Of a stretch of DNA of 64,000 nucleotides, positions 1-64,000 are shown one piece after another. How positions within the stretch are numbered: the first letter of the stretch is position 1; each line of letters starts with the position of its first letter. The notes under the pieces were generated by a model. The model was given only the letters and a program-made list of their open reading frames with translations, did not search any database and had not been told where the DNA came from. Location: the sequence record MW812341.1, one strand, 5' to 3'. The translations under genes were made by a program, and so were the position numbers.

Positions 1-104
1 TCATCGCCAATCGACCCGGCCTGGACAAACGCGAAGGCTTTGTTAATGACGCCGTTCAAGTCATCGTTAATCTCCCGCAGAACGGCATGAGGGTCAAACT
101 CTGA
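1..104 (+). CDS. 3' end of a hypothetical protein (truncated by window edge)
   Basis: Open frame from position 3 (IANRPGLDKREGFVNDAVQVIVNLPQNGMRVKL) ending TGA at 102-104, followed by hairpin TCCTGA-TAG-TCAGGA. Confidence 0.5.
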   Translation, partial: IANRPGLDKREGFVNDAVQVIVNLPQNGMRVKL

Positions 105-150
105 CAGGGGGCCACAGATATCCTGATAGTCAGGAATCAGAAAGTATGAT

Positions 151-540
151 TTACTTAACATAAAACTTAACTCCTGAAGCAATCATTTTCCACAGTCCAA
201 AGTCAACATGCCACATCATGAATTGACTGGTAGGTGTGAAAGTGAGTTCACGTTCAACATGTCGCCACATATCCGAAGACTGGACGATGTAAGTTTGTAT
301 TACTTGATTGATGAAATAATCATCGGAAATTGGATCTTCCGCGATGGTCGCTTTAAACCACTCTCTTACATGGTAAGTTTCGGCGTGACACTGTCGACGA
401 CAAACCTCCATGCGAACTAAATGCTCGACGTATCGGTCAATCGTTTCATGGTGTTGGAAGTAATCTAACCCGCCGAACTGATCCAGTGGTTTAAGCATTT
501 CCCGATAGGTATCGGGTAGCTCAAAATAGATCGTCTGCAC
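151..540 (-). CDS. hypothetical protein (129 aa)
   Basis: ORF track; part of a tightly packed minus-strand run. Confidence 0.7.
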   Translation of the reverse strand: MQTIYFELPDTYREMLKPLDQFGGLDYFQHHETIDRYVEHLVRMEVCRRQCHAETYHVREWFKATIAEDPISDDYFINQVIQTYIVQSSDMWRHVERELTFTPTSQFMMWHVDFGLWKMIASGVKFYVK

Positions 541-967
541 TTTCCATCACCTTCTTCGTGGTGACACGAACAAACTCATCATCAAGTTCGTAAGTGAGTG
601 TGTATCCCTTATACGCTATATTAAACTCTTCGCACATGGCTCTGCGTACTATCTCTGCCCATTCAAAAGCTACATGCCTGGGCACAGCTGGGAATTGTAC
701 TCTGACTATCGTTACTACATCGTCGTAGTTAATGCCAGCGTACGGATTGAAGTGGTGGATGAGATACTGAAACAAATCCCACGTCACGTACTTCAATGTT
801 GTTTGGCAGTCGTATCCCGAAAGATAGACGTCGTTAGCGTGAGCGTTTTCAATTATCCGTAAGTATGCTTTGTACGTCACGAAGCGTATCATCGTCACAG
901 ACGACTGGGGCTTTATAACGCCCGTCCGGGAAGCATTGCCTATAATGAATGTGTCTGATGTCTTCAC
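521..967 (-). CDS. hypothetical protein (true start possibly ATG at 892)
   Basis: ORF track; overlaps neighbours, start uncertain. Confidence 0.65.
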   Translation of the reverse strand: MKTSDTFIIGNASRTGVIKPQSSVTMIRFVTYKAYLRIIENAHANDVYLSGYDCQTTLKYVTWDLFQYLIHHFNPYAGINYDDVVTIVRVQFPAVPRHVAFEWAEIVRRAMCEEFNIAYKGYTLTYELDDEFVRVTTKKVMESADDLF

Positions 968-1508
968 CTATTACCAGCTCCAGTGATACGATGCGGGAGT
1001 TATGTGAGATATGCGGAACCATCTCGACTACAGCAAATCGATTCAGACGTTTGTTCATCTGTCGGAAACTGGTTTTCAGTAATCGTTCGATACCTAAAAC
1101 AAAGTCATGGAAGATTTGTTCGAACGCCGCCGTGATTAATCCTGACGTCGGTTCGTAAACCACATGCTCCACTACTTTACTGCCGAGATAGTCTTTACCC
1201 AGTATTGTGTCGGTAACGACTTTCGACATACTCCGGATGGTTTCGGGTTCACCTAAGATGCCGTTCTTTTGCAGAAGGCTATGCATCATCGGTCGGTCAA
1301 TGTACGGTTCGAGGTGGTCGGTCAGTTGTGCATTAGGCATCTCTTCAATAGAGTAGAAGATTTCCTCCAATGCGGTATGGAGTAGCTGAACGGTCACTTC
1401 TTGCTTTCTTGGTTCATCTATGCGCAGTCCGGCAGCGTAAGGCGTCTTGGCGACACGTCCCCAAAAGTCCTCGTGCACATCACTTGGCTTAATGTGTATT
1501 CTGACCAC
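849..1508 (-). CDS. hypothetical protein (start uncertain)
   Basis: 219-codon ORF in minus-strand run. Confidence 0.7.
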   Translation of the reverse strand: MVRIHIKPSDVHEDFWGRVAKTPYAAGLRIDEPRKQEVTVQLLHTALEEIFYSIEEMPNAQLTDHLEPYIDRPMMHSLLQKNGILGEPETIRSMSKVVTDTILGKDYLGSKVVEHVVYEPTSGLITAAFEQIFHDFVLGIERLLKTSFRQMNKRLNRFAVVEMVPHISHNSRIVSLELVIGEDIRHIHYRQCFPDGRYKAPVVCDDDTLRDVQSILTDN

Positions 1509-1768
1509 GTTTCTACAACCCCATTATGATAAGTAAATGGATGGCGATGGTTTGGCCCCAAACGAGAGAGCATGAACCACGCGTCCGTTCCGTCATAGCG
1601 CTTGGCTATGTCCAGTATAGTTTTTGATAAGTTGAATTGTCCTGGGAATATGAGTTCCTGTATACCGTTAATGATTAACCAATACGGACCTATATACCCA
1701 AGCTTTGTTTTTAAATTCAACTCAAACAAGACCCGCATCATGGGAAGATACTCCTTATGGAATGTCAC
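1418..1768 (-). CDS. hypothetical protein downstream of early promoter
   Basis: ORF track; AAGGAG at about 1751-1756 suggests a start slightly downstream (ATG at 1742). Confidence 0.6.
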   Translation of the reverse strand: MTFHKEYLPMMRVLFELNLKTKLGYIGPYWLIINGIQELIFPGQFNLSKTILDIAKRYDGTDAWFMLSRLGPNHRHPFTYHNGVVETWSEYTLSQVMCTRTFGDVSPRRLTLPDCA

Positions 1769-1786
1769 CTAGATAATATCTATGTC
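1765..1786 (-). promoter_or_regulatory. putative early (virion RNAP) promoter
   Basis: Minus strand GACATAGATATTATCTAGGTGA; matches a motif seen at six intergenic sites; resembles phiKZ early consensus TATATTAC. Confidence 0.65.
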
Positions 1787-1904
1787 AAATATCTTCGATT
1801 GCGGTACGCACATAATGGCGTTGTAACGTATTTTTTTAAGTTACCTGTAGGGTTGGTTAACCCGTTGGTATGAACGCCGTTAAAATGCTTCACAGGAGCT
1901 TTAA

Positions 1905-2717
1905 ATGAATGTCATTGATTATTGCCTGCGTCGTATCCGGCGCGATATCCCTGCTCCAGTTCTCCGGATCGCTTTTATTCCTGAAAACTTACGCTCCTTG
2001 GGTATTGCGAGCGGAGTGGACAACGAAATTACTGAAAAGGTTCTGGACGAATACGTTATCCCTGAAATCTGCCGTATGGGTCAGTTTGAAGAAGTTGACC
2101 TACAGGGTTTGCCGTATGAAAACGATGCGGTAGACTACTACAGCCGTGTGTACTTCATTGACGACTTCAAAACGGGTGGTCGTGAAATCATCGGTGGTTA
2201 TTTGGCTATCACACCAGTGGCCGGACAAGCGTATACGCTGCCTCCTGCGGGCTCCTATCTGGATGGTGCTACTACGGGTATACTGGCCTCTAATCAGCAA
2301 GTGGTGGACTCCCAGTCTGCGTTACCGCGTATCTCCTCTCCAGAGGTTAAGGTACTCGGGCCAAACACTGTGAAGATTAAAGACCCTGGTATGTTCGTCT
2401 ACGGAACTAAGCTGATGGCCAAGTTAGCCATGAGTGAAGAGCTGAACGAAATCAAGGCTGACTTCCATCCGTTGATTGGTACCCTGGCGGTATTTGCTGT
2501 TAAGCAGTACATCTACAACAAACTGATTTTCGATATGGACTCCGGTAAGTTGGAGAACGGTATGGAATTCGGTGCGTTCAAGAATGTGATTGAAGGGTAC
2601 TCCGATGCGGGGGATTCTTTCAACGATACACTCCCAGCAGTTAAACGTGCCATGATCCACAACGATAACATCGGTGACCGTTACAACTGGCAGGCCGGTG
2701 GGCGTTACAAATCGTAA
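1905..2717 (+). CDS. putative virion structural protein (phiKZ-like conserved)
   Basis: 270 aa, AGGAG RBS, upstream TATG late-type motif, on the same strand as the sheath/tube/tape measure genes; function inferred. Confidence 0.6.
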   Translation: MNVIDYCLRRIRRDIPAPVLRIAFIPENLRSLGIASGVDNEITEKVLDEYVIPEICRMGQFEEVDLQGLPYENDAVDYYSRVYFIDDFKTGGREIIGGYLAITPVAGQAYTLPPAGSYLDGATTGILASNQQVVDSQSALPRISSPEVKVLGPNTVKIKDPGMFVYGTKLMAKLAMSEELNEIKADFHPLIGTLAVFAVKQYIYNKLIFDMDSGKLENGMEFGAFKNVIEGYSDAGDSFNDTLPAVKRAMIHNDNIGDRYNWQAGGRYKS

Positions 2718-2764
2718 ACAAAAAAAAAATAAATACTTACCCCTGCGCAAGCAGGGGTAGGGTA
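2718..2764 (-). terminator. intrinsic terminator between convergent genes
   Basis: TACCCCTGC-GCAA-GCAGGGGTA hairpin with a long A-run on + (U-tract on -). Confidence 0.8.
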
Positions 2765-3151
2765 TTATGCTTGCATCAGCAAGTTCTTCAGATGGCTGGC
2801 TGTACCATACGACCAGGCTTCACCGTCCCGCACTTTCTCTTCCTGAGCATTGGCAACACGACGTAGCGAGATAACATGTTCTGCTTTACCTGCAATAGGA
2901 ATGTTAGCGGGAACAGTTGCTTGCTCCACATAACGCCTCACATCATCGAACCCTTCTTTCTCACTCCAGTCAATTTCCACTTCATCAGAAACGTCGAGCT
3001 TCTTTGTATTTGTTGTCTCGTCCGGATGGAAAGCAAACCCCCACTCGATACATTCCAACAGTTGTTTGTCTAGCTCGGTCTTAGGCTTAATCTTACCTAA
3101 CGTTTCTGGATGAGCGAGAATAACATCCAGAGGACGCAACTTCGTCTTCAT
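2765..3151 (-). CDS. hypothetical protein (128 aa)
   Basis: ORF with GGAGAG RBS. Confidence 0.75.
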   Translation of the reverse strand: MKTKLRPLDVILAHPETLGKIKPKTELDKQLLECIEWGFAFHPDETTNTKKLDVSDEVEIDWSEKEGFDDVRRYVEQATVPANIPIAGKAEHVISLRRVANAQEEKVRDGEAWSYGTASHLKNLLMQA

Positions 3152-3217
3152 GCTTCTCTCCTATCGGAATCTAATAATGCTCAGACTCCCTATAGGGAGG
3201 GTATCTGGCGTAAAAAG

Positions 3218-3670
3218 TTAGTGAACGTTCTCGATGTTCGAGCCCATTACGTGTTGTGCAGTGAAGATGCCATCCATGATGACAGCAAATACTTCCTCAT
3301 AAGGTAATGCACGATCCGTCAGACTCTGCGCCATCGAGCGCATGAAACCCAGAATGACCTTGCCGTCTTGACGAAAACGACGAACCTCCTGGGTTGAAAG
3401 ATTGTAACCGGTTTCAACGACCGGGCACGCTGATGCAATACGAACGACTGACATATCCTCATCGAGGTTCAGGGTATCTCGCCATTCCTGAAACAACGGA
3501 TGATGGAATACGAACCCTAACACTTCATCGTGCAGGAGTTCATCATAACGGTTGTTCGGTTGAAAGTTACCAGGCATAACGCCGTCGTGAAAAGCTTTAA
3601 AGATATCTTTCGCTGCGTATCTTGAAAGCATCATTTCAAATTTGTAACTCGTTGGTAATAGATTGGCCAT
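3218..3670 (-). CDS. hypothetical protein (150 aa)
   Basis: ORF with AGGAGGAG RBS. Confidence 0.8.
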   Translation of the reverse strand: MANLLPTSYKFEMMLSRYAAKDIFKAFHDGVMPGNFQPNNRYDELLHDEVLGFVFHHPLFQEWRDTLNLDEDMSVVRIASACPVVETGYNLSTQEVRRFRQDGKVILGFMRSMAQSLTDRALPYEEVFAVIMDGIFTAQHVMGSNIENVH

Positions 3671-3705
3671 GACTATCTCCTCCTATAGAGAACGGGCTCT
3701 ACAGT

Positions 3706-3738
3706 AAAAAAAGAAGGTGACCCGAAGGTCACCTTTTT
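3706..3738. terminator. bidirectional intrinsic terminator
   Basis: AAGGTGACC-CGAA-GGTCACCTT flanked by A- and T-runs. Confidence 0.8.
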
Positions 3739-3741
3739 AAG

Positions 3742-4755
3742 TTATTGATTATTAAGAGCAGTAGCCCACTCATCAAGAGTGAAGTACGCTTTCACCGACA
3801 ATGGAATGTTCGGCGATGATTCCATGTGGCCGTTAAGACTGAAACGAACCATACGTCCGTGGGAATAATAGTTAACCGGTACAGAGTTCATGGTCAACTG
3901 CATCGGTACTACTTGCACCAGACCGTTTGGTGTTAAGGCGGTTTGGTCAGCGAAGTAAATCGCATTGCCACGACGGTGTGGGTAGTAAGTGAATGCATCG
4001 ACGTTGCGAGAGTCCATGGTGCGAGCAATAGTGAACCGTTCACCTTCGAAGTGTTCGCCATGCGGTTTACCTTTCAGTTTCTCGCAGTACAGGAAGTACA
4101 GGTATTTCGCCACGATGTGGAAGTCCACACCTGATATCATCACTTTACGGAAATCCTGAGTTTGCACATACTCGGTGGCTAATGCCCCGTGCGTGTACAT
4201 GTTGAAGATATCCTTAGCGGTATATGTCTCATCTACTGGGAGGTAGAACATACCGCTATGTGCGCTCATGTATGGATTGGTGTGGCTACCTGGGCCTTTC
4301 TGGTGATTAGCCCGCTGCTCCATTTCACGGAACAGTTGTTCCAGTCGACGGTTCTTAATAACGAACGACCCATCCTGATTCATACGGATGATACGTTTAC
4401 CTTCCTGCTCACTCATGTCAGTGTAGAAGGCATCGCCAAAGTGACGCACAAATTCCACGGTGCTAAAGCCGATGGTTTCTTTATCGGTAACGTACGCCAT
4501 GCTCTCTGTAGACTGCATAGAGAGATAACCGCTGGTACCAGCATACGGTTTGAACACACCACGCTCGTTAGAGCACAGCAGGTAGTGCTTAACCGCACGG
4601 TAGATTAACCATGCGTCAATGTTGGTTGGTGGTAATGGTTGTCCGAAGGTCTGGAAGCGTCGTGGTAAGAAAGAACGGATACGCTTGGCTTCGGCTTCGG
4701 TATAACCGTATGACATCAGTGTGCCAACGGCAGAGGCTGCGATAACTACAGACAT
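3742..4755 (-). CDS. hypothetical early protein (337 aa)
   Basis: Long ORF, AAGGAG RBS, directly downstream of an early-promoter motif. Confidence 0.85.
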   Translation of the reverse strand: MSVVIAASAVGTLMSYGYTEAEAKRIRSFLPRRFQTFGQPLPPTNIDAWLIYRAVKHYLLCSNERGVFKPYAGTSGYLSMQSTESMAYVTDKETIGFSTVEFVRHFGDAFYTDMSEQEGKRIIRMNQDGSFVIKNRRLEQLFREMEQRANHQKGPGSHTNPYMSAHSGMFYLPVDETYTAKDIFNMYTHGALATEYVQTQDFRKVMISGVDFHIVAKYLYFLYCEKLKGKPHGEHFEGERFTIARTMDSRNVDAFTYYPHRRGNAIYFADQTALTPNGLVQVVPMQLTMNSVPVNYYSHGRMVRFSLNGHMESSPNIPLSVKAYFTLDEWATALNNQ

Positions 4756-4803
4756 AATAGAACTCCTTGATAGGCAGAGGCATTTGATTACGGGAATGTA
4801 ATC

Positions 4804-4824
4804 TCACCTAAATGATATATATCC
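4804..4824 (-). promoter_or_regulatory. putative early promoter
   Basis: Minus strand GGATATATATCATTTAGGTGA. Confidence 0.6.
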
Positions 4825-4866
4825 AAAAAAATATAGGATACGTCCCTACCCCTTATAGGGGTAGGG
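4825..4866 (-). terminator. intrinsic terminator
   Basis: CCCTACCCCT-TAT-AGGGGTAGGG 10-bp hairpin followed on - by TATATTTTTTT. Confidence 0.75.
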
Positions 4867-4968
4867 GGTACCAGGCTTGTCGGCTTTCGAAGGAACTGCA
4901 AGTGATGTCGGTTTCAGGCAGGAGTGGGTAACTCCAACAACATCGGTATCAACGAGCGGGTTGATTCT

Positions 4969-5775
4969 TTAACGGATGGAATCCACAGTCTTACCGTGAC
5001 GGTTCGTAATGTAGACTTCATCACCCTGATAGATAAACTCATAGACAGCACGAGTGGTATCCGGGAGTAAACCATCTGGGTTTATATCAGAGGCATCGTA
5101 CGACAGTACGCCGATGATAAGGTCGGTTGAGCGATTACCACGACGTGAAGCTTTTAATACCACTTCCTGAGGAAGAGCTTCGCTATCATGATAAACGTAT
5201 TGGAGTTCCACTGATGAAACTTCCGTTGGTTCACCGCCTTCCAAATCGTCGCAGTTGTAACCTGCCCATAACGTGTCGCGATTATAAACCGCAATACGAA
5301 TGTTCTCAGCTTGTACAAAATCAAGCGTAGTACGGCGAGTATCAGGATCGCTGTTTGGAATAGCCGCGAAGGTCAAGTCATCGGTGCCTGGTGGCACGAG
5401 ATAGAATGCTTCGTTAACTGTACCTGCCAGAATGTTTTTCTGGAACTCATCGAAGTTGAAGAACCACGTCGCACGATTAAATGAGGTGATACCAGGAGAT
5501 AACTCTTTAACTAAAGCAATGAGTTCTTCTGGGCTCGGGTCTTTAGCCTCGTATGCGGTAGTGAACTTATCTACCCACACATCGATAGATTCAGGCTTGC
5601 CGTTAATCTGCGGCTTCGCGTCCATAGTAGATTCAATCGCGTCCATTGTAACGCGAGACTCTTTCAGTAACGCCATCGCATCTTTAAATACCTGAGACTT
5701 TGAATCACCTAAGGTAGGAGACTCGTGTTCAGTTGGTGTGCGGTTACCATTGATTTTACGTAAGATAGTAAACAT
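4969..5775 (-). CDS. hypothetical protein (268 aa)
   Basis: Long ORF, AGGAGT RBS. Confidence 0.85.
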   Translation of the reverse strand: MFTILRKINGNRTPTEHESPTLGDSKSQVFKDAMALLKESRVTMDAIESTMDAKPQINGKPESIDVWVDKFTTAYEAKDPSPEELIALVKELSPGITSFNRATWFFNFDEFQKNILAGTVNEAFYLVPPGTDDLTFAAIPNSDPDTRRTTLDFVQAENIRIAVYNRDTLWAGYNCDDLEGGEPTEVSSVELQYVYHDSEALPQEVVLKASRRGNRSTDLIIGVLSYDASDINPDGLLPDTTRAVYEFIYQGDEVYITNRHGKTVDSIR

Positions 5776-6024
5776 AAACTACTCCTGCTTTTGCTGCTGT
5801 TTCTATTGCTTCTATTGTTGTTAGTGGCTTTTCCCCCACTGGGGCTCTATCCGTAAGTTGAGAAAAAAACAAACGGCTAAAGATGGTTCCAGCCACCACA
5901 CCCCGGAGGCAGCCATGCAGGTGGCGACAAAAGGTGTGATGGCCGGAATTTGGTTCTGTGTTACCCCCGACCATGAATGATATTTTTTCCGGAATGTCTT
6001 TCGGGAAAAGGGTAACACAAAATG

Positions 6025-6100
6025 TGGCGGTACCGACAGGGCTTGAACCTGTGACCTGATGATTAACAGTCATCCGCTCTACCAACTGAGCTACGGAACC
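6025..6100 (-). tRNA. tRNA-Asn(GTT)
   Basis: 76-nt cloverleaf, loop CT-GTT-AA, T-loop TTCAAGC, encoded CCA; one U-U mismatch in acceptor stem. Confidence 0.92.
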
Positions 6101-6109
6101 ATAATGCAA

Positions 6110-6190
6110 AGACCGTGGGTGGACTCGAACCACCAGAACCGGTAGGAATCGAACCTCCTGCATCCTAGGATGTTTTCCCAAGACACGGCC
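6110..6190 (-). ncRNA. tRNA-like RNA with two T-arm motifs and no anticodon arm
   Basis: Acceptor GGCCGTG/CACGGTC, T-arm GGTGG-TTCGAGT-CCACC, second AGG-TTCGATT-CCT hairpin upstream; no CCA. Confidence 0.55.
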
Positions 6191-6197
6191 ATAATAG

Positions 6198-6297
6198 GGC
6201 GAACGAAGACAGGATTCGAACCTGTGACCAAGATACCCGCCGGGTATCTCGCTATCCGATTATGAGTCGGGTGTTTATGCCTCTAACTTCATCGTTC
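6198..6297 (-). tRNA. atypical tRNA(CAT) with long variable arm and 8-nt acceptor strands
   Basis: CCGA-CTCATAA-TCGG anticodon arm, GAGATACCC-GGC-GGGTATCTT variable arm, ACAGG-TTCGAAT-CCTGT T-arm, GAACGATG/CTTCGTTC acceptor. Confidence 0.7.
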
Positions 6298-6298
6298 T

Positions 6299-6363
6299 TG
6301 TTTCTGCTGGATTTGAACCAACCTCGTCATTTGGGTGACGACCCCAGACCGACCGGGAGAAAC
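6299..6363 (-). ncRNA. miniature tRNA-like RNA (Trp-like, 6-nt anticodon loop)
   Basis: GTTTCT/AGAAAC acceptor, CCC/GGG D-arm, TCGTCA-CCCAAA-TGACGA arm, GTTGG-TTCAAAT-CCAGC T-arm. Confidence 0.5.
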
Positions 6364-6365
6364 CT

Positions 6366-6590
6366 TTGTAGGGTGAACGCTTGCCATTTAAGGCGGGACT
6401 GATTCTCATCTGCTGGAGCGACGCCGCATAGCACGCTAATTTAAATGAAAAGGCCGCGTTCATTGAATCGAATTGACCGGAGAGAAAGGTGGCTCGTTTT
6501 ATCTCTCGCACTTGTACCCATGCACCCATAGTGAGTCGCTGGGCGGCTCCTTTAATGCGACTCGGGCTGTACCCTACCGTGCTTTCGGTC
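6366..6590 (-). ncRNA. candidate structured ncRNA (about 220 nt)
   Basis: Closing helix GTAGGGT/ACCCTAC, internal GAGTCGC/GCGACTC, GAGAGA/TCTCTC and ATGAA/TTCAT helices; lies inside tRNA array. Confidence 0.5.
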
Positions 6591-6594
6591 AAAC

Positions 6595-6682
6595 TGGCGG
6601 AGAATGAAGGATTCGAACCTTCGGGCCCCTAAGGACCACTCCCTTAGCAGGGGAGCACTTTCGGCCTCTCGGTCAATTCTCC
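6595..6682 (-). tRNA. tRNA-Ser(GCT)
   Basis: 88-nt class II cloverleaf, loop CT-GCT-AA, G73, CCA. Confidence 0.95.
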
Positions 6683-6687
6683 AGATA

Positions 6688-6763
6688 TGGCAGTGCCGAT
6701 GGGGTTTGAACCCACGATCTCTCCCGTGACAGGGGAGCGTCTTAGCCACTCGACTACGGCACT
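6688..6763 (-). tRNA. tRNA-Asp(GTC)
   Basis: 76 nt, loop CT-GTC-AC, G73, CCA. Confidence 0.95.
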
Positions 6764-6768
6764 AAAGT

Positions 6769-6846
6769 TGGGGTGTACGGAGGGACTTGAACCCTCGACC
6801 TCTGACGTCACAAGCCAGAATTCTAACCAACTGAACTACATACACC
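6769..6846 (-). tRNA. tRNA-His(GTG)
   Basis: Loop TT-GTG-AC, G-1:C73 pair, CCA. Confidence 0.95.
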
Positions 6847-6852
6847 ATTAAT

Positions 6853-6935
6853 TGGTGGAAGCATCCGGTATAGCACCGGCCTGGAAGGTCACGGGTTTTT
6901 CACCATGAGTTTCCGAAGCAGCGAGCTTTACTTCC
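6853..6935 (-). ncRNA. CCA-terminated tRNA-like RNA with 8-nt Phe-like loop and variant T-loop
   Basis: GGAAGTA/TGCTTCC acceptor + A + CCA; TCATGG-TGAAAAAC-CCGTGA arm; CCGG-TGCTATA-CCGG T-like arm. Confidence 0.5.
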
Positions 6936-6944
6936 GCTGTTACT

Positions 6945-7108
6945 CAGGAGTAGGCGTGTCATGACGCCTCGTGTTAGTTGCTCGCCTGTGACGGCGCTAC
7001 CTTTAGGGCATCCTAGTGGGGAGTCGAACCCCAATTGCATCCGGCTTGACGCGGGATACAACGTTCCACAACCTAGGCGTTTGAAAACGAACCCCTAAAG
7101 CTCTCCTG
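6945..7108 (-). ncRNA. structured RNA with an embedded, end-less cloverleaf
   Basis: CAGGAG/CTCCTG and CTTTAGGG/CCCTAAAG enclosing helices; inner CCTAG/CTAGG, GTT-GTGG-AAC, TTGTATCC/GGATGCAA, TGGGG-TTCGACT-CCCCA. Confidence 0.6.
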
Positions 7109-7114
7109 CTAATT

Positions 7115-7190
7115 TGGTTCTCCCACGGGGATTTGAACCCCGGTTAACCGCTCGAAAGGCGGCGATCCTAGACCGCTAGATGATGGGAGA
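7115..7190 (-). tRNA. tRNA-Glu(TTC)
   Basis: 76 nt, loop CT-TTC-GA, CCA. Confidence 0.93.
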
Positions 7191-7196
7191 ATTGTT

Positions 7197-7273
7197 TGGT
7201 ATTCCCGACGAGATTTGAACTCGTGTACCGACAGTGAAAGTGTCGTATCCTGGACCAACTAGATGACGGGAAT
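7197..7273 (-). tRNA. tRNA-Glu(TTC), second divergent copy
   Basis: 77 nt, CGACA-CTTTCAC-TGTCG, CCA. Confidence 0.9.
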
Positions 7274-7278
7274 ATATT

Positions 7279-7370
7279 TGGCAGAGAGACTGGGATTCGA
7301 ACCCAGGGAGAGCTTTCGCCCCCAACGGTTTTCAAGACCGGCCCGATAAACCAGACTCCGGCACCTCTCT
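7279..7370 (-). tRNA. tRNA-Ser(TGA)
   Basis: 92-nt class II cloverleaf, loop CT-TGA-AA, G73, CCA. Confidence 0.95.
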
Positions 7371-7375
7371 ATAAA

Positions 7376-7451
7376 TGGCAGTGCTAACGGGGCTCGAACC
7401 CGTGACCTCCGCCGTGACAGGGCGGCGTCCTACCAACTGGACTATAGCACT
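7376..7451 (-). tRNA. tRNA-Asp(GTC), second copy
   Basis: 76 nt, loop CT-GTC-AC, G73, CCA. Confidence 0.95.
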
Positions 7452-7575
7452 AGAATTTGCGTCTGCTTGCTTGAGAGAGTCTACCTCTCGCACTATTTCA
7501 CACCCCGCAGATAAGGGAATCGCGCAACCGCTAGTATAGGTGACTAACCAAACCGCAGGGTTACGTTCTCGTGAC

Positions 7576-7651
7576 TGGTGGTTCCGGCTGGTATCGAACC
7601 AACGACCGCGCCATTATGAGTGGCGTGCTCTACCGACTGAGCTACAGAACC
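7576..7651 (-). tRNA. tRNA-Met(CAT) elongator type (or Ile2)
   Basis: 76 nt, loop CT-CAT-AA, G1-C72 pair (not initiator), CCA. Confidence 0.92.
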
Positions 7652-7655
7652 GAAT

Positions 7656-7732
7656 TGGTTGTCTCGAGTGGACTTGAACCACTGACCTCCCGCTTATCAG
7701 GCGAGCGCTCTAACCAACTGAGCTACGAGACA
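7656..7732 (-). tRNA. tRNA-Ile(GAT)
   Basis: 77 nt, loop CT-GAT-AA, CCA. Confidence 0.95.
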
Positions 7733-7741
7733 TCAAACTGA

Positions 7742-7892
7742 TTGGGACACAGAGAATCGAACTCTGGACCGTGACATTGTCGGTTACTCTAGACCGCTAT
7801 GAGCTACACACCTAGCAGTCACGCTAGGCAAGGGAGGATTCGAACCACCGACCTTCCGACTCTGTCACACTTTACCACTAAGCTATATCCCA
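7742..7892 (-). ncRNA. twin-tRNA RNA: two tRNA bodies fused through their anticodon stems
   Basis: Outer TGGGATA/TGTCCCA acceptor, D- and T-arms; anticodon loop replaced by a circularly permuted second cloverleaf. Confidence 0.75.
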
Positions 7893-7898
7893 ATAAAT

Positions 7899-8019
7899 TG
7901 GCAGCCGCTATAGGACTTGAACCTATAACCTCATCACACCGCACCACACTTGCACGCCATGGACGCCTATGCATAGTTAAAGCGATGTTCTGTCTCTATC
8001 CACTTGAGATTAAGCGACT
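7899..8019 (-). ncRNA. CCA-terminated tRNA body with about 44-nt expanded anticodon loop
   Basis: AGTCGCT/AGCGGCT acceptor + G + CCA, TCTC-AAGTGGATA-GAGA D-arm, CATCGC/GTGATG stem, ATAGG-TTCAAGT-CCTAT T-arm. Confidence 0.65.
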
Positions 8020-8025
8020 AATGTT

Positions 8026-8103
8026 TGGTGCACCCGGCTTGCCTCGAACAAGCGACCTCGGGGGTTTCACTCCCGCGCTCTGACCAATCTGAGCTACAGA
8101 TGC
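8026..8103 (-). tRNA. tRNA-Phe(GAA)
   Basis: 78 nt, loop GT-GAA-AC (unusual G32), CCA. Confidence 0.88.
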
Positions 8104-8110
8104 ATAATGA

Positions 8111-8185
8111 TGGAAGGGGCATCTGGATTTGAACCAGAGCATACAGGGATCAAAGCCCTGGGCCTTACCGCTTGGCTATACCCCT
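8111..8185 (-). tRNA. tRNA-Gln(TTG)
   Basis: 75 nt, loop CT-TTG-AT, CCA. Confidence 0.93.
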
Positions 8186-8191
8186 AGAATT

Positions 8192-8273
8192 TGGTGGGGG
8201 AGGATGGATTTGAACCACCGTGTGGGATAACAGATTTACAGTCTGCCGCGTTCGACCGCTCCGCCACTCCCCC
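8192..8273 (-). tRNA. tRNA-Tyr(GTA)
   Basis: 82-nt class II cloverleaf, loop CT-GTA-AA, CCA. Confidence 0.95.
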
Positions 8274-8279
8274 GTATTG

Positions 8280-9040
8280 GGTGCCAGGGCACCTCGCAAC
8301 TCCTACACACCGGCAAGCGTACGCAACGCAACGCCCTGTGCAGCAACAACGAGATTCCCCGACATATAACAAAGAAAACTCATTCGTTAGAATTCGCTTT
8401 GTTATCATCGACATATATAGGGATAAAACTGTAATTGGACTTTCAGAGTGAGAATGAGGGTGATGGACTTCTTCTTCTGAGCCAGCGTATCCGCCGGTCT
8501 TAGCGTCTCCAAGCACCACCCTCTTTCACATTACCATTGGGATAACTTGTCCCACGACGGGGGGTTATCTCCAGCGACACACAGCCGCTTCAACACTTTA
8601 TAGGAACTTAATCCCATCAAAGATTTTCAGATTGTAGTATTACAGGCGTTAGCTTAGCGGTTTAGCAGTCCGGTGCTGGCCTGTCCGTTACGGACACATA
8701 TTTCCACGCAGGAAGATGTCTGTATCGGGAACCCTCACGGGAACTCCCACCGCCTGTAAGCCAGTAATGGGCAAGTGACCAGTGTCGTACGAAAGCCCAA
8801 ACGTCCTTTATAGAACGAATGAATTCGCGCACAAGCTCTTTTAGTCCTTGCATATATAAGGGCTCTCATCGAGTAAGTTAGTTTACGGTCAGTTACCTAC
8901 CCCTGCGGGTAGTGCTTTGTGTAACCGGCTATCAGCGACTTACTGGTGTGCGCTGAGTCTCAGCTGATACCGTATCGGACGGGATACCAGCCCGGCCAAA
9001 TGAGTGGTACACACGGCAACGGTTGGAAGCCAACCCCAGC
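8280..9040 (-). ncRNA. candidate large structured ncRNA region
   Basis: About 760 nt with no convincing gene; many perfect helices (ATAACAAAG/CTTTGTTAT, TTACAGGCG/CGCCTGTAA, TGTCCG/CGGACA, CTACCC/GGGTAG, TATCAGC/GCTGATA). Confidence 0.45.
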
Positions 9041-9045
9041 GTTAG

Positions 9046-9879
9046 TTACTGTTTCGTCCCCATCACACGAGAAGTGTTCTTGAGGAGAATACTCGATACC
9101 GATTCGAGCAAATCATCACCCGCGTCTGTGTTAGCCACAACCAGCGTGGTGGTACACGGTACGCTAACCTTATCACCAAAGAAAGCAGCAGCGTTAGTCT
9201 CTACCTTCTCTTTGGTGTAAACGGACTGGCCATTAGGCAGTCTGTCGTTAACGTTCCATGTGCTCATGTCAATCAGCTTCAAGCCAGAGCTATCTTGATT
9301 AACGGCATCGAGGAATTTGTTATTCTTACCCGGAGCAGATACCCACAGGAATGCATCGTATTCCCCTGTCGCCACTTTGGACAGAGAACGAATGCCACCC
9401 TTCGCGTAGGTTTCAGCTTTAGAGTATTCTTTTACCAGCAGCTGGAGGTATTGCCAGCTTGCGTAGGAACCGGAGTCTGGGTCACCAACAGCAATCTTCG
9501 CACCGTTGGTCAAATCACCGGAACCGCTAATCTTGCCGTCTTTCTTGACAGCTACCCAAACACATTCACGTCCCAGCTGACCAACGATGTCAACCTTCTG
9601 TGCTTCGTTCGGATGTTGCTGACGCCAGTATTGAAAAGCATCAGCTTGCGTGAACCCAATCTGGGCTTCACCGCTAGAAACTTTATCGAGGTTGTCAGAA
9701 GACCCCTTCGATGGGATAACGCGTGCAGTATTGCCGAACTCATTCAGCGCCCCTGCCAGATTAACACCGTATACAGAGTTGTAAGTCAAACCCTGCTGAC
9801 CGGTGGTAATGATTACTTCCTGTCCCGCCATTGCTGAGAAACTCAGCGCAGCCAATAAACCAATAAGAACCTTTCTCAT
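9046..9879 (-). CDS. TAXI-family (TRAP-associated) periplasmic solute-binding protein
   Basis: Signal peptide MRKVLIGLLAALSFSAMA; TAXI-type motifs ITTG..G..Y, SKGSSDNL, AQIGFTQAD, IAVGDPDSGS. Confidence 0.8.
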   Translation of the reverse strand: MRKVLIGLLAALSFSAMAGQEVIITTGQQGLTYNSVYGVNLAGALNEFGNTARVIPSKGSSDNLDKVSSGEAQIGFTQADAFQYWRQQHPNEAQKVDIVGQLGRECVWVAVKKDGKISGSGDLTNGAKIAVGDPDSGSYASWQYLQLLVKEYSKAETYAKGGIRSLSKVATGEYDAFLWVSAPGKNNKFLDAVNQDSSGLKLIDMSTWNVNDRLPNGQSVYTKEKVETNAAAFFGDKVSVPCTTTLVVANTDAGDDLLESVSSILLKNTSRVMGTKQ

Positions 9880-9914
9880 GCTTCTACCTATTATTGTTAA
9901 AGAGAATGGAACAG

Positions 9915-9936
9915 CGGGGAGGGAACGACCTCCCCG
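9915..9936 (-). terminator. GC hairpin between small membrane gene and TAXI gene (terminator or processing site)
   Basis: CGGGGAGG-GAACGA-CCTCCCCG. Confidence 0.4.
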
Positions 9937-9944
9937 TTAAATCA

Positions 9945-10124
9945 TTAAGACTTGACCTTGGCTTTAGCCTTGGCTGCGTAAGTCTTAATGAGTGGCCACA
10001 CGAGATATGCTACTAAGCCGATTACAGCTACGTAAGCGATAAGCGTAAACGCCCGGCCTACGAAGTTGCCAAGCAGCATCAGTAACAGTGCGGCCGCGAT
10101 GTATAACTTGGTTTTCAGCTTCAT
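9945..10124 (-). CDS. small two-helix membrane protein (59 aa; below ORF-track cutoff)
   Basis: MKLKTKLYIAAALLLMLLGNFVGRAFTLIAYVAVIGLVAYLVWPLIKTYAAKAKAKVKS; starts 3 nt after terB stop. Confidence 0.8.
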   Translation of the reverse strand: MKLKTKLYIAAALLLMLLGNFVGRAFTLIAYVAVIGLVAYLVWPLIKTYAAKAKAKVKS

Positions 10125-10127
10125 GGT

Positions 10128-10553
10128 TTACGCGTCGTAGCGCAGGCCAAGGGCTTCGGCGATTTGTTTCAGTACCACTTCTTCTTCCGGCTCAATTTCA
10201 CCGTCAGCTTTAGCGATAGCAATCGCTACGTCCAGCACGTCTTCACATTCACGCTGGTCGCCTTTCACATCACCGATTTCACGCAGGGCAGCACGACGGC
10301 CAATACCGATATCTGCGTCCAGCTGTGCAGTGATGGTTGCAGCGATCTGGTTCAGTTCGCCCTGGAAGTTTGCCAGCACTGGGTTAGCGCGCAGCACTTG
10401 ATCGATTTTCGCTTTCTCTGATGCTTCCAGTTCGCCATCGGCGTAAGCTACCAGGTAAGCGGCGTTAACAACGGCTTGTGCCAGGTCACGTTTGTCGAAT
10501 TTTTTGATATCAGCAACAGCACGGTTAGCACGTTTTTTGAATAAGCCTAACAT
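10128..10553 (-). CDS. terB: TerB-family (tellurite resistance-like) protein
   Basis: AAYLVAYADGELEASE and AIAIAKADGEIEPEE..LKQIAEALGL duplicated TerB motifs. Confidence 0.88.
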   Translation of the reverse strand: MLGLFKKRANRAVADIKKFDKRDLAQAVVNAAYLVAYADGELEASEKAKIDQVLRANPVLANFQGELNQIAATITAQLDADIGIGRRAALREIGDVKGDQRECEDVLDVAIAIAKADGEIEPEEEVVLKQIAEALGLRYDA

Positions 10554-10559
10554 GATTCA

Positions 10560-10656
10560 ATTTTCCTTTAGGTGGGTGAGCCAGCGCCCAGGAGTGAAAG
10601 ACCGTAGAGTGAACAATCACTCCTACTAGCCACACCCCCGAAAGGCTCTACGGGTT
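10560..10656 (-). promoter_or_regulatory. pseudoknotted structured leader of terB operon
   Basis: Interleaved 8-bp helices CCGTAGAG/CTCTACGG and AGGAGTGA/TCACTCCT plus GGGTG..GCTAG/CTGGC..CACCC ending next to the SD. Confidence 0.55.
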
Positions 10657-10700
10657 TGTTGTAAAGTTGTCACATCGGGCGAGATGTGTTTTTAAAGAAT

Positions 10701-10776
10701 TGGAGGGGTGAACCGGATTTGAACCGGACTAATTTGGATTTGCAATCCAACGCCTAACCACTCGGACCATCACCCC
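10701..10776 (-). tRNA. tRNA-Cys(GCA)
   Basis: 76 nt, loop TT-GCA-AA, U73, CCA. Confidence 0.93.
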
Positions 10777-10804
10777 AGTTGGCGAACCGTAGTCCGCCGT
10801 TTAT

Positions 10805-11047
10805 TCAGCCTGCACAGAACGATTCGTGAACGACAGTCCCTTCTGGATAGTGCGTAGTCCCGATAAAAGTGACGGTCAGGGCTAACCCTTCATCCCACTC
10901 ACTTTCATCGCGCCAGCAACAGTCCATCCAATGACCCCGACTTGGACGAATTGCACACGCGGCCTGCTCCGTAGGAGCGGCAACGACTATGGAATCAAAT
11001 TCGTCGTAATCAACATCGTCCGTTCGTTCTAGCAAATACAAGTTCAT
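10805..11047 (-). CDS. hypothetical acidic protein (80 aa)
   Basis: ORF with GGAG RBS between tRNA genes. Confidence 0.75.
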   Translation of the reverse strand: MNLYLLERTDDVDYDEFDSIVVAAPTEQAACAIRPSRGHWMDCCWRDESEWDEGLALTVTFIGTTHYPEGTVVHESFCAG

Positions 11048-11113
11048 GAGGATTCTCCACTAATTGACAAAATTGTGTCATCTGTGGTGAGTCATGTACC
11101 TGTTGGCTAAATT

Positions 11114-11189
11114 TGGCGGGGGCACGAGGTCTCGAACCTCGAACCTTCGGTTTTGGAGACCGACATTCTGCCAATTGAACTATACCCCC
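11114..11189 (-). tRNA. tRNA-Trp(CCA)
   Basis: 76 nt, loop CT-CCA-AA, G73, CCA. Confidence 0.95.
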
Positions 11190-11237
11190 AAAAATCTTTC
11201 AGAGAAACCGTTGTGCGCCTCTCAGCATATCACTAGG

Positions 11238-11753
11238 TTAATCTGTAATTGGACTTTTTGAAATCTTGATGCTTTGGATTTTACCACCGGAACACGTATC
11301 GTATCTCGTGGCAATTCCCACTGCACCGACTGCTGAAGCTCCTGCTGCCATCGCACCCATGGCGAAATCGGAACCACTACCGATAGCGATTGGGACATCG
11401 ACTTCGGATATCCAAGCGAGTTCCGAATCCTCAGTTTGACCGCCCATGTACACAGCACCGCTTTCAGCGATGACGATGTAGTTGAAGCTCAAACCTTTTG
11501 GGAATTTGGATTCAGCGCACAGCGTAGCGTTGGAAATCAAATCAGAATCACCGGAGAGTGCGGCTTGCAATTGGCGAATGGCTGATACCTGTCCAGCTAC
11601 GGCCAAAGCAATTGCATTCTCACCGTTCACAGTCCAAGACTGGTTGGCCTTAGGCTGGAATATTTTCTGAATTTGCGTACCCATGACGACATCGCTGCTG
11701 GTCATCATCCCGTCACTGGCTAACGTTTCGCCATCGTAAGCAATCGTGGTCAT
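11238..11753 (-). CDS. Ntn-hydrolase, HslV/proteasome-beta-like peptidase
   Basis: N-terminal M-TTIAY-DG..LASD, KI motif, AIGSGSDFAMGAM and D..SGG motifs. Confidence 0.75.
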   Translation of the reverse strand: MTTIAYDGETLASDGMMTSSDVVMGTQIQKIFQPKANQSWTVNGENAIALAVAGQVSAIRQLQAALSGDSDLISNATLCAESKFPKGLSFNYIVIAESGAVYMGGQTEDSELAWISEVDVPIAIGSGSDFAMGAMAAGASAVGAVGIATRYDTCSGGKIQSIKISKSPITD

Positions 11754-11765
11754 GTGACCTCCTGG

Positions 11766-11983
11766 TCAGTCGCAGCTACCGCCGCTATCCGAACCGGAAT
11801 CGTAACTGGTGTCCTGAATACCACTGTCGGTAGGACGGGGACAGGAGTTCTGCGGTGTGTACGCTTCGACCATGTCATCGTGTTGGTCGATAACACTCGA
11901 CAGCGAACCACCCTGGTTTTGTTGACGGAGGCGACGCAGTCTGCGCTGCTCGTCCTCGTGACGTCGACGTTGTTCTGGTGTCA
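11766..11983 (-). CDS. hypothetical low-complexity protein (72 aa)
   Basis: MTPEQRRRHEDEQRR...; RBS upstream of ATG 11983. Confidence 0.6.
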
Positions 11984-12049
11984 TGGTTTTTCCCTGGTGT
12001 TGGCAAATTGGGTTTCGAACACAAGAACATGGCAATCTGTAAAAAAATA

Positions 12050-12427
12050 TTATTTCTTGGTATCCGCCTTCAGGTACCCAGCGAAGTGTGGGGTACGGAC
12101 ACGAGCTTCGGTACGAAGTAATTCGCCCACCGCTGCAAGTTCCGGATTTTCATGCGGAGTCATCACACATACCGGGATTCGGAAATGCCCATGAGCTGGT
12201 CGGGTCATACCGACAACCGCCATCGCTTCCCCGTTGGGGAATGGCTGGAATGCAACCGTCTCGAAAACTTTCTCGAGGCAGGCAGCGTGCAAGTGGTGAA
12301 TCTTCGGACATCCGGTACGTAACCAGGTGACAACCTCGGCGACAGGCACCGGCTCACCGTTACGTGGGAAGAATACCTCGCAAGGCATCCGCGTTGGCAG
12401 TAGCTCTTCAAGCGTCATGGCGCTCAT
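12050..12427 (-). CDS. hypothetical protein (125 aa)
   Basis: AGGAG RBS before ATG 12427; ORF-track extension to 12625 runs into structured non-coding region. Confidence 0.6.
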   Translation of the reverse strand: MSAMTLEELLPTRMPCEVFFPRNGEPVPVAEVVTWLRTGCPKIHHLHAACLEKVFETVAFQPFPNGEAMAVVGMTRPAHGHFRIPVCVMTPHENPELAAVGELLRTEARVRTPHFAGYLKADTKK

Positions 12428-12439
12428 GGTTATCTCCTG

Positions 12440-13135
12440 GTTAGAATTTGGTTCAGCGATGTCCGGGCACTTCGCAGTGTGCAGACACCCCCCTCTCGTC
12501 TTTCCGAGCCGCCAAGACCAATGGACCACCTCGCTTCGGAGATATCCCCCCATCCCAACGGTTCTACACGCTGGGAGTTTTTCGACGCAACGCCGAATCT
12601 GGTCGCACCCCAGGAGAACGCTCACCGACGATAGGCCAGTGGTAAGTCACTGGCAAGGACGACGGATGACGGTCCGCCTGGGCAAGGTTCTTCCTGGAGC
12701 TACCACGGTACCGGGTCGGGTGAAAGCCCGACTGGAACCTGAAACTCTTGAACATACTAAAACAAAATCACGTCGGTGTTAGGTCGAACGTATTTTCGCT
12801 TTGTCGACAACCCTGGTGAGGACTCTCGAAAAAGCGCCCCGAGTCGAGGCGAACACAGCAATCCAGTGCAGGATGAGAAAAATACCCGCTGTGGGATCTG
12901 CACAGCGGGACCGTACCCGGCAACCCTCGCCAGAAAATCGCGTCTCACCCTGTCGTGAGGTAGGCTCGAAAAGCCTCCTGGCCAAAACTACCAGCCAGGA
13001 GTGATTTGGTACTGGCATCAGTCGAGTTCTGCCAGCGAGCATAACACTGGGAAAATCTGTAATTGGATTTCCGCTGGTTATTTTTTAACCAGGTCCTCGG
13101 GAAGCTAAGGACTCGTGCGCGCCCACACGCCCGCG
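12440..13135 (+). ncRNA. candidate large structured ncRNA (about 700 nt)
   Basis: Dense hairpins: GTCGGG-TGAAAG-CCCGAC, CCCGCTGTG/CACAGCGGG, CTCCTGGC/GCCAGGAG, GCCAGT/ACTGGC, CTGGTTA/TAACCAG; GAAA and cUUCGg loops read on +. Confidence 0.5.
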
Positions 13136-13139
13136 ATAG

Positions 13140-13235
13140 TAATTTATAACTCAAAGAGTTTATTAGTATTAATTATATTTAATTATTATCCCTACGGGAT
13201 AATTATAATTAATATAAATATATTCTTTTAAAAGA
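13140..13235. repeat. AT-rich imperfect inverted repeat (candidate origin/unwinding element)
   Basis: ATTATCCC-TAC-GGGATAAT core with extended AT-only imperfect arms. Confidence 0.6.
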
Positions 13236-13716
13236 TCCTGAAGGAGACGGACGCCTGCGCGTCGCGACTAATAGAAGAGATTTTTCCCCTACCCCCGGAG
13301 GGGTAGGGTAGATAGAATATAAGTAACTGTTTTTAAAAGAGAATTTTTTTAAATTGATTAAAACTTAGCCAGCTGAAGGCTGGCAGTGTAATCGATTAAA
13401 AAGTAACCAAATCCAGGACAAACTCACCAAGATTCGTTTGTCAGATTTCCCTGTTTTAAATCTCCAATTCCGCAAAGCGGTACCCAGATTTAGATCGGCG
13501 ATTCGGCGCAGTCGGATTGCACCGGGGTCGGAACAGCGGGTCGAGGATAGCGCGTATCGTTCCTGTACGGCGCTGTGGTGCATTATCTCCCCCTTGGGAA
13601 CCCAAGTGTACCGGGTTAGGGTATCGACGCATTCTGAGCGTTTCTGTGGACTATTTTGCACTGGCCATTTTGTAACCGATTATTGATTAAAAAGTGAGCA
13701 GTACCAAGGCTTGGGA

Positions 13717-13752
13717 CAAAAAAAAACAGGGAGCCGAAGCTCCCACTTTTTT
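13717..13752. terminator. bidirectional intrinsic terminator
   Basis: A-run + GGGAGC-CGAA-GCTCCC + T-run. Confidence 0.8.
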
Positions 13753-13754
13753 GA

Positions 13755-14405
13755 TTAACGCAAACGCTTTCCAATCAACGCATTAGTGAATTCGTAGCTT
13801 GGATTCTGGTCAAACGCTTCTGCCCATGCCTTAGTCAGGCAGCGAACAGACATGTCCAGGGATTTGTCTACGGCCACACCGCTCATCAGGTCAATGGAAA
13901 GTTGAGTCACACGCTCGACAGGCTCGTCTTTCATCGCGACTGTCATGTGGTTACCGACAATCGTACAGACTATGTTGTCGAAGCTCTCTCCGAGTAGACA
14001 TTTCTTGATAATCGGATTTTCTGTATCTTCGATGCGGTATTCTTTAAACGGTATGCTAATACGAGATTTGAAATTGGCGGACACTAATCCCCACCCCGCA
14101 GGCAGGGCTGGTTCCTCACCTTTGGTGAAACATTGAACATAATCAATCTCTGGATGGAACTCTCTCACCAGGGCCTCTGAAACGGGCAGTGGCATGTCGT
14201 GGGTGTAAAGCACGGTTGCACATCCAGTTTCAATTAAAACCATCGCACAGCGTACCACGTAGCCGTCTTTGGAGACATCGACGTATTGTCGAAGGTCATG
14301 ACCGCGTGTACTGTTTTCGATTTCAATCATAACCTGAATATTCTGCATGATGCTTTTGGACAGGGTGAAGTCACGGATAGATTCTACTGGGATGAATTTA
14401 GACAT
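13755..14405 (-). CDS. hypothetical protein (216 aa)
   Basis: ORF with AAGGAA RBS downstream of early promoter. Confidence 0.85.
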   Translation of the reverse strand: MSKFIPVESIRDFTLSKSIMQNIQVMIEIENSTRGHDLRQYVDVSKDGYVVRCAMVLIETGCATVLYTHDMPLPVSEALVREFHPEIDYVQCFTKGEEPALPAGWGLVSANFKSRISIPFKEYRIEDTENPIIKKCLLGESFDNIVCTIVGNHMTVAMKDEPVERVTQLSIDLMSGVAVDKSLDMSVRCLTKAWAEAFDQNPSYEFTNALIGKRLR

Positions 14406-14475
14406 AATGGATTCCTTGATAATCGAATTAAGGTTAATTGGTATTATAAGACCTAAGGGAGTAAGTTACTACTCT

Positions 14476-14496
14476 CCCCTAGGTAATATATATCTG
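14476..14496 (-). promoter_or_regulatory. putative early promoter
   Basis: Minus strand CAGATATATATTACCTAGGGG contains exact TATATTAC. Confidence 0.7.
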
Positions 14497-14505
14497 AGAT
14501 CTTTT

Positions 14506-15030
14506 TTAGTCTAAACTGTAAACGTAGTCCATGATAACCCATCCCATTGGCAGCATCTCTGCCATGGCATCCTCGGTGTAAGGTACAACCACAATCATGT
14601 CGGTACCTTCGGGCTGATACTTAATCAGCTCACCGAATGTTTTCTGGAACGCTGGGTTATTGCGAACCTCGTCAGGAACTTTCATACTGACCATATCCGC
14701 ACGGTATTCTTCAGAAACGAATTCAACGTCCACAACGGCGAATACGGCGTTTTTCTCTACCAGGGGTTGCAGGTGTAGGACTTTCTTGAGTTCGTCGCTT
14801 ACAGCCTCTGTGAAGGGCTCTCTGAGGTAGATAAAGAGTTTATCCCCGTTCAGTTCCAGGAATTGGAAATCCTGGGCGATACCGTCCACACTCCAGACAA
14901 GGATAGGGGTGTTCTTGTAACGGCGACCTAAGTCCAGTACCGCCTTCGTACTCAACTCCATATCCTTCCAGGTTTGACAATGGTCGTACTCGCCAGTCAT
15001 GATATCTACGATGTCTACGATTTGATACAT
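14506..15030 (-). CDS. hypothetical protein (174 aa)
   Basis: ORF with GAGGA RBS. Confidence 0.85.
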   Translation of the reverse strand: MYQIVDIVDIMTGEYDHCQTWKDMELSTKAVLDLGRRYKNTPILVWSVDGIAQDFQFLELNGDKLFIYLREPFTEAVSDELKKVLHLQPLVEKNAVFAVVDVEFVSEEYRADMVSMKVPDEVRNNPAFQKTFGELIKYQPEGTDMIVVVPYTEDAMAEMLPMGWVIMDYVYSLD

Positions 15031-15049
15031 GGTTAATCCTCGGTGGTGA

Positions 15050-15091
15050 AATAAATAAAATAAAACCTGTACTGCCGAAGCAGTACAGGTT
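15050..15091 (-). terminator. intrinsic terminator
   Basis: 12-bp AACCTGTACTGC-CGAA-GCAGTACAGGTT with U-rich tail on -. Confidence 0.85.
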
Positions 15092-15096
15092 AGTTA

Positions 15097-15606
15097 TCAT
15101 GCACGGATGCTGTAGCCATCAAGACCTAAGGTAACCGGCTCAATCCAGAGTCCTGGTTCGCCGAAGACGTTGACGTCGTACAGCTGGAAGTTTCGGACTC
15201 CTTGAGGAACGGCAACGCCGCACATCCCCAAATAAGCCCACACACTATCGTACCGCTCTTTGCTTACGAAGAACTTGCCATTTTCGAATCCGGAACTGAT
15301 GTCCAGGAAGTTACCAATACTGTTATCGAAAGTAGACACTCCGTCTTGCACTAATGCCAACATACCCTTGGCTATTGCACCGTGGTTGTCCAGGAACATG
15401 CAAAGGCTCTCAACAGTGAGGTTACCTTTCAATCGTTTCAGGACAGCGGCAACGGTCAATATTTCGACTGTATTACTGTAGTTCCCATTCGGGTTATAGC
15501 TCATCATCGCAGTGATGATGCCTTCGTCGCATAGCTGAGCGAGACGATTGTCCTGGCAGACTACACGCAACTCCTGTACGGAACTGATTGTCGGTGCAGT
15601 GAACAT
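15097..15606 (-). CDS. hypothetical protein (169 aa)
   Basis: ORF with AGGAGT RBS. Confidence 0.85.
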   Translation of the reverse strand: MFTAPTISSVQELRVVCQDNRLAQLCDEGIITAMMSYNPNGNYSNTVEILTVAAVLKRLKGNLTVESLCMFLDNHGAIAKGMLALVQDGVSTFDNSIGNFLDISSGFENGKFFVSKERYDSVWAYLGMCGVAVPQGVRNFQLYDVNVFGEPGLWIEPVTLGLDGYSIRA

Positions 15607-15615
15607 AACGCACTC

Positions 15616-16743
15616 CTATGATATCGGCGACTGTGTATGATCGACGTATCGGAGACCAATCTTCACGACGTTATACCCGGTTGCGTAAAACAGGTTACTG
15701 TCCACGCAGCGGATAAAAGCCTCAGGATCTAGGGCATCTATCGCAAAGTCAGAATCGAAACGCCATTCTTCCGTCTTGCCATCACGTTCTAAGGTTGCAG
15801 AATACAACCCCTCCTCCGCTCCTTTACGGAAGGCGAACAGATTCAAGTCGGTTTCGTCGTCACGTCCCACAAAGACCCCATCACAAACGTTTATTTTCGC
15901 ACGACCACAACGGGTGGCGGTCAGCAGCGCCTTTTCCTCCGGGGTGTTCGATATAAACAGATAGGGGCCATGGTATGGGGGGACGACTCCGTCACTCATG
16001 TTATCGAGTGACACGCAGCGGTACACAATAGGTGACTTGTAATTGCATAAGCGATTACCGTCAGTGAACATTGTGTACTCGACCTTTACGGTTGCACCGA
16101 TAAGGTCTTCGGGACGCAGGCCATGTTGGGCCAACTGTCCCTGTACGCGACGGGAAACCATAGACGATAGGAAGACGTGATTCGATGGAGTACGTAGCAC
16201 GTACCCGTATTTGGTGCAATCGATCACCTTGGCATCCATTCGTCTTTCTGGTTCCATTCGGTACTTCACGCCATCTTCTTCAAGAATGAAGATAGATACC
16301 GCAGGATTACGGGACTGGGTACGGATAGTATCCAATACCTCACACGCCCGTAAGTTTAACGGCTCAATCACATTGACATGGAATGGCAGGGTCTTCTTCG
16401 GAACCTGCCCAAACGACGTCACGGTGATAGTCCGTAAAAGCGGATCATCGAGCGTTGGATTGGTGGACATCCACCAGGTGAGCCAACGTGATGTGTTCTG
16501 TGGAATCACTTCGGTGGAATAAACAATCACCGAACCGGTAATACCGGCTTCATTCAACAGATTCGCCAGCAGCGTATTCGCCGCTGAATACGTTCCATTA
16601 TCCAGGATAGGTTGACCCCCAACTTGCTGCAAGGTACACATGCAGCCGTGTGGTAGTACCCACATGGTAACAGACTTTGTGCGGTCATAACCGGGGGTGG
16701 CGTACCGTCGACGCCATACAGCTTTGCGTTGTAAGTTATTCAT
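15616..16743 (-). CDS. hypothetical protein, possible degenerate ATP-dependent ligase-like fold
   Basis: 375 aa; segment LIGATVKVEYTMFTDGNRLCNYKSPIVYR resembles ligase OB-domain end; no intact KxDG. Confidence 0.7.
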   Translation of the reverse strand: MNNLQRKAVWRRRYATPGYDRTKSVTMWVLPHGCMCTLQQVGGQPILDNGTYSAANTLLANLLNEAGITGSVIVYSTEVIPQNTSRWLTWWMSTNPTLDDPLLRTITVTSFGQVPKKTLPFHVNVIEPLNLRACEVLDTIRTQSRNPAVSIFILEEDGVKYRMEPERRMDAKVIDCTKYGYVLRTPSNHVFLSSMVSRRVQGQLAQHGLRPEDLIGATVKVEYTMFTDGNRLCNYKSPIVYRCVSLDNMSDGVVPPYHGPYLFISNTPEEKALLTATRCGRAKINVCDGVFVGRDDETDLNLFAFRKGAEEGLYSATLERDGKTEEWRFDSDFAIDALDPEAFIRCVDSNLFYATGYNVVKIGLRYVDHTQSPIS

Positions 16744-16767
16744 GGCTTAAAACTCCTTATGGTATAG

Positions 16768-16788
16768 TCACAAGGATAATATCTATCC
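16768..16788 (-). promoter_or_regulatory. putative early promoter
   Basis: Minus strand GGATAGATATTATCCTTGTGA. Confidence 0.6.
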
Positions 16789-16809
16789 GTAAAAATTTAG
16801 AGGTTTAGC

Positions 16810-18183
16810 ATGTCAGAATTAATATTTGATTTCGACAAAGGCATGTATATAGAGTCCAGCGGTCAAGTCGCCCAGGAAGCCCGTCGTGGCTTCTTTGATG
16901 ACGAGTACGACGAAGGTGATGGACTCTATTACGATTACGGATTTGGCGGATATTTACCCACCCGGCAGATAGTCGCATCCGAAGCCATTAAAACTGATGC
17001 GCTGCGCAAAGCCTTTGACGATGCCTTTAAGAAAGTCACGTTTGATAAACGCCTAGCCACCGCGATACGTTCGTACGTGGACGGGATATTTAGCCGTGAA
17101 GGTAACGTTGAATGGTTCGGTTCAAACCTTTTAGGGGTTCACACCATTCGGTTCTTTGACAGCGACAGAAACAAACTGTTTGACCAGGTGCTGGAGGTTG
17201 ATGAAGATTTATTGCAAGCCAACATCGACCAAACCAAAACCATTAACGGGGAATGGGCGGTAGCAGGTAACACCTTCAACCTGGCGATTACCTACATGGT
17301 GCATCGGATGTTGCCTCTGTTCTCTGACCGGAACATCTACAACGCCTGTGTTGACTTGGTGAAACTACTCCAGTTCAAATTCTATTCCAGTATCTACTAT
17401 CACTTCTTCCCGAAGCCGGTGGATATGAATGCCGCCGATGCGGCGTACTCACAACTGTCATTGAAGTTCGACATCCGACGTATGGGTAACTGGGGTCAAC
17501 ATTTGACCGAGCGTGCAGAATACTTCGTGTCGAAGGAATGCCCGCATTACAACGAAGTGAAAGCGTTCAACCATCCCGACCTGTTGATTCGTTTTATCAC
17601 CGACTTGAACACCCGTACCAAACAAACGGTGAAGGACTACTACGCGGTGTTAGACCGGGTACGTCGTGAGAACTCGCGTGTGGTGAATCAGTCCTCGAAG
17701 ATTGACCTCGATGGCGAAACCATCATCCGTGATAAAGTGACCGCATTGAACACAGCCAAGCAAACGCTCCTGGATGCCTCGTGGGACATTAACAACTTCT
17801 ACAAGGAGGAGTTAGCCCGCGTGTGTCTGGAGATGGTTCCTAAGGCATCCCCAGTGGCCATGAAGACGGTGTTGGTGTACATTGCCAGCCAACCGTTGGG
17901 CAAGACTCGCAAAGACATGGAGTCGATTATGGAGGATGCTCTGGCACACGCATTTGATTTGATTGTCTCCAACCGTATCAACTTCAAAGACGTGGCGTTC
18001 TTGCTGAACCGTATGCGTGCGTTGTACCAGTCCTCGAAAACCACGAACGAATATGTTCTGTCGCTGCGTGAACGTATCGAGAAACTGGTGAAGAAAGAAA
18101 CACACCTGACCAACAACGCAGCATTGGCTGCGGTACGTAATGCGCTCTTGTTGTATTTCTTGATTCGTGGCATCGCAAGCTAA
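16810..18183 (+). CDS. conserved phiKZ-like protein, probably virion structural (457 aa)
   Basis: Long + strand ORF with GAGG RBS next to terminase region; function inferred from context. Confidence 0.75.
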   Translation: MSELIFDFDKGMYIESSGQVAQEARRGFFDDEYDEGDGLYYDYGFGGYLPTRQIVASEAIKTDALRKAFDDAFKKVTFDKRLATAIRSYVDGIFSREGNVEWFGSNLLGVHTIRFFDSDRNKLFDQVLEVDEDLLQANIDQTKTINGEWAVAGNTFNLAITYMVHRMLPLFSDRNIYNACVDLVKLLQFKFYSSIYYHFFPKPVDMNAADAAYSQLSLKFDIRRMGNWGQHLTERAEYFVSKECPHYNEVKAFNHPDLLIRFITDLNTRTKQTVKDYYAVLDRVRRENSRVVNQSSKIDLDGETIIRDKVTALNTAKQTLLDASWDINNFYKEELARVCLEMVPKASPVAMKTVLVYIASQPLGKTRKDMESIMEDALAHAFDLIVSNRINFKDVAFLLNRMRALYQSSKTTNEYVLSLRERIEKLVKKETHLTNNAALAAVRNALLLYFLIRGIAS

Positions 18184-18242
18184 AAAAGATAATAGGTACC
18201 TACCCCGCGACGGGTAGGTACCTAGTTCTCTTTATTTTTTGC
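18181..18242. terminator. bidirectional intrinsic terminator
   Basis: 13-bp TAGGTACCTACCC-CGCGAC-GGGTAGGTACCTA with A- and T-runs. Confidence 0.85.
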
Positions 18243-18247
18243 CAGCT

Positions 18248-18478
18248 TTACAGTACAGACAGTTGATGTAACGTATATACGTGACTCATCCCATAGGTGG
18301 CTGCGGAACCAAACATCATCATGCACCCAACTACAAACGTCAGCGAACGTCTGGTAGCCATGCGTGAGATATTGTTCTTAGTAGCGTGGTCGATCACCAC
18401 ACCGTACATGTGGCGTATGCACATAAACAGTGCCACCCACAGGATTACGACTGCAAGGTAATAAAGTTCGGTCATCAC
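18248..18478 (-). CDS. small membrane protein (76 aa)
   Basis: Two hydrophobic segments; ATGA overlap with terminase stop. Confidence 0.7.
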   Translation of the reverse strand: MMTELYYLAVVILWVALFMCIRHMYGVVIDHATKNNISRMATRRSLTFVVGCMMMFGSAATYGMSHVYTLHQLSVL

Positions 18479-20586
18479 TTCATCCTCTGGCGCTGGATAA
18501 GCTCTTTCAAGCTCTCCATCGATGCGACGTTTCTCACGTCAGTTTCGAGTTGATCGATAAGGGATTGCAACCGCGCGTGAATGGACATATGGCGAACAGG
18601 GCAGGTTACCCCGACCATTTGTTTCATGACGGATTCGATTTCCCCCATCAGTTCTTGTTGCCGCTCCTCTTGTTCGACCTGTGCGTCCTCATCCTTGTCT
18701 ACTCCATCGCCCGTAAGCATGTTACGGTTACGAATCATCAGTCGGTTATTACTTATCCCATAATGGTTTAAGTTCTTGCCGAAGATTAGTAACCACATCG
18801 CCAGTAGCCACGAGATGACTAAGTCATCGTGACCGGACCGTTGGTGGTCGATACGTCCGTTCCGCTCAACGAGGCTTAGGATTTGGTCGATCAATTCGCC
18901 GCTGCGCAACAGGTGAGCCGAGAGTCGCAGGGCCATGGTGAATACCTCACCATATAATTTCTTACGTTTTTCTCCATCGGTCGCAAAACCGATATATTTG
19001 CGGAATTTATCCCAGAAGATTTCTGGTCTGTTCCCTGGTCCGCGTGCGTACTCCTTATACAATTCGTCGTTGCGACTGTAGTCCTGAGTAATCTTCACAT
19101 ACAGTCGGCGATGTAAGTCCGGTACTTTGGACTGCATCTGGAGAATAATCGCATCCGCTACCGATGACCCGGTAGAACGGCGTTCCAGAATCAGAACGGT
19201 GTTTGGATAACGAATCATGAACTCTGCCAAGTGAATGGCGAAGCCGATGACGTTAGTTTCGTTGATGGTTAACTTACCCGCATACTCGGCAGTCACGGAG
19301 TTAACAATAGACATTGCGATGGCGTCGCGACCAACCGCTTCTGACGTATCGAGTCCGAGGATATGCCGATCCTGGAGTTTGATAGTCATGTCTTCTTCTT
19401 TGTAGAACCAGTCAGTGATGTAGTTCGATGGACTCACGTCTTTGAACACAGGACGGATACGTGACCCGTTCATGCGTTTCGCATCTTCACCAGAGAACGG
19501 TTTGTTGAAACCGCCCGTTGTCCACTCACCACCAAAGTCACGACGAATCTGATCACCACTACCGGTGGCGTTGGCAATCATCGCAGCGAGCTTCTCATCC
19601 GAGGTGCCTAACTGACGATGGTTGAACTTAACGTAGAACATGACACGCGGCATTTTCGGACGCATGGAGTTCTTCAGAATCAGCGCGATTAAACGTTCAC
19701 GCGTTGGGATATCGATATAACGTTCATCCCACACGATACCGGAGTTCATCAGCTCGTACATGTACGCGCCTTCCGGTGTTGCTAAGTCCCCAGGTGTTGT
19801 AGCGAACACGTTACCGTAAGGTACGCCGTTAGCTTCGTTGATGTTACGTGCCGCAGTACCGGATGCCAGTGCCGCAGGTAAGATGATGTGGATATTGTTG
19901 GTGAAGGGGCCTTCATCCGAGAACAGACGACCGGCGGTTAAACCACGACCCACACCGTTTGCTGATTGCTCATCGTTCTGGCCGATGGCGGTAATCAGTT
20001 TGTTACCCTGAGCCATACACGCAAAGGCTTCTTTGTTATCTGGGTCATCCGGATGTACCGGCCACAGATACTTCGGTAAGCTGTTGCGTAGCTCTTTCAG
20101 TTTGGTGATAGTTTCCTCACGCAGCACCGGCCCCTTGGTAACCAGAATGGTACGTGACTTCTCAAGGAAGCGCAGCAACCAACTCATCAAGGAACACATA
20201 CCGACCGTCTTACCATGCTGACGGAGGAACTCGATACCGGAGTCGATGTTGTTGAAGAAAATCCAGAACATCGCAAAGTTACCACGGTCAATCTTGAACG
20301 GTACACCATCTGTACCATCCGCAGGTACCCGCACACATTCACGCAGGTAGTACCATGGGTTTTCTGCACACTCCTCGACAATCATCCCTTGCTGTTGCAA
20401 AGTCAAGTCGGGGGCGTGTGGGTTAATGCCCTGTAACTCCGGATTGTGTAACGCCAGTACCAAGTACCAATGTTTCACACCCAACTTACGTAAGCTGTCC
20501 GCAAATCGAATGAAGTGCGTGTTACGTGTGGTGTCATCGACGATGGCTCCCGGATAGTAGCCCCAGTCTGACTCGCGTAGAATCAT
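18475..20586 (-). CDS. terminase large subunit (phiKZ gp25-like)
   Basis: Walker A-like RQHGKT, Walker B LFSDEGPF, C-terminal RNase H nuclease ILGLDTSEAVGRD and GHDDLVISWL. Confidence 0.93.
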   Translation of the reverse strand: MILRESDWGYYPGAIVDDTTRNTHFIRFADSLRKLGVKHWYLVLALHNPELQGINPHAPDLTLQQQGMIVEECAENPWYYLRECVRVPADGTDGVPFKIDRGNFAMFWIFFNNIDSGIEFLRQHGKTVGMCSLMSWLLRFLEKSRTILVTKGPVLREETITKLKELRNSLPKYLWPVHPDDPDNKEAFACMAQGNKLITAIGQNDEQSANGVGRGLTAGRLFSDEGPFTNNIHIILPAALASGTAARNINEANGVPYGNVFATTPGDLATPEGAYMYELMNSGIVWDERYIDIPTRERLIALILKNSMRPKMPRVMFYVKFNHRQLGTSDEKLAAMIANATGSGDQIRRDFGGEWTTGGFNKPFSGEDAKRMNGSRIRPVFKDVSPSNYITDWFYKEEDMTIKLQDRHILGLDTSEAVGRDAIAMSIVNSVTAEYAGKLTINETNVIGFAIHLAEFMIRYPNTVLILERRSTGSSVADAIILQMQSKVPDLHRRLYVKITQDYSRNDELYKEYARGPGNRPEIFWDKFRKYIGFATDGEKRKKLYGEVFTMALRLSAHLLRSGELIDQILSLVERNGRIDHQRSGHDDLVISWLLAMWLLIFGKNLNHYGISNNRLMIRNRNMLTGDGVDKDEDAQVEQEERQQELMGEIESVMKQMVGVTCPVRHMSIHARLQSLIDQLETDVRNVASMESLKELIQRQRMK

Positions 20587-20628
20587 ATATCCTCCTCGCT
20601 CCTCCCCTTTCGGGGAGGAGGAGTGTTA

Positions 20629-22272
20629 TTACGTGATGTTGTGCGCCAACATTGGCGAGCAACCTAATTGCAGGTCGTCCGTCGGTGTGCGGCGAATCCA
20701 GCGGATTACCAACACATCGTCCAGCGCCACACGATAGTCAACCACCTTCTTCGTCATCCAGTCATCGACAGGGTAGGTGTAAACCTGCCCGCCAACGTGG
20801 ATTTCAAAGTGGGTCGGCTCCAGTGGGCCAGTTTCGTTACGGCGGTCATACAGTGGGTAAATCGGATCGTACAGGGATTGCAACCACTGCGCCTTCGTTG
20901 TCGCTTTGATAGAGACATCGATTTCGGAGTAGGTCACGTTGGAGTATTTGAACTCCGCCCACACGTTCTCACCGTATTTCAGACCATCTGGCAGATACTC
21001 AATCAGATAGTTGGTGTTCAGTTCGTTACCCGGATTAATCAGGGTAATGGAGAACGACTGTGACTGAATAAAGGCCACGAACTTCGGATCAACCTTGCTG
21101 ATGTCGCACTGCACGTTTAAGCGCTGCTTGACACCCATCAGGAGTGGGTCGAACAGTGTCCCTGTGGTGAATGAGCACGCTGCGGTTGCATCGTACACCA
21201 TGCCACGGGTCAGGCTGTACAGGAAGAACTGCAAACGGAAACCGCGAGAAGCATCAAGCCACTTCGGTACCACGAACAGTTTCATCGAGTACGCACCGTC
21301 GGTCGTTTCAGTCACGGCGGTGTAATCTTTCCAGATCATCCCGTCGTTAATGTTCGGACCAACAAACGTTTCCCCTTTCGCCAGCTGGTAGCTCAGTACC
21401 ATCGGTAATTCTACGCCCGCGTTGGATGCGATGTAGAACGTATCGTGGGCACCGGCATTACGCAGGCCATTCAATTTCACACGAGCGCCGTCAATCGCTA
21501 ATGTCTTCTCCCCGTCGGTATAGCGGATTTTCGCTTTTAACGGAATAGAATCGATTGGGATGTTAATCGGCAGCGTTAAGACTGTCGAGTTGTCATCCAC
21601 GATAAACGGAGAGTCAAGGCGAATGTCCACAACCTGGCGTGACGGAGTTTCCTGCGCCATCACCAAGTTGGTAAGGATAATGTACCCTGTACCCATGTCA
21701 ACAATTTCACCCGAGTCAGCGTATACGACGTATGAGAATTCTTCGCCGTGTTTCACTGGGGCTAAACAGCTGCCCGGCAGCGGAGATTTAACCACCGTGT
21801 CAACGTCATCTTTGGAGATGGTTTGCATCGGCAGGTAGTTTTTGTCCAGGCGTCCATTTTTGTAGAAGCCAGACAGAATCTCCGCTTTGTCTGAAACGTC
21901 CGGACCACGGAAGATACGAATCCCGTCGATGTCTGGGCCGTTCCAAGTCAGGTTGTTATCCACAACCATACTCGCCGGGTTCTTCGAGGTATCCACGTAA
22001 ATGCGATACTTATCAGAACGCAGTGGATAGTGGCCACCCAACACTTTGTTGGTGTTGTTTGCCGGGATACCATTGATAACCTTCGTCGTCCAGGAAGGAA
22101 CCGAATAGTTTACGGTTTCGACACGGTAGACGATATCGGTATCGGGATCGACAATCCAGTCTTTCGGGTTAGGCACAAACCCAGTGGGTTTGTTGATGTC
22201 GTAAAGGTCAGGTAGACCCCACGGCCGCCACCCACGATCGGGATCGATGATATCAGTTTTCAAAGTCGTCAT
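20629..22272 (-). CDS. virion structural protein (phiKZ gp26-like by synteny)
   Basis: 547 aa between terminase and sheath cluster. Confidence 0.75.
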   Translation of the reverse strand: MTTLKTDIIDPDRGWRPWGLPDLYDINKPTGFVPNPKDWIVDPDTDIVYRVETVNYSVPSWTTKVINGIPANNTNKVLGGHYPLRSDKYRIYVDTSKNPASMVVDNNLTWNGPDIDGIRIFRGPDVSDKAEILSGFYKNGRLDKNYLPMQTISKDDVDTVVKSPLPGSCLAPVKHGEEFSYVVYADSGEIVDMGTGYIILTNLVMAQETPSRQVVDIRLDSPFIVDDNSTVLTLPINIPIDSIPLKAKIRYTDGEKTLAIDGARVKLNGLRNAGAHDTFYIASNAGVELPMVLSYQLAKGETFVGPNINDGMIWKDYTAVTETTDGAYSMKLFVVPKWLDASRGFRLQFFLYSLTRGMVYDATAACSFTTGTLFDPLLMGVKQRLNVQCDISKVDPKFVAFIQSQSFSITLINPGNELNTNYLIEYLPDGLKYGENVWAEFKYSNVTYSEIDVSIKATTKAQWLQSLYDPIYPLYDRRNETGPLEPTHFEIHVGGQVYTYPVDDWMTKKVVDYRVALDDVLVIRWIRRTPTDDLQLGCSPMLAHNIT

Positions 22273-22275
22273 GTG

Positions 22276-24786
22276 TTAACCTTTGATTTTCAGATACTGG
22301 TTCAGCTGAACATCACCGTTCAGATACCGCGCATTCACACGGTCTAAGAAGGCAAAGCCCAACTCATCAACTTCTACAACCTGGTACAGCGAATGCGGGT
22401 GCACACGCACAAAGGCTTTATCGTAGCCAATGTAAGCCGGGTCGAATTGCAGAAGGCTAATGTAGCCCACCATGACTCTGTCCAGCTGGGTAGTTGAGAT
22501 ACGATATTCCGGATCGTCTTCCACCAGTATCAGATTTTTATTCTTGTAGTCCCACAGCAGTTTATTCAGCAGTGGACTGAACAAGTGGTACCAACCTTTC
22601 AGCGGTACCGGGTTAACCGGCGGTGGCGTCGGGAAGAACGTCGTCAGATATTCTTCGGTACGGGCATCCAAGTCACGCGAAACATCACGCATGACGTAGG
22701 TGTCCTGACTAACCAACGTGCGTAGCGGAATAGTGGGGTCATCAACCGAGAACGGGAAACCGTCCGGCACGATGTCTGTCCCTACAGAGTTATCCTCACG
22801 GAACACCACGTCTTCGCGCAGTAGTAAGCCACCCCCTGCAACCACACGAATCACTTTATCGTCACGTACATCGAAACGGCTGTTGTTTGACAACAGACCG
22901 CTGGATACGAAACCAGTCTTCGGTGAACGTGTAACGCCTGTTACCCCACGAGCACGTACGGTCACATCATTCGTGTCACCATCCGACATCCAGGTCTTGG
23001 CCACAATCACAATCTCTGGCCATACCACGACGTAATCGATACCGAAGACCAGAGGGTGTTTGTTTAACCACACCTCAACGGTTTCCATCGGTGTCCACAA
23101 CGTACGAATCGGTTCGGACTCACTACGACCCAGAATCGGTACACGAATCTGCCCTTGCTTTACGTTAACGGTCTGTTCGAACAACAGGTGCACGTCATCG
23201 TAAATCACCGTTGGCCAACGTCGCGTACGGTCAACCGTCCAAGCGATGTTCGCATCCACACGAGTGTAGTCGGTACCTTCGACCGCCAGCGTATACTCGT
23301 TCGTCGGAGTACCACTGACAAGCTTACGTATCCACAACGTGACGTTAATACCTTCCGGGATATCGAAGTCCGGTGCGTTGTCCACAATGTGAACCGCATC
23401 ATCCACATCACCCGCAATTGCTTCCACAATTCGAGCAGCAGGATTCTTCGAATGGTAGTCCGTTGTACCCGCATGACGGCTCCAGCCTAACAACATACCG
23501 TTACCGTCGTACTCATACACAACAGAACGAACGGCCAATAGGTCAGGTAACGTGCAACGCCAGATGCCATTGTCTAATGTCAGACGCTGCGGCGTGTCAG
23601 CTGAGTAACGAGACGTTGCGTTATAGCCATACGCATCGGTACACAGGTCACGGGTGATATTCTGGAACTGCGCAGCTGCCACTTTGTTGTAGCCCGCCTG
23701 CTCGAGGTTCTTCGCCAACCATTCCGGCATTGTGGAGTTAACCCCAGTCATTGCAGAAATAATCAGCGAGTCATCAAGACGATAAAGGTCATGAATGTGG
23801 CGAGCATTATACAGAACAGGCGTGCGCAGATAATCGTCACGAATCACGACACGAATAATCAAGTCGTCGATGTCGTTCAGATTCTTAAAGCTGTTGCGCA
23901 GCTGGCTGATACGTTCGGTTGGGATACTCAGGTCGTTAAACGTTACCTGTCGAACTGACAGATGACGATGCTTCCAGTAGTAGCGCCCATCGCGCGCACG
24001 CAGAACATGGATTTCCACATCGTTATTGAACGTCCAGTTCTCAGACCCTTTCGGCAAGTGCAGCAGATATTTACGCTTCCCGTCCAGTGTTGATTGGAAT
24101 GTAGACAAATCCCCACAACGGAAATCCACCACACGCCTTACACGACCGTCGACATGAATCTCTACGTCATCCCAAGTGGCAATGTCACTTGGAACAGGAG
24201 ACTCAACCATTACCCCGTTCAGCCAGAAAGTAACATGCCCTTTCTTAGCCGCCTGGAGTTGGCGATAGCGGTCACACGCTCGTTGAATCTGTGTACCGTT
24301 CGGAGTGTCCCAGAACTCAACCGTGGTCGGTAGCGGGAGACCTGCATAATCCCCACCGTCATATCCGGCATAAATTCTCCAGTACAGCGTTTCGGTGTCC
24401 AGCCAGTTGTAGCGCTCGCTTTGCGGCAGGGCTAACAGAATCTGTCCGGATGCACGTTTAATCACCCGTGCCTTATCCAGTGGGAACGTGGTGCCCCGGT
24501 CATTGTACAGCAACATAAAAGCGCTGAACGCATTGACGCAGGCACTGAGTTTCTTCCAGCGGTCAGGCGGAAGTTTGATGTTACCGAAATTGAGGTGCAG
24601 TTTGTCTACCGTGTAAACGTGCCACCAACCTTCACCTGGGAGTGGCATGGACGCTCGTCCATCACGGATAAAACCGATAGCCCCTGAATTCGGAGTGATG
24701 CGATTAGGGGCGATGTTAAGCACCCCATCGTTACTTGGACGCTGCCATGCGTTTCGCACCGCATGAGCGGCCAGCCAGTTCTCCAT
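22276..24786 (-). CDS. virion structural protein (phiKZ gp27-like by synteny)
   Basis: 836 aa, beta-rich, synteny. Confidence 0.75.
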   Translation of the reverse strand: MENWLAAHAVRNAWQRPSNDGVLNIAPNRITPNSGAIGFIRDGRASMPLPGEGWWHVYTVDKLHLNFGNIKLPPDRWKKLSACVNAFSAFMLLYNDRGTTFPLDKARVIKRASGQILLALPQSERYNWLDTETLYWRIYAGYDGGDYAGLPLPTTVEFWDTPNGTQIQRACDRYRQLQAAKKGHVTFWLNGVMVESPVPSDIATWDDVEIHVDGRVRRVVDFRCGDLSTFQSTLDGKRKYLLHLPKGSENWTFNNDVEIHVLRARDGRYYWKHRHLSVRQVTFNDLSIPTERISQLRNSFKNLNDIDDLIIRVVIRDDYLRTPVLYNARHIHDLYRLDDSLIISAMTGVNSTMPEWLAKNLEQAGYNKVAAAQFQNITRDLCTDAYGYNATSRYSADTPQRLTLDNGIWRCTLPDLLAVRSVVYEYDGNGMLLGWSRHAGTTDYHSKNPAARIVEAIAGDVDDAVHIVDNAPDFDIPEGINVTLWIRKLVSGTPTNEYTLAVEGTDYTRVDANIAWTVDRTRRWPTVIYDDVHLLFEQTVNVKQGQIRVPILGRSESEPIRTLWTPMETVEVWLNKHPLVFGIDYVVVWPEIVIVAKTWMSDGDTNDVTVRARGVTGVTRSPKTGFVSSGLLSNNSRFDVRDDKVIRVVAGGGLLLREDVVFREDNSVGTDIVPDGFPFSVDDPTIPLRTLVSQDTYVMRDVSRDLDARTEEYLTTFFPTPPPVNPVPLKGWYHLFSPLLNKLLWDYKNKNLILVEDDPEYRISTTQLDRVMVGYISLLQFDPAYIGYDKAFVRVHPHSLYQVVEVDELGFAFLDRVNARYLNGDVQLNQYLKIKG

Positions 24787-24796
24787 AGCGAACCTC

Positions 24797-25705
24797 TTAG
24801 TCTTGTACTTTCGGTGGCTTGGTGTTTTGGTTCATGATCAGGTTATAGGTGAACAGGAATTTATCCTTCCGTTTCGCCGTGTCTGACTTCTTCACCGTGC
24901 CACCTAAGCGGGAGCGGTTAAACATGTTGTTCTCCAGCGACGCTGCAATCATGACCAGCAGAGACGGTGGATATTCCAACGCACTGGTGCACAGCTGTTT
25001 GTCGTAGCTGATACCGAAGAAACTGGTGCCGAGCAACTGCTGCAAGCCAAGAACACTGAAGTCTGCAAGACGTGGCGTGATGTCAGCCGCTTTAACCATC
25101 TCAACAAATTCTTCAATGTTACGTGGGAACAGATATTCGGTGTGACCGGTTACGGCCTCGAACATTTCGATAGGATAACCGAGTTGACGCGACAGCTCTT
25201 GCTGCAAACGCATCATCTTCAACTCATCTTCGAAGTTGTTGTAGAATTGACCTACAGAGAACAAAGCAGCCGCTGCGCGGATTTGCCCACTTTGATATGG
25301 AGTGAGTGAATGCGCGTGAGTGATCGCATCCCCCACCCATTTACTGTAAATCTCATGGTGGTAAGGAAGTTGCGCCATCAAGGAACCATGCTTGCCATTG
25401 TTCCGTTTCCACACCAGTTCCCAACGTGCCTGGTCGAGTCGCAATGCGTGCTCGATCGGGTTACGAATTTTTAGCTCGCCGGTTTTGTCCAGCGTGGTAA
25501 ACGTACGTGCATCAACATACACGTCGTCGCCGATAACAATCGGTAAAGGAAATGGTTTCACATCGGCAGTCTCAACTACGTAGTGAACTTCTTCAGACTG
25601 CTGTCTGGTTTGATTAAGTTTACGGGCTAATTCCAGGCTGGCCGCGAGGCTAACCAAGTCAAAGCTGCGGAAAATATTACCTGTGTATGCGTTTTCGAGT
25701 GCCAT
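24797..25705 (-). CDS. virion structural protein (phiKZ gp28-like by synteny)
   Basis: 302 aa, divergent from sheath gene. Confidence 0.7.
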   Translation of the reverse strand: MALENAYTGNIFRSFDLVSLAASLELARKLNQTRQQSEEVHYVVETADVKPFPLPIVIGDDVYVDARTFTTLDKTGELKIRNPIEHALRLDQARWELVWKRNNGKHGSLMAQLPYHHEIYSKWVGDAITHAHSLTPYQSGQIRAAAALFSVGQFYNNFEDELKMMRLQQELSRQLGYPIEMFEAVTGHTEYLFPRNIEEFVEMVKAADITPRLADFSVLGLQQLLGTSFFGISYDKQLCTSALEYPPSLLVMIAASLENNMFNRSRLGGTVKKSDTAKRKDKFLFTYNLIMNQNTKPPKVQD

Positions 25706-25762
25706 GAGATGCTACCTTAGTATGACCAATTGGTCTTAAAAGACGATTTATGGAGATGTTCC

Positions 25763-27820
25763 ATGACCTATATTCCACGTAACGCTGCGCCGTTGAACTA
25801 CAAGGAAGGGATGCAAGATAACTCTGTACCCGAACTTGTACGGACGCCTACGGGCGATCCGATTCATAAGCCGCTGATCTTCACCTTCGCTGCGCGTGGG
25901 GTAGATAACGAAGCGTTCCCGTTATTCGGGGATAACGCGCTCGATCTGCTTGGCCGCAGCGTGTTCGACCTTCGTGGTCCGTACGCAACGTTCAACTCGC
26001 CTTACCAGGCAATGTTCAATGCGAACGGCAACGAATGTATGTACCAACGTCTGATCCCAGACGATGCGAAAACCGCAACTTACCGTCTGTACGCTGACGT
26101 CCTGGCCACGAAAGTGCCTCAGTACGAACGCGACGCAGGTGGTAAAGTGGTGTACGACGCCGCAGGCAAACCGAAAGTCACCGCTCAGGTGGACGGTATC
26201 CTGGTCGTGCTTCGCAGTCTGCTGATTGATGATACCGCACCTGAATTCGGTACTGCGATTCAGATCGAAGGCACCTTGACTGGCACCGGTGGTGCGAAGT
26301 CTAAGATGTATCCGATTTACGATATCAAAGCACCGTACGCAGGCGCAGACTGTAACGGCTTCGGCCATAAGCTGATTCCGCTGAACGAGAAAACATCTCC
26401 GGCACTCACCTCTGCATACCAGCAGGCGGTAGGTGGTCGTGTTTACACGCTCCAGTGGTTTGAAACTCTGGCAGGTGTGTCGTCTCCAGTTATCTGGAAG
26501 ACGCTGAAATCCATGTCCAGCATCAACTTCAGCTTTAAGCCCGATGCATACTATCAGCCGATGAGAACTCCGCTGGACTTCGAAGAAGTCGTTGCGGACG
26601 CGTATCGTAAGACTACGCCAGAGGTTGGTCAGCTGCCAAACTACGGCCCGTTCGAAGGTTTCCATGTTTATCATGAAGAACTCGAAACGGTACTGAAGCT
26701 GGCACAGGCTGCTGTTAATGCTGCTAACACCGATTCTCAGGTTTCTGACCCGTACCTCATCGACCTGTTCGGTGGTGCGGATCTGACTGGCCAACCGTAC
26801 GACGGTTTCCAGGTTAACCCAGCGACTGAAACCGGTAAAACGGTATACAGCGCCAGCAACATCCACTACCTGCAAGGTGGTAGCGATGGCACCATGGGTA
26901 ATGAAGCCTATGACAAGCTGGTACTTCGCGAAATGCTGCTGTTCCCGGACGGCGGTAAAGTCAGCTACGATAACGAACTGAAATACTCCCTGGGTTGTTT
27001 CTGGGATTCTGGTTTCAGCTTCGATACCAAAGCTGCCTGCGTGAACTTCATTGGTAAGTCTCGCAACACCTTCCTGACTCTGGCAACGCACGTATTCGAT
27101 CAAGGCCGTAATGACCTTCAGACCGAAGAAGGTGCGAAGATTGCCCTGATCGAACTCATCACTTCCGTTCCGGAATCTGCACGTTACGGCACTGCCGCAG
27201 CGCGTGGGATGGTGACTGGTCAGACTGCTATCATCCGTGGCTCTTCTTACAAGAAAGCCGTGCCGATGAACTACACCCTGGCAAACTTCTTCTCCAAGTA
27301 CCTCGGTTCTGGTGAAGGACAAGCTGAACCGTCTATGCGTTTCAGCCGTGGTGAGCAGACTGTCATCGAAGACCTGGCAGACCTGAGCATGCCGTGGAAA
27401 GGTAACGACGTATATGCATCCGACTGGGATGTGTCACTGGTCACTGCCCGTTCCTACGACTACTACCGTCTGTTCATCCCAGCGATCCAGTCTATCTACG
27501 ACGAAGAACGCTCGGTGCTGAACAACGCGCTGTTCGACTTCATCATGACTTACGTCTACCGTGTCTCTGACCGTGTGTGGGCGGACATGTCTGGTGAAAG
27601 CCGTCTGACCCGTGATGAAATCGCGAAGGAAATCAATAAGCGTATCGTTGAGCGCCTGAATGGCAAACTCGACAGCATCGCTGACGTGACTCCTAACGCG
27701 TACTTCACTGCGGAAGACATTTCCAACGGTTACTCTGTAACTCTGGATCTGAACGCGTACGGCGGTGTGTTGCTGACTCAGTTCAACACCACCATCAAAG
27801 TTTACCGTCGGGAGAGCTGA
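25763..27820 (+). CDS. tail sheath protein (phiKZ gp29-like)
   Basis: About 685 aa, GGAG RBS, sheath-type LQGGSDGT and FWDSGF motifs, followed by tube gene; strong highly expressed codon bias. Confidence 0.88.
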   Translation: MTYIPRNAAPLNYKEGMQDNSVPELVRTPTGDPIHKPLIFTFAARGVDNEAFPLFGDNALDLLGRSVFDLRGPYATFNSPYQAMFNANGNECMYQRLIPDDAKTATYRLYADVLATKVPQYERDAGGKVVYDAAGKPKVTAQVDGILVVLRSLLIDDTAPEFGTAIQIEGTLTGTGGAKSKMYPIYDIKAPYAGADCNGFGHKLIPLNEKTSPALTSAYQQAVGGRVYTLQWFETLAGVSSPVIWKTLKSMSSINFSFKPDAYYQPMRTPLDFEEVVADAYRKTTPEVGQLPNYGPFEGFHVYHEELETVLKLAQAAVNAANTDSQVSDPYLIDLFGGADLTGQPYDGFQVNPATETGKTVYSASNIHYLQGGSDGTMGNEAYDKLVLREMLLFPDGGKVSYDNELKYSLGCFWDSGFSFDTKAACVNFIGKSRNTFLTLATHVFDQGRNDLQTEEGAKIALIELITSVPESARYGTAAARGMVTGQTAIIRGSSYKKAVPMNYTLANFFSKYLGSGEGQAEPSMRFSRGEQTVIEDLADLSMPWKGNDVYASDWDVSLVTARSYDYYRLFIPAIQSIYDEERSVLNNALFDFIMTYVYRVSDRVWADMSGESRLTRDEIAKEINKRIVERLNGKLDSIADVTPNAYFTAEDISNGYSVTLDLNAYGGVLLTQFNTTIKVYRRES

Positions 27821-27823
27821 TAA

Positions 27824-28699
27824 ATGGCGATTAAAGAACGTTTGATTCAGCCTAACCAGGGCTTCCATCTCGACGGTGGTAAGTACGACATGGTCAACGC
27901 GTTCGGCTCCGGCCAGAACGGTCCCGTTGGCCAGGTTGGCAAGTTTGTAACGAACGCCCACCGTCTGCGCCGCAATGTTATTGCGCGCGTAATGGAGTTC
28001 CCTCGTTGGGTGGACTACATGCCGAACCCGTCAATCTGGCGTCAGGCAATCAAGTCCTTCATCGAAGTGCACACTACCATCACTGGTCTGGATAAGACCC
28101 TGAGCCACGAAGCTGTTCAGACCCAACAGGGTCGTAACAACCGTGTTCAGTACGAAGCAGGTCTGGTAACCGAAGCACTGTCTTCTGTGACCCACACCAC
28201 GCCGGATAAGTATGGTAAGGTGTTCCAGAACATGTTAGCCGCATGGCTCATCTACGGTCTTTGTGACCCGCAAACTGGTCACCCAGGTATCGCGGCAATC
28301 AACCCGAATGTGCCAGACCACCTGCCGGACATGTACAGCCTTACTGTGCTGTATATCGAACCGGATGCGTATCAGCGTAAAGCGCAGAACGCCTGGTGGT
28401 TGACGAACATGATTCCGGAAACTGCTGGCCAGGATATCGGCGAACGTGATCCGAACGCCGGTCCACAGACGAACGAACTGTCTATCAGCTTCACCTCCCA
28501 GCAATGGACAGGTTGGGGCCCGATGCAGGCTGCTCAGTCTGAACTGGAACGTATGAAGCTGTACGGTCTGCGTCCTATGGAACGTAAACTGTGGCTGACT
28601 CCGTCTCAACAGAATGACGGCATCAACCCAGATGTTAATGCTACCTCTGGTGGCTTCAACACTGTGTCTGATGAGTTCATGGCTAACCAGATGCGTTAA
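27824..28699 (+). CDS. tail tube protein (phiKZ gp30-like)
   Basis: 291 aa immediately after sheath; LYIEPD..R...AWWLTNMIP motif. Confidence 0.82.
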   Translation: MAIKERLIQPNQGFHLDGGKYDMVNAFGSGQNGPVGQVGKFVTNAHRLRRNVIARVMEFPRWVDYMPNPSIWRQAIKSFIEVHTTITGLDKTLSHEAVQTQQGRNNRVQYEAGLVTEALSSVTHTTPDKYGKVFQNMLAAWLIYGLCDPQTGHPGIAAINPNVPDHLPDMYSLTVLYIEPDAYQRKAQNAWWLTNMIPETAGQDIGERDPNAGPQTNELSISFTSQQWTGWGPMQAAQSELERMKLYGLRPMERKLWLTPSQQNDGINPDVNATSGGFNTVSDEFMANQMR

Positions 28700-28757
28700 G
28701 AAAAAAAAATAAGATGTACCCACTCCTTCGGGAGTGGGTTGTCTTTTTTATTTTTTC
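28700..28757. terminator. bidirectional intrinsic terminator
   Basis: ACCCACTCC-TTCG-GGAGTGGGT with A- and T-runs. Confidence 0.85.
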
Positions 28758-29281
28758 TCTGGGTCGTCGAGTGCAGCACCAACACGCACGATTAACCACT
28801 TGGCGTTATTGATGAACAGCCACACGGCAACCATATCGTATTCACGATCGACTGGGGTGTTTTCCAGTTTAGGGTTAGCGACACCCCAGAGCGTAGGCAG
28901 TCCTTCTTTACCGAACGCCTCGGTATATTGCTGGTCGCTCATCTTAACGAACACTTCGTCTTTCAGGGCATCGAGAATAGTGGTGCCGAGTTCATAGACG
29001 ATAGCGGTTTTGAATCGCAGAATGAAGCCCGCGACAATCGCAGCACTATCACCGCCGGAGCCAGTGATGTCAGTCAGAAAACGTTGGTATCCGTTAACCG
29101 AGTTATTGATAAGTTCAACTGGGAAGTCTGCCACGGCTTCAAAGATTTCATCAGCCACGCTGCCTTTCAGCGCCATCAGATGAGTTTCTGCCAAGATATT
29201 AATACGGGTAATAATCTCCTGACGGTTGAGGGTGCAGGCTAGTGGCTTACCGGGAATACCCGGTTGGAAATCGGCCATCAT
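28748..29281 (-). CDS. hypothetical protein (177 aa)
   Basis: ORF with AGGAGT RBS. Confidence 0.8.
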   Translation of the reverse strand: MMADFQPGIPGKPLACTLNRQEIITRINILAETHLMALKGSVADEIFEAVADFPVELINNSVNGYQRFLTDITGSGGDSAAIVAGFILRFKTAIVYELGTTILDALKDEVFVKMSDQQYTEAFGKEGLPTLWGVANPKLENTPVDREYDMVAVWLFINNAKWLIVRVGAALDDPEKK

Positions 29282-29297
29282 AATTTACTCCTGAGAT

Positions 29298-29329
29298 CAA
29301 AAAAAAGAGGGTGGTCATAAGACCACCCT
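29298..29329 (-). terminator. intrinsic terminator
   Basis: AGGGTGGTC-ATAA-GACCACCCT with U-tract on -. Confidence 0.8.
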
Positions 29330-29351
29330 AATCCGTTAAGCGACTTGACGA

Positions 29352-29867
29352 TTATTCGTCGTCGCCCTCGTCTTCTTCTTCCGCTTCAAGCCACAGCTTG
29401 GCGAATTCTTTACGCACTTTACCTTCAAGACCTTTGTTCTTGATGGTGCTATAACCGAAGCCGATAGATGCGGCCAGGTCTTTCTGAGATGGCTCATCGC
29501 CAGTCGGGCGGGCGAACGCAGTGGAGAAGGTGGTTTCACCCACTTTCAGTTTCACTTCCATCGCACCGATCTCTGGATCGTTTTTCGCTTTGTCCGCAAT
29601 CAGCGGCGCAGTGATGGTACCCAGCGCTTCGTGGAAGTTAGCACGATACTTGTCCAGCGTGTCCATGTTTTCGATGGTCAGCTTATGCTCGCCTTTGTCG
29701 TTAGGCTCCACTTTGATTACCGGGAGACCTTCCGAGAATTCAGTAATCAGCTTCGCTTCGCTTTCCGCGCTGTATGCATTTTCTGCATCCAGAACGACAG
29801 GCGCTTTTGCGTCTTTGTTGATTGCAGCGATGAGGTCTTTTACTGAGTGAATTTTGGTAGTCATCAA
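29352..29867 (-). CDS. hypothetical protein with acidic C-terminus (171 aa)
   Basis: ORF; highly expressed codon bias. Confidence 0.85.
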   Translation of the reverse strand: MMTTKIHSVKDLIAAINKDAKAPVVLDAENAYSAESEAKLITEFSEGLPVIKVEPNDKGEHKLTIENMDTLDKYRANFHEALGTITAPLIADKAKNDPEIGAMEVKLKVGETTFSTAFARPTGDEPSQKDLAASIGFGYSTIKNKGLEGKVRKEFAKLWLEAEEEDEGDDE

Positions 29868-29874
29868 ATTATCC

Positions 29875-30555
29875 TTACTTGGGGTTAGTGTTTAAACGTT
29901 GTTCTAATTCTTCAACCAGCTCGGTGGTGAAGAAGTCGATGTCGAGCATTTCAATAACTTCAAGACGTTCTGCCAATTGAACGGCGAATATCTCTCCGTA
30001 CCAGTCTGGTACTTTGGCGTAAGCGTTACGACCGAACTTATCCTGGATGTGGTTAATCGCATGGAACTTCGAATCGCTAATGCTCTTACCTTGACTATCA
30101 CGAGCGAACAGATAACTGCGTGACAGATACGACGTCACATCTTCCTTCGATGGGATGCCACGGTCAGCAGCAGCCACTATCTCAGAAACGATGCTATTGT
30201 ATTTCCCTTTGAACGACCCACGATGTTCCATGGTTGCATAAGCCACGGTGTAACACTCATCGAAGGTTAACTTATACTTGCGCATCATGACTGGCTTATT
30301 GTCCATAATCCAGTTGAAGGCTTTGATGTGGTGGTCAGTCCTACCTTCTTTGGTAGAGAAGATATCGTGAGCAGCGGCGGCGATTAGTGCCAGCTTCAAA
30401 TGCTCCTGCCAACCCTGCATGTAACAGATGCGAATCACATTCGACATCACACTGCGGATATGGTCAATACGATGAGCGCTATCGGTGTAGCGATAGAAAT
30501 CGTAGAAGTGTTTGATAAGACGGTCATGCAGTTTACGTACTTCGGTAGCTTCCAT
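29875..30555 (-). CDS. HD-domain phosphohydrolase
   Basis: H...H (HRIDH) and AAHD motifs, EH and AADR downstream. Confidence 0.8.
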   Translation of the reverse strand: MEATEVRKLHDRLIKHFYDFYRYTDSAHRIDHIRSVMSNVIRICYMQGWQEHLKLALIAAAAHDIFSTKEGRTDHHIKAFNWIMDNKPVMMRKYKLTFDECYTVAYATMEHRGSFKGKYNSIVSEIVAAADRGIPSKEDVTSYLSRSYLFARDSQGKSISDSKFHAINHIQDKFGRNAYAKVPDWYGEIFAVQLAERLEVIEMLDIDFFTTELVEELEQRLNTNPK

Positions 30556-30599
30556 AATGTATTCCTTGATAGTCGATTTAAAAACTTACTGATGCAAGT

Positions 30600-30620
30600 T
30601 CACCTAGGTAATATATATCC
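30600..30620 (-). promoter_or_regulatory. putative early promoter
   Basis: Minus strand GGATATATATTACCTAGGTGA contains exact TATATTAC. Confidence 0.7.
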
Positions 30621-30678
30621 AAAAAAATATTGAAAGAGGGCGACCCGTTCCATGACGGAACGTGGTCACCATAGGTAC

Positions 30679-31260
30679 CTATTGGATTTGAAGAATAGAG
30701 CCAGCACTATCATGCGGCGTTTCCACAAAGTAACCAATGTGTCGGATGAGGTCACGCGTGTTCGGTTTCTCGGTTCGTACCCAGAAAGCCGTACCACCTG
30801 CGAGTGCCCATTCGCGACAGTTTCGACCAAAGTCATCAACAAGTAACAACCCTCGTCCAGCGTAGTCTTTTTTCTGTCCGGAAGTTTCCGTGACAATAAC
30901 ACGATCCGCAGGCACACCAAAATGTTTATCAAACCAACGCTGTTTACATTCAACCACAAGCTCATGGTCAAAGTGGTCTTCTGCTCCCGAGGTCAGAATA
31001 CACCAAGGTGTACCTGCTTTCTCCAGTGCGTCCAACACGACACCCATTTCCTTTAAAGCCGGAAGGTTGTAAAACAGATTCGGTTCTTTCTGGTATATCT
31101 CGCGTACCATTGCTCGCCGTTTGATTTCAGGAACCGCATTGAATTCCCTGAGTGTCATTGTTGGGAAGTATTTAGGTACAACGTACCCACTCCACACCGC
31201 AAACACTCCGTCGCTATCTAAATGAACCATCCTTTTTATCCTTCGTATTCTCACGTTCAC
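30679..31260 (-). CDS. HAD-superfamily 5'(3')-deoxyribonucleotidase (NT5C-like)
   Basis: DSDGV motif I, ILTS motif II, K...LLVDD..RN motifs III/IV. Confidence 0.8.
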   Translation of the reverse strand: MNVRIRRIKRMVHLDSDGVFAVWSGYVVPKYFPTMTLREFNAVPEIKRRAMVREIYQKEPNLFYNLPALKEMGVVLDALEKAGTPWCILTSGAEDHFDHELVVECKQRWFDKHFGVPADRVIVTETSGQKKDYAGRGLLLVDDFGRNCREWALAGGTAFWVRTEKPNTRDLIRHIGYFVETPHDSAGSILQIQ

Positions 31261-31286
31261 ATTAAGAACCGCCTGCGTAAAAAACT

Positions 31287-31583
31287 TTACTGCTTGACAG
31301 TTAGAATGCCCCGATACGATTCTGTTAGGAGGAAGTAAGCGCGAGTGTAGTCGATTTCCACACCCGCCTGTTGTAGTGCAAGATAAAACTCTGTCAAGTC
31401 TTGAGTAGACAAACTCGCAATCGCGTTATTGATTTTGCGTTTGGTATCCAGGCGACTCGCCAGCACAACTGCCAGTACGTCTTTACCAACCCGGCCCTGA
31501 ATGGCATTAAAAGCGATAGCCTTAATCTCATCGGGTGCCAGGACTGTGAGGGTCGGAGGTATGACAATGTTCACAGCTTTCAT
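31287..31583 (-). CDS. hypothetical protein (98 aa)
   Basis: ORF with GGAGG RBS. Confidence 0.75.
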   Translation of the reverse strand: MKAVNIVIPPTLTVLAPDEIKAIAFNAIQGRVGKDVLAVVLASRLDTKRKINNAIASLSTQDLTEFYLALQQAGVEIDYTRAYFLLTESYRGILTVKQ

Positions 31584-31629
31584 TCAATGCCTCCAGTGCT
31601 AGTAGTGATTTGCAGACCACGAACCGACA

Positions 31630-32250
31630 TCAGGAGGCGACAGTGTAAGCGTTTAACGCACCGTGATAATGGTCCACGGACGTAAGTTCAGGATCGGCAA
31701 CGTTCGCCACCTCACCCATTTTGATGGTGATGCGTATCAGATAGGTTTTACCCGCTTCCAGTTTTTTGCTGGAGTCGAATGCAATCGTCTCGCCCACTTG
31801 CACCGCGTACATAAACTCAGAACTATCGTGACTGAGCATGACGAGGCGCATCTCCCCCAGAACATTGGGTTTGATTTCCCAATTGGCCATTCGGTGTGGA
31901 ACAATCCACACTTCACCTGCCCGGTTAGGTTCTTTGGTAACGTCTACCGACGGCTGGACTACACTGCGTTCGTCAAAAGCGTAGATGTGAATACGCTGTT
32001 GAATATCCAGCGAACGAAAGTTGTGACGGGCACCAATGATACAATTCTTCAACGCCAACGAACAACAAACGCGCGGGATAGTTAAATCTTCACCGTCAGC
32101 CGGTGAATACGGGATGCGTGGTGAAAAGACTTTCACCTTACCCCCAATATGGAGTGGCGGAGTATTCAGACCTTTAAGGGCCAATTTCTTGGCCACCTTT
32201 GGCATCTGATTCTCGAACCACTTCACTAACGAAGCGTCGTAGTCAGCCAT
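31630..32250 (-). CDS. hypothetical (probable virion) protein (206 aa)
   Basis: ORF abutting protease stop. Confidence 0.8.
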   Translation of the reverse strand: MADYDASLVKWFENQMPKVAKKLALKGLNTPPLHIGGKVKVFSPRIPYSPADGEDLTIPRVCCSLALKNCIIGARHNFRSLDIQQRIHIYAFDERSVVQPSVDVTKEPNRAGEVWIVPHRMANWEIKPNVLGEMRLVMLSHDSSEFMYAVQVGETIAFDSSKKLEAGKTYLIRITIKMGEVANVADPELTSVDHYHGALNAYTVAS

Positions 32251-33054
32251 TTACCATTTCCCCGCACCCAGTCCCATAACCTTCACATTGGACTGCTGAT
32301 TGTCAATCTCCAGGTACTCACGGGCGATTGCACGCAGGTTACCCCGACGGGATTCTGTTGCAACTGTCTGAGCCGCTTCCGGCTTGAAGATAATATCTTC
32401 CAGCGCCTGGCGTGAGATAGGACGGTCAACGTAGGTACGAGTAGATTCCTGCGCAACCTGGCTACCACGCTGCATAGCGGAGTATTTGTTACAGATTTGC
32501 AGACCGTCTTCGATAACCCAGTCAAACGTGACCATGCGATCGATACGACGAGTACGTGTCCCACCCACAAACCCTTCACGCACAATCGCACGCAGAGAGA
32601 AGCACACGTTCTGGTGCTGGTTCTCTAACGCTTCCGCCAACAGCGGGCCACGATCGCGGTTAGGTTTAATCCATCCCCAGATTTCCACCACGGGCAAGTT
32701 GTTACACACCTGGTCAGTCGGCTTCAGCTCGATTTCACGGATGTGCATTGCCACGTTCTTGGTTTCAATCCATTCGTTACGTTCAATCCATTGCGCATCA
32801 GACATCCCCGGTTCAAACGGAGGATGGTCTTCTTCACCAAACAGGTTACCTGCCTGAATTTTACGCATGAAGACACTGGAGCGGTCGAACACATGCTTCG
32901 ACTCGTTGAAGGCATAGAAGATACCCTCGGAGTTGAAGATGTTCAACGCGCCCAACAGGACGTAGTAATACCCGTCCGTGTCTTTCTTCAGGGTTGCCCC
33001 TTTGTTTACCCCGGCCAACGCTACGCAGTTGTAGCGCATCGTTAAGTTTTCCAT
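32251..33054 (-). CDS. prohead (head maturation) protease (phiKZ gp175-like)
   Basis: GEEDHP (catalytic His), CFSLRA (catalytic Ser), TFDWV motifs; synteny with vRNAP genes. Confidence 0.85.
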   Translation of the reverse strand: MENLTMRYNCVALAGVNKGATLKKDTDGYYYVLLGALNIFNSEGIFYAFNESKHVFDRSSVFMRKIQAGNLFGEEDHPPFEPGMSDAQWIERNEWIETKNVAMHIREIELKPTDQVCNNLPVVEIWGWIKPNRDRGPLLAEALENQHQNVCFSLRAIVREGFVGGTRTRRIDRMVTFDWVIEDGLQICNKYSAMQRGSQVAQESTRTYVDRPISRQALEDIIFKPEAAQTVATESRRGNLRAIAREYLEIDNQQSNVKVMGLGAGKW

Positions 33055-33062
33055 AATGCACC

Positions 33063-33785
33063 TTATCGCATGAAGAGATCCTCGAGAGGTTCAGCACGTA
33101 CTGGGTCAACTGACAACGCGGAGCGAATACCACGTTTCAATTCAACGTCAGCAAGTTTTGCCAATCGGGAAGTTTTGTTAAGAGATCCGTCACGGAGAGG
33201 GATAAACTGACAAGCGCCAAAGATGTCGCTGTCTTTCTTCAGCGAAGCACGGAAGAATGTACGCGGGTCACCCCACTTGCGTTGGGTGTGTGCTGCGTAA
33301 CAGTCTGCGGTAATCTGGTCAGCAAAGACCTGGAAACCGTTCCAGAGCGGTGCATCAGACAACAGCTCAGCATCCTCTACCACAGTGAACCAAAATGGTC
33401 GGTTACCGAAGTCGTAGATGTAAGATGCGATGTTGTACACCGGGTTGGAAACCACCTGTAACATCCGGTTCGGGAATACTACCGTCCCCGGATCAAAGCG
33501 GAACTCGTAGTAAGGTTCGCCGTTGACATCCACTTCTTCAAACGATGACGGGGTAATTTCAATGAACGTGGTTACGTTCGACACCCCGTAAGTTTTCCGG
33601 TCTGTCGAGATGGCAAATAAGCCAACGATTTCGACAGTCGAAGAAATAAAGGCCAATTCTTTCGAGGTAAAGCCAACGGGGATGTAGAGATAACACCCCC
33701 CTTTGGTAATGGTGGCGGCCCCGGTATCGACTAAATCGGCGTGAACCTTTTTCGGGTCGCGACGTGCAGTTTCAATAGCACTCAC
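33063..33785 (-). CDS. conserved virion protein (phiKZ gp176-like by synteny)
   Basis: 240 aa between protease and vRNAP. Confidence 0.7.
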   Translation of the reverse strand: MSAIETARRDPKKVHADLVDTGAATITKGGCYLYIPVGFTSKELAFISSTVEIVGLFAISTDRKTYGVSNVTTFIEITPSSFEEVDVNGEPYYEFRFDPGTVVFPNRMLQVVSNPVYNIASYIYDFGNRPFWFTVVEDAELLSDAPLWNGFQVFADQITADCYAAHTQRKWGDPRTFFRASLKKDSDIFGACQFIPLRDGSLNKTSRLAKLADVELKRGIRSALSVDPVRAEPLEDLFMR

Positions 33786-33800
33786 TTCCGCCTCCTATTG

Positions 33801-35258
33801 TTAAGCTTCGATAAGAACGCCAGCCAGCATCCAGTCCATGGCATAGTTGACAATCCAGTCACTGGCGGTGACGTCAGGCTTGATGCCTTTAATCATACCG
33901 TGGTGAATGGCGGTCAACAGGTTGGCAGCGTCGTATTCACCGAAGACTTCACCAGAGGAAACCTGGATGATAAACTCAGTGACGTCGGTGGTGCTTTTAC
34001 CAAACAGATGATCGATAGCGCTGTTAACGCCTTTCTTCACTTCTGCTGGAGTACGAGGCTCAGCATCACCTGCATTCAGGTAACCTGGGTCAAGCACATC
34101 GATGGCAGAAGAGAATGCCACTTTCAGGGATTCGCGGTTACGGTGTAACCAATCAGTATCCGCATTCATGCGACGGACAGAACCACGGCGGCTCCACACT
34201 TGAGTGTAGGCACCGGCATTGTCCAGTAATGCACCTTTGGTGGTGTTTGCATCTTCACCGTCGTCCAGTGCGTAGATAGCACCCAACAGCGCTTCAACGG
34301 TACCACCGGCTGAGGTGTAATCGTCAAACGCTTCCTGACAGATGAAGACTTGCTTTTCCTGGCTGTCGAAGGAGAACACAATGTTCCCAAGCTTCACACG
34401 AGTCACGATGGCTTCGGCGTACAGGTACAGCCAACCACACAGTGAGTAATGCGCACGCTGGAATTGCGTTTTCCATTTGTCAGAAGACAGGTCAGAATTT
34501 TCCCACGGGTTGTCCAGCCAGTAGGCAGACAGCAACAGGAATAGCACGTTCTTCTTGACTTCTTTCGGAGCCTGGTCAGAGTTAGGGACAATCTTCAGAG
34601 GCTCAACCAGCAGCTTAGCTGCATCGGAGACAGACAGACCCAGTTCTTCCAGCAGACGGCCAACCAGACGGTCGAAGCTTGCCTTACCGGTTTCAGGTTG
34701 TTCCAGCACATCCGGAACACGCGCATCGATACGATCGTGAATGAAGCCAGCACCTGCTGGGTTATCCAGACGGCTAATCAATGCCTGAACAATCGGTTCA
34801 TTGATAGCAGGGTCAGAGTCAACTGGAACCAGTGCCCAGTCTTCTTTCACTTCTTCAACCGGTGCAGCGTCGTTGCTTTGAATGACGTTCTGAATGAACG
34901 GCTGAACCACGTTGCGGGAGAAGTCCAGCAGACCAGCACAACGGCCTACGGCCATTTTCTTCAACTCGAACAGAGTTGGTTCGTGGTCTTCCACGTTCAG
35001 AACATTAACACCGGCAGCACCATCAGCAATAACGGCGGCATCGCCAGTACCCTGTGCAGGTTGTGCCAATGCGGTGATGTTTGGCAGCTCTTGGAAGAAC
35101 TGTTCATCGGTGATGCTGCTGTCCAGTACAGATTGCTGGCTGGTTGCACGGTTCAATACAGCAACCGGTGAATCTGCATCAGCGCTCAGACGGAGGCCAC
35201 TTTGTTTCAGAATGCGCAGAGCGTTCGTGCAGGCATTCAAGGAATATAAACGAATCAC
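33801..35258 (-). CDS. internal head protein (phiKZ gp177-like by synteny)
   Basis: 485 aa; synteny. Confidence 0.7.
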   Translation of the reverse strand: MIRLYSLNACTNALRILKQSGLRLSADADSPVAVLNRATSQQSVLDSSITDEQFFQELPNITALAQPAQGTGDAAVIADGAAGVNVLNVEDHEPTLFELKKMAVGRCAGLLDFSRNVVQPFIQNVIQSNDAAPVEEVKEDWALVPVDSDPAINEPIVQALISRLDNPAGAGFIHDRIDARVPDVLEQPETGKASFDRLVGRLLEELGLSVSDAAKLLVEPLKIVPNSDQAPKEVKKNVLFLLLSAYWLDNPWENSDLSSDKWKTQFQRAHYSLCGWLYLYAEAIVTRVKLGNIVFSFDSQEKQVFICQEAFDDYTSAGGTVEALLGAIYALDDGEDANTTKGALLDNAGAYTQVWSRRGSVRRMNADTDWLHRNRESLKVAFSSAIDVLDPGYLNAGDAEPRTPAEVKKGVNSAIDHLFGKSTTDVTEFIIQVSSGEVFGEYDAANLLTAIHHGMIKGIKPDVTASDWIVNYAMDWMLAGVLIEA

Positions 35259-35548
35259 GCTTGACCCCCTTTCTCAGAGCTTGCTACTTCCTGGATGCGT
35301 GCTGCCAGACGATTACCGACCATATCGGCAATGTCACGTTTCAGCAGACGCTGTTCGCCGACCTGGCTGCTTAGACCATTGCTGCCTTTCATCAGGTCAT
35401 AAATCACTTCTGTGGTCAGCTCAACTACGTTACCCAGGGTAACGGCATTCAAACGCTGTTGGGGTGAGAAGCTGTCAGTTTCCTGAGCTTGGGAATTCCC
35501 ACGCTTCGGAATGTTGTGACGTGCGCGGATGTCATCTAAGATACTCAT
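35255..35548 (-). CDS. hypothetical protein (97 aa)
   Basis: GGAG RBS; GTGA overlap with next gene. Confidence 0.75.
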   Translation of the reverse strand: MSILDDIRARHNIPKRGNSQAQETDSFSPQQRLNAVTLGNVVELTTEVIYDLMKGSNGLSSQVGEQRLLKRDIADMVGNRLAARIQEVASSEKGGQA

Positions 35549-35571
35549 TGTAAACTCCGGGAGTTAGAAAA

Positions 35572-35594
35572 CCAGACGGGAGCGACCCGTCTGG
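35572..35594. terminator. GC hairpin after vRNAP beta gene
   Basis: CCAGACGGG-AGCGA-CCCGTCTGG, short U-run on -. Confidence 0.5.
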
Positions 35595-35602
35595 GGTGTG
35601 AG

Positions 35603-38600
35603 TTAAACCTTGGCCGGAAGAGCAGGAACACTCTCGCCATCCAAAATCTTCCCAATCATGATACCGCCCTGCAAAGCAACACCGTTACAGGTGCCGATTC
35701 GCATCAATGAACCTACGATACGCGCATCAACCGAGTTACGACCAAAGATGATATCAATGTCTTCGCCGTTCTCTGTCCGGTTAACACCACGCATAACTTC
35801 CTGGACGGTGGTCTTCAGCTGGTTAGCAATAACCATCTTATCCGCAGCCGCCATTTCGACACGGTGTGTGATATAGAATCGAATCACCATGCTGTTGTAG
35901 GCTAACGGAACACCGTCAACACGGTAGTCGCCGTTCACACTGCCCGATTTCGGGATGTGGTCGCCTAAGGCATTTGCCATTTTGCGACGTTGGCGGTCGT
36001 GTTGGTTAATCAGGGTCTGCACGGATGGTGTGAAGTCTTCCGGGTCACCGTGGTACACCACTTCGATTTTATCGATGTGGCCGCGTACCCCAGCTTGTGG
36101 AGAGTAAGCACTCAGTTCGTACAGGGTTGCGGCAGCTTCATTGCTGAACCCGCTCATATCTTCGCTCAGGTTGTCGCTAAAGGTGCATAGAATTGTGTCC
36201 ACGTCTACGTGCTCGCCGTTTTTCACAACTTCCATCAGATTCTGGGTAGATGTAACAGTGACTTCTTTGATTTTGGTTACGTCAGACTGTGCTTTCGCAG
36301 CGAACCGCTCACTAATCGCATTCGAGTCTTCAATTACCTCTTCAGATTCAATCAGCGCTACATTGGCCATGATGACACCTTTCCAGTTCACCTGGAACGG
36401 ATCGAGCAGGTCTGGCTCGAAGTGCTGTTCGTTATACGTGATGATAGCCCCAGCGGGGAGTTTGTCACCTGCCTTCCATTTGGTCACAACAGTGTGAGGA
36501 TAGAACGTACCTTCGTGCGCACCAAACCAACGTCCCAATTCGAAAGTCTCTTCCGTCTTGTCGTCGTATTTGATGGTGATGGTGTCGTCGGTTACCCGGA
36601 TAACTTTACCCGGTTTGTCAATGGCGCGTGCGTGTTTCACCGATGTACGGTGCGCGACCGCTTTCTCCTGTTCGGTACGGTACGGAGCAACAGTGGCTCC
36701 AATACAAGTAGTGGCTGACCCCATCTGGATGCCTACGAAGTTTTGACGTTTCGCATCGTCCATCAGAGTGTCAGGTGCCAGGCCGTCAATAAAGGACAGC
36801 AGCTCACCCGGCTTACCTTCCCCCTCCAGGGGCTTGGTGGTGCCATCGACTGAGTCGAAGCGCGGGTTATTCGTTAAGAAGGCTGTGATACCTACGTCAC
36901 CGTTATCGACGGTGTTACCCGACACGATACCCAGATCAGATTTCTGGAATTCACGCGTGTGGTAAACCATGGTCTTACGGTTACGCCCACCGGTACCACC
37001 CATGGTGATAACGTCTTTTTCTTTAATGAACTGAATCGGGTTGGCCCCCGGTGCCAGCAAGACTGACGGGTCGGAGTTGATTGCCCCCCAGATCATGTCT
37101 TGTGACAGTTCGAAGCGACGGTTACTGCCTGGGGCGTTGATGTAGTTACGCTGGGCTCTCACCAGTGCAGTGTAGATGTGGTACGCAATACGTTGATTGC
37201 CCACAAACATCATTTCATCGCCGTTGATTTCCGGGAGGGTGTGGTCGTTCTGCAACAGTTCGTTGGAACGTTCCAACAGGCCAATGAAGGTTTCCGGTTC
37301 GCCCATCTTTCTCAAGATACGCGCGTGCATGTCATCCACGAATGCGGTCCGCATTAGTCGAAGCTCATTGATGTACCGAGGTGTCAGTCCATCTGCATCA
37401 CGAATAAGGTTGAGGTAAATGTCTTCACGGTCAACTTCGGATTCCGTGTACGTGGTCAAGTGTTTAATGTACTTGTCCAAGCCATTAAGAATCATGCGTT
37501 GTTTATCGTTGTCACACATGGCTACGATTTTCGCATCTGATAAACGGAAGATGGAGTCGTAGGTAGATTTGTCAATACGCTGACCAGGCGGGAGAACTTC
37601 GAAGCGAATACCGAAGTGTCGCATCATACCGGTCAGGCCGAGATAGAAGGCAAAGATGAAACCGAGTGACAGGGATTTACCCATCAGCGACAGTTCCGTC
37701 ATTTCCCGTGGGGTCTTCGACTGGTCGATGCCTAACACATCAGCCAATGCACCCTGAGGTTCAATCTTGTCCCCGTTAACCTTGTACACCTGGGAATGGT
37801 CATCCATCCCCATCATTACCCCACTGCGACCTTTTGCCAATGGCACCAGTTCTTTCTTCGTCATGGACTTAACATTGTCCTCACCGAAGAAATTAGGCAT
37901 TGATTTAGAATCAAAGCTCCACTGATAACCGACCGCATTAAAGGTAGAGATACGTCGAGACACCATTGTGTACTGACGCGGCAAGGTTGCCAGCGGGTCG
38001 AACACGTTAGCCAGTTTGGCATCGGTAATCGTTGTATCTTTCGGGTCAACCGCACGAACGATAATCGCATTCGTCAGCCAGCGACCATAGTCGTTTACGA
38101 CTTTGTCACTACGACGGACGAAGTTCTTACCATAGGCGGTAGTCAGGGCCACGGTCTCGTGGTCAACTTTACGAATCGGAATATCGACACGTTGGCGACG
38201 CATGGTGTATTCAGTACCATTCGCAACCCACGTACCATCTTCAGTCAATGCAGGAACCTGGAAACGGACCGTTACTGGTTCCCCGCCGATTGGCTGAATA
38301 CGGAGGGTGTGGTGTTCGAGACTGCCGGTTACAGAAACTTCTTTTTCGACCGTGTGGTTGTGAACCGCAAGACCCAAACGTTGGGATGAGGCCACAGCTG
38401 CCAAGATATCTTTTGGCAGGATTTCGGTGTTGTACTGCTTATCCATCGCATCCACACTAGACTGCGTCCAGTCCGTGGTGGTAACGACAGGTTCCCGCAG
38501 TGTGGTCACGGGTTTAATTTCAACTTTCTTAGCATCCACAACCATGGCTTCGCCGTACGTCTCTTTCGGGTTGTACGGGTTAGGCAGCGCTTCAAAGCGC

Positions 38601-39778
38601 TCGGTGGCATCATTCAGGAACTTGTACTGCTTAGCGGAAACACGACCGGCTTCGGCCAGTTTCTCAACTTCCTGTTTGATAACGTCAGCGTGGTTAATCG
38701 CTTTTTCGACAACGATGGTGGTGGGCTTAATATCTTCTTTCGGAACATCGATGACCAAGTCTTCCTTGGTATCGAAATCGTCTTCCACTACGTCAGCCTG
38801 ATTAACGATGTCTTCATCGCCTACCAGGTCATCCGCACCGTCTACGATATCGTCATTCTCGACGTCCTGAACAATTACTTTCTCTTCGCCGGTTTCCTCA
38901 TCGATCACTTCCAGCTCAGACACCATATCTGGCTTAGCGGTCATGACGCGAATCAGGGTACGGTAGAATGCGCGTGCCATCTGCTCGTCATTCAGACGAC
39001 CACCGACAGACTTACGCATCTTCTCAACCACACCCATGTTCATTACACTGAACCCGGAGTTGTGCACGAACACAAAGTTGGTACGAGACAACTGAGTCAT
39101 GTCCATACCAGCAAACAATGACGATTCCTGCTGACCGATAGCCCAAGCAAACAGCTCGAGCAACCACAGCAGATTGAAGGACTGGAAACGTTCCAGCTTA
39201 GTCTTCACACGATCATTGAAGGTGTTCTTGAATTTGTCATACGCAGGCAACGTCGAACCGATATCAATAATCATGTAGTTCTGACGCAGGTACTCAGCAG
39301 TGTCGTACTTGAGCTGATTAGCCATCAATACCTGAACGTTACGCAGACGGTCGTACCAAGACATCATCGTGTCCGGGTAACGATAGTGTGGCAGCATCGG
39401 AGTGTAGTTCTCGATGAGCAACACCTTTGGGTCTTTACGCACTAACTCGTCTGACTGGGACAGACGACGGAAGCGACGGTTAGCACGGTGGTACGCCAGA
39501 ATCTGGCGTTCCTGACCTTGCACTGGAACGGGAATCGGACGACCCGAAATCCCGTCTTCCGGCAGTTTAAAATGGTGACGTATTTGTGCAGGCTTTTCCA
39601 GCTCCTGGAAGTACGGTGTGGAGACCGGCGGTGCTAACACCACCTGGTCTAAGTCCACGGTATGGAAAATAGAACCGCGAGGTATCTGGAACTTTTCCAG
39701 CGGGATAATTCGCGGCTTCCCGAACTCATCCGTCTTACGAACGGAGAAGCGTTGGTTAAACTGTTTAAGGAGAAGCAT
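35603..39778 (-). CDS. virion RNA polymerase beta subunit (phiKZ gp178-like)
   Basis: 1391 aa; RQNF..QMGSA, EDSNAISERF, ADKMVIANQLKTTV, DIDIIFGRNSVDAR beta-like motifs. Confidence 0.9.
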   Translation of the reverse strand: MLLLKQFNQRFSVRKTDEFGKPRIIPLEKFQIPRGSIFHTVDLDQVVLAPPVSTPYFQELEKPAQIRHHFKLPEDGISGRPIPVPVQGQERQILAYHRANRRFRRLSQSDELVRKDPKVLLIENYTPMLPHYRYPDTMMSWYDRLRNVQVLMANQLKYDTAEYLRQNYMIIDIGSTLPAYDKFKNTFNDRVKTKLERFQSFNLLWLLELFAWAIGQQESSLFAGMDMTQLSRTNFVFVHNSGFSVMNMGVVEKMRKSVGGRLNDEQMARAFYRTLIRVMTAKPDMVSELEVIDEETGEEKVIVQDVENDDIVDGADDLVGDEDIVNQADVVEDDFDTKEDLVIDVPKEDIKPTTIVVEKAINHADVIKQEVEKLAEAGRVSAKQYKFLNDATERFEALPNPYNPKETYGEAMVVDAKKVEIKPVTTLREPVVTTTDWTQSSVDAMDKQYNTEILPKDILAAVASSQRLGLAVHNHTVEKEVSVTGSLEHHTLRIQPIGGEPVTVRFQVPALTEDGTWVANGTEYTMRRQRVDIPIRKVDHETVALTTAYGKNFVRRSDKVVNDYGRWLTNAIIVRAVDPKDTTITDAKLANVFDPLATLPRQYTMVSRRISTFNAVGYQWSFDSKSMPNFFGEDNVKSMTKKELVPLAKGRSGVMMGMDDHSQVYKVNGDKIEPQGALADVLGIDQSKTPREMTELSLMGKSLSLGFIFAFYLGLTGMMRHFGIRFEVLPPGQRIDKSTYDSIFRLSDAKIVAMCDNDKQRMILNGLDKYIKHLTTYTESEVDREDIYLNLIRDADGLTPRYINELRLMRTAFVDDMHARILRKMGEPETFIGLLERSNELLQNDHTLPEINGDEMMFVGNQRIAYHIYTALVRAQRNYINAPGSNRRFELSQDMIWGAINSDPSVLLAPGANPIQFIKEKDVITMGGTGGRNRKTMVYHTREFQKSDLGIVSGNTVDNGDVGITAFLTNNPRFDSVDGTTKPLEGEGKPGELLSFIDGLAPDTLMDDAKRQNFVGIQMGSATTCIGATVAPYRTEQEKAVAHRTSVKHARAIDKPGKVIRVTDDTITIKYDDKTEETFELGRWFGAHEGTFYPHTVVTKWKAGDKLPAGAIITYNEQHFEPDLLDPFQVNWKGVIMANVALIESEEVIEDSNAISERFAAKAQSDVTKIKEVTVTSTQNLMEVVKNGEHVDVDTILCTFSDNLSEDMSGFSNEAAATLYELSAYSPQAGVRGHIDKIEVVYHGDPEDFTPSVQTLINQHDRQRRKMANALGDHIPKSGSVNGDYRVDGVPLAYNSMVIRFYITHRVEMAAADKMVIANQLKTTVQEVMRGVNRTENGEDIDIIFGRNSVDARIVGSLMRIGTCNGVALQGGIMIGKILDGESVPALPAKV

Positions 39779-39799
39779 GATGGTCCTTAATTACTCGCG

Positions 39800-41413
39800 C
39801 TACTGGAGCAGCGAGTTGATCGCACGCTCAATAACGTCGTTAACGGGGGCTACTTTAAACTTGCCGTTAGTTGTAAACCAGTAGTTCTTGGAGTTCACCC
39901 AGCGCTGGTTTTCTTCCATTGCTTCCTGCGAGAACGGAACGTTACCGGAGCCGGTATCGCCGTCGTAGTCACCGTTCAACCCTTTCAGTCGTGAAGGGTG
40001 CGGTGCCATAGATTCAACCCACGTCGGAACATTACGATCCGGGAAGCTAACAGCTCCCTTCTTCTTCGTGGTTTCCCAGTCATCTTCCAACTCGTGGAGA
40101 TACAAGGAAGAGACCGTGGTCTCCAATCTTATGGTCGAGGAGTACGTCGAACCGCGCCCGATAATAGGGTAGCGGGTGACGAACATGAAGTAATTATTCC
40201 AGAGGTCATACCCGGATAGGTACAACAACTCGCCGAGAGAAATACCACGAACGTTCTTACGGTCAAACTTCGCAGGCAAATCCTCAATGTCAAAGAACAC
40301 TTTAAAGTGTTTGGCGTCCTGATAGATCAAGGCCACGTAGTGGTCTTTGTCAATCATCAGTGGAGCATGGCGCAACTCACGCGCTTCCAGACGGTTAATC
40401 AACTTCTCTATCCCGTCATCGGTGGTGTATAGGTCATAGACCTTCCCACGGACTTCGAGGAGTTCCCTTCGCAGGGTTTTGGTGTTGATGCCGTAGAGGT
40501 TCCCGTCACCCGCTCGGATATTGCTCAGATAACGTTCGCGAATGTTATACTGCGCTACCGGCAACAGTGACTTCAACCCCTGGAACAAACCGACACGCGT
40601 GTCGGTCGCCCGCACCTGGTCTTCACGACCCATGACTTTCGAACCGGTTGAGAACGAAGACAACACGTTACGTGTGCCGTTCATTAACTTACGGGAAGTC
40701 ACTTTACGGCGGGTAAAGCCGCCCTTACCATCGAGGATGTTAAAGAAGTACATCCAGATGTCGTTGTACGCTTGTTGAAGTTTCCAACGTAGTGGGTCAG
40801 TCAGTTCCGTTTGAATATTGCGGTCTGGGACAGCACGGGCTAATGAGATGAGACGACGGTACATACCGCCGATTTCTTCTTCCTGGTCTCGTCCGTCATC
40901 TCGCACAATCAGGTCACGCAGACCTGCTGGCAAAACCAAGACATGGCGGTTTACGCTCACGTCACGGAATTTGTAGAAGAAGTCGAGAGAGTCATCACGT
41001 CGCATAGAGTCGTTACGCGCAGGCGCTAACTCTTTATAGTGACTCAAGAAGAAGTTCATGCCGGTGTCTGCACCTTTATCACCGGGCAGCGCTGGCAGGA
41101 AGTCTTTTTCTTTTTCTCCCCACACCGCAAACCGTTTACCGGCACAGACTTCCTCGTAGAGTTGTTTTAAACCAAACAACCCTAAACAGACAGTAGGAGA
41201 AATGATGTCGAGTTTTACATCGATGTACGCGAACGTAGCGTCACGCTCTTCGCTACCTGTTAAGCCGAATATTTCGGTAGAATAAAGACCTTCCGGGTGA
41301 AAGTTTTTCGTCATGCCCTGGAAGGTGTCGGTCGTAGTCACCGGCTTCAATTGTGACACCAGGGACTTGTTGACGTTTAACAGGTAAATGTCAACCCAGT
41401 TTAGCTTCTTCAC
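39800..41413 (-). CDS. virion RNA polymerase beta' subunit with catalytic DxDGD motif (phiKZ gp180-like)
   Basis: NGDYDGD motif, GLYSTEIFG, LVLPAGLRD; GTG start at 41413 with AGGAG RBS. Confidence 0.9.
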   Translation of the reverse strand: MKKLNWVDIYLLNVNKSLVSQLKPVTTTDTFQGMTKNFHPEGLYSTEIFGLTGSEERDATFAYIDVKLDIISPTVCLGLFGLKQLYEEVCAGKRFAVWGEKEKDFLPALPGDKGADTGMNFFLSHYKELAPARNDSMRRDDSLDFFYKFRDVSVNRHVLVLPAGLRDLIVRDDGRDQEEEIGGMYRRLISLARAVPDRNIQTELTDPLRWKLQQAYNDIWMYFFNILDGKGGFTRRKVTSRKLMNGTRNVLSSFSTGSKVMGREDQVRATDTRVGLFQGLKSLLPVAQYNIRERYLSNIRAGDGNLYGINTKTLRRELLEVRGKVYDLYTTDDGIEKLINRLEARELRHAPLMIDKDHYVALIYQDAKHFKVFFDIEDLPAKFDRKNVRGISLGELLYLSGYDLWNNYFMFVTRYPIIGRGSTYSSTIRLETTVSSLYLHELEDDWETTKKKGAVSFPDRNVPTWVESMAPHPSRLKGLNGDYDGDTGSGNVPFSQEAMEENQRWVNSKNYWFTTNGKFKVAPVNDVIERAINSLLQ

Positions 41414-41442
41414 GTTAAGCTCCTGAATTGGAAGTAATGAAA

Positions 41443-44400
41443 ATGGCAAAAAAAGACGATTTCGACGATATCGGTTTTGATGATGTCGATTGGGATGATT
41501 TCGACGAACCGCCCCGCCAGAACAACGGTAAATCACGCAACCCTATCCTCGACACAGCGAAGCAGGTACGTAAGTCTGCTCTGGCGACCATATGGCCGCG
41601 AGGTAAGCGCGACCAGGTCATTTTAAAAGGCATGCCACAGCCTGCGAGTGAAGCCTACAAGGGCTATCAGGACGCGAAGGGCGTGGCGAAAGACGTGTAC
41701 GCTCATACCAAAGACGAGATCATCAAGACTGAGCGTCTGGTCAAGCAACAAGCCCGTCAATTAGGCCCAACGCTTAAACGTTATCTGCCCGATAGCCTGA
41801 CAAACCGAATCAACAAATGGGCACGTACCGGAGAAGAAACACAGTACGGTGCGTACGACCAGCAACAGGCTGGTCTTGACCGAATGATGGGCGAGGTCTT
41901 CGGTGCCGGTCAACAACAGACCGAAGAGCAACAAACCGAAGCCCGCGAAACTGCAACTGAAGATCGTCTGCGTGATGCTGTCCGGGAAATGAAATCCGAT
42001 GCACTGATGAACACTGTCCTGGGCATTGCCCGTGACGTTCACATGCAAACCGGTCTTTCCAAAGGCGTGTTCTTAAACATCGAGCGTAAGAAGCTCGAGT
42101 TGCAATACCGTACGTTGTTCGCCTTGCAAGATATTGCTAAGCTGAAACAAACCGAGTTCGACCGTAACACCCCGGCACTCGAAGCGATTGTGAAGAACAC
42201 CGCGTTGCCGGACTATGCGAAAGAAGAGTTCTCGGAAATTCATTGGGCGAACATTAAACGTAAAGCGGCTGAATGGATGAACCCACTTCGTTACGGCGAA
42301 GAGTTCATGAATAACGTCCGTGACAACATGACCAAGAAAATCTCACAAGCATTCGGCGATGGCCGTATGGCGCTTGAGATGCTCATGGGTAGTGCGGTCG
42401 AAGATGACTTCGGGATGGAAGACAGTTCCAGCCTGTCGCCAGACAGCCGTAAGAAGAATGGTCGCGATAAAGGGGTGGGTTGGTTAACCAGCTTCCTGAC
42501 CAAGAAACTGATTGGGCCACAACTTGCCAAAGTGCAGGGGAAAACCAAGCAGTGGTTGGAAGACAGACCCGAGTACATGTCAAAACTCCACCAGGCGCAA
42601 TTTAAAGCCCGTGGTTGGACGCAAGGCACAATCTCGAACTCATCTATAGCCGGGGAAGAAGAAGGCACAGCGGCTAACGTGTTTCGCATGGGACGTGACT
42701 TCGGGATTATCAACCCGATGGGTCGCGAAAAGGGTTTCCTTGATGCCCGCGACGGCGAAGCCTTAAACCGTGTTGCCAAGTTCGACCGGCGTGCACATTT
42801 AGCATTGGTGGAAGTTATCCCGGCCTGGTTATCCGAGATTAACAAATCTATCCGTCGTGGCTATGGCGAACATGCTGACCAGGAATACGACATCACTACG
42901 CGTGGCTTTACGTCACGTCGTCAGTTGTCTGACCGTATCCGTAAGGGTGTGGCGGATGACAAAGGTCGTGTCAAACAGCAGGAGAACATCTGGGAAATCG
43001 TTAACTACCTGGATGACAAAAAGACCCTGAGTGAGAAAGACCGCCAAGGTCTGGCTAACTATTTAGAAAGCCGTATCTCTCTTGGTCGCTCCATGAACGT
43101 CGATAGCATCCTTAAAGACAGCAACCACTTAATGCGTTACATGCCGTCCAATACGGCTGACCGTGTGGTTGATTTGTTGAGAGCGAAGTCGGATGGGATG
43201 ACTGGCGGTGCGTACGAGCTGTCCAACGCATTGGAAGATAAGTTCTCCGGTGCGCGTTCAGCTGTGAAGGGATACCAAAAGAACATTGATGAAGCCACCG
43301 CCATTTATGGTGAGCGTGCGCTACGCGATGCGGGTATCTTCCGCTACGACAAAAAGAATGATACGTTCGACATCGACAAAGACTTCGCCGATCCGTTCAC
43401 GCTGTTTAATGACACCCGCATGGGCAAAACCCGTAGTGGTAAGGCATTAACACTTGAGCAGGAAATTCAGAAGAAGTTAAAAGGTAACTCAGCGCTGGCT
43501 GATTTGCTGCGCCGTAAGTTTAACAACGGAGGTGACGAAGATGACCCATTGGCGGAAGGCAGTCCTTTAGGGGGCGGTCCGAAAGGCGGCGGGGGCGGTG
43601 GTAAAGGTCGCGGTAAAGGCATGTCTCCAGTTCAGCTGGCTCGTGTGCTTTACGGTGAAACGGAGACCAACTTTGTCGACTTGCTGAAAGGCACGAACAG
43701 TAACGATGGAACTGAGACCGATCGTATCGTTGAGGCCGTCCGTGGTATCAACCTGAACTCCCTGACCACTATTCAGGAGAAAATCCTGAGTCATGTGAAG
43801 TCAATGGATGAACAGGGTGTGTTGCTTGCTTCTCTCGCCGGTGGTGAAGGTGGTGGTGACGGTACCGATGAGATGGGTCCACCGCGTCCGGGTGCAGGGC
43901 CACGTCGACGTCGTATTGTCCTGGGTGAAACCGGACTGTTACGTCGTTGGGGTGGGATTCTGGCAGATACTGCCGGGGGTGCATTCAATCTCGGTAAGCG
44001 TGGTGTCCTCGGTGCGAAAGACCGCTTAGGGAAGTTCGGTGGTTGGGTACGTGGTAAGTTCGGTGGGCCTTCCACTGGGCCGAGCATGTTCGAACGCATG
44101 AAAGGTTTGGTGACTGGTGGGGTCGGTGGTGCCTTTAACTCAGCATTGGCGTTTGGCCAAGGGTTACTCGGTATCAAAGACATATTCAACGAACAGGGTA
44201 AGGTTGTCCTCCAGGGTAGTAAGCTGGAAGCTGGGGAATATTACCAGATGTCCTCTAATGGACAAGGTGCCAAACCGGTTCAATTGAAGACCCTGGATGA
44301 CATTCGTCTGGGTCGTGACATTATCGACTCGGAAGGGAACATCATCCTGTCTGCGGCTGACTTAGCCTCAGCCGGTAAGTTGAGCTACTATAAAGGCGGC

Positions 44401-47400
44401 AAGATTCAGAGCCTGTTCCAAGCTATCGCCCGTAAAGGCGGGGAGTTCGGTAACAAGGTACTGGGTGCGCCGAAACGTATCCTCGACAAAATCGCCCCAC
44501 GGTTTAAATCCGCACGGGAGTGGTTCACCAACATCCCTGACATCTACGTTAAAGGTGATACGCAGCCTCGTCTGTATGCCAACCTGATGCGTCAAGGTCA
44601 TTACATTAACGTGGCATCTAAACAGCCAGTGTATAAAGTCGAGGACATCACTGGGCCTATCGACGATATCAATGGCAACAATGTCATCTCTGCAAGCGAG
44701 CTACAGAACCCCGAGTTCAAACTGGTAGACAAGTGGGGCCGTCCTGTCAAAAGCCCGTTAGGACGCATTGTAGGACGTATAGGACGTATTGCTGGTTGGG
44801 GTCGCGACCTAATCATGGGTATTCCTGGACGTTTACGTGCAGCCGGGTCGAGCTTGAAGAACATGGCGCTCAATAACCCAATCGCTAACTGGTTTAAAGG
44901 TGGCGGTAAAGGGGGTGGCTTCCTCAGTGGTAACACATTGTTCGGTGGCATGGGGACAGGGCGTAAAACCAACCATATCCTGATTCGCATCTACAAACTT
45001 CTGAACCAACGTCTTGCTGGGGAACCAGAGGATGATTCTTGGACAGAAGAGATGGAGAAAGGGACAGGTGGGTCGAAGTCTCTGGAACGCGCGCTCCGTA
45101 AAGGGAAGGTTGCTGGTCGCTTGATGAAACGCCGATTCCGTAACCGCTTTGGCGGTCGTATCAATTCCGGTCGGAGTTGGTTAGGTGGGAAGCGTGATGC
45201 ATTGAAAGGCTGGTTCGGTCGCTTAGGTGGTCGAGCAAACAACGTCTTGGATTCTTTCCGTGGTGCAGAGCACGACATCGGTACACGCTACGAAATCGAA
45301 AAGCATCTGTTAGGTCGTGACGACGACGTGGCAGCATTCTATCGTGACCGTTTGCATCGCCGAGGCGGTATCTCTAAAGCCAAAGTGCGTTCAGCAGTAA
45401 TGGACGACGTGGAAGAAGCGAAAGACGCAGCTGGTAACGTCATTAACACTGGCCGTAAGAAAGTTCAATCGGTAGGTGCTCGTGTGCTCGACCGTCTGAA
45501 CAAGATGGTTGACCTGCAAGAAGTCACCTGGTTCAACACGATGCGCTCCTCTTTGGAGAACAACGGGGCGGGTGAAGGTTTCGTGCGGGGTATGATGAGT
45601 AAGTTCTCTCGTCGTGTGAAATTCAACAGCGGTGGCGAGAAACGTGACTACTTCCAGTGGTTCCGTCGCCGCCGTGGCGAGCACGATGATGGGGCAGCCG
45701 CCGGTTCTGGCGGCGGTGGTAAAGGCAAGGGCAAAGGGATTATGGACTTCTTCAAATCCCTGCCGTTAGTCGGGCCACTGGTTTCTGTATTGGGTAGCGT
45801 AGCTGGCATCCTGGGCACCGTTGCGAAATGGGGTATCTTTAAACCGGGTGCGATGTTAGCGAAAGGTGCATGGGGTATCGGTAAGTTTGCGGTAACGCAA
45901 GCACTGCCATTCCTGGCCCGTTCGGTTATCATGCCTGTTGTCTCTGCTGCGGGTGCTGTGGTGACGGCTGTGGGTTGGCCGGTTATCCTTGCGGTCGGTG
46001 CCATCGTTGGTACCGGTATTGCTGCATACCGCATCGCAACATCGACATACACCTCTTACCTCGATACCATGCGTATTGCGCAGTATGGTTATCGTGACTA
46101 CGACAAGTGGTCAAGTGAGGACGGTGCGAAAGTACGCTACCTGGAAGACCAGCTGAAACAGTTCATTGCCTTCAATGGTGAAGGTCAGGCTACCTGTCGT
46201 GGTCTGGGCGGGAAAGAAGTGCAGTCTCTGGCGGAAGGCTACGGCCTGAACATCGAAGAGAAAGGGGAAATGTTGGCGTTCCAAGCCCACATGCTCCAGC
46301 GCTTCATTCCGGTATACTTACGTTGGCTGACCACACTGAAAGCAATGGATAGAGATATCCAGTTGTCCGAAGTGGGCGATGCTGCGAAAGTCACCAAAGA
46401 AGAGATGTTGGCAATCTATGAGAAAACCGCATTAACGAAAGACGCAGTCCAACTGCGTGCTCTGGAAGACCCGCGTAAGGTTAACCAGGGCTTCATGTCT
46501 AAAGCTTGGGATACGGTAACCTTTACCTCACCTCAGTTCCTGGATGCTTCGGAAGTTATCGAGGTTCAGGAAGATACGTTGAGAGAAATCAAGAAACGTA
46601 TCGACACGAAGAAGAACCGTAAGATGCGTACCTTGCTTGCCAAGGGTCAGGAAGTCACTGGGGTGAAAGATGCCTTTGCGGCCCTGAACACCATGGATGC
46701 TGATACTGAAAAGAACTATGTGAAGAAGGAAGGTTGGGAGGACGGTACTGAATCTATCACGATTCAGGTCGATGCCTTGGGTACGTTGAACCAGCGTGAT
46801 GTCGATGCGCTGGAGTCCGTAAGGATGAAGACCTACGGGTTGAAGAATCTGGATTCGGGCTATGTGGCAATGCTGAAAGAGATGGAGAAATTCGTCTTGC
46901 CATTCATCAACACCAAAACGGGCTCGTATAACGGCAAGTGGACAGAGGCAACGGATATCGTTGCGCCGCAAGTATGGCAGACCCCTCGTGGGGATTCCGT
47001 ACACCACTGGTTCGTTAACCGCTTCTTGCCGACGTTTATGTTCTACGTGTGTGGCTTCAAACGCTACGACCCTGCCGGTGACCCACTCAATGTGAAGATG
47101 ACCGGTGGCTACCTGTACGAACTGGGCTTACTGACCTCGCGTGCTTACAACATGCGTGCCGGTATTCGTCAGTCCGTGTGGGAAGTGGCGTTAGTACCTT
47201 GGTCTGAAGACGGCGCGAACACCGACCCTAACTCGGTCGAGAAGGAACTCATCACGCTGAAAGAACTGTCCAAGCAAGCTGACTTGAACATCCGTAATCT
47301 GCTCAACGAGAAGAAAGTGGACAACAAGAAGATTGCACAGTGGCAGTCTAAAGACAAACGTACCCACATCTACGAAACCAAGGATGACATCGAACGTTCA

Positions 47401-48810
47401 ACCTATACGCCGGAAGAACAAGCGAAGATGAATAACGCGAATGGATTTGGCGGTAGTGGGTTTACCGGGATTCCAAATGACATTGCGGATAACGTCAACG
47501 CGGTTGGTGGGGTGTCTAAATACGCCCAGCTGTCCACCGGTAATGTAGCTATCAATCTCGGCGATGTGGCCGAGGGTAACTACAAGGAACTGGTAGAGAA
47601 GTATCCAATCAGTAGTCTGAACAACACGGAAAACGTGAAGAAGATGATTATTGATGTGGCGAACTCGATGGGGGTTCCGCCGGGCGTGGCCTTGGGCATG
47701 GCGTATGCTGAATCCAAGTTCAACTACAAGGCGAAGAACCCGTATGCGTCCGCAGCCGGTCTGTTCCAGTTTGTTAATGGGACATGGGACGGCATGATGG
47801 GCAAATACGCTAACAACTTCGGTATCCCCGGAACGTTGTCAGCCGGTCGTGGTCAATACGATCCACACGCCAATGCGATTCTCGGGTTGCAGTTCATTCG
47901 AGATAACATTAAGTCAGCTCAGAAAGATTTGGGCGGGAAAGCACCTCCTCCAGCGGTGGCTTACCTGTACCACTTCCTGGGTGCAGGCGGTGGTCGCCAG
48001 TTCTTGCAAGCCTGGCAGAAAAACCCGAATGCTCCAGCAACGGCAGCAGCATCTGTTACTCGCAAAGTGCTCGCAGGTAACAAGAACGTGTTCTTCACCA
48101 AAACCGGTAAGATGCGTACGCTGAATGAAGTTATGCAGGAGTTGAACGGGCGTATGGGTAGCGTAACAGCTAACTCCATGAATGCCGATCCGAAACTGAC
48201 CAAAGAGTTGACGGGTGGACTCAGTCCGCAATCGTCTAGCCCAGCGGTCACTGCCGGAGCAGCAGCGAACGACCCATCTATCGGTGGGGCAGCAGGCGCT
48301 GCGAATGACCTACCAGCAGACAACGCAGCCCGTCGTGATGAAGCCTTAGCGACGAAAGGCACCATGGGGGCAGATGATGCTCTTGCAGGTGCTGGCGGTG
48401 GTAGTGTGCCGGGCGGTGGCGGAACTGCCGGTGGTAGTGACGTAAGCAATGTAGGCGACACGGTAGAAGGTCAGGCGAAAGCCGATGGTCTATCTGACGC
48501 AGACGCAGCGAAAGTACGTGCTGCGGCGGAACAGCGTGCTCAGGCAGCGAAATCTGCACAGGGTGCCCCTGCTCCTACATCCGACGTCTCTGCCGCAGGC
48601 GGTGGTCTCGGTACTGGTACTGTTGGGGAACAGCAGTTGGCCGTTCAGAAAGAAATGCGTACTCTGCTTACCGAGATGCGTGACATGATGAAAAGCGGTG
48701 GTAGTCTCCAGACAGGTGGAGGCAACCAAACCCCGCCTGCCAAACAGCAACCCCAGGGGTCGTACACCCAACCAACCCCTAGCCTTGATGTATCCCGCAA
48801 GGCTAGTTAA
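41443..48810 (+). CDS. tail tape measure protein with C-terminal lytic transglycosylase domain (phiKZ gp181-like)
   Basis: About 2455 aa, Gly-rich helical; SLT motifs MAYAESKFN..AKN..ASAAGLFQF and YLYHFLGAGG. Confidence 0.9.
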   Translation: MAKKDDFDDIGFDDVDWDDFDEPPRQNNGKSRNPILDTAKQVRKSALATIWPRGKRDQVILKGMPQPASEAYKGYQDAKGVAKDVYAHTKDEIIKTERLVKQQARQLGPTLKRYLPDSLTNRINKWARTGEETQYGAYDQQQAGLDRMMGEVFGAGQQQTEEQQTEARETATEDRLRDAVREMKSDALMNTVLGIARDVHMQTGLSKGVFLNIERKKLELQYRTLFALQDIAKLKQTEFDRNTPALEAIVKNTALPDYAKEEFSEIHWANIKRKAAEWMNPLRYGEEFMNNVRDNMTKKISQAFGDGRMALEMLMGSAVEDDFGMEDSSSLSPDSRKKNGRDKGVGWLTSFLTKKLIGPQLAKVQGKTKQWLEDRPEYMSKLHQAQFKARGWTQGTISNSSIAGEEEGTAANVFRMGRDFGIINPMGREKGFLDARDGEALNRVAKFDRRAHLALVEVIPAWLSEINKSIRRGYGEHADQEYDITTRGFTSRRQLSDRIRKGVADDKGRVKQQENIWEIVNYLDDKKTLSEKDRQGLANYLESRISLGRSMNVDSILKDSNHLMRYMPSNTADRVVDLLRAKSDGMTGGAYELSNALEDKFSGARSAVKGYQKNIDEATAIYGERALRDAGIFRYDKKNDTFDIDKDFADPFTLFNDTRMGKTRSGKALTLEQEIQKKLKGNSALADLLRRKFNNGGDEDDPLAEGSPLGGGPKGGGGGGKGRGKGMSPVQLARVLYGETETNFVDLLKGTNSNDGTETDRIVEAVRGINLNSLTTIQEKILSHVKSMDEQGVLLASLAGGEGGGDGTDEMGPPRPGAGPRRRRIVLGETGLLRRWGGILADTAGGAFNLGKRGVLGAKDRLGKFGGWVRGKFGGPSTGPSMFERMKGLVTGGVGGAFNSALAFGQGLLGIKDIFNEQGKVVLQGSKLEAGEYYQMSSNGQGAKPVQLKTLDDIRLGRDIIDSEGNIILSAADLASAGKLSYYKGGKIQSLFQAIARKGGEFGNKVLGAPKRILDKIAPRFKSAREWFTNIPDIYVKGDTQPRLYANLMRQGHYINVASKQPVYKVEDITGPIDDINGNNVISASELQNPEFKLVDKWGRPVKSPLGRIVGRIGRIAGWGRDLIMGIPGRLRAAGSSLKNMALNNPIANWFKGGGKGGGFLSGNTLFGGMGTGRKTNHILIRIYKLLNQRLAGEPEDDSWTEEMEKGTGGSKSLERALRKGKVAGRLMKRRFRNRFGGRINSGRSWLGGKRDALKGWFGRLGGRANNVLDSFRGAEHDIGTRYEIEKHLLGRDDDVAAFYRDRLHRRGGISKAKVRSAVMDDVEEAKDAAGNVINTGRKKVQSVGARVLDRLNKMVDLQEVTWFNTMRSSLENNGAGEGFVRGMMSKFSRRVKFNSGGEKRDYFQWFRRRRGEHDDGAAAGSGGGGKGKGKGIMDFFKSLPLVGPLVSVLGSVAGILGTVAKWGIFKPGAMLAKGAWGIGKFAVTQALPFLARSVIMPVVSAAGAVVTAVGWPVILAVGAIVGTGIAAYRIATSTYTSYLDTMRIAQYGYRDYDKWSSEDGAKVRYLEDQLKQFIAFNGEGQATCRGLGGKEVQSLAEGYGLNIEEKGEMLAFQAHMLQRFIPVYLRWLTTLKAMDRDIQLSEVGDAAKVTKEEMLAIYEKTALTKDAVQLRALEDPRKVNQGFMSKAWDTVTFTSPQFLDASEVIEVQEDTLREIKKRIDTKKNRKMRTLLAKGQEVTGVKDAFAALNTMDADTEKNYVKKEGWEDGTESITIQVDALGTLNQRDVDALESVRMKTYGLKNLDSGYVAMLKEMEKFVLPFINTKTGSYNGKWTEATDIVAPQVWQTPRGDSVHHWFVNRFLPTFMFYVCGFKRYDPAGDPLNVKMTGGYLYELGLLTSRAYNMRAGIRQSVWEVALVPWSEDGANTDPNSVEKELITLKELSKQADLNIRNLLNEKKVDNKKIAQWQSKDKRTHIYETKDDIERSTYTPEEQAKMNNANGFGGSGFTGIPNDIADNVNAVGGVSKYAQLSTGNVAINLGDVAEGNYKELVEKYPISSLNNTENVKKMIIDVANSMGVPPGVALGMAYAESKFNYKAKNPYASAAGLFQFVNGTWDGMMGKYANNFGIPGTLSAGRGQYDPHANAILGLQFIRDNIKSAQKDLGGKAPPPAVAYLYHFLGAGGGRQFLQAWQKNPNAPATAAASVTRKVLAGNKNVFFTKTGKMRTLNEVMQELNGRMGSVTANSMNADPKLTKELTGGLSPQSSSPAVTAGAAANDPSIGGAAGAANDLPADNAARRDEALATKGTMGADDALAGAGGGSVPGGGGTAGGSDVSNVGDTVEGQAKADGLSDADAAKVRAAAEQRAQAAKSAQGAPAPTSDVSAAGGGLGTGTVGEQQLAVQKEMRTLLTEMRDMMKSGGSLQTGGGNQTPPAKQQPQGSYTQPTPSLDVSRKAS

Positions 48811-48814
48811 CTAA

Positions 48815-48842
48815 AGGGGGAGGCAACTCCCCCTCTTCTTTA
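48815..48842 (+). terminator. hairpin after tape measure gene
   Basis: AGGGGGAG-GCAA-CTCCCCCT followed by CTTCTTT. Confidence 0.55.
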
Positions 48843-48856
48843 CAAGTGAGGTTACT

Positions 48857-51040
48857 GTGGATGCACGTTCGATAAATGATATTACGTGGATTGACGGCCT
48901 GTTCGGCGGTATGAAACTTCCCCGTGATACCCGTTTCGTGAACTTGCGTACGTATTCCAATGCGGTGCTCAGTTTCTCGGATACCACCGTGGGCGGGAAC
49001 ATCGCACTGAATGCGCCACCGCAATTCACGTTCTTTGCTGACCCACCAATTACCGGCGCAATCGCTGTCCCGGAAAATGCTCCGGGTGGTGATCAAAACG
49101 CGGGTTGGTTTGAATCGTTCCGTGGACAAGGGTCGTATCGTCAAGGTGCGTACTACTGGGAGTCCATTGAACAGAACGCCTTCTATCTGCACTGTCGCTT
49201 TGGTAAGCCGCGCTACCTCGGGGTAGCTGCGTTCTTTGCGAACATGTATGATTCCAAATTGGCTTATCTGGCACGTACCGGTGACTATCCGGGCGTGGTG
49301 CGTGAACTGGCAGGTTGGACTGCGGCTGCTGCTATCTGGGCAACCGTAGGGACTGCGGCCTTTGCGCTTATCCTGATTACGCCACGTATCATGAAAATGG
49401 TACTGAACAAAGAAGCTTCTCGTTATTACTACGTCAAGCCAGCAATGCATTTGTACTTACGTGCAGTGCAGAACATCGTGAACACCCAGTTGCTGTACCG
49501 TCGTTTGGTACCGACGGGTATCCTCGGTATGTTTAACTTACCGAAGGACATCAACGATAAAGACAACAAATACAACGCAAGCAAGAAAGATGTATACGGG
49601 ATGTTGCCGGACATCTGGAAAGCAAACGGTGAGTTTGACGTCTACCGCATGATTAACCGTTATAACGTGTTGGCGAATTACCAGGCCGCCCGTATTGCAG
49701 AGATTCAGGCTGACTCAGCGAACGAAGCTGAGATGAACCAGAAAATCCAGCAATACTACAAGCAGATGTTGTACAGCGATGTGCACTTGACGCGTGCTGG
49801 GCAGATGGAAATCTCGTTGTCGCGTTTGGAGGATGTGGCGAAGACAGCGGATGGCTATAAGGCCAAGGTTGACCCGGACACCATGGAAGCCGCTGCGGTT
49901 GACCAGATGACCGGTGCGTTTGTTGCAGCAGATCAGGCCGGTGGTGCAGAGAAGAACTTTACTTCCGAAGCCGAGGTGCAGCAAGCACAGCTGAAAGCAC
50001 AGATGGCCAGTGATGCTGCCAACAACGGAGACGAGAACGGTGAAACGACTGCTCGCGATATAGGGAAGATTCAGAACTGGATGAATGAGGGACAGAAGGA
50101 AAACTTCTCTACCATGTTCGGTGACTTCTCTAAAATCGGCGAGGGCGTGGGCGAACAGTTTAAATCCGAATTGGAGAACGGTTCGCAGTGGATTACCTGG
50201 AAGATTAACGGTCGTGACACCACGTCCCGTAGCTTTAGCAACAACACCAAGGAACCGGAAATCTCAGGCACGGTTAACGCCATGACTCAGAAAGCGCGTT
50301 CTCTGGAGGTTAACCTCTCCGGTGGTGTGACAGGCTTTGATGCGGTCGATGGTTTAATTACCGGACTGAAGTCTGCCTTTACAGGCGCATTAGACTTCCT
50401 TCATCTGTCGGGTATCGTATCACTGTACAACTCCTCGGTGATTGACTTCCCGGAAGTGTGGGATTCTTCTGACACCTCAGGCGATGACATTACCTTCACC
50501 ATTCCATTGCGTTGCTGGTCGGGCGGTGACCTGGATGTGTTCCAGGATTTGATTCTGCCACTTTCCTTCTGGTTAGCGGCGGTATGTCCACTGGCTACTG
50601 GTAAACAGTCCTTCACACACCCGTTCTATCTCGAGGCGTATTCTCGCGGTCGTTACTCCATGCGTAATGCCATGGTGACCAACGTGGGCTTTAACTTCGG
50701 TGTGGGTGGTATGGGTTGGCGTGTAGACGGTGTGCCGTTGTCTTGTGATATCAGCGTAACCATCCGTGACATGTCTCGCGTGATGTATATGCCAATCGTA
50801 ACCGACCAGTCTGTATTCGATGACGATAACAAGTTCTCTGAATTCATGGCCGTGTTGGGTGCAGCAACCTTGCACGAACGTACGAGCGGTATCGCACGTA
50901 TGGCAATGAATGCAAACTCCCAGTACCAATCATGGAAGTCTGCGTTCTCGCAGGGTGCGATTATGAACAAGTTCTTCGACTTGCCACCTGCGCGTGTTGC
51001 CGCGAATATCTTCACGGCGTTCAGCGGTTCCCAGCGTTAA
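48857..51040 (+). CDS. virion/baseplate-associated protein (phiKZ gp182-like by synteny)
   Basis: 727 aa directly after tape measure, GAGG RBS, GTG start. Confidence 0.75.
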   Translation: MDARSINDITWIDGLFGGMKLPRDTRFVNLRTYSNAVLSFSDTTVGGNIALNAPPQFTFFADPPITGAIAVPENAPGGDQNAGWFESFRGQGSYRQGAYYWESIEQNAFYLHCRFGKPRYLGVAAFFANMYDSKLAYLARTGDYPGVVRELAGWTAAAAIWATVGTAAFALILITPRIMKMVLNKEASRYYYVKPAMHLYLRAVQNIVNTQLLYRRLVPTGILGMFNLPKDINDKDNKYNASKKDVYGMLPDIWKANGEFDVYRMINRYNVLANYQAARIAEIQADSANEAEMNQKIQQYYKQMLYSDVHLTRAGQMEISLSRLEDVAKTADGYKAKVDPDTMEAAAVDQMTGAFVAADQAGGAEKNFTSEAEVQQAQLKAQMASDAANNGDENGETTARDIGKIQNWMNEGQKENFSTMFGDFSKIGEGVGEQFKSELENGSQWITWKINGRDTTSRSFSNNTKEPEISGTVNAMTQKARSLEVNLSGGVTGFDAVDGLITGLKSAFTGALDFLHLSGIVSLYNSSVIDFPEVWDSSDTSGDDITFTIPLRCWSGGDLDVFQDLILPLSFWLAAVCPLATGKQSFTHPFYLEAYSRGRYSMRNAMVTNVGFNFGVGGMGWRVDGVPLSCDISVTIRDMSRVMYMPIVTDQSVFDDDNKFSEFMAVLGAATLHERTSGIARMAMNANSQYQSWKSAFSQGAIMNKFFDLPPARVAANIFTAFSGSQR

Positions 51041-51081
51041 AAAAAAAATAAGTGCCTCCCTACCACCTTCGGGTGGTAGGG
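51040..51081 (-). terminator. intrinsic terminator
   Basis: CCCTACCACC-TTCG-GGTGGTAGGG with A-run on +. Confidence 0.75.
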
Positions 51082-51149
51082 AATTTAACCCTAAGTCAAA
51101 TTGGGGTTAATATGCCGTCATGGTGATGGCCTTAATAGAGGGAATTAAG

Positions 51150-51710
51150 ATGAGCCTTTTTGGAAAAACGGCGAAAGAACTGGTTTATGATCTACTCGTT
51201 TCAAAGAACCCACTCTTGGCCGAAAAGAATGTGACTATCGATAAGTTAATCTTCGCAACTCCGAGCCATATTGGTGGTACGGATGAAACCCCAGAAGAGA
51301 AATACGGTCGCTTGAACACATCTTTGAAAGTAAGCGGCGATACAGATAAGAATGTAATCGGTGATGTTCAATTAACATACCGCAGGATATTCTTAGACCA
51401 CCTTTTCGATGGTATGGTGTTATCTGTTGACGGCACTGGCGCGACTACCACGTTAGACCTCTTGCCTAAAATCACAACGAAGTACGGTATCGTTATTCAG
51501 CCCAGCGAAGTAAAGAGTCAACCGGTTAGCGGTAGTAAGGCTACGGTGACAATGAACGGAAGCTCGTTAGCGTGGATAGGTAACTTCGATGTATTTCTTA
51601 CAGACATGCCCGCCGACACCACCGACCTTACTGCAATGGCTAAAGTCACTCAGCTGGAAGGTCTTGTTTATAGCCTTGATGGTATAGGGTCTGATACACC
51701 CACTGAATAA
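51150..51710 (+). CDS. small virion structural protein (about 186 aa)
   Basis: RLNTSL.V, VQLTYRRIFL, TTLDLLPKI..KYG, SLAWIG pattern typical of jumbo-phage tail-associated repeat domains; GAGGG RBS. Confidence 0.65.
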   Translation: MSLFGKTAKELVYDLLVSKNPLLAEKNVTIDKLIFATPSHIGGTDETPEEKYGRLNTSLKVSGDTDKNVIGDVQLTYRRIFLDHLFDGMVLSVDGTGATTTLDLLPKITTKYGIVIQPSEVKSQPVSGSKATVTMNGSSLAWIGNFDVFLTDMPADTTDLTAMAKVTQLEGLVYSLDGIGSDTPTE

Positions 51711-51760
51711 AAAAAGAAACACCTACCCCAGCGGGTAGGTGTTACCTTTATATTTTTTAA
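51709..51760. terminator. bidirectional intrinsic terminator
   Basis: ACACCTACCC-CAGC-GGGTAGGTGT with A- and T-runs. Confidence 0.8.
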
Positions 51761-52248
51761 GGTGGTGTTTCACTATCGAGAATCGCGTAGTACAGTTCGA
51801 TGAACGGTGTCATGTCATTACCTCCAACCTTTTCAGGATGAATGATAATGATAGGAATGTGGCGTGGATAATGATTCCCAATATCCAGTTCCCATACATC
51901 CGACTCAAAGAGATTCTCTGCACCCAAACGGAACGTCGAGCGTAGGCTAGGGTCAATTTCATCCCAGCCCATATGCAGAGGCCCTTCCGTGTGTGCGTCG
52001 TATTCAAACATCACCGAATTCAGAAAGGCGGTCATCTCTTTCTGTTCAAGCCGGAAGCGCACCAACACTAACGGCTCACGCTCAGTCGTCAACGACATGT
52101 CGTCACTGACGAAGACCTGGTCGGCATCCGCGATAACACGCCACAAGTTAGCCGTACGTTCGTCAACGTCAGCAACGTGTCTGCCATTAACCTTAATGGC
52201 ATGCGTACTCGCAAGGAAACCGGATTGTTCAATTTCTACACTGAACAT
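51757..52248 (-). CDS. hypothetical protein (163 aa)
   Basis: ORF with AAGGGG RBS. Confidence 0.8.
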   Translation of the reverse strand: MFSVEIEQSGFLASTHAIKVNGRHVADVDERTANLWRVIADADQVFVSDDMSLTTEREPLVLVRFRLEQKEMTAFLNSVMFEYDAHTEGPLHMGWDEIDPSLRSTFRLGAENLFESDVWELDIGNHYPRHIPIIIIHPEKVGGNDMTPFIELYYAILDSETPP

Positions 52249-52256
52249 AATGCCCC

Positions 52257-53105
52257 TTAGAAGGTTTGGCAGTTTGTCCCAGGAATATCCAGAGGTGCAT
52301 CGGGGTCAAGGAACTTCGTACCTGCGATGATTTGCGGTAACGTCATTGCCCAGACACGAGCATCTTCGGCCATCCAATAGAGTTTCTGTCCTGGGAAGAA
52401 GCTGAGGTCTTTGACTTCAATCGCCCCTTCACCTTTCTCGGTGCGAACAAAGCCCCACAGTTTCCGCAAAAGACGCTCACCGATATCCGCACCCGGTAAG
52501 CATTCGGCGCTACGCAGAATCGCCGCACGTATCTCCAACAAGTCAGCGGTGTACAAATCAAAGAACTGTGACTTGTATTCTTCACCCGCTGGTTTATAGC
52601 GCCACTGTGGATCAGCTGACAGTACACGACGTTGGTCGACCAGGAAGAACTGCTGGGCAGTGAAATCCTGGCTGTACAACCCCGGCGTAACCAGTTTCGG
52701 TGTGTCGCTAAACAGCTGGCGTCTTGACATGACATACTTCGGCTGGTTCTTCACGGCAAACCATTTGACTTCGGTACACGGCAGCTCTTCGCGTGTCTTG
52801 ATACTGTCGTCAAACAGCTCGATTTCGTAGAAGGTTTCTTCCGCCGGATCGTAACGTTTGAGTTGGCTAGTAGCCAGTAAACGTGCCCCGTTATCATGAA
52901 CGATAGTCAACACACCCTCTGCTTCGGTTTGGAGTTCACCAACGCAGAACACCGTTGCGCCCGCCACTTCCGTAATTTGGAATTTCGGGTTACGCTGACT
53001 AACCAACCAGCGAGCGGAGTTTTCATCCTTCGCTACCACTGTGGCTCTGAACGAGGTCACGAACGCAGATTTATTGAACTCGTCAGTAATGATGTAAAGA
53101 TTCAT
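52257..53105 (-). CDS. hypothetical protein (about 282 aa)
   Basis: ORF with AGGAG RBS before ATG 53105. Confidence 0.8.
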   Translation of the reverse strand: MNLYIITDEFNKSAFVTSFRATVVAKDENSARWLVSQRNPKFQITEVAGATVFCVGELQTEAEGVLTIVHDNGARLLATSQLKRYDPAEETFYEIELFDDSIKTREELPCTEVKWFAVKNQPKYVMSRRQLFSDTPKLVTPGLYSQDFTAQQFFLVDQRRVLSADPQWRYKPAGEEYKSQFFDLYTADLLEIRAAILRSAECLPGADIGERLLRKLWGFVRTEKGEGAIEVKDLSFFPGQKLYWMAEDARVWAMTLPQIIAGTKFLDPDAPLDIPGTNCQTF

Positions 53106-53131
53106 GCGACTCTCCTGCAAGAGTTAACGTA

Positions 53132-54010
53132 TTAAAGGGAACCCTGGGCAGCTTTCTGCTCAGCGGTCATATCGGCTTCTTTCACAAAGATACCATCGGC
53201 ATTCAGGAAACCTTTACGGTCTTTGATTTCATCCCATGCCAGAGAGAAGCATTGTTCTAGCGTCATGTCGTACGCACTGGCCAATGCATTGAAATATGCC
53301 AGAGACTTGGTCAGCAGTTCAGTGAACTCCAGCTCAATGTCAGCTTCGGAACGTGGCTCAACGTTTTCGAATTCGCGATTGAAGCCTTGAACTTCGTACG
53401 CTAAGTCGAACATCTTCGTTGTGTTCAGACGCAACTTGTGGAATAAGTAATGCGAGTCACCCATTGGGCTCGGCATACCACGCACGGCAGTTACCGCAGC
53501 AGATATTTCAATCGCGTGACCACGGGTCAATGCCAATACGTTGGTTAATACCACCAGAGCATCGCCCAGGCCGTCCATAATGAGACGATGTTTGGTTTTA
53601 CTGATACCGGTAGCCGCTTCACCATCTTCTTCGTAGAACTTGGTACACTGCGTCTGCCACTTACCGTTAGACAGAATACCACGCGCTTTCGACCAGCCGA
53701 TAACATTCTCAATACATTCCGGAATGTTAAACAGACGGATACGTCGCGGGTGTGTGGTGGTGCCCTTGTATTCAACACCTTCCAACGTCATCGGGATTTC
53801 CAGATCGTCGATATCAATTGCACTGGTACCGGTTTTAACTTTACCTTCGACACGGTACGCGCCGGTCTCAGTGTTCTGCGCCATAGCGTACAGATTCTCG
53901 AACTGAATCTGGTGCCCGATGGCCGCAATGCGGTAGTTTACCTGACGCACCAGTTCCGGAGTAATCACAACGATGTTGTAAGGAATCTGAATAGCAAAAG
54001 TCTCGCCCAT
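53132..54010 (-). CDS. MazG-like nucleoside triphosphate pyrophosphohydrolase with N-terminal extension
   Basis: W..ARGI, KFYEEDGE, DGLGDALVVL, CFSLAWDEIKDRKG..FVKE motifs. Confidence 0.8.
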   Translation of the reverse strand: MGETFAIQIPYNIVVITPELVRQVNYRIAAIGHQIQFENLYAMAQNTETGAYRVEGKVKTGTSAIDIDDLEIPMTLEGVEYKGTTTHPRRIRLFNIPECIENVIGWSKARGILSNGKWQTQCTKFYEEDGEAATGISKTKHRLIMDGLGDALVVLTNVLALTRGHAIEISAAVTAVRGMPSPMGDSHYLFHKLRLNTTKMFDLAYEVQGFNREFENVEPRSEADIELEFTELLTKSLAYFNALASAYDMTLEQCFSLAWDEIKDRKGFLNADGIFVKEADMTAEQKAAQGSL

Positions 54011-54037
54011 GATTTGTTAATCCTTGTTAGAAAAAAA

Positions 54038-54071
54038 AGAAAAGAAAAAGGGGGTGTCCATAAGGACACCC
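54038..54071 (-). terminator. intrinsic terminator
   Basis: GGGTGTCC-ATAA-GGACACCC with U-rich tail on -. Confidence 0.75.
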
Positions 54072-54078
54072 ACATACG

Positions 54079-54288
54079 TTAAATTTTGCAGGCACCGCTA
54101 GGACAACTAGAGTCATCCAATGCAGCGTCCACGCCACCTTCTACGGTGACGCCATCTAAACCTAAATGGCTAAGGTCGAATTCATCCAGCGTGTTCTGCT
54201 GTTTGATTAATTCTTGCGTACCGGCTGGGGTTAAACCCCGACCGATATCACCTTCGACCAAATACCGCGATAAATCTTTTCCAGACAT
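54079..54288 (-). CDS. 69-aa acidic protein ending in NrdA-like redox tail CPSGACKI
   Basis: GAGG RBS, own stop and terminator; C-terminus DDSSCPSGACKI versus E. coli NrdA QDDGCESGACKI. Confidence 0.8.
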   Translation of the reverse strand: MSGKDLSRYLVEGDIGRGLTPAGTQELIKQQNTLDEFDLSHLGLDGVTVEGGVDAALDDSSCPSGACKI

Positions 54289-54295
54289 AACTACC

Positions 54296-54739
54296 TCAGT
54301 TCAACATGTAAATCACGACGTTATCGTCGACCATACCTGCCAGTCGCTTATAGAAAGTATTGTACTTGTTGTGGTAGAAATAGATTCCTGAATCCACAAC
54401 AAACACTTTCTTCCATTTACGCGTGTTAACGAACTGATGGAAACTTTTCCCTGGTAGGAATGTGGCCTTCGGGCCATTAGGGAAACGCTGTGCGTATTCA
54501 TCTTTGATGAGGCCACACAGACGCCCCTGCGCCAATACCAGCGTGTCTTCTGTTAACTGTTTGTACATCCAGGAAGTCATTCCTTTCTGTCGCCCAGCAC
54601 CCAGGTGAATCGTACGGAATTCACCCAGGTAGATTTCACGGGTTGGTGCCATGTTTCGTACAGCCTGGCTCGAGATACCGTCCATGCTCTTGGTCAGCTC
54701 TTGCACCACAATATCGTAATTGATTAGGGTCTTAGACAC
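54296..54739 (-). CDS. hypothetical protein, degenerate P-loop-like (about 147 aa)
   Basis: TIHLGAGRQKGMT and VFVVD resemble Walker A/B without the catalytic Lys; GTG start 54739. Confidence 0.7.
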   Translation of the reverse strand: MSKTLINYDIVVQELTKSMDGISSQAVRNMAPTREIYLGEFRTIHLGAGRQKGMTSWMYKQLTEDTLVLAQGRLCGLIKDEYAQRFPNGPKATFLPGKSFHQFVNTRKWKKVFVVDSGIYFYHNKYNTFYKRLAGMVDDNVVIYMLN

Positions 54740-54749
54740 TGTATTTACC

Positions 54750-55583
54750 TTATTCGTCGATGTTAGGGAGATCAGTAGCCGGTGCAACTTCACCTGCTGC
54801 TTCTTTTTCCGCCTGTTGGCGTTCTACTTCTTCGTTCAGGCCAGCAATCAGTTTTTCCTGAATTGCCTTCCAGTCCGGGTTCAGCCACAGCTGAATAGAA
54901 TGGTTGCCGTAAACTTCGAAGACTTCTTTCCAGCCTTCTACCGGAGTATCAGACAGGGTTCCTTTACGGCAGATATATGCCGCTTCACTGAAGAACTCTT
55001 CCAGCTCGTTTGCTTCGAGCAGGTCGACCATATGCCAAATTGGCGTCAGTTCGTGATCAACAATGATTTTGTAATCGTACTCAACCGTCTCACCGGTCGG
55101 GGAGAAGTTCTTATCGTCGTCACCTTCGAAGGTGATAAACATCGGCAGGCGGTCTGGATGCGATTCGATGTTAACCCAGCCACGCCACATTTCTTTACCA
55201 GAGCTTGCCGCTTCTGCTGGAATGCGTTCCATTACGTCCATGTGGACGATGACCGCTTCTTCTGTCCAACCGTACTGCTGACACAACAGCTTCGTCAGCG
55301 TAGCCTTACGCTCAGACAGGTCAACGCCTTCATTCACGCGATACACTGGCACCTGCATCTTACGCGGGTCGTCGTAGGTACGGCCTTCAATCTGACGGAA
55401 GTCCTGACCTACGGTAATCTGACCTTCGTAAGTGGTATCACCCAGCACTACCGAGTCAACCTTATTGGTACCCAGCAGTTCGTGGAGGTGTGCCAGGTCA
55501 CGAGCACCCACAGCGCCGTAGAAATAAGGAGCCATCGGAGAAGAGTAAGCGCAATCGGTGAAGAAGAACAGTTTGTTTGTCAT
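54750..55583 (-). CDS. hypothetical acidic protein (277 aa)
   Basis: ORF; highly expressed codon bias. Confidence 0.85.
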   Translation of the reverse strand: MTNKLFFFTDCAYSSPMAPYFYGAVGARDLAHLHELLGTNKVDSVVLGDTTYEGQITVGQDFRQIEGRTYDDPRKMQVPVYRVNEGVDLSERKATLTKLLCQQYGWTEEAVIVHMDVMERIPAEAASSGKEMWRGWVNIESHPDRLPMFITFEGDDDKNFSPTGETVEYDYKIIVDHELTPIWHMVDLLEANELEEFFSEAAYICRKGTLSDTPVEGWKEVFEVYGNHSIQLWLNPDWKAIQEKLIAGLNEEVERQQAEKEAAGEVAPATDLPNIDE

Positions 55584-56045
55584 TTAGGTTTCCACGTATG
55601 TGATTTTAAAGGTGCCCGGCTTATCGGTTGGGGTAATGAACAACCCCATCTCATAAACCAGGTCGATATCGTCGCCAATGTACAATCGTGCATTGTCATG
55701 TACCAAGTGGTAATCCTCATCATTCAGAATACCAGCAAGACTACCGACGTGCGTGTACGGCACGGCTTTCAAAATGCTTTCCAGGTTCGCACGGGTTACT
55801 TCGATTTCCAATAACCGCGTACGTCCGGCGTAACAGGAGTTCATGAAACCATAGGGATCGGAGAAGAAGTAAACACAACCTTCGAATGTCCGACTTACGC
55901 TACTGACACGGTCAAGTATCAGCGCCCACCAGTACATATCAGTTGGCGGTACTGTAAATACTTTCGGTTCCCCGCCCTGAGGGTCAGGAATCCAAATTGC
56001 AGCATCCTCCAACTTCTTAGGTTGGAACTTCAATACGTCACCCAT
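55584..56045 (-). CDS. hypothetical protein (153 aa)
   Basis: ORF with AAGGAG RBS. Confidence 0.8.
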   Translation of the reverse strand: MGDVLKFQPKKLEDAAIWIPDPQGGEPKVFTVPPTDMYWWALILDRVSSVSRTFEGCVYFFSDPYGFMNSCYAGRTRLLEIEVTRANLESILKAVPYTHVGSLAGILNDEDYHLVHDNARLYIGDDIDLVYEMGLFITPTDKPGTFKITYVET

Positions 56046-56054
56046 GGGGTCTCC

Positions 56055-57278
56055 TTAAATAGCAACTGGTGCTTTTATCGCAGGATGTGGATCGTAGCCC
56101 GTAAGCTCAAAGTCTTCGAACTTATAATCGAAGATAGAGTCCGGCTTACGCAGAATTCTCAACTTCGGTAAAGGTCGTGGGTCACGAGACAGCTGAAGTT
56201 TAACCTGCTCTTCGTGATTGCTGTAGATGTGCACATCACCGCCCGTCCATACGAAATCACCGACAGTCATGTTGACCTGTTGGGCTACCATGTGAATCAA
56301 CAGTGCGTAGGATGCGATGTTAAACGGGACGCCTAAGAACATGTCAGCGCTACGCTGATACAGCTGACAGGAAAGCTCACGCTTAGGCATATCGTTAGCA
56401 TCAAGCCAGGCTTCGGCATCGGCTTGCGTAAGCCCAGAACCCGCCCAGTCTTCGTAGAAGTCAGCATGGTCGTGAACATAAAGCAGTCGTTCTTCTACAG
56501 ACAGCTCACGGGTGTAGAACTGGAAGAAGGTGTGACATGGGGCTAATGCCATTTCATCCAATTCACCCACGTTCCAGGCACTGACGATAATACGACGGTT
56601 GTCCGGATCGTTACGCAGCTGATCAATAACCGTACTGATTTGGTCATAGCTTTTCGTCAACACGGTGCAAACACCATAGTCCGGTTCAGAGATACCGGTA
56701 AGACGAACCTTATAACCTTTGTCAATGAGTCTCTTAATCTCATCGGTATCCGCGTTATTGACGATGCGTGTGTCTTGCCAGTCACGCCACTGCTTACCGT
56801 AGACCGGGCCGAGTTCCCCCTGTACTGCTATTTTGCGGAGCCCAATCCGTGGAACGTTTTGAGCATCGAGTACCGCCATCGACTCTTCATCATCGCCAGC
56901 TAACAGACCCGCTTCCCACTCTTTATACCAATCGGTGGTTTCACCGTTGATAGAGCTGCGGTCACGTAAGAAGGCGGTACGTTCAGCCAACGTATACGTG
57001 CATTGAACGGTGTGGAGTTCATCACGAGCCCATTCGTCCCAGATAGTGACGTTGTTGGCATTCAGATACTCGATGTTGGTATCGCCCTGGAGGAACCATA
57101 ACAGTTCATGGATGATTGAACGCAGATGAACTTTCTTGGTCGTCACCAGAGGAAAACTGTCTTTCAGGCTAAAGCGCATCTGTGCGCCGAGCACAGACGT
57201 GGTGCCCGTACCGGTACGGTCTTTCTTTACATGTCCGTCGCGACGGACTTGATTTAGGAGGATGAGATACTGGTGCAT
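56055..57278 (-). CDS. thyA: thymidylate synthase with large insertions
   Basis: [62 protein letters not shown]. Confidence 0.97.
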
Positions 57279-58183
57279 ATTTTATTTTGATCCTTACTGA
57301 GTGTGTCTAATAACCACGCCAGGTCTTCATTGGCATTAACATTGATTTCGCCCCCAATCTTTGACACCACGAATTGTGGAGAACGCTCGAACAGCAGATG
57401 CCGCCATTTATCGGCCCCACGAATATATTTATCCAGTAGGTTGTCCAGACGATCTTCCATCTTACGCTTAACGGTTTCGAGGTGATGTATTCCAACAATC
57501 TCACCAATCATACGTTGGCGAAGTTCGTCGAACTGTCCCCGGAGCGCCACGGTGATGTACTGAGAAATGGCGAAGCCCGAAGGCTCGACTTTCACAGGAG
57601 GGTTCCCGTGTGTATCAACGAACGTCATTGAGTGTTCTGGTCTTGGGCCGAACTGACCGAATTCATTGAGCTGCCCATCCTTCTTAATGATGGAAGTCAC
57701 AGCGTTCACCACACAACGGTCAAGATAGAAACCGCCTTTGCGGGCCACGGCTTTTAACGCCTCGATAGACTGGCCTACCGACTCTAACGCCACCGCCCGA
57801 GACAAACGTGTACCGGCTACGGAATCCCAGTGACCCAAATCTGACAACGCACGTACGGTTTCTGCAACCAGCAGTTTCACTTGTACCGGTCGAGACTGCG
57901 AATCGAACCGCCCAGTAGTATCTCTTTGGAATTGATACTCAAACTCTTCGGCAGTGATGCCCGTGAACGCACAGCAGGTGAATAGGTTCGCCAACAGATT
58001 ACCCGCAGCCGCAGCAACATCTAACCCGTTCATCTTCTGCACACCCTCGGCCAGTGTGCCGAGGTAACGATACATTTTCAAACACTGCTGGTCGAGTGTT
58101 CCGTGACGATACACCAACGCGTTTTGGTTCCACGCGTTTAACATCTGGAACTGGGGTAAGGTCGGATGAATTTTATCCGGCAT
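57254..58183 (-). CDS. hypothetical protein with degenerate MazG-like helices (309 aa)
   Basis: [17 protein letters not shown]...[11 protein letters not shown] pattern lacking the acidic metal ligands. Confidence 0.75.
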
Positions 58184-58622
58184 GTTCAATCTCCTCAAGT
58201 GCGTCTTCCAACTGGACAGCAGCGTGGGCGTAGCTGATCATGTACGACAGTCCGTTATCTTCATTAGAGCGGTACACCAGGATACTGATTACGCCGTTGT
58301 CTAATAAGGTTGGTGCCATACCCTGCGACACAGGACGCTCAGCGGCCCTAGACAGCGCCCCAAGCATACGCCAGCTACTAACACGGCTAGTGAACTCACC
58401 GTGCTTGAGCAGCGCCTTACCGGTCGAGCGTGGGATGTGGAAGGCAAACATCTGACCGCACTTCTCCACGTTCGCATTCAGATTGATTTCATTCGTAACA
58501 ACAATGCGGGCTTTCTCACCCAGACGCTTCACCAACACCTGCCAGTGATGGTTAAAGGTAGAGTCGATACGTTTGCCGTTTAACAGCAAGCCAACAGATG
58601 GGGAAAACGTCAAGTTATTCAT
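58173..58622 (-). CDS. hypothetical protein (149 aa)
   Basis: Start at ATG 58622 (upstream extension crosses a terminator). Confidence 0.75.
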   Translation of the reverse strand: MNNLTFSPSVGLLLNGKRIDSTFNHHWQVLVKRLGEKARIVVTNEINLNANVEKCGQMFAFHIPRSTGKALLKHGEFTSRVSSWRMLGALSRAAERPVSQGMAPTLLDNGVISILVYRSNEDNGLSYMISYAHAAVQLEDALEEIEHAG

Positions 58623-58671
58623 GATTATTATTCCATTGAGGTTTTGTACATAATCTGCGCACCATACGTGA

Positions 58672-58705
58672 AAAAAGAAAAAAGGAATCCACCCCGAAGG
58701 GTGGA
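58672..58705 (-). terminator. intrinsic terminator
   Basis: TCCACCC-CGAA-GGGTGGA with U-tract on -. Confidence 0.8.
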
Positions 58706-58710
58706 CTCGC

Positions 58711-59370
58711 TTACAGACTGATGACGTTATCCCAATAATCGCGCAGGAACACCTGGTCTTCCTGATTGCTCGGACGACTTGGCATTGCTTCTTCGACTTC
58801 GAACGGAATGAACTCACGGATAGATTCCAGTTCAAAGCGTTCGACTTCCAGTTCAACCTTCACCCACTCGCCGTAAGAGGTGCCTGCTTCGGCGGTGCTT
58901 ACAACGTCATTGAGTGCTTGCTGGTCAGGAATCATTGGTCGACCCTGATAAGCGTAGAACACATCAATGTCCCAGTGCTTCCCGCCCTTCTCTTTCAGTT
59001 CACCGGCATCCAATGAGATACGGCGTACCAAGTGAGCGGCATGGCCGTCACCGTAGAAGGTCAGTGCAGTCGCCAGACCGATGTCAGAGTTCTCTTCCAC
59101 CGTACCGGTTTCTTCTGTCCAACGCTTGAGCGTAAGCTGTGCTTTGTCCGTATGAATACGAACACGACGGCGTCCACCTGCGATAGGCATCAGGACATCC
59201 AGATGGAAGTCACCCTTCTGCTCGTACAGCCAACGCCAACCTTCAACAGTCGGCTTGACCCACATGCAGTATTCTTTCTCTTTCTCAGTGGAGACAGATT
59301 CACGAGCGACTTTAACAACCTCGCCCTCCATCTTCTTATCCACTTCATCAATCACATCCAGTAATGACAT
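58711..59370 (-). CDS. CYTH-superfamily (triphosphate tunnel) protein
   Basis: EKEKEY (ExExK-like), RVRI, LTLKR, VEEN, WDIDVF, VKVELEV motifs. Confidence 0.75.
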   Translation of the reverse strand: MSLLDVIDEVDKKMEGEVVKVARESVSTEKEKEYCMWVKPTVEGWRWLYEQKGDFHLDVLMPIAGGRRRVRIHTDKAQLTLKRWTEETGTVEENSDIGLATALTFYGDGHAAHLVRRISLDAGELKEKGGKHWDIDVFYAYQGRPMIPDQQALNDVVSTAEAGTSYGEWVKVELEVERFELESIREFIPFEVEEAMPSRPSNQEDQVFLRDYWDNVISL

Positions 59371-59373
59371 GGA

Positions 59374-60375
59374 TTACTCCAGTAGTTTAATGACCTCTTC
59401 GGGGTCAAACGTGTTTGAGTACGGATCGATATGTTCAACAATCCGAGTAATCAAATTAGGCAACCACTCCGAGAACTTCGGTCGCATGATACGACCATTC
59501 ATCACGTAGTAGTGGTCTAACGGTACACCCTGCTGAACAATCTCAGCCAGCACGTTACCCAGACAACGGCCATCGTACTGTAAGACGTTCAACTTGCGTA
59601 CTAGCGCTATCATAAAACAACGCTCAGCATGCTCAGAGAACGCCCCTGGACGGTAGTTACTGCCACCGTAGATACCACGCTTCACTTCACGACCAACGCG
59701 GATAGAGGTTGCACCGTCGAGACGATACAATTCATCCAGCTCCGGGAACGCCCGGATGTGGTCTTGCAGAATACAGATATCCCGCATCAACGGATCAACG
59801 TCTTTCGACCCTTCTCCCATGGCGATGAAATAATCCAACACCCGAAGAACGTGGTAATAGCCTTCCAACGTTTTGAATCGACCGTGTGGCGTATCAAACC
59901 CAACGTCTGCGGCGGACTCAAAGTTGCTGGCCATCTTACCTACCTCAGTGCGTGCCTGAGAATAGATGTTGTAATGATTAAGGCCGTCACTTGATGGGTT
60001 CCGGTCTGCATGCATGGAACGGCATCCCAATGAACGCAGATAGCGCACGTAGCACTCGCGGGCGACAGGCCCAAGATTATCTGGGAGTCGTGTAACGTCG
60101 TACGCCAAGATACCTTCGTTAGAATCGAAACCAAAGCGGTGCGCCATACCGTTGCCGAATAACGCATCATGCTCTTTACTGCGAAATGCTTCTATCCTTT
60201 CAGACAGAAGAAGAGACGAATCAAACGCCTTCTCTTCTTTGATGAACTTCAAAAATTGGTTATGTAACAGGCGTCCGGCAACCTGCCGACAAACCGTACC
60301 ATCCCATTCACCCGCACGAAACATTTCGTTTACTAACTGTTCCCGTGCCTGCATTTCATTCTTCGACATATTCAC
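59374..60375 (-). CDS. hypothetical protein with possible NADAR-like C-terminal domain
   Basis: HYNIYSQARTEVGKMASNF...TPHGRFKTLEGYYH resembles LSNF...F.SVE..Y NADAR signature. Confidence 0.6.
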   Translation of the reverse strand: MNMSKNEMQAREQLVNEMFRAGEWDGTVCRQVAGRLLHNQFLKFIKEEKAFDSSLLLSERIEAFRSKEHDALFGNGMAHRFGFDSNEGILAYDVTRLPDNLGPVARECYVRYLRSLGCRSMHADRNPSSDGLNHYNIYSQARTEVGKMASNFESAADVGFDTPHGRFKTLEGYYHVLRVLDYFIAMGEGSKDVDPLMRDICILQDHIRAFPELDELYRLDGATSIRVGREVKRGIYGGSNYRPGAFSEHAERCFMIALVRKLNVLQYDGRCLGNVLAEIVQQGVPLDHYYVMNGRIMRPKFSEWLPNLITRIVEHIDPYSNTFDPEEVIKLLE

Positions 60376-60378
60376 ACC

Positions 60379-61662
60379 TTAAATCGGAAAGAACTGGTCT
60401 ACCAGGATATCGGTAGTCACTAGACGACGATTGCCCGCAGCACAAACAAAAGGCCGCTTGACTGTCGTAATCAACGCCTGGATAGCATTGCTGTTGCAGT
60501 AGGTGTACGGCAACAGTTCAGTACGCACAGGAGTCTTCGTGGACTTATCCCAGTTTGGATTCAGTGAGTTACACAAAGCCAATACACGCTGGCCTAATGC
60601 TTTAAACCCCTCACCATCATTGGTCTGGAGATTCCGCAGCAATGCAGGAATCACGTCGGGCGCTAACTCACGCCCTTGACCAGGCTGGAGTTTGGTAATG
60701 TAATACTCGACAGAATCGAGCTTACCAATCCCCGCCGCTTGAACCAATAGCTCGCCATACAACGCGGCTTTTGCTACAGGGTCAGTGATGGCGTCCACCA
60801 TCGGATCGGTTTTCTCAGGCAGGCCGTATTCAGATAGCTTACTCGAGATACCGTAGATGAGTGCAGACGAGGTTCCGATATCCAGACTACGAATATCGTC
60901 TGACTTTCCGGTAAAGCTGCTAATCAGATTGTCGATGGCCAGATAGTCATCGAAATCTTTGAAGGTGTCGAAGGTGTGTTTCGCCCCATCAATAACAGAA
61001 GTGATTTCATACTTGGCGTTATTAAATGCCGAGGTATAGCTGTACACTTCCTGCTGGATTTCCCCAGGTAAGCGAGAGAGTTGCCCCGCTAACTGCATGG
61101 TGGATTCCAGACGTTTCTTCACGGCGTCGTAGTTTGTTCCTACTGCGCTGAGTGCCCCATCGCGAATGTCTTTCAGTTTCTGGAAACCTTGGGACAGCAA
61201 ATTGCCTGCCTTGCCGGGTTGCAGATAACCCATAACCCCAGTGGCTGCCTCGTTAGCCGCTTTGAACGGCTCAGAGACATCTCGCTTCATCGGGTCGAGG
61301 GTCGGCAGTGTCCCTTTCGGATCGTTAGCGAAGCCAGCAATACGGTTCGTAGGCGAAGCGCCTGAGTCCCCTGAGCCCGCAGATTGTACTGCGTTGCTGG
61401 ATGCTAAGTCACTGCCCCCGAACAAGTTACCCACTTTACTGGTGAGTCCACTTGCCCCCTCACTGATACTGTTCCAAGTTTCCCCGGCCTTTTCAGTTAC
61501 GTTATCATAGAGGTTAGACGCAGCTTCAACACCACGCTGCGCACTGTCGACGGTATTCTGGACACGGTTAACGGCATCAGCGGCTTTATACTGCACCTGG
61601 TCGGCAGCATTACCGACATCACTGATTCGACCGGTGAAGTTGTCAAAACTATTCTGTGCCAT
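60379..61662 (-). CDS. probable virion protein (427 aa, Ala/Ser/Gly-rich N-terminus)
   Basis: Long ORF; helical low-complexity N-terminus. Confidence 0.75.
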   Translation of the reverse strand: MAQNSFDNFTGRISDVGNAADQVQYKAADAVNRVQNTVDSAQRGVEAASNLYDNVTEKAGETWNSISEGASGLTSKVGNLFGGSDLASSNAVQSAGSGDSGASPTNRIAGFANDPKGTLPTLDPMKRDVSEPFKAANEAATGVMGYLQPGKAGNLLSQGFQKLKDIRDGALSAVGTNYDAVKKRLESTMQLAGQLSRLPGEIQQEVYSYTSAFNNAKYEITSVIDGAKHTFDTFKDFDDYLAIDNLISSFTGKSDDIRSLDIGTSSALIYGISSKLSEYGLPEKTDPMVDAITDPVAKAALYGELLVQAAGIGKLDSVEYYITKLQPGQGRELAPDVIPALLRNLQTNDGEGFKALGQRVLALCNSLNPNWDKSTKTPVRTELLPYTYCNSNAIQALITTVKRPFVCAAGNRRLVTTDILVDQFFPI

Positions 61663-62491
61663 CGCTATTACTCCGTAGTACGAGTTTGGTTAAGTCAATC
61701 GCCAGCTCAACTTCATGTTCCCATCCTTTAGAGTCACGCACCAGGAACACACAGGTTACTTCCCGCATGTCCATCGCTTTCAATGCCTGTAGAAAGCGTT
61801 TCCAGGTCAGCTTCTTCGTATAACGAATTGCTGATTCCAGATTGTGCCGCATGTCACTACGTCGGTTAGACAACGCAGGACAGTTCTTAGGGTTATTCAC
61901 ATAGGCTGCTGCTAAGCGCCGCCACATGTCTGCACGAATATCGTATTCGGCAAAGAAGCCCCAGAGTAACTTTAAAAGGATATGCTCCATCACTTTATTC
62001 GCCGTATTACGCGGGTTCTCGAAATAGTGATTAAGAGCATTGCTCGCTGATCGCCTCACGCTCTCCTCATCTTCACGATTTAACGTCTTCAATAAATCGA
62101 GATGGGGATGACAGGAAGCAGACACAGTTGCAGACGACCCGAACTTGCCTCGCTTACCTTTCATAGTTATTGTCAACGTGTCAATACCCAGAAGTACCAG
62201 ACCCTCAATGAAACGCTTCCAGGTCAAGTCAACGCCCACCCCCGGCATGTTACCACTCGTTAGTGCCGTGGCTAATCGGGAGAGACGTTCGTTCGGTTCG
62301 GCAGTAGAGCGTCCACGATAGCGCTCATCGTGTGCAAACTCTCTCGCCTTTTCTTTCCAAATCTCAGGGGTAAGCCCCATCTTGGAAACAGTTTTCCAGT
62401 AGGCAGTCTGTAAGTATAGACCGATGGGGGTATCGCGTTCCGCCCCCTGGCGTATACTCATTACTACCTTATCATCGCGTTTCTTTGCCAT
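61649..62491 (-). CDS. hypothetical protein with two tandem homologous domains (280 aa)
   Basis: LTWKRFIEGL and LTWKRFLQAL repeated. Confidence 0.8.
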   Translation of the reverse strand: MAKKRDDKVVMSIRQGAERDTPIGLYLQTAYWKTVSKMGLTPEIWKEKAREFAHDERYRGRSTAEPNERLSRLATALTSGNMPGVGVDLTWKRFIEGLVLLGIDTLTITMKGKRGKFGSSATVSASCHPHLDLLKTLNREDEESVRRSASNALNHYFENPRNTANKVMEHILLKLLWGFFAEYDIRADMWRRLAAAYVNNPKNCPALSNRRSDMRHNLESAIRYTKKLTWKRFLQALKAMDMREVTCVFLVRDSKGWEHEVELAIDLTKLVLRSNSDGTE

Positions 62492-62521
62492 GCTTCACCT
62501 TGTTACAAGGGTGGAAGTCTG

Positions 62522-63058
62522 TCAGAGGTAGTGTTCCACTATACGCTCTAACTCGCGCAAGAGATGCCCTGCTCGGTTGGCCAGTACATCCTTATCAGCG
62601 TCGCCATCATCTTTATTGAAAGCTTCCCGATAAATATCTAAGAGACAGAAGATTTTACGGAGTTCATCCCGTGCCTTCTCTGAATCCTGGGTCGCGAAGT
62701 AATCGTCTAACCACTTGCGATTTGTAACATCTGCTTTTGCCTCCAGGGTTGTTGGATAGGAACTCCATTCCGGGTTGTGACCCGTCTCACCGATAACGCG
62801 ATTGTAATCACGAACTAAAAATAATAGTCGTTCATACGCGATTGTTACAGATGCACAACGGAGTTCTAAATGCCCCGTTAAAGGAAGAGGATGGTAATCT
62901 TCCTTACCATATACCAGCGGCTCTGTAAGCAGCTCTAAGCCTACCATGACTCGTTGGTGAAGGTTGTGGGCATTCTTATGGAACTCGCCTTCTAAAAAGC
63001 TTCTACGGCGTTTATAGACGTATCGCTTTAAAGGATTTGTGAGCCACTTGAATGACAT
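62522..63058 (-). CDS. hypothetical protein (178 aa)
   Basis: ORF with AAGGA RBS downstream of early promoter. Confidence 0.8.
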   Translation of the reverse strand: MSFKWLTNPLKRYVYKRRRSFLEGEFHKNAHNLHQRVMVGLELLTEPLVYGKEDYHPLPLTGHLELRCASVTIAYERLLFLVRDYNRVIGETGHNPEWSSYPTTLEAKADVTNRKWLDDYFATQDSEKARDELRKIFCLLDIYREAFNKDDGDADKDVLANRAGHLLRELERIVEHYL

Positions 63059-63082
63059 ATGTTGATCCTTAGTGAGCAGTAA

Positions 63083-63104
63083 CTCATGAAGATAATATCT
63101 GTCT
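63083..63104 (-). promoter_or_regulatory. putative early promoter
   Basis: Minus strand CAGACAGATATTATCTTCATGA. Confidence 0.5.
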
Positions 63105-63132
63105 GAGTTCTTTTTGAGATGAGGAATAATCC

Positions 63133-63609
63133 ATGAGCGAAGAAGCAGTGGTTAAATACCAAGCCTTCGACGGCGAAGTAGATGATGTAGAGTCGCTTCT
63201 TCGCCAGACACGTCAGGCACGTATCCGTATCGCTAACGAAATTATGGCTGAGCAGGGCGTCCACAAAGACAAGGATTTAGTCGGGTCTTTGGAGAAGATG
63301 CTTGCCGGTGTCGATAAGCAGGTTCTCGGTAAGCAGCGTGCGGAAGCTGCCAGTAAATCAGCCGGTGCGCAACAAGACGTGGCCAACGCCCTTAACAACT
63401 GGGTACGTGATAAGCGTGGTGCGCGTATCGAACGCCACGATGGCCCACCGGAAGGTGAAAATAGAGGATACCAACCCGCCATTCCACATATCCCTGATGG
63501 GGGACAAGGCGAAGGCGAGTTGGCACCGGTAGGAGAGAAAGTCGACGTAGAGCAGATTATGAAGACGGCGTTTTCTCAGCGTCCTGTGGACGAGGACGAC
63601 GAATACTAA
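63133..63609 (+). CDS. hypothetical protein (158 aa, helical, acidic tail)
   Basis: GAGGA RBS. Confidence 0.8.
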   Translation: MSEEAVVKYQAFDGEVDDVESLLRQTRQARIRIANEIMAEQGVHKDKDLVGSLEKMLAGVDKQVLGKQRAEAASKSAGAQQDVANALNNWVRDKRGARIERHDGPPEGENRGYQPAIPHIPDGGQGEGELAPVGEKVDVEQIMKTAFSQRPVDEDDEY

Positions 63610-64000
63610 ACAGTCGTGCATCCACAGGGTCAACGGTTACGATCTCCTCCATAAACCGCGTCAACGCCAGGAACGGGTTGACGTTATCTCGCTCGATTGC
63701 ATCTGCTGACGAGTTGGGAATATCAGACACTAGAAGTGCCGGTATCACTATTGTGAATACCGGTGCTTTTACTTCTAAATTTTTTGCCTGAATGTCTATC
63801 CAGCGGAACCAGTCGTACATATACCACGTATCCCACAACGCATTCAAGTGACCGATAGTCAGGTTACCGAATGGGGTGAAAGTTATTTCGACCTTCACTT
63901 CGTTGTAGAACATCCGGAAGTGAGCTTTAAACCGCTCAGCTTCTTCTTCGGTTAAATCGGTATACGGCCACATGTTAATGGTCAACACAGGCGGCTCTAA
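63557..64000 (-). CDS. hypothetical protein, 5' truncated by window edge
   Basis: Frame open to position 64000; stop at 63557. Confidence 0.7.
   Translation of the reverse strand, partial: LEPPVLTINMWPYTDLTEEEAERFKAHFRMFYNEVKVEITFTPFGNLTIGHLNALWDTWYMYDWFRWIDIQAKNLEVKAPVFTIVIPALLVSDIPNSSADAIERDNVNPFLALTRFMEEIVTVDPVDARLFSIRRPRPQDAEKTPSS

What the first reader, a model, noticed from the sequence alone, without database searches (positions are those of the whole stretch)
54079..54288. Stand-alone mini-protein mimicking the redox-shuttle tail of host ribonucleotide reductase NrdA
SEEN: an independent 69-codon gene (GAGG RBS, own stop, downstream terminator) ends ...AALDDSSCPSGACKI. The upstream gene is not an nrdA, and no nrdA body is in this window. 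KNOWN: E. coli NrdA ends ...IQDDGCESGACKI. That Cys pair on a flexible acidic tail carries electrons from thioredoxin/glutaredoxin to the active-site disulfide. INFERENCE: the phage expresses this tail in trans, either to boost host class Ia RNR turnover (more dNTPs for a jumbo genome) or to compete for or redirect Trx/Grx. It sits in a nucleotide-metabolism neighbourhood (MazG-like, thyA, CYTH).
Basis: partly seen in the sequence, partly recalled or inferred. Interest (0 to 1): 0.8.

Follow-up and report, generated by a model that had tools for sequence, protein, structure and literature searches.

The report
Phage copy of RNR redox tail
A giant phage that has no ribonucleotide reductase of its own carries a tiny, conserved gene whose product ends in a near-exact copy of the cysteine tail that recharges the host's reductase, so it may be how the phage taps or tunes the host's supply of DNA building blocks.

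Summary
Window 54079..54288, minus strand, is a 69-codon gene of Erwinia phage pEa_SNUABM_9 with a GAGG ribosome site, its own stop and a strong terminator. A profile of 19 relatives searched against all PDB sequences returns only class Ia RNR alpha subunits, matched end to end at their C-termini. The phage has no RNR of any class, and neither does SPN3US, so this is not an nrdA remnant.

New facts:
- The gene belongs to an unnamed family found throughout SPN3US-like jumbo phages. Both cysteines and three other tail positions are invariant in 33 of 33 distinct tails, with synonymous codon variation.
- In four phage lineages the tail is fused to the C-terminus of the conserved 277-aa protein encoded two genes upstream.
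- Stand-alone homologues of 42-53 aa sit in Neisseriaceae chromosomes, mostly between iscS and iscU.

Best reading: a disordered dithiol tail acting in trans. It works with the 277-aa protein and plugs into the host thioredoxin/glutaredoxin-to-NrdA electron relay. Boosting is more plausible than blocking, because the phage depends on host RNR. The function is inferred, not shown. I found no published description.

The parts
54079..54288 (-). Mini-protein gene, 69 codons plus stop TAA (pEaSNUABM9_00125).
   Evidence: ORF list and sequence; GenBank CDS. It has 62 tblastn-matching phage records, one of them spurious and all the others from SPN3US-like phages of Enterobacterales. PHROGs 14561, 24014 and 38753, all of unknown function. 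No Pfam or NCBIfam family. The AF2 model has no stable fold: pLDDT 53, pTM 0.18.
54082..54129 (-). NrdA-like tail, residues 54-69, with the Cys pair at residues 62 and 67 (C-x4-C) followed by K-I at the C-terminus.
   Evidence: Only NrdA C-termini are returned from the PDB. Positions -8 C, -5 G, -4 A, -3 C and -2 K are invariant in 33 of 33 distinct tails. Each uses 2-4 synonymous codons.
54130..54183 (-). Second conserved block, residues 36-53: acidic and hydrophobic, ending in a Gly-Gly. It is shared with the bacterial minis and is absent from E. coli NrdA.
   Evidence: Alignments A1 and A5. Neisseriaceae minis carry the same block. Position -18 G is invariant in 33 of 33 tails. The NrdA match does not extend into this block.
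54294..54297 (-). GAGG ribosome-binding site, six bases before the ATG, overlapping the stop of the upstream gene.
   Evidence: Read directly from the sequence.
54030..54071 (-). Intrinsic terminator (stem-loop 54071..54052, then a T-run) that closes the transcription unit after the mini gene.
   Evidence: sequence.
54296..54739 (-). Upstream neighbour, 147 aa from the annotated start. It is a small protein of phrog_2586 with P-loop-like and Walker-B-like motifs; the Walker-B-like acidic pair is degenerate in this phage. The gene is present in some relatives and absent in others.
   Evidence: It is absent where the tail is fused to the 277-aa protein.
54750..55583 (-). 277-aa protein of phrog_10453, the 'body' that carries the tail as its own C-terminus in four relatives.
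   Evidence: Fusions L030:3086-4150, P0021, P0022 and P0023. Synteny in L063. No invariant cysteine in the family. AF2 pLDDT 59, and no fold match in the PDB.
55584..56045 (-). 153-aa protein of phrog_9376, a conserved member of the same gene string; function unknown.
56055..57278 (-). Thymidylate synthase, 407 aa, with a large insertion relative to the 266-position Pfam model.
   Evidence: Pfam PF00303, E = 5.8e-111.
53132..54010 (-). MazG-like nucleotide pyrophosphohydrolase, the next gene downstream after the terminator.
   Evidence: phrog_7855, E = 2e-109; weak Pfam MazG hit.
57254..58198 (-). Second, distant MazG-like protein, upstream of thyA.
   Evidence: phrog_10269, plus weak hits to MazG PHROGs.

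Best explanation
The gene makes a short, acidic, intrinsically disordered protein. Its last 12-16 residues are a working copy of the C-terminal dithiol tail of class Ia ribonucleotide reductase alpha (NrdA) of enterobacterial hosts.

Shown:
- the copy and its conservation;
- the phage's lack of any RNR;
- the fusion of the tail to the phrog_10453 protein in relatives.

Inferred:
- The tail is kept reduced by host thioredoxin or glutaredoxin, as the NrdA tail is.
- It delivers, or competes for delivery of, electrons to the oxidised active-site cysteine pair of host NrdA.
- The phrog_10453 protein acts as the docking body, covalently in the fused forms and non-covalently in the split forms such as this one.
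- The net effect is to tune host RNR turnover during infection.

I think extra reduced tails raising turnover is more likely than blocking, for two reasons. These phages must get their deoxynucleotides through the host enzyme. And every member keeps both cysteines, which means a cycling dithiol rather than a single trapping thiol.
For: - Tail identity with NrdA, anchored at the C-terminus, and no other PDB protein returned.
- One of the returned hits is the NrdA tail peptide solved in a mixed disulfide with glutaredoxin 1 (1qfn_B).
- Class I tails carry a redox-active cysteine pair that is reduced by thioredoxin, glutaredoxin or NrdH and that re-reduces the active site (PMC6187632; PMC9669993).
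- Both cysteines, G, A and K are invariant in 33 of 33 distinct tails despite synonymous codon change. The N-terminal part varies freely in length and sequence.
- No RNR in pEa_SNUABM_9: tblastn with NrdA, NrdB, NrdD and NrdG, and a Pfam scan of all 43 ORFs of at least 450 aa. None in SPN3US by tblastn, and none in its annotation.
- No redoxin-like gene in the phage, by CxxC motif plus Pfam.
- Always among deoxynucleotide genes: thyA and MazG-like here, and directly after dUTPase in an unrelated 154-kb phage contig.
- Four independent ORFs fuse the tail to phrog_10453 with otherwise identical synteny.
- The AF2 model shows no stable fold, as expected of a flexible tail.
- Own ribosome site and terminator.
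Against: - No functional, expression or binding data exist for any member. No paper mentions it.
- The Erwinia NrdA tail itself was not fetched. The comparison is with E. coli NrdA and with PDB entries.
- The phrog_10453 body has no recognisable fold or conserved cysteine, so its partner is unknown.
- Bacterial homologues sit in the isc operon of Neisseriaceae, beside a full-length NrdA that has its own tail. This points to a role not limited to, or not even centred on, NrdA.
- A second conserved block has no counterpart in NrdA.
- A free peptide competes with a tethered tail at a disadvantage, so a boost is not assured.
Confidence: 0.45

Rival explanations
1. Decoy or inhibitor. The free tail occupies the NrdA active-site channel, or soaks up thioredoxin/glutaredoxin, and so slows host RNR or diverts reducing power. 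This would resemble yeast Sml1, which blocks regeneration of R1.
For: It rests on the same tail mimicry. Small disordered proteins that interfere with the R1 tail-dependent regeneration step are known: Sml1, in PMC6382339 citing Zhang et al. 2007. The mini is disordered and acidic.
Against: The phage has no RNR and no other route to new deoxynucleotides, so blocking the host enzyme would starve a 247-kb genome. Both cysteines are kept in 33 of 33 tails, which a pure blocker does not need. The gene sits among genes that make, not deplete, DNA precursors.
Confidence: 0.15
2. It is the detached redox tail of a phage protein, not a mimic aimed at NrdA. On this reading phrog_10453 is an enzyme or adaptor of unknown chemistry that needs a thioredoxin- or glutaredoxin-rechargeable dithiol arm. 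The resemblance to NrdA reflects only a shared way of engaging redoxins.
For: The tail is the natural C-terminus of phrog_10453 in L030, P0021, P0022 and P0023. The window's 277-aa protein ends in a short acidic motif resembling the one that precedes the tail in many relatives, as if a gene had been split. Bacterial minis live away from nrdAB.
Against: phrog_10453 has no invariant cysteine for a tail to reduce. It has no Pfam, PDB-sequence or fold match. Derbicusvirus and Alexandravirus phages, and L025, keep the mini without a clear phrog_10453 or phrog_2586 neighbour.
Confidence: 0.2
3. A thiol peptide of iron-sulfur cluster biogenesis. Because the bacterial homologues sit between iscS and iscU, the family may carry or reduce persulfide sulfur, or regulate IscS. 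The phage copy would then serve the phage's iron-sulfur enzymes.
For: Nearly all of the 16 confirmed bacterial loci that carry informative flanks show the mini between iscS and iscU in Neisseria and Eikenella. In Kingella it lies next to iscU, after nrdD-nrdG. The phages encode two radical-SAM proteins that need 4Fe-4S clusters.
Against: No isc gene lies near the phage minis, and the radical-SAM genes lie about 60 kb away on the circular genome. Neisseria leonii and another bacterium carry the mini outside any isc context. The tail matches NrdA and nothing in the ISC machinery.
Confidence: 0.1
4. Precursor of a ribosomally made, modified peptide. Two UniRef entries call the Neisseria homologue an 'FxLD family lantipeptide'.
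For: The name given by a source. The layout is an acidic, leader-like front followed by a cysteine-bearing end. Radical-SAM genes exist in the phage.
Against: - No NCBIfam or Pfam model matches any of the eight members scanned in NCBIfam, seven of them also in Pfam.
- Several members (Parshik, L032, P0015) have no Ser or Thr at all in the last 19 residues, so no lanthionine can form, yet the cysteines stay invariant.
- No lanthipeptide synthetase family appears among the phage ORFs of at least 450 aa.
- No maturase lies next to the gene in phages or in Neisseria.
- No SPASM domain is found in the radical-SAM proteins.
Confidence: 0.04
5. A decaying 3' remnant of a disrupted nrdA, or a chance ORF.
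For: The only NrdA-like stretch in the genome is this gene.
Against: - There is no nrdA body anywhere in the genome.
- The gene has its own start, ribosome site and terminator.
- It is kept as a separate gene in at least five phage genera, with purifying selection on the tail.
- The sequence before the tail is unlike NrdA.
- In relatives it is fused to a non-RNR protein.
Confidence: 0.01

Closest known systems
C-terminal redox tail of class Ia RNR alpha (E. coli NrdA residues about 747-761; PDB 1QFN shows the tail peptide bound to glutaredoxin 1)
   Same: The last eleven residues have the same layout: two acidic residues, then C-x4-C with identical G-A-C-K-I at the very C-terminus. Both are acidic and disordered.
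   Different: Here the tail is a separate 69-aa gene product, or is fused to an unrelated phage protein, in a genome with no RNR. It carries an extra conserved block that NrdA lacks.
Yeast Sml1 (with Spd1, Hug1 and Dif1, from my own knowledge): small disordered regulators of the RNR large subunit
   Same: A small, disordered protein thought to act at the step where the R1 C-terminal tail regenerates the active site (PMC6382339).
   Different: There is no sequence relation: Pfam finds nothing. Sml1 is an inhibitor and does not carry the cysteine pair. This protein carries the pair, and its host-dependent phage needs RNR to be active.
Split class II RNR NrdJa/NrdJb of Pseudomonas (from my own knowledge; not tested here)
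   Same: The cysteine-bearing C-terminal part of an RNR is made as a separate polypeptide that works with the catalytic body in trans.
   Different: There both halves belong to one organism and one enzyme. Here only the tail is encoded, by a virus, and the body would be the host's enzyme.
Phage- or operon-encoded RNR reductants (T4 NrdC, NrdH, and Grx fused to NrdB)
   Same: Accessory genes that improve electron supply to RNR. PMC6187632 shows that fusing the reductant to the enzyme works.
   Different: Those are thioredoxin-fold proteins with CxxC that reduce the tail. This is a copy of the tail itself, with no fold and C-x4-C spacing.
Neisseriaceae 42-53 aa hypothetical proteins between iscS and iscU (for example WP_003674561.1 and WP_003782432.1, as listed)
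   Same: True homologues. They share the conserved block and an identical tail layout, they stand alone, and they are unnamed.
   Different: They are chromosomal and lie in an iron-sulfur operon, in bacteria that have a complete NrdA with its own tail. They are shorter and lack the phage-type N-terminal part.

Membership tests
Class Ia RNR alpha subunit (NrdA) | Catalytic ten-stranded barrel (Pfam Ribonuc_red_lgC / lgN) | tested here: not met
   No Pfam hit for the 69-aa protein. No NrdA-like sequence elsewhere in the genome.
Class Ia RNR alpha subunit (NrdA) | Disordered C-terminal tail with a redox cysteine pair at the extreme C-terminus | tested here: met
   C-terminus to C-terminus match to NrdA chains only. 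Same C-x4-C-K-I ending as E. coli NrdA.
nrdA pseudogene remnant | Flanking NrdA-derived sequence, with loss of start signals and of constraint | tested here: not met
   Own ATG, ribosome site and terminator. The upstream sequence is unlike NrdA. Purifying selection on the tail.
Thioredoxin / glutaredoxin / NrdH redoxins | Thioredoxin fold with a CxxC active site | tested here: not met
   C-x4-C spacing. No Pfam family. No stable predicted fold.
FxLD-family class I lanthipeptide precursor | Match to the curated precursor model | tested here: not met
   The NCBIfam scan of eight members gives no hit, and the Pfam scan of seven of them gives none either. The name appears only in two UniRef entries.
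FxLD-family class I lanthipeptide precursor | Ser/Thr plus Cys in the core, and LanB/LanC (or LanM) genes nearby | tested here: not met
   Some members have no Ser or Thr in the last 19 residues. No synthetase family among the phage ORFs of at least 450 aa. None beside the Neisseria genes. LanC-size ORFs (<450 aa) of the phage were not scanned.
Sml1-type RNR inhibitor | Sequence membership in the Sml1 family | tested here: not met
   The Pfam scan returns no family for the protein.
Sml1-type RNR inhibitor | Binds the RNR large subunit and blocks its regeneration | not testable with these tools
New family proposed here: stand-alone NrdA-tail-like mini-proteins (PHROGs 14561, 24014 and 38753, plus the Neisseriaceae minis) | Length of 42-97 aa (or fused to phrog_10453); acidic; a conserved Gly-containing block followed by the invariant C, G, A, C, K positions at -8, -5, -4, -3 and -2 | tested here: met

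The most novel reading that the evidence does not exclude
Stand-alone 'redox-shuttle tails' are a previously unrecognised class of portable protein module. On this reading the module is a thioredoxin/glutaredoxin-rechargeable dithiol arm that can be encoded apart from the enzyme it serves. Jumbo phages without RNR would use it, with a docking protein (phrog_10453), to drive the host's class Ia RNR beyond its normal turnover. Neisseriaceae would use a chromosomal version in trans, for example for RNR or for persulfide reduction in iron-sulfur assembly.
Probability: 0.3. Interest if true: 0.9.

Novelty: categorically new. Interest (0 to 1): 0.8.

Why it matters
If the reading is right, it shows a way of taking over host metabolism that has not been described. 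The virus brings neither its own enzyme nor a classical inhibitor. It brings only the small mobile arm that limits the enzyme's recycling.

It would make directly testable an old question in RNR enzymology: can the re-reduction step be served in trans, and does it limit flux in vivo?

It would also explain how giant phages with 240-kb genomes and no RNR obtain enough deoxynucleotides.

It gives a name and a hypothesis to an unannotated gene present in hundreds of Neisseria genomes, in the middle of the isc operon.

Finally, the fusion and split forms give a natural pointer to a second unknown protein (phrog_10453) in the same process.

Tried and rejected
- **DNA-level capture from the host.** The last 102 bases of the gene have no blastn match in 5,426 E. 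coli genomes, so there is no sign of recent transfer.
- **Likeness of the N-terminal half to the NrdB C-terminal tail.** I noticed a Y-L-V string and an acidic D-L-S string. BLASTP finds nothing, the A5 profile finds no PDB chain, and the shuffle test gives p = 0.27. For the Neisseria mini against E. coli NrdB, p = 0.036, post hoc. Rejected as unsupported.
- **Fold of the 277-aa body.** AF2 with six sequences gives pLDDT 59. Foldseek against the PDB gives nothing better than E = 0.1 and TM about 0.1. A profile against PDB sequences also gives nothing.
- **The upstream phrog_2586 gene as the obligate partner.** Rejected. It is missing where the tail is fused, and the genes at that position in Derbicusvirus and Alexandravirus do not align with it.
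- **A phage redoxin.** No ORF with a redoxin-type CxxC motif has a Pfam match.
- **Homology of the Neisseria or Kingella neighbours (202 aa, 151 aa) to the phage neighbours.** None found by tblastn.
- **Literature.** Searches on SPN3US gp232-234, on RNR tail mimicry and on tails acting in trans found no description. A search for the tail letters returned only surnames.
- **Word-indexed protein search.** It found only close relatives. The exhaustive profile search found just seven true mini clusters.
- **Not done.** The Erwinia NrdA tail was not fetched. RNR absence was checked in two phages only.

- the letters of a nine-residue C-terminal peptide of an animal virus's RNR small subunit;
- a phage terminase Walker-A string;
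- a lantibiotic leader peptide.

The CxxC pattern came from general knowledge. My notes contain short motif shorthand for a conserved block of the family.

Full report
**What the window is.** The region is 100% identical to Erwinia phage pEa_SNUABM_9 (MW812341.1, 247,273 bp, genus Machinavirus), an SPN3US-like jumbo phage of Erwinia amylovora. Window position equals record position minus 62,000. Every gene of the record is annotated 'hypothetical protein'.

**The observation.**
- On the minus strand, 54288..54079 is a 69-codon ORF with ATG start and TAA stop. It is annotated as pEaSNUABM9_00125.
- GAGG lies six bases before the ATG and overlaps the TGA stop of the upstream gene.
- Directly after the stop lies the best terminator-like site of the surrounding 6.5 kb: an 8-bp stem with 6 G-C pairs, a 4-base loop and a T-run, at 54071..54052.
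- The protein ends ...DDSSCPSGACKI. E. coli NrdA, fetched as L018 from NC_000913.3, ends ...DDGCESGACKI.

**Is the likeness more than chance?**
- I aligned 19 relatives (A1) and searched the profile against all 177,635 distinct PDB sequences. All 14 hits up to E = 10 are class Ia RNR alpha subunits, and each is matched from the profile's last positions to the chain's last residues.
- The best E-value is 0.018. One hit is 1qfn_B, the NrdA C-terminal peptide solved with glutaredoxin 1.
- The Neisseria homologue gives the same list on its own.
- A shuffle test of the last 25 residues against the NrdA tail gives p = 0.0004.
- A plain C-x4-C-x2 ending is not rare (8 of 4574 frames). The string GACK, however, occurs once in all six frames of this phage and once in SPN3US, in this gene both times.

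**Not a remnant, and no RNR in the phage.**
- I fetched the rest of the genome in pieces. tblastn with E. coli NrdA and NrdB finds nothing; the best NrdA 'hit' is the mini gene itself at E = 3.7.
- Kingella NrdD and NrdG also find nothing.
- A Pfam scan of all 43 ORFs of at least 450 aa returns 15 families, none of them an RNR of any class.
- SPN3US, fetched the same way, likewise has no NrdA or NrdB. Its annotation lists dihydrofolate reductase, thymidylate kinase and thymidylate synthase, but no RNR.
- No ORF with a redoxin-type CxxC motif has a Pfam match.
- These phages therefore depend on the host enzyme and the host reductants.

**The family.**
- tblastn finds the gene in 62 phage records. 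One ssRNA-phage match is spurious; all the others are SPN3US-like phages of Erwinia, Salmonella, Escherichia, Cronobacter and Proteus, in the genera Machinavirus, Seoulvirus, Erskinevirus, Derbicusvirus and Alexandravirus. SPN3US gp234 is the orthologue.
- The N-terminal part varies from nothing to about 60 residues. The last 30 or so residues are conserved.
- In 26 distinct phage tails and 7 distinct bacterial tails, positions -8 (C), -5 (G), -4 (A), -3 (C), -2 (K) and -18 (G) are invariant. The last residue is I in 31 and L in 2.
- The invariant residues use two to four synonymous codons each, so selection acts on the protein.
- The family matches three PHROGs of unknown function and no Pfam or NCBIfam model. 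An exhaustive profile search of 1.84 billion representatives finds only seven true clusters.
- AF2 gives no stable fold: pLDDT 53, pTM 0.18, from a shallow alignment.

**Neighbourhood.** On the minus strand the order is:
1. MazG-like (57254..58198)
2. thyA (56055..57278)
3. phrog_9376 (55584..56045)
4. phrog_10453, 277 aa (54750..55583)
5. phrog_2586, 147 aa (54296..54739)
6. the mini gene, then the terminator
7. MazG-like (53132..54010)

The same string recurs in the relatives. In an unrelated 154-kb viral contig the mini follows a dUTPase gene directly.

**Fusions.**
- In a 237-kb uncultivated phage (L030) the tail is the C-terminus of a 355-aa ORF whose body is phrog_10453.
- Three more proteins from other contigs have the same build: P0021 (299 aa), P0022 (298 aa, a cluster of 27 members) and P0023 (310 aa).
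- In L063 the order is thyA, 153 aa, fusion, MazG-like. That is the window's order without the phrog_2586 gene and without a separate mini gene.
- The window's 277-aa protein itself ends in a short acidic motif like the one that precedes the tail in many relatives.
- This gene-fusion evidence ties the tail to phrog_10453.
- That protein family has no invariant cysteine, no Pfam or PDB-sequence match and no fold match from a mediocre model.
- phrog_2586 looks like a small P-loop protein and is dispensable for the pairing.

**Bacterial homologues.**
- A scan of one genome per bacterial species gave more than 599 pattern matches. I presume these are NrdA tails; they were not checked one by one.
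- It also gave 16 confirmed relatives, all in Neisseriaceae.
- These are stand-alone ORFs of 42-45 aa with the same conserved block and tail.
- In Neisseria and Eikenella they lie between iscS and iscU in iscR-iscS-(variable insert)-mini-iscU...hscB. In Kingella denitrificans the order is nrdD-nrdG-(151 aa)-mini-iscU.
- One 'viral' IMG/VR contig (L028) is in fact this Neisseria locus.
- Other bacterial members lie elsewhere: Neisseria leonii next to a universal stress protein, and one unidentified bacterium as an orphan gene.
- Sources call them hypothetical proteins. Two UniRef entries say 'FxLD family lantipeptide'.

**Interpretation.**
[quoted passage not shown] It re-reduces the active-site pair and is itself reduced by thioredoxin, glutaredoxin or NrdH (PMC6187632; PMC9669993).
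- A separately encoded copy of that tail, in phages that have neither RNR nor redoxin, is most simply read as a part that plugs into the host relay.
- The fusions say that it normally acts as the arm of phrog_10453, which I infer to be the docking part.
- Direction is inferred only. I favour support of turnover over blockade, because the phage needs host RNR for a 247-kb genome and because both cysteines are always kept.
- The blockade model has a precedent in Sml1 (PMC6382339) and is not excluded.
- The Neisseria data warn that the module may serve other thiol chemistry. The isc position suggests persulfide or cluster work, and the Kingella position suggests class III RNR, which in Neisseria bacilliformis can use thioredoxin (cited in PMC9669993).
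- The lanthipeptide reading fails on three counts: absence of Ser/Thr in several members, absence of model hits, and absence of synthetases.

**Novelty.** I found no curated family, no name beyond 'hypothetical' and no paper. The nearest known things are the NrdA tail itself, Sml1-type regulators, split NrdJa/NrdJb and phage redoxins. Each differs in a defining respect, so I rate it as a new kind of thing, with function still to be shown.

Noticed in passing
window 56055..57278 (-): The thymidylate synthase is 407 aa against a 266-position Pfam model, so it carries about 140 extra residues. SPN3US thyA is 338 aa, and relatives range from 342 to 369 aa. The insertion is therefore variable.
   Followed up: no
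window 54296..54739 (-), and alignment A4: phrog_2586 is a small protein with a P-loop-like motif and a Walker-B-like motif. In this phage and in ChrisDB the Walker-B-like acidic pair is degenerate. The gene is present or absent between otherwise syntenic phages, like an inserted or lost cassette that splits phrog_10453 from its tail.
   Followed up: partly
window 54750..54790 (-), the C-terminus of the 277-aa protein: The 277-aa protein ends in a short acidic Asp-Leu-Pro...Asp-Glu motif that resembles the motif just before the conserved block in many minis. It looks like a duplicated junction left by a gene split.
   Followed up: partly
L022:2019-4254 (record 176019..178254, outside the window); SPN3US gp163/gp164: Two adjacent radical-SAM genes (301 and 446 aa; Radical_SAM plus Fer4_12, no SPASM hit) are conserved between pEa_SNUABM_9 and SPN3US. 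Their function is unknown.
   Followed up: partly
L069:8063-8227 (SPN3US gp238); window homologue 48857..51040 (+): There is a 58-residue local match (41% identity, E = 2e-5 in a 44-kb search) between SPN3US gp238 and Kingella class III RNR NrdD residues 370-425. The window homologue has no NRDD Pfam hit, and pEa_SNUABM_9 gives no such match. Probably chance, but unexplained.
   Followed up: partly
L036-L051 (Neisseriaceae), for example L047:2950-3078 and L038:2977-3108: An unannotated or 'hypothetical' 42-45 aa gene with an NrdA-like tail sits between iscS and iscU in Neisseria, Eikenella and Kingella, often after a variable inserted gene (202 aa in N. subflava, 151 aa in Kingella). In Kingella it follows nrdD-nrdG.
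   Followed up: partly
L028 (IMGVR_UViG_2541047228_000006): This contig, filed as viral in IMG/VR, carries iscR-iscS-mini-iscU-hscB at 91-99% identity to Neisseria. At this locus, then, it is bacterial chromosome rather than phage.
   Followed up: yes
P0010 (2415 aa) and P0016 (847 aa): Two long proteins match the Gly-rich conserved block of the mini profile many times over (21 and 6 stretches). They look like repeat proteins rather than relatives.
   Followed up: no
window 51120..51710 (+), and two further large ORFs of the phage: Three proteins of the phage match DUF7941. One lies just beyond the cluster, on the other strand.
   Followed up: no
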